Below are positions 1 through 64,000 of a DNA stretch of 64,000 bases, piece by piece. Position numbers and translations under genes: made by a program. The notes under the pieces were generated by a model, which made no database searches, had not been told where the DNA came from, and worked only from the letters and a program-made list of their open reading frames with translations. This stretch comes from Eledone cirrhosa (lineage: Eukaryota): positions 278,442,001 through 278,506,000 of the forward strand of contig OZ024740.1 of NCBI GenBank assembly GCA_964016885.1. Reading direction: 5' to 3'. Position 1 is the stretch's first letter. Every line of letters starts with the position of its first letter.

Positions 1-109
1 GTGAGTAAACTGTTGTCAGTCCGTATTGGTTGTTCAATATATTTACGCAACTGACGTACCACTACAAATATGATGAACATAATGGTAATATAGCTATTCA
101 GCTCTCTCC

Positions 110-181
<72 letters not shown>

Positions 182-3100
182 AACAAAATAGCTGTTAGAA
201 AATTGGAGAGGTTATAGCTGTTCCCATTATATTGTGATGGCTGTTGTGATAGGTAACTGAAGGAAAAAGTGTGCTACCTCCAATGTGGACGGAAAACGTC
301 TGGACATCATCTGGTAGCATTTATACGGATAGACATTCCTGATGAGAACAAAACAGTTAAAAAGTGCCGAAATCAATATGATCTCGAGTTTTATCTTGTG
401 AAGGAAATGTTTCGCAGTGTAAGCTGTATATAACATATATATGCCTGTAGGTGTATGAGGCTGTGTGTGTGTAAGAGAGATAGTGTGTGTGCATGAGAGA
501 GAAAGAGTGTGAGAGCGTCTGCGTTTCTGTGTCTGTGTGTATGTATCTGAGTATGTGCGTGGACATGTGTGTTTGCATGTGCTTGTGTGTGTGCGTGCGT
601 TTGTATGTGTGTTCGTGCGCTTGTGTGTGTGTCTGTGTGTGTTGGTGTGTGTGTGTATGCGTGTTTATCTGTAATGAAATCTCTCTAGCGCTGTGTTTGT
701 ATTTACATTTAATTTCTATTGGTATTGTTATAGCTATCACTTAAATCTAGATTTTCAAATACCCTCTCAAGATTCATGGCAGTTTCATGTCCACAAACTT
801 TCAAAAATTATTATCGATCAAAATAATGTTATCGATCGACAATCTCTCGAAGACAACAATGAAAATTCTTCAAGAATGATCTCCTTTGTTGAATATTGAT
901 TTATTTTGTTTAAAACATATTGATTTATTTTGTTTTTGCTAATGTATTTGTTCTTCAGCTTGACCAATTACTGCACTTTGTGATGAAATAATTCTTAGTT
1001 CTTGTCTACGCTAATTAGCTTTACTCCTATTTTGTTTAAATTGTTTATATATGTATGAATGTGTCTGTTGTGAAACTTGATGAGTTTATTGTTACCGTTA
1101 TTTTGTTGTAATTGCTTAACTCTGAAGCATGTCTTCGGCATTTAAAACTTGGCAGACCCCATCCCTCTCCAGTTCTGAGCACAGCTGATTACTTTCTAAG
1201 ACAGAGAAGGAGACAACTAGAGAGGGAGAGGAAGGTTCGACACTAGTAGATGACTGGCATTTTATTTATTGACCTCAAAATGATGAAAGACAAAGTTGAT
1301 CTCTTGACCTCACAGTGACCTGAGCCGAATACTGCAAACCATTCTTTTCGACGTTCTCGCGAATCTGCCAATACGCTGCCTCGCTCCGAGGCAATTTTAG
1401 CTTTAAAGATTCCAGGTATAATGTCTCTAGAACAAATTTATCCAATGTATTATTTCTTCTATAAAGATAGTAAGACGTGTGATTTGACGAAGGTTTTGAA
1501 GCTTTTCTAACAAGTAGAATGATTACTTAGAGAGACTACCGACCTTAGCTCTAAGTGGCATATATGGTTGTGTATCAGTAAGTATTTGTATGCTGTACAT
1601 ATATATTTGTGAATTAACGATTGTTTGCTCTTGGTGAACCCCATAGTAAGCCTAATCCAGCAAGCATGTGATCAAAGACATTTCATCCATGACTACCATG
1701 TGTTCCTGATATGTTTTAGGACTTCGTTATTCAATGTGTCTTTCCTTCTTAAGACGATGGAAGTAATTTCAGGGAGCTTTGGTTGCTGTTTCAAACAGGT
1801 CAATTAAAAGCTCTCTTTCAACGTATGCAGGTCAAGCAATCATGTAGACGTGCTCACGTTGACTCAAATGATTGCGAATGCTTGAGAATATAGAATTAAT
1901 TTAAAAGATGAGGTTCAATTACTCATGGCGGCCGATGGCAACTTCTTTTTCCATCTTTTAAGTGTCTTCACCCTATTTTATAAGCTATTTTATAACATAT
2001 CTGTGCATGAACACGTCATCCTCTACATTTATTCTATATTCTCAACGCTCATAAGTCCGAAAGATCGGCTATGTATATTGATTGAGAATATATTTGAAAT
2101 TAGGTGTATGCTTGAGTATGTTTTGTTAAATATGAGTATGTGTGTGTGCCTAACTGTTATTCTGATTCCTTACATTTGCACATATCTTTGAGTTGGATGT
2201 TTTTACATGCACGAATTTCTAAAATGCGTTAGTTATAACAGTCCCTACTCTAGCCGTGTTTCACACACAATCGTCCACTAATATCAACTATATAAACCAG
2301 CAGAGGATCTTCTATATGATCAATCAAACTACTACCTTGAAGAATGACAAGGTTACATTCGATAGTGTAATACTAGATATACAAAAAGACGGAACACTCA
2401 TAACTAGTTTGTTCGATCAGGAGTGATGGAGTTTTCAAAAGCTAGTTACACATTTACTAGTTTTAATATTTTCACTTGAAAAGATACAGGATATGACATT
2501 AAACAAGAGTCTATATTAGAAAGAGGAAAAATCAGTTAAACACCAACTCAGTGAACACCAGAGGTTTATGAATGGATAAATCTGTTAGCATTATTAACCA
2601 TTTATTGAAAGCAATGTTCACCCTTTTAAGAATTTGAACTAAGATCAGAAAAATTCCGATATAAAAATCAAAGCTTTAGCCATCGCGCCAACACGGTAAC
2701 CTCTATATTTCGTTCTACCTGCGAGAAATAACAGTCAAATTTTTCTTAAAGCATGCGCCAGCGTCTTAAGAAATGTTGTGATGGCCGTGATTTGACCGTT
2801 TTTTATTATAGTCTTGACTATAATCTTGATCATGCCCTAGCTAAAGCTTAACATCTACAACAACAAACACAATACACAGCATCACCACAAAACCACTTCA
2901 AAGTAAGTTCTCAACCGTCACAGCTAGCTTCACCATTCTACATTTCAAGATGTAAGTAAATAACAATGTTTATAGATATAATAAAGTGTTCACTTATTCA
3001 GATTCACTGTAAGATTGCTAATTATTATAAGCTAATGGCCAAGAGAAATTCATGATCATGACATCACTATTTCCCTCTCTAACAAAATAAAACATCTTTG

Positions 3101-3640
3101 ATTTTGTGCTTACATAAAAACGTTAATTTACGAGGCAATCACAATACCAATCGGGAGAAAAATGCACCAAGATGACAGTTTAAAGTTCATACGTTCGTGC
3201 TCCGTCTTTATCACTACAATACGTTAGGCAGTAGAGCGCCAAACTGGAAATAAATAAATAACTCGATTGATTGATTTTCGCTGTGGTGCAATCGAAATCT
3301 TCTCATGGAAGAAAGAATGAATGATTAATTTATAGCCCTTAAAGTCATTTCAAACTCAATTATTGATCAGCCTTTATTCATTTATTTCATTTGATTTTTG
3401 TATTTTGTTGCTTCCCTTGGCCCATTTGTATTTATTATATTTTTTGTAATTCCTTGTTTTATTATCATCTCTCCCTCTCTCTCCCTCTCTCTTTCTCTCT
3501 CTCTCACTCACTTTATACTTTTATTCATCACGCCTACAGACATTAATGAGGGGCAAATGAGGCGTTAATATTTTAAATAGCTAAATAGAGGGTTGTAATG
3601 TCTATATATATACATCTATATATATACATCTATATATATA

Positions 3641-3824
3641 CATCAGACAAAATATAAGATTTTATATGTGACATACCGCTACGGTTTTGATTATTCTATT
3701 GGCAGTTATTTATTTCACCAAATCTCAACGTTTTTATTCCACAAATAATATGATAAACTTAAAGAAGAAAAGGACGTAGAGCAAGATAGAAATATAGAGG
3801 GGGATGCAAAGAAGAGCAAAGGGC

Positions 3825-3856
<32 letters not shown>

Positions 3857-4985
3857 AATAAATGGATAAATAAATAAATAAATAAATGAATAAATGAATA
3901 AAAGAAGAAGAAAAGATGTAAGAGAAAAGAGGAATAAAAACAAAAGAAAGGGAAGGTGTGGGGAGAATAGAGAGAAAACAACGGGGAATAAAGAAAAGCG
4001 AAGAAAAGGAAGAGGAAAGTATGAAATAAAGGGGAGAATAAAAAACCGTTGTATTCAACGGCTAGATAAAATAAGAAATCAAAAATCTATTCACATATAT
4101 CAATGAATATTGCTTGTATTGGATTACGCTTTAGCTAATTATACTTTTATATTATATCCAGATTATTAGGTATAGATTACTTTCCATAGCAATCAAATAT
4201 TTAAGTTAATTACAAATTTATATAATTCAATTTAGCTCATTCTAGATTATTATAATTTTTAATTTTAAGGTAAGATATTTCTATTAATATTTTACTACAA
4301 CTTTAAAAGATTTAATCTTTACAGCCTAATTAAATAATTATTAAATATGTATTAAAATATAATACCATGCATATATCCCCATCAATACATATAATATATT
4401 TTGTTCATTTATTATCCAAATTAATTTAGAAATTCGCTTTATGAAAACTTTGTTATTATTTAATTTTCATTTATTTCTTAGAAACCAACTGTAGATGAGG
4501 TGGCAGCTGTGTAGTTAAATATATTATTATTTGCCTTAATTGTACACTTATATACTAGATTTATTTATTTATTTATTTATTTGTTTATTTCTTGCCTTTT
4601 CCTCTTCTTTGCAACCCCATTTATATTTCTACCTTGCTCTACGTCCTTTTCTTCTTTAAGTTTATCATAGTTCAGATTTGGTGAAATAAATCACTGCCAA
4701 AACAGGAATTAAATAATCAAAACCGTAGCGGTATGTCACATATCAAATCTTATATTTTGTCTGATGAAAACGTACTTAAACACCATTGTACCTTTGAAAT
4801 ATGTATAATAAAATATATATTTTGATTATGAGAATATTTTTCATTTATTAACATTTTGAATAATATTTAATACCCCAGGAAAATCTGCTGTCGAGTGCCT
4901 CTAATCTATTGTAAAATTGTATTTGTTGATTAATCAACGAAGTATATTAATATTTGGGTGGCCGTGTGGGTAATAATGGTATATA
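3641..4985. mobile_element. PLE-type non-coding 3' region with inverted duplication (arms ~3641-3890 and ~4555-4766), ending at (TA)n
   Basis: 3641 catcagacaaaatataagat...gacataccgctacgg is the reverse complement of 4722-4766. The + arm continues into a hammerhead motif and is flanked by TA repeats. Confidence 0.6.
4751..4817 (+). ncRNA. Type I minimal hammerhead ribozyme
   Basis: tatattttgt CTGATGA aaacgtac..gtaccttt GAAA tatgta TA ataaaatata: 10-bp stem I, intact core, AUA cleavage triplet. Confidence 0.8.
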
Positions 4986-5059
4986 TATGCATGCTTTATG
5001 TATGTATAGATTGGAGGTAGGGTTTCAATCTTCTTTATCTAAAATTTAACGTATATTTA

Positions 5060-5090
<31 letters not shown>

Positions 5091-5120
5091 GTGTGTGTGT
5101 GTCTGTGTGTGTGTGTGTGT

Positions 5121-5198
<78 letters not shown>

Positions 5199-5199
5199 G

Positions 5200-5409
5200 T
5201 CGGGTCCTGACTCTTTTCCTATATATATTATATATATATATATCTTTATATATATATATAGGAAAATAGTCAGGACCCCGACGGCTGAGCTCCGGCCGTT
5301 TCTGCAGCTAGTAGTATTCTTCACGAGGTAACGAGTTCATCCTTTTTGTTTAAGAGTTGGTCCTTTGTAAACACCATCTGGATCGTTTCCTCAGAGCATA
5401 AATTGCACA

Positions 5410-5415
<6 letters not shown>
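5200..5415 (-). mobile_element. PLE fragment: GIY-YIG C-terminus fused to the 3' half of a hammerhead
   Basis: The minus strand translates RLCNLCSEETIQMVFTKDQLLNKKDELVTS*R (CxLC..E...LLNK..EL..SC motif), followed by GAAAcggc..gccgTCggggt. Flanked by (TA)n. Confidence 0.65.
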
Positions 5416-5473
<58 letters not shown>

Positions 5474-5475
<2 letters not shown>

Positions 5476-7659
5476 AATAAAAACAATGAAATAAAAACAA
5501 AGAACAGGTTTCTTATATTGAAAAATTCATCATTTTGCGATCGTTTCTGGGATATATATGAGTGTTGGTATGTATATCGTGTTAAGGATCTATGTAAACA
5601 ATATTACAAATTATCAGGAGATATACATACCTACACATATACATGCCATCTTTAGAAATGATGAAGTATGTTTATTGAAAGTATTAATATAAAAAGTCTG
5701 TTTGGGAACAGGTTTTGAATTGACCAATAGAAAAGAGTTAGAGGTCAAGTAGAAGGAATGACAGTAGTAGAATTTAATGCTAGGAGAGGAGGAATGTAAA
5801 TTTAAGCTTTGAATGAGAAGAATACAATAAGGATAGGGGTTAAAATGAGGTCAAATCAAGAAGGTAGTGAAGGATTCACAAAAAATTGATGTTATTAAAG
5901 AATGCTGTTAAAATCGAAGGGAAAAAAATTTGGGGGGAGGGTGAAAACATTTTTTGGTTAATGAGATATACTAATCCTATTTAAAGTTCAATGAATCTAG
6001 ATACATGAAAGGAAATTAAATTAATTGATAGGTATACTTACAGAGTTAAAATTATATTAATTCTTATGAATCTGATAAATAAAAAAGTAAAAGGTTGATT
6101 GTATTATCTATAGTGGTATTACATTAATGTAAATAGTAACACTAATACCACTATAGATAATACAATCAACTCTCCTGATACAATATTTACGAATGGTTGT
6201 AACTGTAGAACCAAAAGAATTGCCCATTAAAGGGAAATTATCTTATAAATAACATAGTCTACAAATGTGTAATTAGTACTAAGGACTCCACTCAATCCTA
6301 TATAGGAGCTACATCTAACCAATTTAAAGTAAGATTTAATACCCACAAACATAGTTTTTAAAATGCCGCATTAGCTAATACAACCTCCTTGGCTGAAGCA
6401 ATTAATAATTATAAAAAGAAGGACATTGATAACAACCTGGCCTGGAGCGTACTCAAACGGGCTACCCCTTACCAAAATAGCAGATATGAGTGTAGGTTAT
6501 GCTCCCAAGAACTATTTGAAGTCATGAAATCTAATGATATCCTATTAAATAAGCGACAGGAATTAATTATATCATGCAATCATAGAATTAGAAAAACCTT
6601 CAAATATTATAAACTTAATTAATATATACCTAACTCTTCTTAATTTTTTTAAAATATTTTTTAACTTGGTTAACTTATAATTAGAATTTTACTACAGAGA
6701 ATTTCATAATTTTATTTCCCTCTTACAGCTCTATTTACCTAATGTTATATTTAAACTTACTACTTCTTTTAACCGCATCCCCTATTCATCACATTTAATA
6801 CCTATGATTATTAAATATAATTATTATCTTTAATATTTGTATATTTAGATGGATACACTACTCTTTATAAAATTTTGTCTATTTCAGTTTTTCTATATAT
6901 ATTTTTTATTTTAAAATCTTTTTACTTCTTTATTTATCACATTCATAAGAATTAATATAATTTTAATTCTGTAAGTATACCTATCAATTAATTTAATTTC
7001 CTTTTATGTATCTAGATTCATTGAACTTTAAATAGGATTAGTATATTAACACTCTCAACGCAAAATTAAAAGTTTCCCTTCGATTTTAACAGCATTCTTT
7101 AATAACATCAATTTTTTGTGAATCCTTCTTCTTGATTTGACCTCATTTTAACCCCTATCCTTATTGTATTCTTCTCATTCAAAGCTTAAATTTACATTCC
7201 TCCACTCCTAGCATTAACTTCTACTAGTGCCATTCTTTCTACTTGACCTCTAACTCTTTTCTATTGGTCAATTCAAAACCTGTTCCCAAACAGACTTTTT
7301 ATATTAATACTTTCAATAAACATACTTCATCATTTCTGAAGATGGCATGTATATGTGTAGGTATGTATATTTCCTCTGATAATTTGTAATTCTTTTACAT
7401 AGATCTTTAACATGATATACATACCAACACACATATATATCCCCAAAACGATCGTAAAATGATGAATTTTTCAATATAAGAAACCTGTTCTTTGTTTTTA
7501 TTTCATTGTTTTTATTAATTTATCTTGACTCTGTTTTCCTATGATTTTTAACGTTGATTTTTGAATGCATTTTCTCTCTTCATGATATCTTCTATATTTG
7601 GATTACATTGAGTTCTTCATACGGATTGGACACTACCGTTTTATTTTGGTAGATTTATC

Positions 7660-7662
<3 letters not shown>
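5474..7662. mobile_element. Naiad-like PLE 3' portion with 5' inversion (minus arm 5474-6120, plus arm 6145-7662); decayed GIY-YIG at ~6190-6622
   Basis: GCNCR..CPL, YIGATSNQFKVRFNTHKHSF and ECRLCSQEL..LLNKRQELIISCNH, with a frameshift and a stop. Long inverted repeat, hairpin junction at 6094-6170, TA flanks. Same family as 59150-61392. Confidence 0.85.
7326..7466 (+). ncRNA. Decayed long-stem-II hammerhead (inverted sister copy at 5526-5665, minus strand)
   Basis: ttcatcattt CTGAAGA ~100-nt stem II aAAA cgatcg TA aaatgatgaa. GAAA is mutated here; the sister copy has core CTAAAGA and triplet GCA. An intact copy lies at 59205-59340. Confidence 0.7.
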
Positions 7663-7706
<44 letters not shown>

Positions 7707-8561
7707 CAAATGTTCTCCCTGCACATCTACAGTTTATAGTATAAGTAGACGGTCACAATGTTTCTAGTCTCCGATGGCAAATCACCTCTCATACTTGTTG
7801 AAATTATTTAAAATATTAGTTATTGAGCTACTTCTGTCTTTTTCTCACCGCATAACATTTTTTTTCAATTTATGTGTGTTGATGCTTACAAGAAGTTGTA
7901 CTAGAATACTACGATAACTAACATAACTATTATTTTTATGATGATGGCGTCAGTGATCTGTTTATTTTAAATATGCTACATTTTTACGCTCAATCGTATA
8001 TAGTATTGTATATCTACTTATTGATTCTCTCAACAATACTTTAATAAATGCATTAAATTCTAGGGGTTAATTAAGGAGGTTTAATAAAACCGAAATATGT
8101 CCGGAGTATTCTCCCATGCTCGCCGAAAGGAATATGAACCAATGTTGTTGTTGTTATTGTCGTTTTCACCACTTAATTATTTCTAGTTATCCTTTCTATG
8201 GTCCATATATTAAATATATGGTCATGATGTTAATTATGCCAGCAATGTATAGAGTAAAGGCTTTACTATCGCTAGAGTCACTTTTCTGTAAAATATAGTG
8301 TTCGTGTTCATTCAACATAGTCTATCCGCTAACAGTGTCTAAAATATTATTTGCACAGTGGAGCCTACGCAAAAACTTACAACAATCTTTTCTAACTTCT
8401 TTTGAAATCCTCACATATCGCAATATCCCATTTACTTTACTCTAATAATGTTTAACTTCTTGATTGCTACATTCTAGGAAAGTATGATTCATGCGTACTT
8501 TTTTAAAAAACAATTATACATATTTGCTTAACAAAAACACTGATTTTTGTATACCATGTTT

Positions 8562-8678
<117 letters not shown>

Positions 8679-9727
8679 TATACCAACCAAACTCTATCTG
8701 AATTCAAGAAAAAAGAAACATATTGCTACAGTATTTAATAATTCTAGAATTCATCCTCAACTTTTGACAAGACATTATCAGGAGGAATTCACTTTATACA
8801 CTTAACATTGATATAAGATAAATACATTATCTATCTTTGGGGTAGCAGTATAATTTCGCTCTACGGCTTTTAAACATTTCAATCATAACTCCTAATAGAA
8901 AGCTTTACTTTAATGATTAAACCAATAATCTTCTTAAATAGTTCCAGTGCCAATTTCACTCCACACAATGGAATCCTATACCTCCACCAATGGATGTATT
9001 TGACAAATATTGTTTAAATTGTAGGGGGCTATTCAATTCAAGACATTTTAAAATCGATTCCCAAACTAGGCGATGCGTAATGTCCTTGAGCAAGGCACTT
9101 TATTTCACGTTGCTGCTTCTGCCTGAAGTTGCGACCGACAGATAATATTAGCAATTGGAAAGACCAATGGAAACAATGTTTCCTCGGTCTGATTTGATGA
9201 CCTCCACCCCACTCGTTAAGCGATACATTTCAATATATATCAAATGGAATCAACTTGCATTTGTGGAAATATCATTGAAGTTACTAATACTCTCACGTCA
9301 CAGAAGACTTTGTAATTAGATTTCGGCTAGTAACGTTCTTAGCGATAAAGGTTAAATACTTTCGAGCTTCCCATTAACATCTGTTGTTTCCTAATTTAGA
9401 GACAAATTATTTTATTTTCAGTCAGAATATAAAGATGACATTACGCATGATAGATGTCAATTGCTTTAAGCAATTGTGTTTATGAAAGGATACACGTACA
9501 AATAAGCAACGGTACGAATAATACTCTTCATTAGTTCATTATGACATGTAATAAAAGGTCAGAAATGATACGATTCTCAAAATACAAAAGAGCATAAAAG
9601 CTTAAGTAATACTCTGGTTTGATATGTAAAACATTTCAAAGATTTTGCTTTTGATTTTATTTCATTTTGTCCTATATACACTCATGCCTGTATATATACG
9701 ACCGTACATGATTGAAATATGGAGTTT

Positions 9728-10329
9728 ACACTTTATCCAGCAACAACACAGGCCCTGTTCATTCACAAATTTTTATTAAGTTTTCGCTGTGACCTATTCT
9801 CTCTTTCTCTCTACTTGTCGCTATCAACTCTTCTCCTATCTTTCTTTCGCGCCCTTTCTCCCTCACACTTTTACTCTCCCTCTCTCTACTAGCTACCCCA
9901 CTACTTCCGCTGTTTTTCTCGACTGCCTCTCTTTTCTCTACTCTCGCGTAGGTCAGACCTGTTTTTTTTCGCTATCTGTTTCACCGTTCTTAAGTCCAGT
10001 AGCTGTTGTTGACAGCCTTTCTTTATCTTCCGTTGCTACTACACGTGCTTCTCGGTATGTTTTTTTCTGATTTTTTTCCGTTTTTCTTTCTTTTTTCCCT
10101 TCTGTTATATTTTTTTTTCTCTCTCTCCTTTTTTCCCCCAATAACTTCCTTTAGTCATTGACACACTGGAGCTAGACATCTTGTCTTTAATGCGTAGAAA
10201 TCTCCATGACCTCCAGAAGACAACTGATGAAGGGAAATCCCCCCCCCCCCACCGTTTATGCTTTCCTCTTATTTACAAGTACACTTTATCCAGCAACAAC
10301 GCAGCCCTGTTCCTTCACAAATTTTTATT
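9728..10329 (+). mobile_element. Non-coding element bounded by ~50-bp direct repeats (pLTR-like), carrying the permuted hammerhead-like motif
   Basis: tacactttatccagcaacaacNcag(g)ccctgttcNttcacaaatttttatta at 9728-9778 and 10280-10329. CT-rich interior; ends at a (CA)n(TA)n tract. Confidence 0.6.
10131..10240 (+). ncRNA. Permuted, pseudoknotted hammerhead-like RNA motif (family 1)
   Basis: ttttccc..caataact/agtcattg hairpin, acaca, ctggag cta gaca TC ttgtctt taatgcgta GAAA tctc catgac ctccag aagacaa CTGATGA agggaaa. Confidence 0.65.
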
Positions 10330-10343
10330 ACACACACACACAA

Positions 10344-10389
<46 letters not shown>

Positions 10390-10391
<2 letters not shown>

Positions 10392-11410
10392 TTATGTAAC
10401 GACACTCGCAGACAAGGCTTGGCAGCTGCGCGAAAATAACCAACAATTTAACCTAAAATGGGATATAATAGTGTCTGCCCCTCCATTATCCCACGGACAG
10501 GAATTTTGTAAATTGTGTAATATGGAATTATTTTGTATTATGAAATCCAAAAATATTTTATTAAATAACAGAATAGAGCGATCGTTATACTGTAACCATC
10601 GCTTGAAATCTACATTTTCATATTACAAACACTACCAGGATTGAACGCCTGTCTCCATCTCCGTTTGATTGTCAAAATACATATTAACATTCTCTATTAG
10701 TCTTAATTCTATCAACTCTTCTATTCTTTACCATTTAATATAAACTGCTATAGATAAAATGAGATTTCTTAATTCAATTCCCTAATGCATATACCAGCAG
10801 GCTACCAGCATTGTTGTTATTCAATAGCAGTGAAAATCTCCCTCTTCCTTAATTGACACTTTATAATTAATACTACTACACCAAACGACCAGCCCTGTCC
10901 ATTGTTCAATTGGTCATGTATAGCTTAAAATAGGCACTCCCAAAAATTATTATTTAGATAAAATAAACCATATACTCATTGTATTCTCATTAGAAACCCT
11001 TTATATACTTGTTTACCAGTAAATAGAATTGCCATCTGTCATATACTATCCCTTCTCTTCTTCCTTTCTTACAACTAATATAAATACTTCAATTTTTCTG
11101 ATTTTTTCCAATTTATCCAATATCTCTGAAGAAGTGACAACTGATTATACATTTGCTATCGAATACTTGCTAACATTATATGATTACGCAAGCAGCGATA
11201 CATAGGTATTCCGTCTGTTACAGAAACATATGTCAATACCTAATAAATTCCTTTTTTAAAAAAAAAAAAAGCACTTTCATTTTATATTCATCTTTTCTAC
11301 ATTTTCTCCGGAATATAATTTATACTCGTTGAGCAAACCTACACGTACGCTGTTCATCTCTAACGTGACGATATATTATCACTACATTATTGATAACCTG
11401 AAATTGTGTA
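10390..11410 (+). mobile_element. Naiad-like PLE 3' fragment (GIY-YIG C-terminus 10390-10644 plus 3' UTR)
   Basis: TTLADKAWQL...LKWDII...FCKLCNMELF...LLNNRIE...CNH. Starts and ends in (TA)n. Confidence 0.8.
11113..11246 (+). ncRNA. Hammerhead ribozyme with long stem II and weak stem I
   Basis: CTGAAGA (11126-11132), gtgaca..tgttac, GAAA CATATG TC: palindromic stem III, GUC triplet. Confidence 0.6.
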
Positions 11411-11890
11411 TATATATATATATATATATAGTAATGTCTAAACACTAGCACCTACTTTATTATATTTCTGTTACTGCTTTCTGAAACAATTCCTAGACGA
11501 TCCTGTGGTAGGAGAAGAGCAGAAGACCTCGTCATCGTGTAATACATATTTAAGACAAAATATCTAGTAAAAGTTAATCTATCTCCAGTAGAGCGGTTGA
11601 ACCTAACATTGCAAGCTACGTGAACCATTTTGAACTTTACAGTGCTGTCGCATCTTAGAGTGGTGTGTTGTCCCTACAACTAAATTAACAATTGTATAGC
11701 TATATACAAGGATCATAAAAGAAGCTAACATTATACCAACCACCGATAATTAGGGTCCAACCAGGTGCGAAAATCGACTAAAGGTGTTTATCATTTTATC
11801 AATTTTTCAACAACTAGTTCCATATTCCAGAATCTGGAACTAGCTGTTGAAAAGACAAGATCTCAGCCGTCTGGTTCCGACTCTTTATAG

Positions 11891-11942
<52 letters not shown>

Positions 11943-12103
11943 AGCTTATATATATATATATATATATATATAAATATAGTAATAATAATAAATGTCAAGA
12001 CTAAAATCCGAAGAGGGCTCGATAAGAATCGCTGCTTTCACCCTTTCAGAAGATCCCGTTCAGGGCGAAAGCAGCGATTCTTTGCTTAAACTTTAATCTG
12101 TTA

Positions 12104-12239
<136 letters not shown>

Positions 12240-12308
12240 ACTGTTTTTGATCAAGCGTAGCAGCCATTCTTTCTTTTATAAACCTAGTGAATCTAGACTA
12301 CATTTGTG

Positions 12309-12615
12309 TCATTTTAAGATTTGCCTACCGATTCTATTAAGTTGATCGAACACGCTGATGCACTTCCGTTTGGTTGTGCACATCTAGTGTATTCTACGAG
12401 TATGTGCACGCTACTGGAGTTTGTGGGGGGGGTCTGTCTGTCTATGTTGTAACACTGTTACAACATAGACAGACAGACAGACACACGCACACACACACCC
12501 CAAACTCCAGTAGCGTGGACATACTCGTAGAATACACTAGATGTGCACGACCAAACGGAAGTGCATCAGCGTGTTCGATCAACTTAATAGAATCGGTAGG
12601 CAAATCTTAAAATGA
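12309..12615. mobile_element. MITE-like foldback element with ~120-bp inverted arms
   Basis: tcattttaagatttgcctaccgattctattaag...ggagtttg is mirrored by caaactcc...cttaatagaatcggtaggcaaatcttaaaatga. No clear TSD. Confidence 0.75.
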
Positions 12616-13194
12616 GTCGTTCATTTTATCTTAACTTTGAAACCTAAGAATTTCCGACACGATATTGTTTTTTCATTATATACTCTTTTACTCTTTTACC
12701 TGTTTCAGCCATCCGGCTGAGGCCATGCTGGGGCACCGCACATTCTTAATTTCAATTATATGGTAGCTACTACTATTAAAATACCTGCCGGTTTTCTTCT
12801 CCTGTCATTAAATCTTAAATTCGTGAGTATTGTTATATAATGCTACGCAGTGACATTAATAAAGTTTATAAGGCATATTAATAACAGCGACATTTCAACG
12901 TTCCTAAGCCAATCTCATTTTGAAATTATAATGTAACTTCATTCAAATTAATTTCTACAATGTTGAAATATATTTCTCTGTATCTTATGTTTCCTGAACG
13001 TAAAGCACGCTGCCGTATTTATAATTAATTATGTTACGTAATTAATACCCTTACGTAATTAATACCCTTCAGGAAAGAGGACCAGAAAGTATGTCTGGTG
13101 TTTACTAAAGAAATCGTTATTACAAATATATTTATATCCTGAAGTACGAGCTGAAAAGTTTATAGGCTGACTGTAAAGGAGTGATGCTAGAGCT

Positions 13195-16100
13195 GTGAAG
13201 ACTTGCAGTTGTCCACAGCTATGCATGGTCAACCTTGACAGAACGCATAGACAGGGACCCGGTTACTGGAAGCTCAACTTGTCCTTACCGGCAAGTAAAG
13301 CTTACAGGGACCGGATTAGCACTTTAGTTAAGGAGCGGTTGACGGGCGCCATCGTCAACAGCAGGTGGTGGAGATCTCTCAAAAGAGAGATTAGAGTAGT
13401 CTCTATAGAATTTAGTAAGGAGTTAGCCTCAAATAGAAATAGGAAGGAAAGGGAGTTGGTAGATAGTGTAGAAGAGGCAATTAGAAGCGGCGGCGTGGCC
13501 AGAGTGCTAGCGTCGAGAACGGCCCTGGGCCAGTTCTTCGACGCGAAACACGAAGGCTGCATCGTCAGAAGTAAAATAGTGCTCTGGGAAACGAGGAGGC
13601 CAAAGCTGTTAGCTGGGCCCGCGTGACAGAAGCCAAAAGAGGGAGTAGATCCACTATCCGGTCTTTGCGAGACCAGGATGGCCGGGTGATCCTTGAACCT
13701 AAGCAGGTGTGCGAGGCTTTTCAAAAGCACTTTGCCAGATTGTTCGGAAGGGGCAGGGAGCCGGTTGGGGAAGTGGACTTCGGTCCATACCTCGACGGCC
13801 TGCCGCGTCTCGGACAAAGAGGCGAAGTCCTGCGAGGAGCCGATTTCAGCCGCTGAGATAGAGTACGTGCTGAGCCAATGCGGCAAACGCAAATCCCCGG
13901 GTCTCGATGGTCTTCCATACGAACTATATCTAGCTATGCTGGACTTGTTCCCCGATCTCCTCGAGGCAGTCTACTGCAACTGGCAACAGAACGGGAGAAT
14001 TCCATGTGCTGTGACCAAGGGCGTAGTCACGTTGGTGAGGAAGGACGAGAACAAGGGGGACGATATAAGTAATTTCAGGCCCATAACTCTCCTAAATACA
14101 GAGTTACAGATTTTGGCCAAGGTGTTAGCAAAGAGGTTGGCGCTTGTCGTGGACAACCTGGTGGAAGATGCACAAACATGTGCTATCCCGTCCAGGTCCA
14201 TCCACGACAACCTCCACCTCATGCGATACATCATATAGAGGGTTGGGAGCGAACCCGGCTTTGGTGGGGCCCTGATCAACTTGGATCAATCTAAGGCGTT
14301 CGATAGGGTCGACCATGGTTACCTGGATGCGGTGCAAGCGGTGGCAGGTTTCGGAGGCTGGATCACTGCCATGCACAGCAGCCGCATCTGCTCTAGAATC
14401 AAGGTGAAAGGCTACCTCTCGGAGCCATTCGAAATCGCGCGATCCATCCGACAAGGGTGCCCTCTCTCCTCCCTTCTGTATGTAATGACTCTAGAGCCAC
14501 TGCTGCGGAAGTTAGAGTTGTTGCAGGGCATCCCGTTGGAACCGGGATTGCGGAAAGCGGTGTCGGCCTACGCCGATGACGTAACAGTAATGGTGTCGAC
14601 GGCCTCGGAAATCGGGGCGATCGGCACCTTACTGGAGGAGTACGAAAGGTTTACAGGGACTAAGCTGAACCGGGACAAGTCGATCGGTTTGCAACTCGGC
14701 ACGTGGAGGGGCAAATCGATGCCCTCCGATGGCGTCGTCGGGCGCTGGACGGAGGGCCCAGTGAAGTTGCTCGGGGTCTGGTCCGGACCAGACCTCCAAG
14801 TGGAGAAGAACTGGGGTGAAGTAACGAACAGTGTTTTTTCACTGACCCAGAAGTGGGTCGAGTGCAAACTGTCCCTGAAAGGTCGGGCGGAGGTGGCGAA
14901 CGCTTATATAGCGTCCGTCATCTACTACCGCCTGACCGTCGTGCATTGCCCAAGGGAAACGTTCGTCAAAATGGAGCGCGCACTCTTCTAATTCCTTTGG
15001 AAGAAGCGGGCTCCTATGGTAGGAGATCCATCTGCTGTCAACACCCTTCGAAAGGAGGGCTGGGGCTGCCGTGGCTGATGATGCGTAAACACGCATTAAG
15101 GCTACGGCACCTCCAGGTATTCCTCACCGGTCAACCGGTGTGGGCCCCGTTTGTGAGGCGAGCCTTTCCCAGGCTCGTCTCGCTCACCAAGCTGCAGTCC
15201 TGGGTCAAGCAAAGACTGAGAAAACTGGGCGCCTGGCACACCGAGTGTGCCCAGGCGCTCACGGCTCTCTGGCAGGCGGACCCGGCTGTCAGTGGAGAAT
15301 CCACCTCGTCATTCTATAGAGGGCTGGTGGTTAGCAGGTGCGGCGACGCCCTCGGAGAAGCCCTAGGCATGGAGGAAAACGAACTGGCCAACTTGTTCGG
15401 TAGGACATTCAGCCTGGGACCTATGGATAACTTCCAGAGGTCACTGGCCTGGAGTGCTACCGAGGGGCTCTGTCCGTTCGAGAAAAGCTCTACAGACAGG
15501 GGCGCCCGGGTAGGGACCCCTCGAAAAGGATCTGTCCCAGATGCGTGTGTGACGAGGAAACCGTTGCACACTCATTGGTATACTGCTCGGACATCGCTGA
15601 TCTGTGGGGCTATGTCGAACGACTGCTGTCACAGGTGGGACAGATCCGGTTGACCACCGAGTCTATTGTAACGATCAAGCCGCCTCCCTCTTCAAAAACG
15701 AAGGAGAGGCGGTGTTTCTGTGCGTAATAGCCATGGTGAAAGAGGTTGTATGGTGGACGCGTCTGAAAGGACTGAGGTCAGACACCTTTCTCTCTGGCCA
15801 ACAACTGGTCCGTTTCTTCCGATATCATTTCGGAAGAAGGATCAGGATAGAGAGAGAGGTGCTGCACCCCAGCCGTTTTTATGAAAGATGGGTGAAAGTG
15901 GCGAGAATGGCCCGTGTGAATGGGCCTTCACTCTACATCAGACTGTAGGTGAGAAAGATGACAGATCAAGGGATCACCCTCTCTCTGTGCTCCTGAGGAG
16001 AAGGGTTGCACACTTTTTCGGGGGGGGTGCGACCCCCCAAGGCGCCTCCTTCCTATTGAGAATTTTGTTATTCAAATTATTTTTGTTATATTTTATATTT

Positions 16101-16220
16101 TTATATTTTTATATTTTGTTATTGCCTCCTCCTTAGTGTGGACGCCTTTTTATGTAAACTCCCCCCCCCCCATTGTATTTGTCCCACTCTTTGACGCCTT
16201 GGTGGCAAATAAAAAGAAAG
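13195..16220 (+). mobile_element. 5'-truncated, decayed Tx1/L1-clade LINE (RT plus C-terminal CCHC), with frameshifts and stops
   Basis: GPGYWKLN, KSPGLDGLPYELY, NFRPITLLNTE..ILAKVLAKRL, DQSKAFDRVDH, RQGCPLS, AYADD, GGLGLP, CPRC..EETVAHSL..C. GC-rich; 3' end aataaaaagaaag next to TATC/TATT repeats. Confidence 0.93.
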
Positions 16221-16280
16221 TTATCTATTTATCTATTTATATATATTTATTTATCCCCTCCTTCTTTGTCTATCTATATA

Positions 16281-16455
16281 GGAGGGTCAGGTGAAAACTT
16301 CGTAGGCTGACCAAGATACTCTCATGGAATGACTAAATGAGGTTTATTTTTCAACATAGACCCTGGAAGGAAACAAGAAGAGTTGAAATTAATGCATGAA
16401 AGGTTTCACAGCTCTAGCATCATAGTCAGCCTATGAACTTTTCAGCCTACCCTCG
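16281..16455. mobile_element. Tc1/mariner-type MITE
   Basis: Imperfect TIRs ggagggtcaggtgaaaacttcgtaggctgac / gtcagcctatgaacttttcagcctaccctcg, with TA at the left flank. Confidence 0.65.
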
Positions 16456-17369
16456 TTACAATTACACCGTTCTCTTTCCTAATTTGGTTGTGTGTGTAGG
16501 GGATGGGTATTCGAGGTCGATAAAAAAGGTACCAGTCCAGTACTGGGGTCGATTCTGCCTCTATATCTTTTTCTCACTCCATTCTCGCACTTTCTCTCCT
16601 TCGCTGGAAGAAATCTGCTGTATTCATGCCTAGAGAGGAGATGGATTCCGCTCGGTTTTAAAATGCCCTAAGAATCACCGTATATCAATATGGCACTCCT
16701 ACAACTCCATCAAGAGTTACAGGACCATGCATGCATGTAGGGGTGGGCGGGTGTGTATGTGTATGCGTTGGACCTCCATCAATTCCGATGAGGAGTGTGA
16801 TCCAGTTGTGACTGAACATTCAACAAACACAGGGCCATTGAAGTAGCTCCCATTCAGAGATTCGGCATGTCACACTGAGTAACATGGCTGGCACTAGAAT
16901 TACAAATGCAACACATTTTTGCTAGCTGAATAGACTGGTGCAACGTGAAATACACTGTCTTGTCAAAGGATACAATGCGGTGATGAGAATGGAACTCATG
17001 GCCTTATGTTTGCGAGCTCAACACTGTAACCGTTAAGCCAGGTGCCTTCGCAATTTGACTATATGAGCATACTAAATGACTGATTACAAAGAAATAATCC
17101 TATAGCATAAACCGTATATCTACTTTCTCTCTTTCTCTCCCTCTCTCTCTCTCTATAAATATATATATATATATATATGTAGATAAATCTACCAAGAGTT
17201 TACGGTAGTGTCCAATCCGTATGAAGAACTCAATGTATTCCGGATATCATGGAAAGAAGAGATGTAATGAAAAACCACTTTCGGTGAAAGATAAACGGTA
17301 TACAGAGTCAAGATAAAATATTAAACAAATAATGAATAAACAATTCCTTATATTAAACAAAAAAAGTTC

Positions 17370-17401
<32 letters not shown>

Positions 17402-17882
17402 TTATATATATATATAATACATTATAAAGAAAGAAGAAATATTAGACATAAATAAATACCCATTTTTTCTTCAAATTCCCGACTGTACAGTTTCGTGGCT
17501 ACTATACAAAACTCCTATATCATAGAGATGTAATATTTTTGTGAGGTTTGCCGACTTTTCAAGGGAATACCTCATGGAAAAATTTCAAAACAGGCCTGCA
17601 TCGCGCGAAAGAATCTCGAAAAGGCGGAGGGAGACCCCCATCACGCGATACAGTGGTCAAGAAATGGGGCTAAATCCCTTGTAGCAATGAAAAATATCAC
17701 AGAAGGTGGAGGGGATATTAATACGATGCAGAGGCTACAGAAGGGGGGGGGGGGGGTAAGGAAGACTAGAAGTGTATATAGTATTAGCTTGAAAGCAGTC
17801 ACTATACTTCCGTGGTTACTCTACCGTGAGGGAGTTATAGACAATGATGAGAGGTACATAGATATATGTGTATACATACATA

Positions 17883-18240
17883 TGGTGGCTGCCAACTCGT
17901 TTTCGAGTACCCCACTACTTTATATCCATGTAGGAGAACCCCTACCGATGCGCTGAACGATTGTGACGTTTTAGTCCAGCCAGCGACTTGAAAACTCTGG
18001 TACAAACACTACACTTGTGACAATTATTGACACATAGTGGGCCCATGGTACCATGTGACGACAAGTGCAGAGAGGTCTCCAGATATAAAGCAATGCCTGT
18101 GCCGTGAAGCTTTTATAGTGAGCAAAGGCACTGCACAAAGCCAGTCCCACTCTCTTAACCAAGATGATATTTACCAAAAAGAAGAACAAGTCAACATCAT
18201 TGGATACCATCAGGGTTGCAGGTGTTATATCAGAGTTTTC
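17883..18240 (+). mobile_element. Repeat segment that follows TACA repeats, probably the 5' end of the R4/Dong-like LINE (second copy at 43724-43910)
   Basis: ggtggctgccaactcgttttcgagtac...gagaggtctccagata is near-identical to 43724-43910, which abuts R4-like endonuclease fragments. Confidence 0.5.
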
Positions 18241-18535
18241 CTTCTCCTAGAATTCTGCCTTGACAAAGGCTAAGGGGTCATCTCTCCCTACATACATATA
18301 CATGCATATATACACATACATTTTTCACAAGTATGTGAGATTGTGTGTTGTCGACCTTAACCAGTGTTGCTCTATGACTATGAGAGACAAGATAATCGGA
18401 ATAATTAAATGAAAAAATCACAGAAGGCGGAGGGGATATTAATACGATGCACTGTATCGCGTGATGGGGTCTTCCTCCGCCTTTTCGAGATTCTTTCGCG
18501 CGATGCAGACCTATTTTGAAATTTTTCCATGAGGT

Positions 18536-18629
18536 ATTCCCTTGAAAAGTCGGCAAACCTCACAAAAATATTACATCTCTATGATATAGGATTTTTGTAC
18601 AGTAGCCACGAAACTGTACAGTCGGGAAT
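18536..18629 (+). ncRNA. Type I hammerhead with U3-A8 variant core (inverted copy at 17475-17568, minus strand)
   Basis: attccc TTGAAAA gtcggc...gccac GAAA ctgtacag TC gggaat. The core is identical in both copies. Confidence 0.75.
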
Positions 18630-19123
18630 TTGAAGAAAAAATGGGTATTTATTTATGTCTAATATTTCTTCTTTCTTTATAATGTATTACATAGCTCTGA
18701 TATAGAGTCAATTTAATTATTCCGATTATCTTGTCTCTCATCGTCATAGAGCAACACTGGTTAAGGCTGACATCACACAATCTCACATACTTGTGACAAA
18801 GGTATGTGTATATATGCATGTATATGTATGTATACACATATATATGTGTACCTCTCATTATTGTTTATATTATATATATTTATATTATATATATATATAT
18901 ATCATATATATATATATATATATATATATCATATATATATATATATATATCATATATATATATATATATATATCATATATATATATATATATCATATATA
19001 TATATATATATATATCATATATATATATATATATATATCATATATATATATATATATATATCATATATATATATATATATATATCATATATATATATATA
19101 TATCATATATATATATATATATC

Positions 19124-19207
<84 letters not shown>

Positions 19208-20944
19208 GTGTGTATGTAAAAATGTAAAAGGTAAATGTGTTTGTGTATGTATGTGTATTCACATATATGCAAGCAAATATATTTATACATACATACAGAG
19301 AACGAGTGAGCGGAAGAGAACCAATATATACACCTATACATATATACAATCGTGTCTTTGTGAGTATGTTTTGTTAAAGTATAAGCATATGTAAAGTATC
19401 AGGATAATATCATAGTATTTTCATCTCTTTCTCATTCCTGTTGGTAATTGAAAATTTACATTACCTAGTCTGTTTTTCATATTGGCAAAACCTCAAGAAA
19501 TTTCAATCAAATTTTGCAGCTGGAAAAATTTATTTTGCTCACATGCTACCCTGTTTGTGCACTTGTTGTCGTTGTTGTTGTTGTTGTTGACACTGGTGCC
19601 AAATTATATCGGTCGTTGCTTTACTCTCTTGGAGAACAGAGGTGATGTAAAGAAGGAAGATTTGCATACATGGGTATCTGCTGGCCTTTCATATACAGAA
19701 CTGTACCCAGGCTTGCGTATAGGAGATGAATTTGTGCACAGCAATGGTCTCTCAAGACACAGTGAAGTTCTAGAAGTGTGTTTTTCAAGCATTGAAAATT
19801 TCTGTATGAATTTTGATTAATGGTGGTATGTTTGCTAGTCACATTCTTCATCCCTAATCCCTTCTCAATGCAGACCGAAAACTAATTTAGAAGTCAAGAG
19901 GGGTGATGGATCCATAACCCTAGTAAGGCCCATTTCATGTAGCGTCAGCGTAAGCAAGCTGAGCTTGAGATTCAAATCACTTAATTTTCAAAGAAACATT
20001 AAATAACTAATTCTAGTATTGAGATACCGATTATTTAAGTCGTTTCACTCTTTTTGAAATGTCTCTTCATGGCTAACTGTATCTCCGATATCGAAATCCT
20101 TCAGTTTGTTTTTTTATCAAAGCATCAGAATTATGAAGTGAGAAATTCTAATTGGCTGATCTCTTCATTGAGTGAATAGTGTGGTTCTTTGTTTTTGGGG
20201 CCTCCTTTTATTTTGCAAGAAAATAGGGGTATGTGTATATCTAAAATAACATTTTACTCCTAAAGGCTGAATGCTGAGGGCCCCTCTCTTTGAAAGATTA
20301 ATTACGGCACTTATTAATAAATCTTTAAAATCTTTTAACAGCGAGCGAGCGGTTTGAAATTTTACTAGAAATAGGAGCTTTCGCTGTATTTTTGACTAAA
20401 GAAATTTTAACCTGATAGTGGGGTTTAAAACCCCCTAAACATGGAAAAGGATGAGTATTGACGTACACCCCACTATCAGGCTAAAATTTCTTTAGTTAAA
20501 AATACGGCAAAAGCTTCTAATTCTACTAAAATTTTAACAAACTTTTAACAATATAGATGTTATAAAAAAAAATGGAAAACAGAAACTTACAGAACCGAGG
20601 TGATCAAGTGTGAAGTAAGCAACAGCAGTAATGATAATAATGGTTTCTGGGTAAGACACAAAGACAACAATTTGGAGGCGAGGGGTAAGTTGATTAACTC
20701 GACCCCAGTACGTTACTGGTGCTATTGTCCGCCGGGAATGTGGGGAAGCCAGCACGTGGGACCCCATTTGCTTACCATATGGAGAGATGGGGAGGGCGAG
20801 AGAGATGGAGGCGATGACAGTGGGAGTTCGGCTCTTCTACGTTCGGACCATATCCTTGTGGTAGTGTTCATCAAGCACTAGTGCAGTAAGGAAACAATAC
20901 CAACCAACCTGGCGAACTCTATCACTACAGTACTAATAATCCCC

Positions 20945-21095
20945 ATTGCTACATATATTCGTTTATCAACCCCGTAAGGATGAAAGGCAAAGTTAACCTC
21001 GGCAGGATTTGAACTCAGATCATAAAGGGCCCTAACTCTATGCTGCAAAGCATGTCGTCCGACCCTCTACCGTTACTGTGAATCCACCGCCCTTT
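20945..21095 (-). mobile_element. tRNA-derived SINE (Meta-domain-like)
   Basis: Reverse complement of gagttcaaatcc (B box) and gcctttcatccttacggggt; 16-bp head triplication at 21080-21140. Confidence 0.8.
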
Positions 21096-21786
21096 GCCAA
21101 TCCACCGCCCTTTGCCAATCCACCGCCCTTGCCAATCCACCAATAACAATGATAATAATAATGCTAGTAGTAGTAGTAGTAGTAGTAGTAGTAAATATCT
21201 AATATATGTGTGTATGTGTGAGCTTGTGTGCGTGAGTGTGTATGTTATGTGTGTGTTATGTATATGTGCATTAAAGATTATTTAATTCATAAATAAAATA
21301 GTTGCTTTATTCATTCGTTCATTTCTTTCATTTCTCCATAAGGTATTCTCTTTTTTTTTTCTTTTTCTTTTTTTAATTTATAATTCTGTCTTGATAATAG
21401 CAATTCCATGAGCGTCAGGAAAACTTTATAGAAAAGCCATCATATTTGTATAATAGATAACATACTTCAACTCAAGTAGCTTTTCAAAGTAATAAATGAA
21501 TACGTAATTGATATTAACCCACAACGTATTCATAGAAATATCCACAAGGAAAGGCAAGTGGAATTATTAAGTCATTGATATGTTCAGAATTGTTTGAAAA
21601 GTTACAATTAAAAAAAGAAAGAGGAACTACAAAAATGAAAATAAATATATATTTTTTTTTATTTTAGATATATTTCATATATATAGATAGATATATAGAT
21701 ATAAATATATGTGTATGTAATATATATATATATATATAGAATAAGGAAAAGCGAAGTAATTTCAGATGTTCAAGTCCTTTAATAAT

Positions 21787-21975
21787 AATTGTTTCTACTT
21801 TAGGCACAAGGCCAGCAAATACCCAGTGCATTACTGGTACTTTATTTTATCGACCCCGTAAGGATGAAAGGCAAAGTCAACCTCGGCGGGATTTGAACTC
21901 AGATCGTAATGGGACGTAACTATGCTGGAAAGTATGGCGTCCGACCCTCTACCGATACTGCCAATCCACCGCCCT
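21787..21975 (-). mobile_element. tRNA-derived SINE (Meta-domain-like)
   Basis: Full copy with A-box tggcagtatcggt, B-box gagttcaaatccc and an (ATT)n tail. Confidence 0.85.
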
Positions 21976-23075
21976 TTAATAATAATGCTGTGATATATAT
22001 TTCAATGGCGACAGTGGCCACACTGTTCCGTGCACCAGTGTCGTGACATCGTCAGACAGCTTGTTACATAATAAGGTTATGTTTCCGAGGCAATCCAAAT
22101 TGAATCGACATGGGAACGGACGAAGTGTGTGCTCTCGGGTTCTTCGTCCGTTCCCTTGTGAGTACCAATACACCCCCACTGGTCTACGCAGGCGCAGGTC
22201 CGAAGGAAGTTGACCATTAGCTATCGCAGAGTTCAACGAAATTCACCTAGGCAGTTCCCCCCTCTCAACCAAACAACCTATTCAGGCCTGTAATCTATAG
22301 CTTACTGCTAGCCACCCCGTCAGTGGCAGTCAGCTGAAAGTGGGGTTGGGAGAGTGTGAGTATCAATAAGTCTCAATACCACCCCACATTAAGCATGGAC
22401 AGTATAATTGACCATCAAGCTCTAAGAGAAAATATACTTAATTCTAGGTATTATGGTTTCACAGTGGAAATTATGAATGAGAGTTGGAAATTAAAACTAA
22501 AAATTAAAAATCGAAAATCAGAAAACAAGAATTAAAAATTTAAAAAATTTACAAGTGAGAATCTAGATTGAAGTGAGTAAAAAAATATGTGCACCTATAC
22601 TATCTACTACGTAGGGAGATGTTAAAGTAAGAAGTTTGGAAAGGCGTATTAATGTTACAGATATATTATCTACGTACTGAACGATAGTACCGTACAGTAG
22701 AACGGAGGGTTAATTACAGTATGAAAGGTAGTAGTTAGGCGGGTACATAGTTAGAATGTCCATCACATGGAACGAAACCAAAAAAAAACACAGATATAAA
22801 ATACACAAAAAATATCCAATAAATACAAAAAATACATACAGTACATATATGCAAAATGAGATAGGAGATACATGATTAATATGATTGTCAATTTGTCCAT
22901 ATATAGATTGAATTGAGGGGGCTCCTATTCAAATGCAATTTGGTGCAGGAAAATAGGGGTTTATCGTTGTTTTTGTTTCCTCGTATTTATCCTGCCGAAA
23001 GTTAGTTTTATGTCCGTGCAGTATCAGGGATTTCCATATATATATATAATGTGTGTGTGTGTGTGTATGTGTGTG

Positions 23076-23170
<95 letters not shown>

Positions 23171-23425
23171 GGGAGAAGAAGAAGAATGAAAAAACAAAAG
23201 CTTCTAAGAATACAACATAGAAAGAAAAGCTGCGACAATGGTGGCACCGGATCTTTGGATTTCGTTAACATTTGACCAATCGTTGTGTCTGAATTTCTTT
23301 TAGAAGTTAAGGTGTTACATCATATATCTGACTCTTGCACATGCTGATATTTGAATGTTGAAAACAGTCGCCTGGAATAACATTTTTCATTCACCTGCGG
23401 ACATTTACACACACACACTCTCTCG

Positions 23426-23458
<33 letters not shown>

Positions 23459-23482
23459 GCTCACACACATACACGCGCACAC

Positions 23483-23523
<41 letters not shown>

Positions 23524-23556
23524 CACACACACACACACACATACACACACACACAC

Positions 23557-23607
<51 letters not shown>

Positions 23608-23608
23608 T

Positions 23609-23702
23609 TGGAACTCTTTTAACCATCTTTTGATCTTATATTATATTTAACCATCTTTTGATCTTATATTATATATAACCATCTTTTGATCTTATATTAT
23701 AT
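23609..23702 (+). repeat. Three tandem copies of the 3' terminus of the PLE at 25762-28978, within (TA)n
   Basis: taaccatcttttgatcttatattata x3, identical to 28956-28981. Confidence 0.8.
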
Positions 23703-24027
23703 ATATATATATATATATACGCGTATATATATATATATCTATATATATACATATATAAATTTAGCGAGAATCGTATTTCGGCGGGTAGAAATTAGCGAAA
23801 CGCAACTTCCATATTGTGCAGACAAGCGCTCCATGGATATGAAGAAGATACCAGAGCTATAAACATAAGTTAAAATGGTCATACACGCTGAGACGATGGT
23901 TATATATATATATAATTGGTGTGGGATGCTTAACGCGTCGGTAAGCGTTTGAGCACTCGATGCTCTTACAGAGTATGATATCACATAAGAAACGGAGAAT
24001 CAGTGTTGCGACGAATAAAATTTATTA

Positions 24028-24122
24028 GACATATTACAATCATTTCTCTAGCGACCAGCTCGAGGCACGATTGATGTAATGATCGAACCTGACTCTGAAA
24101 TCGCAAGGTCGTCAGATACGTC
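24028..24122 (-). ncRNA. Type I hammerhead (same family as 34329-34424)
   Basis: gacgtat CTGACGA ccttgcga..tcgctaga GAAA tgattg TA atatgtc. Confidence 0.7.
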
Positions 24123-24159
24123 TCGATTCTACGAAGCAGAGTTTCCAAATATTTTACTT

Positions 24160-24190
<31 letters not shown>

Positions 24191-24233
24191 CGATATATTA
24201 ACAAATGGAAACTATATTTATAAAACCATATTT

Positions 24234-24296
24234 ATTTCATTATACATATTTCAAGGACACCAAGTTAAATTATGGTGTACTTTCGTCAGATAAAAT
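24234..24296 (-). ncRNA. Type I minimal hammerhead
   Basis: attttat CTGACGA aagtacacca..tggtgtcctt GAAA tatgta TA atgaaat. Confidence 0.8.
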
Positions 24297-24661
24297 ATAA
24301 TATAGATCAGTTTTATAAATAAATATTGACATACCCTTAAAGAATGCGACCATTTCTGTTGGAAGCTCCCGGATAGTGGGGTTATTAAATTTATTTATTC
24401 TATTATGCAAATTAGTGTCGGATATGTTTAAATCACAGTAGATTTAAAATAAGAAAGGGAAAGAAAAGAAAGAGAAAAAAAGAGAAAAAAGAGCAAACTC
24501 TAAGAGGAAAATAAGAAAACAAGAAAAAGAGAAAGATAAAAAGAAGAAAAAAAGAAAAGAGAAAGAGAAAGAGAAAGCCCTAAGTGATAGGTTGTTGTAT
24601 TAGCGTAACTTTTGAGATGAAGTGAAAAAATAAATATTTATTGGATCAGTTAAGAAGAGTA

Positions 24662-24701
<40 letters not shown>

Positions 24702-24780
24702 AAAGTTTTATTTAAAATTGTTGGGTTACAAGTAAATATTTTATAACTGATATAAAGCACTCAACAAGTTTTGGAGTAGA

Positions 24781-25153
24781 TATACGATATTAAACAAATG
24801 GAAACTATATTTATAAAACCATATTTATTTCATTATACATATTTCGGGGATACCATATTAAAAATATGGCATGCCTTCTTCAGATAAAATACAATATATA
24901 AACAGTTTTATAAATAATTTTGACGTACCATAAATATTGATCAACTTTTATGTAAGAAGTTGGTTTGGTACCAAACCAACTTCTTGCATAAAAGTTGATC
25001 AATATTTATGGTACGTCAAAATTATTTATAAAACTGTTTATATATTGTATTTTATCTGAAGAAGGCATGCCATATTTTTAATATGGTATCCCCGAAATAT
25101 GTATAATGAAATAAATATGGTTTTATAAATATAGTTTCCATTTGTTTAATATC

Positions 25154-25158
<5 letters not shown>
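24781..25158. repeat. ~380-bp spacerless palindrome with a hammerhead in each arm (24827-24890 minus; 25049-25112 plus)
   Basis: Centre GGTACC at 24967-24972; only one mismatch seen. Each arm reads attttat CTGAAGA aggcatgccatatt..aatatggtatcccc GAAA tatgta TA atgaaat. Confidence 0.9.
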
Positions 25159-25230
<72 letters not shown>

Positions 25231-25545
25231 AAAATATTTTCGAAACAGCGAGTGGGTTTGAAATTATTAGAAATGTAAGCAATCGCCGTATTTTGACTAA
25301 TGAAATTATTTAGCCTGATAGTGGGGTTAAGAACCCTCGGAGAAATGGAAAAAGATGAGTATTGACGTAGATGATGATCATCATCATAATGATTATGTTG
25401 GGGATAATTACAATCACAAATATCTGAGTCTATATCTATAAAAATATATATATATTTATATATATATATATATATATAAGTTTATATATATAAGTTTTAA
25501 TAAAGATGAGATTCTACAGGACTAGAACTCTTTAGAAATCATCAG

Positions 25546-25598
25546 GGGATTCCTGATGATTTCTAAAGAATGAAACAGTTTTAGTCCTGTAGAATCTC
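25546..25598 (+). ncRNA. Type I hammerhead in the right arm of palindrome 25492-25613
   Basis: gggattc CTGATGA tttctaaagaat GAAA cagttttagtcctg TA gaatctc. The left arm lacks the GAAA segment. Confidence 0.7.
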
Positions 25599-25682
25599 AT
25601 CTATATTAAAACTTTTATACTTTCCTATGTATTGAGTACCTTACTTACTGTGGTTACCTCCGATTCAACCCGGAATAACTTA

Positions 25683-25732
<50 letters not shown>

Positions 25733-25761
25733 TAAGTTATTCCGGGTTGAATCGGAGGTAA

Positions 25762-43363: not shown

Positions 43364-43722
43364 TTATATACATACATACATACGCCATATATACATGTAA
43401 ATATGCTTACGTACGCCATATATACATATAAATATGCTTACGTACGACATACATACATCCATCCGTCCATACATACATACTTATATACATACATACAAAC
43501 ATATATACGCCATATATACATATATATATATGCTTACGTACGACATTCATACATACATACATACGCCATATATACATGTAAATATGCTTACGTACGCCAT
43601 ATATACATATATATATATGCTTACGTACGACATACATACATACACACATACGAACATACATACATACATACATACATACATACATACATACATACATACA
43701 TACATACATACATACATACATA
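42820..43722. repeat. (CATA)n-based minisatellite with a recurring tatgcttacgtacg(a/c/g)cata unit
   Basis: The unit recurs near 42862, 43198, 43402, 43434, 43529, 43582 and 43616. Confidence 0.8.
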
Positions 43723-43997
43723 CATGGTGGCTGCCAACTCGTTTTCGAGTACGACCACTATTTTATATCGATGCGCTGAACAAGTGTGATTTTTAGTCCA
43801 GCCAGCGACTTGAAAACTCTGGTACAAACACTACACTTGTGACAATTATTGACACATAGTGCTGGGCCCATGGCACCATGTGACGACAAGTGCTGAGAGA
43901 TCTCCAGATATACATACATACATACATACATACATACATACATACATACATACATACATACATACATACATACATACATACATACATACATACATAC

Positions 43998-45237
43998 ATG
44001 AAGAATACATTGAGACAGATGGCACTAAGGAATACTGGTGGAACCTGAAAATAAAAACTGCCACCAGATTAAAGCACAACCGGCCTGATATTGTAGTTTG
44101 GGACCACACATTGAAAACGTGTTCTGTTGTGGAGATCAGCTGCCCACTTGATGTAAACGTTGTCAGAAAAATACAGGAGAAGGAGGACATCTACGGACCA
44201 TTGATGAGGAGTTTACAAATCCAGTATCCAAGATACACCTTTAGCTTCATACCCATCATTATTGGTGCTACGGGTTATATACTAACCCGCTTGGACCAAA
44301 GTATGACTGAACTTGGATTTGCGGACAAAAAGCGCAGCTCCCTAATTCATAGTCTACAAATGGCTGCGATAGCTGGCACCTTCAAAATTTGCAAAACATT
44401 CTTGCGATTCAAGGGATGACAATTTCTTTTCTTTTACAACCTTGCCACCAGGAAGGTGGCCGGTCAAAAAAATATACTCAAAATTAAGAGAAAGAGAAAA
44501 CATACATACATACATACATACATACATACATACATACATACATACATACATACATACATACATAAAGGGGAGGGCCATCAGCTGACAATAAATGTAGGCT
44601 ATGTAAAGCAAAGATCGAGGATGTAAGCCACATTGTTGCCAGCTGCGAAAGAATGTCATCTCGCTACTACCTCCCCACGAGACACGATGGGATAGCTAGA
44701 ACCATCTGGAACGCACTTCGGAAAACAACATTAACAACAAACGAGGAAGAATTTATTGAGACAGATGGCACTAAGGAATACTGGTGGAACCTGAAAATAA
44801 AAACTGCCACCAAATTAAAGCACAACCGGCCTGATATTGTTGTTTGGGACCACACATTGGTCTTGTGGAGATCAGCTGCCCACTTGATATAAACGTCGTC
44901 AGAAAAATACAGGAGAAGGAGGACATCTACGGACCATTGATGAGGAGTTTACAAATCCAGTATCCAAGATACACCTTTAGCTTCATACCCATCATTATTG
45001 GAGCTACGGTTTATATACCAACCCGTTTGGACCAAAGTATGACTGAACTTATATTTGCGGACAAAGAGCGCAGCTCCCTAATTCATAGTCTACAAATAGC
45101 TGCGATAGCTGACACCTTCAAAATTTGCAAAACATTCTTGCGATTCAAGGGATGACAATTTATTTTCTTTTACAACCTTGCCACCAGGAAGGTGGCCGAT
45201 CAAAAATTTATACTCGAAATTAAGAGAAAGAGATAAC
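43998..45237 (+). mobile_element. Two tandem 3' ends of an R4/Dong-like LINE (restriction-like endonuclease), separated and flanked by (TACA)n
   Basis: HIVASC..SSRYYLPTRHD, WWNLKIKT..KHNRPDIVVWD, VEISCP, PIIIGATG. Identical 3' UTRs end at CATA repeats (44500 and 45237). Confidence 0.88.
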
Positions 45238-45552
45238 ATACATACATACATACATACATACATACATACATACATACATACATACATACATACACTGTCA
45301 AAATAGTCACATTAATCTGAATAGAACTTTCCAAGAAATAATAGTCATAAAAGAACTTTCTTATATTCATAGAACAGACTTCCATCATAAAACGCGACTC
45401 TTCTACATTTCCATTGTCACATCCAACATAACAATTTCTTCACAGAACATTATTACTGCTGTTTGATGTTATAATCATTTTGTCTTTCGGAGCAAATGTG
45501 TTCTAGTCATCATTCTCTTTTCTTTTCTATGTTTTCTCTTGTTATTATTATG

Positions 45553-47612
45553 TTGGATTGGCAGTATCAGTAGAGGGTTGGACGCCATGCTTTGCAGCAT
45601 AGAGTTACGGTCCTTTATGATCTGAGTTCAAATCCCGCCGAGGTTGACTTTGCCTTTCATCCTTACGGGGTCGATAAAATAAAGTACCAGTAATCTACTG
45701 GTTAATTGCTGGCCTTGTGCCAATAGTAGAAACAATTATTATGTGAAAGAAACCATTATTACGTGAAGGCTGAGAGCGGTGGATTGGCAGTATCGGTAGG
45801 GCATCGGACAACACGCTTTGCAGCAAAGAGTTACGGCCCTTTATGATCTGAGTTCAAATACCGCCGAAGTTAATTTTGCCTTTCATCCTTAAGGGGTTGA
45901 TAAAATAAAGTACCAGTCACGCACTGGGGTCGATTTAATCGACTTTTCCCCTCCCCAAAAATTGCTGGCCTTGTGCCTATATAGGAAACCATTATTATGT
46001 GAAGGCTTAGTGATTAGGGACCTGGATTCACAATCATAAGGTTACGAGTTCGATTCTGGAACCAGGCGATGCTTTATGTCTTTAAACATGATACTTTATT
46101 TCTCGTTGCTCCTTCGACCGGGAGATGGTAACCGCAATTGGTCTTTCCAGTTGCGGTTACCATATCCCGGCAAAGTCGTTAGAGTGTCGGAGAAATTCTT
46201 AGTGATATGCGTTCTGGCTTTTTACCTTCTGAGTTCAAACTTCCGCTTTATATCCTTCCAGAGTTAATTAAATAAAGTACTAGTAAAATACTGGAGTCGA
46301 TATCATAGCCCCACTCATCTCATCCACCCGAAGAATAAACATTTGCTTGCATTGTGCTTATCTTAGAAATCATTATTAAGGGTAGTGGATGAAAACTATC
46401 GATAGAAAGCCAAACAAAATGCTTAGAGGTATTTAGTTATACTTACTACGTTGAGTTCAAATCCGAGGCCAACTTTGCCTTTTATTCTTCCGGGTTCTGT
46501 AAAATAAAGTACCAGTAAAGAACTGGATTGATATAATCGACTTTCCCCTGGCCATGTGCCCAAAGTAGAAATCCTTATTATCATGCACACGAGGGCGATG
46601 GGTTTGCAAAGGTGTTGGTGTGTTAGAATGTTTAGCAGTATATTTTCTGGCTCTTTACGCTTTATTTTAAATCATGCCGAAGTATTATTTACCTTACATC
46701 TTTCCGGGCTCGACAAAATACAGTAGCAGTCAAAGATATGGGTCGATTTAATCCGTTTACTCCTCCCCAAAAATTGTTGGCCTAAATTACCAATTAGCAA
46801 AGTCGTTATGGTGTTGAATAGAGCGCTTGGTCCTATCCATTCCTGTTCATTAGTATAATTGTTGTGGTTTTGAGTTAAATTTCCGCCAAGGTCAATTTTA
46901 CCATTGTTCATTTCTAATACCAAGGTCGATTCTTCTGTCTTGTCTCTTGCTTTCTTTCCTTAAAAAAGAAACCTCTAAAAGAAGAATGGTCAAAGCTGGA
47001 ATGCTATTGATTTATCACAGTGTGTTTATTAAACAACTTCACTGGATTTACATAACGTGAAATTTATAAAATAAAAATATGTGGATAATATTAAGGTGCG
47101 TGGCTTAACGGTTAGAGAGTTGGATTTGCAATCATGAGGATGCTAGTTAAATTCTAGGACTGGGTGATGTGTTATGTTCTTGAGCAAGACACTTTATTTC
47201 ACGTTGCTCCTTCTACCAGCAGTTGCAACCGGTAGATAATATCAACAGTGGAAGGACCAATGGAAACATTGTTTCTTTAGTCCGTTTTGACGAGGTCCAC
47301 CCCACTCGGCAAGCGGATGAGGTCTGGGATCTTGTCGATCGAACAATGTTAAACCGTGGGAAGATATGTAAGATTTTAGTAGAAACTGATTGACTAGGTC
47401 ATTAGCTTCCCGCGTCAAGCTCTTCGCGTTATTTTCTTGCTCTATTTTGTAGCCATGGCCACATCACATTTATATACATTCTCTCTATCGGGAGGTGAAT
47501 TTATGTGGCTTAATGATTAGAGTGTTGGACGAACTATCATAAGGTCATGAGTTCAATTCCTAGATGAGGTGGTGCGTTGCGTTCTTGAGCGAGACGTTTC
47601 ATTTCATGCTGC
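45553..47612 (+). mobile_element. SINE cluster: Meta-like SINEs (45553-45740, 45775-45995, decayed copies 46170-46800) and a second tRNA-head/CORE-like SINE (46003-46155, 47094-47320, 47505-47612)
   Basis: A/B boxes. The second type has ttgagcaagacactttatttcacgttgctcc; a partial copy is also at 9075-9220. Confidence 0.75.
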
Positions 47613-47649
47613 ATTTCCTTATATGAATGCTGTTTCAATGTTACTATCT

Positions 47650-49110
47650 AAGTCCTGTATGATGTTAATATGGACTTTAGACCTACACCACTTTCCTTGC
47701 GTGAGAGGTATAGCCTATACACATCGCTATTGGTGTTAAAGTTTCCAGTAACACCGAGCAACTTGCGAGTTCTTACATCCATCTCACTTAGTTCTTGCAA
47801 TGACCAGCTCAGCAGGCCAAATGTTGATGTTAGGATAGGGACAGCAAAAGTATTGTAGGCTATATACGTATACGCTGAGGACATATTTTCTTTACTCTCC
47901 TGAGGTAGTCAGTCCGCGTTCTCTCCTTGTTTATGGGTCTATCATATAACATTCTCATCCTGTCCAAGATATCTGTAGCTGTCACCTGACTATAGAGGCT
48001 GTATTGTCAAGCCATTCATCTCTAGATTACCAGAAGAGGCCATGACCCTTCCACATTTTACTGACAAATATACACATTTGGACTCACCAAATTTCATTCT
48101 GATGCTGGCAAAAACATTGTGTAATGAGGTCCAATTGTTTTTTGATATAGTCAATATTTGGCCCATACAACTTCATGTCATCGACAAAGAAAAGATGGGA
48201 GATACTTCTGGACCCACTTCTATGACCACTTTGTTTTGTGAGCAGGTGTGATAGTGGGTTTAGTGAGAGGACAAAGCGCAGTACTGATAAGCTATCACTC
48301 TGAAAGATGCTTTTCTGGTAGTGTAGCGTATCAGTTTCAATTTTCTCCTTTTCACCCCTGAGTATCAAATTGGTGGGCCGTTTCTTGGTCAGGCGTTCAA
48401 TAGCAGCTATTAGTGGTTGTGGGACTTTGGATAATTGTAAAGCCTCAATAATCCACCCATAAGGTACACTATCAACATCCTTCTGATAGTCCAGCCACAC
48501 CGCAGTCACGTTCCTGCAATTCCTCACTGTTTTCCTTATATCATTTTATTAATCAGTAGCTGATCTATGCATCCCCACACCTTCTTTCCACCAGCTTGCT
48601 CAGGTTTTATAATGTTGGGGGTGGCACAATGATCCTGCAAGAACAGATTAAGGTTCCTAGTATATAATTTGTACATGATGTTCTGGCAGGCGATTGGGCG
48701 GTAATTTTTAGCAAGAGTGGTTTGGATATTTTGGGTAATGAGGAGAGTAGTGACAGTTGATAACCATTGGGACAGTTCTTGTGTGCATTTGATGCTTTCT
48801 CTATACAGCCGTATGAGATATTATCCTGTTCTTTTGTAGGGATGTCATTTACAGAGATTGAGCTTTTCCCATTGAAGCTGCGATAAACTGATTTAGGATC
48901 TCTGACAAATAATCTATTTAGCATTTGCCGTTTATGTGTTGTTGATTTATATCTTAATCTTTCCGCTATTGTTTCAGCTGGTGTAGTTGGGAGTTTAGAA
49001 TTTTAAATCTTGTATCTCTAAATAGCCTCTCTAGTTTTTTCTTAAGTTTTCCCAATGTCGTGTGAAGTTGTTCTCTATGCACAGTGATCTGTGAAATACT
49101 TCGTCTTTTA
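47650..49110 (-). pseudogene. Decayed RT region of an R4/Dong-like LINE
   Basis: EQAGG..VWGCIDQLLIN, WLDYQK..DSVP.GWI, YQKSIFQSDSLS..FVLSLNPLS, ISHLFFVDDMKLY, YRYLG.DE, AYNTFAVP, NSDV.RLYL.RK. Frameshifted. Confidence 0.88.
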
Positions 49111-49424
49111 TTTTGTATGCATGTATTTATGTATGTATGTATGTGATATAAAAACAGAATTGAAATTACATCATTTTATTTCACATGTTTCCGTGATTTA
49201 CTCGTTCTCGTGTTTTTCATAAGAGTTATACTGAATTGCATAATTACGATTATAATATAATATTATATTATATGTAACTCAAAGCAAGTTCTCTTCCACA
49301 TGAAGATTTTATAAATGGCGACCCAGGCACTCATACCATTAAGAAGAAAGACGTATACCAAAGGAATTAAGAAATAGAGTATAAAAATAAAAGTTTATAA
49401 AATGAAAAATAAAACTATGTAATA

Positions 49425-50106
49425 CTAGCAGTGTATCCCGGCGTTGCACGAGTAACATTGGTAAGAGCACCTCCAATGAGAAACATTTATTTGTGAGTGT
49501 CTGTTAAAAACTCACGAAAATATACCGATAGGAAACTTAAAGTTGAAATTGAAAAAAGAAGTTGAAAGTACAGTTTAGCTGTCTACGTGCATTGTTCATA
49601 GAAATATTGTTGAGCCCCTTCTTTTCATACTCATCTCTGTTTTGGTCTTTTGGAGTAAATGTGAAAGAGAAAGTCACAGGTTAAGTTGGCAGGTTCCAGT
49701 TTCATAGCAGTAAGGCGTAGACTACTTACCTCAAAAGTTCATTCGCACTCTTTCCACTATTCCTCTCGGTGAGGTCCCTTGCGAATTTCTCGCGTAGGCC
49801 TGGTGTAGATGTGCACCCGATCCATCTGCCCGATGCACATGTTCGCTTTTGGAGAAAGGAGTGACCAGCAGTACGTTGTTCGGTATTATTACGAAAAGGT
49901 GTAGCAGAGAATCCCGCGTGAACTAACAGCTCGGGAGGAAACTGCTTACCTAGAAGATTCATTTGTCATCGTTCTTGTCAACGCTCCGTTTACTTGGTAT
50001 TTGTTGGTCTACAGTTAGATGAATGGCGCACAAAGGGTTAATGTTTATTGGCAAGAAGATTTTTGAATAATAAAAGACGGGTTAAAGTGACCTTCAATAT
50101 ATATTA
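49425..50106 (-). mobile_element. Probable non-autonomous Helitron
   Basis: Minus-strand 3' end ctcgtgcaacgccggg..ctgCTAG|T. The 5' end is uncertain. Confidence 0.55.
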
Positions 50107-50199
50107 TCTTCTTCTTCTTCTTCTTCTTCTTCTTCTTCTTCTTTTTCTTCTTCTTCTTCTTCTTCTTCTTCTTCTTCTTCTTCTTCTTCTTCTTCTTCT

Positions 50200-51247
50200 T
50201 CTCTCCTTTCTATCTCTCCTTTTCCCCCCCGTCAAACTTGGGCGAAATTCTTTCCTTGCTCACATTTCAACCAGGTTTGATGGTCTTTTGTCTCTTGTTC
50301 ACGATTTCACCGAGTTTATATTCATAGAGATCTGGGACTTGTCTATTTCTTCTCACTTTCCGTTGCTTAAACTTTTTTGTTGTTACCCTGGCGTCCCCTT
50401 TGTTTACGTGTCCCAACGACTTTTTTTAGCCGTTGTTCGCACCAACCCGAGGCATATGGCCCTTAAAGCGATGAAATGCCTAGGACGGTTGGAGGGTCAC
50501 CGATGAAGGACTCACTTTTTCATATGTATCCCATTTGCAACGCCGCAGCTCCATTATTATCATATTTACACATATATTTTTTCCATGCTGCCACTCGTCT
50601 GTTTCGTTCCTTGTATCTTTACCCTTTCTAGCAGTTTCTCTCTCTGTTAGCCTCCTCCTCAACTTTCACTCACTCATTCTCTGTCACTACCTCTCCTCCT
50701 CCTCTTTCCTCCTCCTCCTTCAAGTTTGACCTGTGTGTAATTCTTTTCTCGCGCGGTCTTGACCAAGCTGGTATGGAATTTTTTTCTCTCTCTCTTTCGT
50801 CTGCGACTTCACAAAACTTACGTTTACCGAATTCGTAGACCAGACCCCTTTATCTTCTTCTTCTTCTTCTTCTTCTTCTTCTTCTTCTTCTTCTTCTTCT
50901 TCTTCTTCTTCTTCTTCTTCCTCTTCTCTCCTTTCTATCTCTCTTTCCCCCCCCCCGTCAAACTTGGGCGAAATTCTTTCCTTGCTCACATTTCAACCAG
51001 GTTTGATGGTCTTTTGTCTCTTGTTCACGATTTCACCGAGTTTATATTCATAGAGATCTGGGACTTGTCTATTTCTTCTCACTTTCCGTTGCTTAAACTT
51101 GTTTGTTGTTACCCTGGCGTCCCCTTTGTTTACGTGTCCCAACGACTTTTTTTAGCAGTTGTTCGCACCAACCCGAGGCATATGGCCCTTAAAGCGATGA
51201 AATGCCTAGGACGGTTGGAGGGTCACTGATGAAGGACTCACTTTTTC

Positions 51248-51250
<3 letters not shown>
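50200..51250 (+). repeat. Two near-identical ~325-bp units (50200-50525, 50920-51250; offset 726), each preceded by (CTT)n and ending in the permuted hammerhead-like motif
   Basis: Direct comparison; few substitutions. Confidence 0.9.
51134..51240 (+). ncRNA. Permuted, pseudoknotted hammerhead-like RNA motif (family 2; sister copy 50408-50514 has core CCGATGA)
   Basis: gtgtcc caacgact..agcagttg ttcgca ccaacc cg aggca TA tggccct taaagcgat GAAA tgcct aggac ggttgg agggtca CTGATGA aggac. Confidence 0.7.
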
Positions 51251-51323
<73 letters not shown>

Positions 51324-51366
51324 ATGCATATATATATATATGTGTGTGTGTATGTGTGTGTATGTA

Positions 51367-51415
<49 letters not shown>

Positions 51416-51420
51416 ATGTA

Positions 51421-51475
<55 letters not shown>

Positions 51476-52192
51476 CATCTTTACAATTTCCACTGCCAAA
51501 TTTATCTCAAATTCATTTCCTCCATGCCCAACCATGCGAGCATGGAAAGCTGTGCTCCCACCCAATACTGACATCACTCACACTAAGGCCACTCTACTCC
51601 TCTCTCTGGTATCAAGCAGCTCAAAGCCTACTTTCACCCCCACCCCTACCTCTTACTATCACTGTCTATCACAGCCCATGATGCACTAGTGTTGAAATAT
51701 AGTACTACTATTTCCTCAAGGCAATGTGCTCAGGCCTCCACCCATACTGGAAGGCGGAAATGTTGGTGTCATGATGAAATGCATCCAGCCCATTCTCTAA
51801 AGTTGTAGCATTTGGTACACTTTGTAAAGTGGTAGTGCTAGAGCCACAAGAAAAGCATCCAGTCCACCTTGTCAGATGGTAAGGGTGGTGCCATGAGAAA
51901 ATAAACCTGGTACATACCATGAAGTGGTTGGCATTAGGAAGGGTAACAATACCTAAATGGAATGTATGAGCAAGGCACAGCCATCTGACTGCCTGTTTAA
52001 CCACAGCGAGACAGCCTATGCAAGCATGGAAAATAGACATAAAACTGTGATGATAAATGTACACTGCGCTTCTGCTGTTACCATTTAGCAAATTCCACTC
52101 ACCTGGCATTGGTTGACTGGAGATTGTAATAATGCCCAGGAGTAGGACTGAATCCAGAACAACATGGTTGTGAAGAAGTGAACCCCTTAACC

Positions 52193-54447
52193 CAGGGCTT
52201 CCCAACCTTTTTTCACTATGGACCCTCAAGCAGAATCCTTTTTCGCTATGGACCCCCCCCCCCCAAGAGCATTCAAAACTTAGGACATTAATTCAACAAA
52301 CAAAATGTATTCGTAATGATCAAAGAGTCCTACGGGCACACGTTTTTGGTGAGAGCCTTGTGGCTGTTTATTATTCACGAGAGCAGAAATCCGTGGTTGT
52401 AGGTCACTCGGACGGAGCCTCATTTCTGGATTATCGTTCAAGTGCAAGCTCCTTTGTTGCTTTGTGAATGAATGAAGTAAAAGCGAAAAGCCCTTCTCCA
52501 CCAAATTGGACATTGGTAGATTAATTATAAATGGTTCCACCTTTCTAAACAAGGTTTGATATTTGATCGAGCTTTGCAGCCACGCTTTGACCCAATTTTT
52601 CTCAGAGGCCTGAATCAAGCGCTCCTCAGCAATGGCCTCCCACAGCTCAATCTGGACGCATTCAGGTTGGTTCATGACATCCTCCATTGTCATGGTATGA
52701 AGTAAATCAACAAAGGGTGGTATGCTCAACTGTAGAAGATCCTCAAAACGAGTTTGAAAGTTATCATGCAAGAAAGACGAATGATCCACAATAATTGTTT
52801 GTAACTCACAATCAATTTCCTTGCCATCCAAACTAGAAAAATGACAGAAGTCATGCGTCATGGCTTTCATTTTCCAAATCACCAATTTGTTCATGAATGC
52901 CTTTATAACTTGTTTAGCACGTACGATGTTCATATCCTGGTTTTGCATGGATAAATTCAGTTCATTGAGTTTCCGAAACATCTCTTCCAAGTACAATATA
53001 GCAATCTTGTTATCAATAAGTGAATTCCTCAGAACAGTGTCTCTGTTCTGCAAAAATTCCAAAACTTTGTCAAACAGTACGACAAATCTCATGAGACAGT
53101 TACCCATTGAAAGCCAACGTACCTCTGTGGAATAAACCAGCCGATGAAAGTTTTCGTCACGACAAGCATCCTGGAAAAGCCTGTCTTGAAGGGCTCGTGT
53201 TCTTATTTTGTTGACGGATGAAACAACCGTTTGAAGAATGGCCATAAGATCACGGTTACCAATATTTTTTGCAACCAAATTTTCACGATGTAAAACTCAA
53301 TAGTAAACAATGAATAGTAAACACGCTTCTATCTTCAATTAATCTGCACACAAATCCTTTTCTTTTGTCGATCATTGACGGCGCACCACCTGTGAAAATG
53401 GAGATCATGTTATCCATGCTAATATCATTTGTCTTTAAAAAGCCGGTGACAGCGTTGCACACTTGTTCGCCTGTAGTGTTGATGGGAGTTTTCATAAAGA
53501 GCATCTCCTCACATATTCTGGAATCTTTGATGTAGCGGACAAAAGCAAGGAGCACAGACTGATTTGCAAAGGTACTTTCATCAACAGTTAATGAAAATTT
53601 GGTGTGTCGCAAGTCTTGAATAAGGATGGACTTGACATCATCTGCTAAATCAGTTATTCGGGATGAAATGGTATTGTTGGATAAAGGTATGCTGTTGAGA
53701 ACAGACTCTGGATTAGAAATATTAGCCACTTTATATGCTTCCATGATTGCAGGTTTGATGAGGTCCTCAGCAATTGTATGCGGTCGACCTTGTTTGGCAA
53801 TCAAAAGCGCAATATTGTACGACGCGGTGAGTCCAGAAGCGCTAGTGCTCTCGATGAGGAATCCTTTCAATTTTGATGAGGAAGAACGGGCACTGTCACT
53901 GAGCGCTTTGAAGTATTCTTTAGGTTTGTTGACCAATGAGGGATGACACTTGTTGAGGTGTAAAGAAAGTTTGGCGGGTTTCATTGATGCATTCGTCAGT
54001 TGTGTCAAACAAATAAGACACTGTGGTAGTAATGGATTGTTCTTGCTGCTAATAAATCCATATTGAATATAAGAGGGATCATACTGCCTACATTTCTTCT
54101 TGCTTTTGCTCATATTTAATTGTTATGGGAAGAAACCTAAAAGAGAAAAATGCAATTAAGAAGCTTTTTAAAATTTACAATTTACAATTCAAATTCCAGA
54201 AATGAAGACGTTTCTTCTTGATGCTTGAAAACGTATGTACCGTACTTAAAACGATTTAATTGAAAAGGAAAGAAAATAATTGAAAATATTAAGAAAAGTG
54301 CAATAACTTTTACTAAATCAACTCATTTATTATACATTTAATTGTGTACATTCCATTATGTACATTTAATTCAGCATTTTTCTGTGGTCCCCTGTAATCG
54401 CGCCATGGATCCCTGGGGGTCCACCTGGACCCCGTTGGGAAGTCCTG
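52193..54447 (-). mobile_element. Full-length Buster/Charlie-type hAT transposon, inserted into a SINE head
   Basis: TIRs cagggcttcccaac / gttgggaagtcctg; 8-bp TSD ccttaacc / ccttaact with central TA. Confidence 0.92.
52280..54113 (-). pseudogene. hAT transposase (zf-BED + DDE), frameshifted near 53290, second catalytic Asp mutated
   Basis: RQYDPSYIQYGF, PQCLIC..SMKP.KL..HL...H, FSLTVDEST, FTGGAPSM (expected TDGA), HCLL|HRENL, TEVRWLS, LVEKGFS. Confidence 0.9.
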
Positions 54448-55186
54448 CCTTAACTACACAGCCATGCTTAACTACACAGCCATGCACCTGTAAAAATACT
54501 AAAGAAATGAATTAAGTGATGTGGTTGTTTATAAATATCAAGAATGATCTAGAAATGCCATATCACATTTGGTTAAAGAACATTGATGTAAAGCTGTTGA
54601 TGTGATAATGTGATGATGGCTTATTTTACTTTGTAGAAGATTTTTTCCAGGATTGGTTGAATATTCATGAGCAAGAGCGAAACAGTATTTTGGGAAGTCT
54701 CCTTTGTCAATGAATTTGTTCAGAAATCTATATTTTATTTTTAAAGTTTCCTTATTTGTATATTTTGAAGAATGAGACAGTTACACTTTGGTTATATTAT
54801 GTAGAGCTTTTAAGATGTGAGTGGTTGAAAAAGATAAAAGTTGGCATGTGTGAATAAAGAGTATTTTGAAATGCAAATACTGAAACATTCTTCAAGTTGT
54901 TATTTAATGATTTATTCATGCCAAAACAGAAATAGTAAAAATTGTATGAATGTTTGGTATATAAAAAGAAGTTCAGTATGGATTCTCTATGAAGATGTTT
55001 CAAGGGTCAGAATATGATTCTCTACAAAGAATTCTAAATACCTTGAATGTCATTCGATATTTTTAACGTGAAATATTTTTAAATATTGTTAAAAAGAAAT
55101 TCTTAGTTTTTGTGTGTGTCTCTTCCTACTTTTATTAAAAAAAAATTATAAAGTTTTTAACTATCATTTTAAGAATCATTATTATG

Positions 55187-56635
55187 TGGCGGTGGATTGG
55201 CAGTATCGGTAGAGGGTCGGACGCCATGCTTTCCAGCATAGTTACGTCCCTTTACGATCTGAGTTCAAATCTCGCCGAGGTTGACTTTACCTTTCATCCT
55301 TACGGGGTCGATAAAATAAAGTACCAGTAATGCACTGAGTAATTGCTGGCCTTGTGCCTAAAGTAGAAACAATTATTATGTGGATTGGCAGTATCGGTAG
55401 AAGGTCGGACATGCTTTCCAGTATAGTTACGTCCCTTTACGATCTGAGTTCAAATCCCGCCGAGGTTAACTTTGCCTTTCATCCTTACGGGGTCGATAAA
55501 ATAAAGTACCAGTAATATACTGGGTAATTGCTGGCCTTGTGCCAAAAGTAGAAACAATTATTATTATTGTGAATTGAGGGCGGTGGATTGGCAGTATCAG
55601 TAGAGGGTCGGACGCCATGCTTTGCAGCATAGAGTTACGGCTCTTTATGATCTGAGTTCAAATCCCGCCAAGGTTAACTTTGCCTTTCATCCTTATGGGG
55701 TCGATAAAATAAAGTACCAGTCACGCACTGGGGTCAATTTAATCGACTTTCCCCTCCCCCCAAATTACTGGCCTTGTGCCTATATAAAAAAAACATTATT
55801 ATTATTGTGAATTGGCAGTATTGGTAGAGGGTCGGACGCCATGCTTTCCAGCATAGTTACGTCCCTTTATGATCTGAGTTCAAATCCCGTCGAGGTCAAC
55901 TTTGCCTTTCATCCTTACGGGGTCGATAAAATAAAGTACCAGTAATGAACTGGGTTATTGCTGGCCTTGTGCCAAAAGTAGAAACAATTATTATTATTAC
56001 CATTATTATTATTGTTGTTGTTGTTGTTGTGTATCAGGAAGCAGTCAGAAATGATTATTATTATTGTTATTGCCAACATTGAACAACATGCTTTGCAGCA
56101 TATAGTTTCAGCCATTTACATTTTGAGATCAAATTCCACTGAGGTTAGTTTTGCCTTTCATCCTTACAGGGTCAATATAATTAAGTACCAGTAACAACTT
56201 TCTCCTTCCTTTCAAATTGCTAGCCTTGTGCCTAAAATTAAAAAAATATTATTAGGGCAGGGGAAAATACTTTGTGGTAAATGTTGAAACTCTTTACATT
56301 CTGAGTTCAAATACCACATGGTCAACCTTGTCTTTGATCCTTTCAAGGGTTGATAGAGTGTAAGATAAAATGCTATTGTGGCATTTGCTCTGGTTCACTA
56401 TATCCTGCTGAAGTCAACTTCGTCTTTCATCCTTCTGAGATCTATGAAATAAAATACCAGTCACTCTTACCATATTGTTGACCATGTCCTTATATTAAAC
56501 AATTATGAGGCTTGTCGATTGGCAGTATCAATAGAGTCTTGGACAAACTGCTTTATGACATTTAATTACATTCTGAGTTCAAATCCAACTGAGGTCAACT
56601 TTACCTTTATCTGTTTGAGGTCAATAAAATGACAT
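55187..56635 (+). mobile_element. Head-to-tail array of tRNA-derived SINEs (4 young copies 55187-55995, then ~4 decayed copies)
   Basis: Repeated tggcagtat..gagttcaaatc..ctttcatccttacggggtcgataaaataaagtaccag..ggccttgtgcc units joined by ATT tails. Confidence 0.88.
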
Positions 56636-56639
56636 ACTA

Positions 56640-56693
<54 letters not shown>

Positions 56694-57315
56694 ATACATA
56701 TATTTTTATGTGTATATTTATATATATGTATATGTATATGTCTATATATATATATATGTGTGTGTGTGTATATGTGTATACAGTATGTGTATATGTATAT
56801 ATATATATGTATATGTGTATATATGTGTGTGTATATATATATATATATATAAGTATATATGTATATATGTGTGTGTGTGAATGTAGCGAAGATAATACAT
56901 CAGTAATGACGTGTTCGTCAGAATGTCGTAATGCATACAGTCAGACATACATACAGATATTATAAGGGCTCGATGGAGATCGATAAGCGGCACCTAACAC
57001 CCCTTTAACAACAGAAAATTGAAAAATAACAGCTGTAGTTAATATCTTTTGACCGCAAGGAATGTATAAATGCAAGTTTGAAGTGAATCGGAGTAGAAAT
57101 GTGGATTTGAATAGACTTTGCAAAAATGAGAACACATTTACACACACAGACAACAACAGTTTTATATATACAGATAACGTGGTCGTTAAATCTAGAGAGC
57201 AAGAAAAAAAACAACGTATTAAAGCAAGGTAAAACATTATTTGACGTCAGACTTCTGATAACGCAGAACTTGACAAATATATGTATATATATTTATCTAT
57301 CTATCTATCTATCTA

Positions 57316-57352
<37 letters not shown>

Positions 57353-57373
57353 ATCTAGCCCTCTATCTCTCTC

Positions 57374-57455
<82 letters not shown>

Positions 57456-57492
57456 TATGTATATATATATATACATATATATACATATATGC

Positions 57493-57523
<31 letters not shown>

Positions 57524-57554
57524 CATATATATATGTATATATATACATATATAG

Positions 57555-57602
<48 letters not shown>

Positions 57603-57613
57603 CTATATATATG

Positions 57614-57681
<68 letters not shown>

Positions 57682-57822
57682 CACCTATATATATGTATAT
57701 ATATATACATATATATATGTATATATTTATATATATATATATGCATATGTGTATATATAGGTATATATATATACATATATATGTATATATATATATATAT
57801 TTATATATTTATTTATTTATTT

Positions 57823-57861
<39 letters not shown>

Positions 57862-57865
57862 CATA

Positions 57866-57914
<49 letters not shown>

Positions 57915-57941
57915 ATATATATATACATATATACACACATA

Positions 57942-57987
<46 letters not shown>

Positions 57988-57988
57988 T

Positions 57989-58051
<63 letters not shown>

Positions 58052-58950
58052 TATATGATAAGTAGACATTGTGTGGAAGGTGAATAAGAAGTATGAAAAT
58101 GTATTAAGGGAATAAATGGAGCATGATTCCTGCAATCAAGTTGCTTAAATGTTCCCTGGTATTTTTTTTTTAACTCGTTTTATTTTAAATATAGTGCATA
58201 CTGTCTTTTTAAAAACCTTATCTCTCTCTCTCTCTCTCTCTCTCTCCTCCTCCTGTTATCTACAGATCGCGGTCAATATGCCTGACTGTTTCTATGTCAG
58301 AAGACGATAAAACCTCTGATACAAAAGAAAATTATTTAAATTCTTGCATCTAAGAGAATTTGAGTTTACAATCGAGCGTATTAAATTTCAAAAGGAAAAC
58401 GTAAAATAAAATAAAAACCTAGTTTTAAGGGAGAAAGGTGGTGGGCTATTGAGAACTTATAGAAGTTGATGTTGACTAGGTAGCATGTTACTACTATCTA
58501 CAGTCTAAACCAGTCATGGGCAACCCGTGGCCCCTGAAGCTTTCTGAACAGCTCGCCTAAGTCACCTAAGTGAAATCTTTCTGATTTTTTTATCCCAACT
58601 TTTCAGTTGTAATTTATCTTTCTATCATTTTTACTATCGAGGAAAACAAGGTGTACGAATCCTGAAGAAACAAATTAAAACAACCTGAGTTACTGCCCTT
58701 TTTTTAATGTGGGCACGAAATTTAAATTAGCGCCTGCGGCCTGCTTCTCGAAAACCAAAGACAAAGCGTTTAACGAGAGCGTGCGAAAGAAATACAAGCC
58801 TAGCATTAAATATATAGACAGAGCGTCAATATCAAAATTATAGGAGAAAATACAAGCAAAATAATTTTTCTGTTGAAAGGACTGTTACGTTTTTCACGCT
58901 TATTTTGATTCCTTCCTAAGTGACATTTTTTTTTTTTTTTTTTTTTGTAC

Positions 58951-59013
58951 GTTCTGAAGATGAGATCAGGCCATGATTAAGTTATGATTTTGTCCTCTGA
59001 AACAAGTGTAAAC
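58951..59013 (+). ncRNA. Hammerhead with short stem I
   Basis: gtt CTGAAGA tgag..ctct GAAA caagtg TA aac, about 65 nt upstream of (TA)n. Confidence 0.6.
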
Positions 59014-59071
59014 AAATAAACACTTTTTCACTAATTTTGGTTGTATTTTCTCCTACTAGAATTTTGATAAA

Positions 59072-59149
<78 letters not shown>

Positions 59150-59152
<3 letters not shown>

Positions 59153-61392
59153 TAATAAAAGCAATGAAATAAAAACAAAGAACAAGTTCCTTATATTAAA
59201 AAATTCATCATTTTACGATCGTTTCTAGGATGTATATGTGTGTTGGTATGTATATCATATAGATCTATGTAAAAATATTACAAATTATCACACGAAATAT
59301 ACATACCTTCACATATACATGCTGTCTTCAGAAATGATGAGAATTTTTTTATTGAAAAAAAACAACAAAGATTTAATATAAAAGGTCTGTTTGGGAACAG
59401 GTTTTGAATTGACCAATAGAAAAGTAGTTAGAGGTCAAGTTGATAGAATAGTGGTAGTACAAATTTAATTTAGGGGTAGAGGAGTGTAGACTTATGTTTC
59501 GAATGAAAAGAATTCTTTGAGTGTAAAGAATACTTTGGGGATGAAAAGAGGTCAAGCCAGTGAAGGGTACATGAAAATTTGATGTTATTAAAGAATAATG
59601 TTAAAAACGAAGGAAAATAAAATTTTAGGGTAAGGATATTAGTGAGAAATACCAATCTTATTTAAACTACAAAGAATCTAGATCTATAACAAGAAATTAA
59701 ATTAATTGATATGTATACTTATAGGGATAAATTTATATTCATTTATATGAATGTGATAAATAAGAATTAGATGTTATTAAAGAGTGTTGTTAAAAACGAA
59801 TGAAAGTAAAATTTTGGGATAAGGGTAGTAGTGAGAAATACCAATCTTATATAAACTACAAGGAATCTAAATTCATAACAGGAAATTAAATTAATTTATA
59901 GGTATTAATTTTAGGAAAAGAGAGCTGTAAAAGGGAAATAAAATTATAATGTTCTCTGTAGTAAAGTACTAATTATAGGTTAACTAAATTTTAAAAAACT
60001 AATTATAATAATATGTAAAATATAAGTGTAAGGTGTATATTAATTAGGTTTATAATATTCTATGATTGCAAGATATAATTAATTCCTGTCGCTTATTTAA
60101 TAGGATATCCTTAGATTTCATGATTTCAAAACGTTCCTGGGAGCATAACCTACCTACACTCGTATCTGTTATTTTAATAAGGGGTGGCTCTTTTGAGCAC
60201 ACTCCAGGTCGGGTTGTAATCGATATTCTTCTTTCTATAATTATTAAATGTTTCAGCCAAAGATGTTGTATTAGCTAATGCGGCATTTTTAAAACTATGT
60301 TTGTGGGTATTAAATCTTACTTTAAATAGGTTAGACGTAGCTCCTATATATGAATAAGTGGAGACCTTAGTGCTAATTTTACATTTATAGACTATGTTAT
60401 TAATGAGACAATTTCCCTTTAATGGGCAATTTCTTTTGATTCTACAGTTACAACCATTCGTGAATATTATATCAGAGGAGTTAGTCAAATTTGGTGTAGA
60501 ATTTACTCGACTTGTTATAGGTGAAGGAGATGGTGGTTTGTTGCAGTTTATTTTAGTATTATGGTTGGTTTGATATGTTGGTGGTATATTTGTGTTTTTT
60601 TTTACATTTATATGCGTTGTACGCACTTATATTTTGTTGTATATTTTTGGTAGGGGAGTAGGAAAATTTGACAGTTGATCTATTTAAAATTTGATGGTAT
60701 TTATGGTTTGGCAGGAAGTTTTTCCCTAGTAAAAAAATGTTTAGGGATATTATCTTTATTTTATAGATTAAATGGAGCATTATACCAAGTAACCCGTCTA
60801 TTACGGTTTCGATATTATTTTTTATAATTATACGATGTATCAGGATGTTTACTAAGAGAGTTACTATTAGTGAATTTATTATATATAGGTTTAGTTAGAT
60901 TAACTGATTTAGGTGTTTTAGTCTGATTACCAGGAATTTTGTTCATAATGTTGTTAACATATATTGGAGTATTAGGATGAATGATTTTTTGAAAGTCATT
61001 ATATTTTATGTGAGAAGAGGTGGAGAAATTAAGTTTTAGGTTGGTATTTTGGGGTGTAGTATGAGTGACATTTAGGTGTGGGTTTTTCATTTGGTGTTTG
61101 TTGATAATATTGGGTTGTATGTTTGAAGTATTATTGGTGCAAGGTATATAGACTAATTTGTTTTGTGGCCGCTTCTAGCTAAAGCTTCGTTATAAAAGGG
61201 CGCGTTTTTATCGAATACATCCTGGTTAGATGAAAGGTTATAGATTCTGAGTGAGATATTATATGCTAGGTTTTTAAGGATAGATCTAGGGTGATTGGAT
61301 TGTGAGTGAGTGTATGTAATGTAAATTTTGGTTAGGTTTATGGTAAAGTTGGTAGATACCCGTAGATAGGTCTAAAGTTATATCTAGGAAAT
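59150..61392 (-). mobile_element. Decayed Naiad-like PLE (RT thumb, GIY-YIG, 3' UTR)
   Basis: FLDITLDLSTGIYQLYHKPN, VTWYNAPF, FLPNHKY..ILNRSTVKFSYS, GCNCRIKRNCPLKGNCL..IVYKC..YIGATS..FKVRFNTH. Both ends lie in TA/TG repeats. Confidence 0.9.
59205..59340 (-). ncRNA. Type I hammerhead with ~100-nt stem II and intact core
   Basis: tcatcattt CTGAAGA cagcatgtatatgtg...cacatatacatccta GAAA cgatcg TA aaatgatga. Confidence 0.83.
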
Positions 61393-61397
61393 ATATA

Positions 61398-61429
<32 letters not shown>

Positions 61430-61435
61430 CAGACA

Positions 61436-61486
<51 letters not shown>

Positions 61487-61674
61487 CGAAGGAAATGTGG
61501 TAAGGACCATAACGCACCAAAGTACTCAATTCTTAGGGTAGTAGAGTGGGTAATAGGAACAAGTATGGCCCCGACGGCAGGGCTCAAGCCGTTTCGACGG
61601 CTAATTCTGAGTCCATACGGTGCTATTAAGTTAGAAAATGACTTGGGCCAATACTGGCCGAAACCTATCAAAGT

Positions 61675-61764
<90 letters not shown>

Positions 61765-61768
<4 letters not shown>

Positions 61769-62205
61769 GATCAAGGGGCACTTGGCGGCGAGAGCTTTTT
61801 GATAGATGCCGCAGCCGAGACATTGAGGTTACCACAAAGGTGATGGAACGGAATGTGGGAATTTTAAGAATCTAAGAGGCTATTATCATCAAGAGAAAAA
61901 AAGCACCGAAATAATAGATTAGAAATGCACGAAGCAAATTGACTACTATAACGGCTCTACGCATGCGTATCTCAAACACTTAGACTAGTTAGGAAAGAAA
62001 ACATCGATGGTTCGTTTTTGTCTTGAACCGTTTCTGTTTCACCTTTGAAAAGAGGGTATTAGCCCTGAAATATCATGTTGAAATATAAACATTATTTGTC
62101 ATCCTTTACCCTTTAAACATTTTGACCGCATTGTAACGTCTTTTTGAAAGCTATTAGTCTTTATGACATATCTCACAATGCTTCGTATTAGCTCTACTAC
62201 TATAC
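61765..62205 (+). mobile_element. Probable fragment of another PLE (GIY-YIG tail)
   Basis: RIKGHL...ILRI*EAIIIK resembles the RIKEH...EAI.I motif of Penelope-type endonucleases. Microsatellite flanks. Confidence 0.45.
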
Positions 62206-62210
62206 GTGTG

Positions 62211-62332
<122 letters not shown>

Positions 62333-62949
62333 GAAAAGAGAGGTTTGAAAAACAAAGCTAGTCATAGGCCATCCAGTAGTATATATACATATATACGATT
62401 GTGAATATATGTGTGTATTTACATGTTTGTGTAAATACTCATGAGAGAGGGTTACACCTACTTGAAAACTGCGATGTTTGTAGTCTCACTTTCTTTTTAT
62501 TTATTGCTAGCTAATCGGCTTCGAAAGTTTAGAGTTGTTCTTGTGATACACAAATGTTTATCACTATGAAATCTGATGTGCAGGCACAATTTACGCAATT
62601 TTGTTTTAAACGCTAACCCCACCCAGCGGAAATAATGGTACTAACACCTTGAAGCAACATACAGATGGCAGGCATTTGTTGGGGCGGTCGATGTATCACG
62701 TATGAAGATTTTTATTCAGCAATAATAAAATAACGCCATCTCTGTAGTTTTATCACTCAGGAGTAGTATTGGAAAAAACATCACAAATCTTTGGTTGCCG
62801 AAGCTGTTTCCTATGTTGAAACGTTGTCTGTGTCTGTTAGTAGCTGGAGCCTCGGTCTTGCTATATTGCTGTATGTATTTGTCATCATGAGAGCCCTTAG
62901 GAATGTATATATATATATATATATAAATAAAAATAGACAAGGGTTAAAA

Positions 62950-63053
62950 TGTCCTCTTCAGTAGTCTTCTGATTTATCGTTGGTATTTCGGCGCATTAAA
63001 GACTATATACCTAAAATCAGTGCGAGCGATAACTCAATTAAGTTATCGAGACA
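62950..63053 (-). ncRNA. Permuted, pseudoknotted hammerhead-like RNA motif (family 3), in a CT-rich element ~62925-63280 between TA tracts
   Basis: tgtct cgataact..agttatcg ctcgca ctgattt ta ggta TA tagtctt taatgcgcc GAAA tacc aacgat aaatcag aagacta CTGAAGA ggaca. Confidence 0.7.
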
Positions 63054-63403
63054 GTGGGAAAACGGGGGGAAGAAAACAAACACATGGTGGTATGCAACGA
63101 AAAGAGAGGAAAATTAGAGACAAGTCAATGAATCACGTGCGAATAAGCCCGACATATCAAATTGACGAGAAGAAATAGACACGTCCGAGCTGCGAGAAGA
63201 TTGAGAGAGGAAAGAAATTCAAGCAGGTCAGACGGGAGGAAGTGAGAGGGGGGGGAGAAGCAGAGAGGAAGCGAGTGAATATATATATATATATATATAT
63301 TATATGGATACATACACACACACACGGACACACACGTTTATATATAACATACATATATATATATATACACACACGTACACGTATATATATATATACATAT
63401 ATA

Positions 63404-63574
<171 letters not shown>

Positions 63575-63673
63575 TTAAAGGTTAAACAAGGTTCAATGAA
63601 TAAATCAAAGAATTAGTTTTACAATGACTGGATTTTAACCATCTACTATGTCAGGGTGTGTCATGCATCATCT

Positions 63674-63739
63674 TATTTTATCTGATGAGGACGTACTGTT
63701 GAAGTTAGCTCAGTACCTCTGAATATGTATAATAAAATA
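63674..63739 (+). ncRNA. Decayed minimal hammerhead (one A missing from GAAA)
   Basis: tattttat CTGATGA ggacgtactg..cagtacctct GAA tatgta TA ataaaata. Confidence 0.65.
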
Positions 63740-63780
63740 TACCTGATCACAAGAAGTTCTATTTTTGTTAATATTTTGAA

Positions 63781-63839
<59 letters not shown>

Positions 63840-64000
63840 CGTTTCTGAATTTGTTTACCAAGATTCTTTATCTGAAATCGTGTGTTGAAACCGATATTGT
63901 TATACTTTGGGAGGGTCATGTTGCCAATAAAAAACACATGCAGCAGTTGCTTTCACTTCAATTTATTATAATAAATTTATAATAAATTTATAAATTTATA

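Follow-up and report, generated by a model that had tools for sequence, protein, structure and literature searches.

A short RNA motif that recurs at four loci in a 64,000-nucleotide stretch of the Eledone cirrhosa genome (contig OZ024740.1; the whole stretch is hereafter called the window) is real, and its six helices are all backed by compensatory changes or by conserved pairing. It is a variant of the hammerhead ribozyme and no new class of ribozyme, well supported as a structure and with self-cleavage as its predicted activity. We consider it likely that the motif is a six-helix hammerhead which cuts in cis after the NUH triplet (after 51182 in the copy mapped in Table 1), which is housed in the 3' untranslated region (UTR) or pseudo-LTR of a subset of the Naiad Penelope-like retrotransposons, and which survives in Eledone as genomic tandem units. 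What is new is the split of the CUGANGA–stem II block with its four-way junction, the presence of such an RNA in animal DNA genomes, and the link to Naiads.

Read from 5' to 3', the motif consists of e', a hairpin, a stem II strand, b, stem III, NUH, stem I, UAA, stem II, GAAA, stem III, b', stem I, CUGANGA and e. A sequence-only reading of the window had located four loci with these helices, which are present at those coordinates, and had proposed a pseudoknotted hammerhead core in the order NUH, GAAA, CUGANGA, a proposal upheld by the four loci and by the support for the helices described below. The cleavage positions that it predicted (after 10180, after 51182 and, on the minus strand, between 63006 and 63005) are correctly placed. 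Its CUGANGA core is exact in three of the four loci, the 50408 copy reading CCGAUGA (U4C) instead, and the 10131 copy, although present, is decayed, with CACA in place of CGCA and one mismatch in stem III. The same reading missed stem II, having taken CGCA and the UAAWGCGNN 'linker' for separate unpaired pieces when they pair with each other in a CGCA/WGCG helix; the e/e' pairing that it described is an additional helix. Simple minimum-energy folding is incapable of displaying these pseudoknots.

Table 1. Map of the motif and of its copies in the window (positions count from the first nucleotide of the window)
Feature	Position	Strand	Remarks
e' strand of the open closing helix, partner 51234-51237	51136..51139	+	equivalent 4-8 bp helix in 8/8 Naiad loci
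Inserted hairpin, after e' and before the displaced strand of stem II	51140..51161	+	84.4% of cells paired; two-sided change in 5/7 pairs
Displaced 5' (10.x) strand of stem II, partner 51193-51198	51162..51167	+	pairing across copies
b strand of the bridging helix between stems II and I ('I' helix), partner 51213-51218	51168..51173	+	two-sided change in 6/6 pairs
5' strand of stem III with U16.1-H17, predicted cleavage after 51182 (AUA)	51177..51182	+	
Stem I strand d, partner 51219-51225	51183..51189	+	94.8% paired; two-sided change in 6/6 pairs
UAA linker and 11.x strand of stem II	51190..51198	+	UAA and the 16-nt spacing H17-G12 agree with the published type-CSG alignment
GAAA core and 3' strand of stem III	51199..51206	+	
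b', d', CUGAUGA core (51226-51232) and e strand	51213..51237	+	
One complete non-coding monomer of 726 nt, cleavage site to cleavage site	50457..51182	+	
Entire tandem insertion: 5'-truncated unit, full unit, 3' end into (TA)n	50165..51251	+	
Upstream tandem copy of the ribozyme	50408..50514	+	core U4C
Second-family copy, partly decayed	10131..10240	+	unit ~9727-10314
Third-family copy	62950..63053	-	5'-truncated unit ~62921-63246

The helices were evaluated by comparing diverged copies. Pairing was found in 90.1% of the 925 cells of 32 diverged copies picked by hand, against 76.5% after shuffling (0 of 500 shuffles attained the observed level) and 31–47% after sliding. Two-sided changes affected 22 of 29 pairs in the same copies, and compensatory changes were seen in all five helices scored. 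A further analysis used 102 of 130 copies, those with an intact 5' part (the 28 left out were truncated or had no relative), grouped in 29 clusters, and here stems I, II and III, as well as the bridging helix, each exceeded 5,000 of 5,000 strand permutations; the clusters are mutually related, so that shuffle controls exaggerate the significance. Among the top 30 mutual-information pairs of these clusters, just 7 are predicted pairs.

The rules that govern hammerheads can be followed at positions that the search had left free. U16.1 is present in 99 of the 102 copies and G17 in none of them, with an NUH triplet in 120 of 130 copies of the enlarged set; GAAA, CUGANGA and the GCG half of stem II had been prescribed by the search pattern and do not count as independent evidence. 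Stems I and III flank the predicted site and show covariation, and the tertiary contact that hammerheads make between stems I and II is supplied by b/b', where all six pairs show two-sided change.

Exact matches to the linker–GAAA–core pattern number 17,012 in the 3.0-Gb genome (8,554 + 8,458), as opposed to 2 for the reversed control (0 + 2). The full structural descriptor matches the window three times and each of 100 dinucleotide-shuffled windows not once, and a covariance model picks exactly the four window copies, three of which were in its training set. In addition, the motif family is present in a second organism (three contig runs of unrecorded type). It is extremely improbable that all this reflects a chance order of short words in an ordinary repeat, multiplied by copying. 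Copy number by itself is no proof where a repeat is concerned, and the word pattern does arise by chance in large collections, as in 30 viral contigs; however, the helices accompany it in 0 of the 29 viral matches that could be scored, whereas the Eledone copies carry compensatory changes in every helix scored and the same layout reappears, in unrelated sequence, at eight independent Naiad loci. The motif had also been expected to escape standard hammerhead descriptors, which was borne out: the Rfam hammerhead families (types I–III) gave no match at gathering score in the window. A scan by E-value placed none at the four loci among the 150 of 244 matches listed, which were microRNA and other repeat-driven matches.

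The most unusual element of the fold is the position of stem II. Of 129 copies, 94 allow the six bases preceding GAAA four to six of six pairs with a displaced strand (22 nt upstream of the UAA linker), and only 6 allow them at least four of six pairs with the bases after A9 (that is, after CUGANGA). A stem II directly 3' of CUGANGA, as in the published type SGC, is ruled out by the latter count and by the presence of 0–1 such pairs in 8/8 metagenome Naiad matches. The pairing pattern points to a stem II strand that, instead of its usual place after CUGANGA, has moved to the 5' end, with the open stem and the hairpin lying between A9 and G10.1 and probably creating a four-way junction. In all eight metagenome Naiad matches stem II closes with G10.1–C11.1, while the genome families have the helix with a variable first pair. 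In these families position 11.1 finds its partner in the displaced strand in 19 of 102 copies and in the base after A9 in 80, the second pairing not being significant over the 29 clusters (it was reached by 641 of 5,000 permutations). The four-way junction may accordingly sit one pair away, slid along the helix, in most families of Eledone cirrhosa.

In hammerhead chemistry the 2'-OH of H17 attacks, and the ends left are a 2',3'-cyclic phosphate and a 5'-OH. For the RNA considered here, folding would take place within one molecule and the cut would follow the NUH triplet, with the two ends of the RNA meeting in the open helix e/e'; this helix and the hairpin would enter the A9/G10.1 step as a four-way junction. 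Its connectivity would be that of a type-CSG core reopened at A9/G10.1, in which a short linker closing after stem III would yield the linear order S-G-C.

Minimal Penelope hammerheads cleave as dimers and the Eledone copies are arranged in tandem arrays, both of which favour the possibility, on the whole doubtful, that this hammerhead cuts efficiently only if tandem units swap strands to form a dimer or multimer, or if the protein of the element is bound. The partner strands nevertheless all lie in a fixed short-range register inside a single unit of 105–150 nt, and the helices are long (up to 13 bp for stem III, up to 11 bp for the bridging helix), unlike those of minimal dimer-type motifs. 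The Penelope hammerhead of the lizard Anolis cleaved only in the presence of protein, its cleavage being unneeded for insertion in vitro (PMC11167929), and insertion past the cleavage site in 130 of 152 Eledone copies would fit slow or regulated cleavage. On the other hand, the SGC and CSG RNAs already published, whose strands are connected in the same ways, cleaved during transcription with no helper protein (PMC10085705). Weighing against the predicted cleavage, eight of nine predicted frog retrozymes failed to cleave (bioRxiv 10.64898/2026.07.22.740005).

In the Eledone genome the copies sit in pyrimidine-rich tandem units, spaced mostly by 505–726 nt, whose longest ATG frame spans 32–129 codons (three monomers examined). 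Homology among 134 copies is confined to the tandem units or to duplicated flanks. A reading frame linked to the genomic units was looked for and ruled out, the neighbouring frames being parts of other elements, and the units of the window do not combine the N-terminal GIY-YIG, CxC, DKA/G and RT that characterize a Naiad within one element. They do display the marks of Penelope insertion, namely (TA)n targeting, 5' truncation, tandem and inverted insertions and a tail. Among 58 loci (the first in genome order from two pattern searches), an inverted copy lies at most 1 kb upstream in 13 and a convergent one in none; the 3' ends enter (TA)n, clustering 14–16 nt (10/58) and 62–65 nt (8/58) past the core. 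Inversion junctions fall at the predicted cleavage site, or at most 7 nt from it, in L025, L092, L093, L039, L096 and L015. Such insertion marks are common to other EN+ Penelope clades and therefore do not name the helper.

Insertions begin downstream of the cut, at a distance of ~65 or ~115 nt, and extend well beyond the cleavage site in the 130 of 152 copies mentioned above, from which the template would be an uncleaved multimer or a circle. Eleven 5' ends fall in the 9-nt bin at the predicted cleavage site and 42 in the following 12 bins (152 of 163 copies counted, 9 having been dropped for want of a close relative and 2 for an internal deletion), a weak enrichment that is only a hint, given that the bin was picked post hoc, that 2 of the 11 were misassigned on inspection and that TA microhomology confounds 3.

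These data also bear on whether the motif has become a hammerhead-derived recognition element for the reverse transcriptase, with cleavage lost at least in the Eledone families, which we regard as improbable. The start of insertion at a fixed distance downstream would suit a motif that positions the enzyme, the G10.1–C11.1 pair is gone from most Eledone families, and another Penelope element inserted in vitro without cleavage (PMC11167929). Against this, H17 varies among A, C and U while avoiding G, and U16.1–A15.1 is retained, which amounts to a catalytic constraint; the whole core is likewise retained in Naiads whose longest aligned segments are 27–63% identical, and the enrichment of 5' ends near the cleavage site, suggestive only, points the same way. 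With cleavage in cis as the preferred reading, the ribozyme would persist in Eledone in the non-coding tandem units of 505–726 nt, multimeric transcripts would be cut into monomers that possibly circularise, and copying of the monomers into (TA)n would be the work, in trans, of a reverse transcriptase/endonuclease of Penelope type.

Non-coding tandem units bearing Penelope marks make this a retrozyme-like family. The non-LTR retrozymes of animals consist of non-coding units that lie in tandem, measure a few hundred bases and hold one ribozyme each (bioRxiv 10.64898/2026.07.22.740005), and they have been proposed to be non-autonomous derivatives of Penelope elements (same preprint, and Cervera and de la Pena 2020 as cited there). 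The Eledone family shares with them the non-coding tandem units and the ribozyme in each. It differs in the ribozyme itself, since retrozymes, in the available parts of that preprint, are defined and searched by type I hammerheads only, whereas the Eledone motif is non-circularly permuted and not of type I.

According to Craig et al. 2021 (PMC8557442), Naiads lack a canonical hammerhead; the available portion of that description goes no further than marking elements as 'core' or 'half core', the second of these for 8 Naiads that include an octopus and a squid element. In the supplement of that paper the six-helix layout can be recognized by eye in Naiad_Amil, Aacu and Anas (near-identical coral elements), in Naiad_EuTe (clam shrimp), in Naiad_Obim and Ovul (octopus) and in one further record, being weaker in Naiad_Esco and variant in Naiad_Bfor; the survey took in the passages around core words and thus a part of the 54 consensi, and no prevalence is derivable from it. 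Nematode Naiads in the same supplement have, by eye, the ordinary block order with a long stem II. As a separate observation, some spider and ostracod Naiad 3' regions (supplement parts 16–19, by eye) have GAAA before the core and a bridging helix on the 3' side, and are nearer to the published type SGC.

An independent set was obtained by going from a decayed Naiad frame of the Eledone genome to 8 Naiad proteins, from these to an alignment and from the alignment to 80 metagenome loci, where a descriptor permitting either stem II arrangement gave 8 sense and 0 antisense matches, with a shuffle mean of 0.1 (40 shuffles). The motif lies 137–457 nt after the matched frame in 7 of the 8 and upstream of the frame in the other. 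All eight have the displaced 6-bp stem II opening with G10.1–C11.1, the e/e' helix and the hairpin; the bridging helix is clear in six, the script finding just 2 contiguous pairs in L236 and L277. Five of the eight carriers have uninterrupted EN-before-RT frames of 861–946 codons, and N-terminal GIY-YIG, CxC, DKA/G and RT occur together in one element in 5/8. The core is entire in these carriers even though their longest aligned protein segments are 27–63% identical. The ribozyme site would be the 3' UTR or pseudo-LTR in a subset of Naiads.

That the carriers are a subset is clear from the metagenome Naiad loci whose 3' sequence reaches 200 nt or more: of 48 such loci, 7 have the motif and 41 are without it, and CUGANGA is absent from the 3' sequence of 40. 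At gathering score, Rfam gave nothing in the 32 of 41 motif-less loci that were scanned, and 0 matches in 40 Naiad loci with all eight carriers included. The motif-less Naiads may hold other, undescribed ribozymes and are a pointed place to look for them.

Descent of the Eledone units from Naiads is suggested by the common architecture, by older copies with an octopus-Naiad-like stem II and by a weak model match. The older copies are rare (L079, L104, L110, L113, L115, L117 and L118) and their stem II strand is that of the octopus Naiad motif (in the available consensi); L115 joins a stem II strand of this type to a 10131-type body. A covariance model built from Eledone copies ranked L236 first of the 80 Naiad loci, weakly (E 0.06), and missed the other seven carriers, for which reason sequence does not prove homology between the genomic and Naiad sets. 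Naiads (PMC8557442) and the Eledone units have in common the (TA)n target, 5' truncation, tandem and inverted insertions and a tail; Naiads carry an EN-RT frame and the units of the window do not. Searches for an intact Naiad in the Eledone genome gave broken copies only (the counts are lower bounds, one of them with a stricter first look). No ribozyme is recognisable behind the decayed copies, a look-alike near the frame end having proved to be without the core once aligned. By eye, these Naiad remnants resemble the published octopus Naiads (PMC8557442).

The window also contains features outside the motif family. A 613-codon open frame at 25762-27600 (+) resembles, by eye, a Penelope-type RT with a C-terminal GIY-YIG region, and its clade is a candidate helper; it has no Pfam match at 0.001. 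A related family of motifs with the ordinary order CUGANGA...GAAA is found at ~4761, 24249, 24842, 25056, 28880, 29588, 29767 and 35360. Of two inverted repeats at 25500-25610 and 25648-25766, one pairs a CUGAUGA...GAAA motif with its own complement, and the other surrounds a (TA)n run and is the source of the top false microRNA matches. A separate repeat family with GAAA upstream of CUGASGA, outside the descriptor, is found at 34306-34342 (+), at 24109-24145 (-) and in L152. Finally, two broken frames (279 and 338 codons) at ~52200-54440 (-), flanked by short terminal inverted repeats, look by eye like a hAT-type DNA transposase and have no Pfam match at 0.001.

As to novelty, a search of the full-text literature, with most subscription papers outside its scope, found no report of the layout, of an animal hammerhead in the SGC order or of a Naiad ribozyme, and the available parts of PMC13725137, PMC11472068, PMC10162972 and PMC3088659 contain nothing closer to the layout. 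We hold it quite likely that the motif represents a connectivity outside the six permutations of 2023 (through the split CUGANGA–stem II block and the four-way junction at A9/G10.1), an overlooked ribozyme of a Naiad subset in cnidarians, arthropods and molluscs, the basis of a high-copy retrozyme-like family outliving its parent element, and the first abundant non-circularly permuted RNA of animal genomes. The non-circular RNA permutations reported until now are those of virus-like RNAs in metatranscriptomes, of two sequences from metagenomes and of a single, doubtful case in bacteria, and the Eledone family places such a permutation, with a high copy number, in the genomes of animals. It further offers a testable answer to the apparent absence of hammerheads from Naiads, and is relevant to the design of genome-wide ribozyme searches. 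The A9/G10.1 step may bear the RNA ends together with two extra helices, which is of interest for hammerhead structure and engineering.

The order of the core, which the sequence-only reading had believed undescribed, is that of type SGC of Eckert et al. 2023 (PMC10085705), a type there shown to cleave; of the 'new topology' that had been claimed, only the difference in fold brought about by the split CUGANGA–stem II block stands, the order being known and the ribozyme class not new. In that work the hammerhead was split in blocks S, G and C, the CUGANGA–stem II block being taken as indivisible, and the arrangement S-G-C was named 'type SGC'; five such RNAs cleave, at 0.007–0.19 per minute, and in the available text they are known from metatranscriptomes only. 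Type SGC (HRIMA-1 and the SGC variants) and the Eledone motif have the same order of cleavage site, GAAA and CUGAnGA, a short linker from stem I to stem II, and a helix bridging stems I and II with one strand preceding d'. They differ in that stem II of type SGC uses the bases directly after CUGAnGA and its bridging strand is 3', whereas both lie 5' in the Eledone motif, which has an open helix and a hairpin inserted at A9/G10.1, a step where HRIMA-1 bears an additional U (PMC10085705). The S, G, C order is thus present in Eledone, while block C is not intact and the bridging partner is found 5' of stem III and not at the 3' end; a descriptor modelled on the published type SGC gave 0 matches in the window. 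Moreover, the Eledone motif is found in animal DNA, with more than 17,000 copies, and in retrotransposons.

Type CSG, represented by two metagenome sequences (PMC10085705), shares with the Eledone motif the succession of stem II strand, bridging strand, stem III, NUH, stem I, UAA linker, stem II and GAAA, as well as the 16 nt from H17 to G12. It differs in block order, the Eledone blocks following one another as S, G, C and not as C, S, G, so that the internal connectivity alone matches; the Eledone motif has its ends between A9 and G10.1, and its stem III is linked to b'. Since the path from the displaced strand to GAAA is that of active CSG RNAs and the link from stem III to b' is that of SGC, the insertion at A9/G10.1 is the sole feature of the predicted ribozyme that goes beyond the RNAs tested in the available account.

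Follow-up and report, generated by a model that had tools for sequence, protein, structure and literature searches.

Covariation supports a type-SGC hammerhead variant with a split stem II in a high-copy retroelement of Eledone cirrhosa

Introduction

On the minus strand of a 64,000-nucleotide stretch of the Eledone cirrhosa genome (GCA_964016885.1, contig OZ024740.1, positions 278,442,001 to 278,506,000; hereafter the window), positions 62950-63053 hold a complete hammerhead core whose blocks follow the non-circular order cleavage site, GAAA, CUGAnGA. A sequence-only reading of this locus proposed that its stem II is split and that a second pseudoknot forms, which raises the questions of what kind of ribozyme the motif represents, how its strands pair, and what carries it through the genome. 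Our answer is that an SGC-order hammerhead core likely acts here as a single knotted, self-cutting RNA that releases unit-length RNAs of a non-coding retrotransposon, a reading we hold with a probability of roughly 0.7.

Type-SGC hammerheads are so far described from metatranscriptomes only, with 583 found, five validated, and none in the genomes of known organisms (Eckert et al. 2023, PMC10085705); ribozymes of this type do cleave (PMC10085705). 

A hammerhead core in type-SGC order

All hammerhead core bases (CUGAnGA, GAAA, and U16.1-H17) are found in the motif, and stems I and III close this core with covariation. The order site, GAAA, CUGAnGA, together with the pseudoknotted stems, is that of the type-SGC permutation. 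Canonical types I, II, and III are distinguished by a circular block order and by their Rfam scores, and the motif has neither: Rfam gives no match at the gathering threshold in the window, and no hammerhead match up to E = 10 in 62800-63300. The 8 weak Rfam matches obtained at E up to 10 were judged to be chance. A twister, suggested by a UAAUGC linker that resembles the twister consensus, was also considered and rejected, as there is no Rfam match and no CAAGY loop, and hammerhead stems explain the strands. The linker itself, UAA(U/A)GC at motif positions -9 to -3 (window 62998-62992), looks like the twister 5' consensus, probably by coincidence, and its UAA is partly set by our search patterns.

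The motif is abundant. A core pattern that leaves out GCG has 22,615 matches in the 3-Gb genome vs 70 for the reversed control, and with GCG included the numbers are 16,896 vs 0. Within the window, an SGC descriptor that includes stems I and III has 2 matches (i.e. the window copy and family 2), compared with a mean of 0.13 over 30 shuffles. Family 3, to which the window copy belongs, has 1,081 candidates in the genome, and the 40 that were scored stand at 95-100%. The spacing from U16.1 to GAAA is constant across the families sampled. Searches with one strict pattern returned 5 matches from a metagenome collection and 4 from GTDB, all of them stemless, and 0 from a viral collection; the repeat is also contained in one sequencing run.

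The window holds other hammerhead-like sequences. A separate family with the ordinary order CUGAnGA...GAAA occurs at 24883(-)/25056(+), 28880(+), 29628(-)/29767(+), 24289(-), 35360(+), 4761(+), and 63682(+), partly as inverted pairs, and more ordinary-order motifs, outside the families described, lie at 34080 (+) and 339 (+).

Strand layout of the window copy

Read 5' to 3' on the minus strand, the first half of the RNA begins with UGUCU (TGTCT in the DNA, 63053-63049), the 5' strand of a closing helix A; family 3 mostly has TGTCC here (15 of 20 copies, with TGTCT in 3). It is followed by the 8-bp hairpin B, CGATAACT/AGTTATCG (63048-63041/63034-63027), which covaries and is predicted independently by RNAalifold, and by CGCA (63024-63021), the 5' strand of helix C and displaced partner of the stem II strand on the GAAA side. 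Then come CUGAUU, the 5' strand of helix D (63015-63020), with two-sided changes in 6 of 6 pairs and RNAalifold support; UUA, the non-bulged strand 3n-2n-1n of a predicted kink-turn (63012-63014), where U at 2n is non-standard under the rules in PMC5061560; and GGUA, the 5' strand of stem III, with U16.1 (63007) and A17 (63006) behind it (63006-63011 in all). By analogy with other hammerheads, the predicted cut would lie between 63006 and 63005, and the stem I strand UAGUCU that follows it (63000-63005) shows two-sided changes in 5 of 6 pairs.

The second half opens with UUAA and continues with UGCG (62995-62992), the 3' strand of helix C, then CC, the latter C being C11.1 (62990-62995 together). 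The GAAA core (62989-62986) leads into UACC, the 3' strand of stem III (62982-62989 together), and AACGAUA (62975-62981), the predicted bulged strand with its 3-nt loop AAC, G1b, A2b, and UA. After the helix D 3' strand AAUCAG, one A, and the stem I strand AGACUA (62962-62974), the motif ends on the CUGAAGA core (62955-62961) and GGACA (62950-62954), i.e. G10.1 and the 3' strand of helix A.

In the window copy no core base is lost, and stems I, III, B, C, and D are unbroken. A C-to-U change at 63049 weakens helix A in a 5-bp register but falls on the spare base if the G pairs with C11.1. Folding z-scores of this copy are weak (-0.8 and -1.1). Elsewhere in the window, two family-2 copies stand in tandem at 50407-50514 and 51133-51240 (+; span 50407-51240), and a family-1 copy at 10131-10238 (+) is decayed, its stem III, hairpin B, and helix C all containing mismatches.

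The strands named by the sequence-only reading are all found on the minus strand where it placed them, and the three parts it described recur in families 1 and 2 as written. Its strings exist in the window, but three are mutated single-copy variants, the commonest family forms being TGTCC, ACGCA, and AGTTATTG. The local GGACA..TGTCT hairpin (62954-62935) that it offered as an alternative does appear in the RNAfold minimum-energy fold of the window copy with the 3' flank included. This competing hairpin could form through a second, family-3-specific TGTCT (62935-62939, -) at -3.0 kcal/mol, compared with -3.7 for the TGTCT/GGACA duplex and -5.4 for the family-type TGTCC/GGACA. The downstream TGTCT is absent from the downstream flanks of most other families, and the hairpin is unconserved beyond family 3 and its nearest relatives; as modelled, it might lower the activity of the window copy.

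Covariation of the helices

Pairing was assessed in a MAFFT alignment of 30 hand-picked representatives of 37 copies, with 34 pairs counted. In this alignment 93.4% of cells are paired and 24 of 34 pairs show two-sided changes, figures that are not probabilities because the structure was derived from the same sequences and the rows are related; kinship among copies inflates the covariation counts. None of 500 shuffles is as good, and slid structures pair in 27-46% only. Larger counts come from 136 distinct full-length copies that pass a hairpin-B filter, a set that excludes chance matches and loci picked for 5' breaks. The pattern behind it fixes none of U16.1, H17, the 10.1-11.1 pair, helix A, or G1b, A2b, and A1n.

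Helix A shifts across families from GUCC/GGAC to AUCC/GGAU and UUCC/GGAA. At one position it is G-C in 14, A-U in 5, and U-A in 5 of the representatives, a count in which the six rows that are one base shorter after CUGAnGA fall out of register, and it is fully paired in 118/136 full-length copies.

For helix C, the sequence-only reading had staked its second pseudoknot on covariation between cgca and its partner, and this covariation is found. Among the 30 representatives, the flanking pair flips between U-A (20) and A-U (6), and an inner pair is C-G in 23 and U-A in 3. As the first search pattern had a fixed GCG, a GCG-free search was made; the non-GCG copies fetched amount to 19 rows, 11 of them from one GCA family in which 10 of those 11 carry UGC for CGC, the remainder being 5 GUG rows (wobbles) and 3 single decayed copies. 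The change from CGC/GCG to UGC/GCA counts as a single evolutionary event made up of two CpG-type transitions. Helix D swaps again inside the UGC/GCA family (CCAACG/CGUUGG, CCGACG/CGUCGG, and CCGAAG/CUUCGG). The junction-side pair of helix C is broken in family 3 and unpaired in 28 of 136 copies overall. The split of stem II and the second pseudoknot are supported by covariation across families, as are the core, its order, helices A, B, C, D, I, and III, and the 10.1-11.1 pair.

A rival view of these strands is that nothing beyond the SGC core and stems I, III, and D counts, and that the 5' strands (A, B, and CGC) form a separate conserved element outside the active fold, e.g. a binding site for a reverse transcriptase or protein, or an off-switch. 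The sequence of hairpin B is conserved beyond pairing needs, CGC/GCG is near-invariant with a single, CpG-type internal swap, family 3 has its competing hairpin, and unaided RNAalifold on alignment A1 recovers B, D, and III but not helix A. However, helix A takes three pair types at one position, helix C has two two-sided changes, and a GAAA-side strand deprived of C would have a stem II of one pair and no stacking partner. We regard such a separate element as very unlikely.

Alternatively, the motif could be a catalytically dead structured relic, amplified passively with the repeat, and decay mutations in many genomic copies fit this idea. Against it, features free of selection by our pattern are kept: U16.1 is present in 133/136 copies, H17 is A or C in 135/136, and the 10.1-11.1 pair and all stems persist; moreover, family flanks are 55-58% alike vs 76% for the core. 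We give a dead relic hardly any weight, and continue with a knotted, self-cutting RNA as the preferred reading.

What remains of stem II

The 10.1-11.1 pair is Watson-Crick in 98 of the 136 copies, G.U in 22, and unpaired in 16, with four pair types. It is unpaired in 7/30 representatives, and family-1-type copies often lack a standard pair. On these counts stem II keeps one pair, after which a four-way junction (II, A, B, C) is predicted. The earlier suggestion that stem II is replaced by a multi-helix junction is therefore borne out as to the predicted junction, but not as to a full replacement, as 120/136 copies still pair 10.1 with 11.1. A one-pair stem II that functions together with a pseudoknot is known (PMC3088659).

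In two families without an extra base, C11.1 faces a G (19/20 copies in family 3, 3/3 in the L096 family). Since C11.1 most likely takes the first G of GGACA as its partner, the closing helix of family 3 would be GACA/TGTC, not 5 bp; the GGACA/TGTCT pairing proposed earlier is upheld as a closing helix, in this shorter register.

A predicted kink-turn between helix D and stem III

The loop between helix D and stem III fits the kink-turn (k-turn) consensus, i.e. stem III, three bases, G, and A opposite N, G/U, and A. A 3-nt bulge, G1b.A1n, and A2b.G2n lie between two helices, and the window copy is non-standard with its U at 2n. Of the 136 copies, 132 have G1b, 136 have A2b, and 134 have A1n; position 2n is a G in 94 copies and a U in 39, and U.U is the commonest 3b-3n combination (55/136). 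The consensus rules, and the folding of Kt-23 with U at 2n, are given in PMC5061560, and the window copy resembles Thermus thermophilus Kt-23 in this base. The succession of canonical helix, 3-nt bulge, G.A, and then A.G or A.U is like that of box C/D-type kink-turns. On sequence grounds a k-turn is predicted in the motif, and we found no natural hammerhead with a k-turn in the literature searched. Both this signature and the identity with the type-SGC permutation were overlooked by the sequence-only reading.

Both strands connect helix D with stem III, yet the hammerhead fold keeps the far ends of these helices away from each other. Eckert et al. (2023, PMC10085705) raised the same problem for a one-strand link, asking how the interaction helix reaches the far end of stem III, and the predicted k-turn is a possible answer.

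Proposed fold and comparison with HRIMA-1

In the fold we propose, a four-way junction would be built from the 10.1-11.1 pair and helices A, B, and C, with C acting as the continuation of stem II. The distal three-way junction, made up of stem I, C, and D, would be that of HRIMA-1 (where its arms are stem I, stem II, and the interaction helix), and the k-turn would bend D back to the far end of stem III, so that a single RNA closes the knot. The motif would in effect be an HRIMA-1-like circle opened inside stem II.

HRIMA-1 and the SGC variants of PMC10085705 share with it the S-G-C order and a short linker from stem I to stem II. As in HRIMA-1, an extra helix joins the other strands of stems I and II, and helix D is thus the equivalent of the stem I-II interaction helix; the distal junction is near-identical, with C, one base, and the 5' strand of D on one side and the 3' strand of D running into stem I on the other. 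HRIMA-1, in contrast, has a continuous stem II of ~5 bp with C11.1-G10.1, a fixed AUGUU/AACAU stem I, and ends that open between interaction helix and stem III, and it comes from metatranscriptomes only. Here, stem II is one variable pair plus the predicted four-way junction with its partner strand at the 5' end, the D-III link is closed by the k-turn signature, and the motif resides in a large eukaryotic genome. The motif lacks the continuous stem II that HRIMA-1 has after CUGAUGA(U)G and before CGAAA, as well as the fixed stem I, and 0/257 copies satisfy the published SGC descriptor in its terms for core and stem II.

The same pairs could also arise in a strand-swapped dimer, with the nested part (A, B, D, k-turn, and III) formed within each RNA and stems I and C formed between tandem units or molecules, so that cleavage needs a second copy. 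Covariation looks alike for pairs in cis and in trans. In one molecule, the mutual crossing of helices C, D/III, and I makes a demanding three-layer knot, and nested folding yields A, B, D, and III with a loop that keeps the strands of stem I and C unpaired. Motif copies are often tandem, and animal type I hammerheads are reported to cleave as dimers (PMC7761336). However, published SGC ribozymes cleave co-transcriptionally as short constructs (PMC10085705), the linker from S to G is 4-5 nt, near the 3 nt typical of HRIMA-1, and the conserved k-turn signature would supply the bend that one molecule requires for D to return to stem III. We consider the dimer unlikely and favor the single knotted RNA.

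A fuller version of the monomer reading is a non-circular hammerhead, encoded in the genome and carried by a retrotransposon, that folds into a three-layer knot with both a k-turn and a four-way junction in stem II, and whose cleavage a host L7Ae-family protein (Snu13/15.5K) could switch through the k-turn; the same architecture could explain Penelope-like element (PLE) families that have a hammerhead core but no fitting stems. We put this forward tentatively, as a possibility with somewhat worse than even odds.

The repeat element

The window copy sits in a (TA)n-flanked, 5'-truncated family-3 repeat (62919-63279, -) that represents 361 bp of a ~530-bp tandem unit and is 96% identical to locus L005 over 361 nt; tandem periods in this family are 521-546, with one of 232. 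Many families of such non-coding tandem repeats exist, with one motif per unit and periods mostly of 400-770 bp. The context is one of tandem, inverted, and 5'-truncated repeats: copies are often inverted, and many end in (TA)n 20-80 nt past the core. At one locus (G000:C3:9651579-9654722), at least 6 family-2 units stand in tandem with an exact 623-bp period, matching what rolling reverse transcription on a circular template should produce. Most families, otherwise diverged, also share a GCAAC-N3/4-GCAG-like word ~25-60 nt 3' of CUGAnGA (e.g. L007, L072, and L074); it lies near a second preferred 3' end of the repeats and is possibly a recognition signal for the mobilising enzyme.

PLEs show partial tandems, inverted 5'-truncated copies, a short 3' tail, and (TA)n targets (Craig et al. 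2021, PMC8557442), and the repeats carry the same insertion marks. They differ from PLEs in that no RT/GIY-YIG ORF occurs in the unit or at a fixed position beside it, and canonical PLE ribozymes are minimal type I (PMC8557442). Metazoan non-LTR retrozymes, with type I hammerheads in units of ~150-300 bp, are thought to be moved by PLEs (PMC7761336); they too consist of non-coding tandem units with one hammerhead each, but here the ribozyme is SGC and the units mostly span 400-770 bp. A search of 254 loci (598 kb) for a linked RT gene was negative, tblastn with two PLE-like ORFs giving scattered matches with no fixed geometry. Mobilisation may be in trans, by a PLE. Cleavage after H17 would yield a monomer, possibly circular, RNA, to be copied in trans by a Penelope-like reverse transcriptase.

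The window itself contains a 613-aa RT-like ORF at 25762-27603 (+) with a GIY-YIG-like C-terminal end. We take it to be Neptune-like by its motifs; Pfam returned no family for it. Other ORFs, presumably a broken DNA-transposase-like pair and fragments of non-LTR retrotransposons, lie at 52280-54122 (-), 13177-15653 (+), 43853-44419 (+), and 48084-48545 (-).

Distribution of 5' ends around the predicted cut

If reverse transcription runs to the end of the cut RNA, 5' junctions are expected at N1.1, i.e. -16 from G12. Genome-wide patterns that demand two mismatches just before a set start were used to find such junctions, and the matches were classed by eye. At -16, 22/28 matches are true junctions (5 are internal changes and 1 is ambiguous), and several of these junctions show 2-4 nt of microhomology. 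By comparison, 1/11 matches is true at -22, 6 nt upstream of the predicted cut. Downstream, 6/10 are true at -10, where the pattern is blind to (TA)n joints, and at -13 there are 43 matches, with 13 of 30 inspected being true, 7 of them in T-runs that pool -13 to -9. In an unselected sample, which leaves aside 11 rows with internal indels or divergent sequence, 4/18 truncations between -3 and -37 fall at -16/-17.

By these counts, 5' ends are rare just upstream of the site and common at and just downstream of it. This distribution is suggestive of cleavage, a sign weakened by the downstream controls and to which microhomology contributes. Nested exact counts in family 2 (394, 289, and 62) were rejected as a truncation test, as 76/92 inspected copies differ by subfamily (GGTATA), not by truncation; the copy-extension procedure behind this inspection halts falsely at a T-run in hairpin B.

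Implications for hammerhead diversity and Penelope-like elements

Judged from comparative sequence data, the motif is a real variant of the type-SGC hammerhead, backed by covariation and carried by a high-copy genomic retroelement. We found no earlier description of such a motif in the literature searched, which lay mostly outside subscription papers and included part of the SGC alignments in the PMC10085705 supplement. Under the three-block rule, CUGAnGA and its stem II strand move together (PMC10085705); the motif departs from this rule, and descriptor searches would miss it for this reason.

The supplement of PMC8557442 uses the labels HHR_core (10 occurrences) and HHR_half_core (8) for Naiad families that fit no descriptor. 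Three GCGNNGAAAT strings have 0 matches in that supplement, where line breaks could hide matches. The SGC order is suggested as a candidate for the PLE families so labelled. As a high-copy genomic element with many diverged families, the permutation can now be assigned a host and a likely role, and it comes with natural covariation data.
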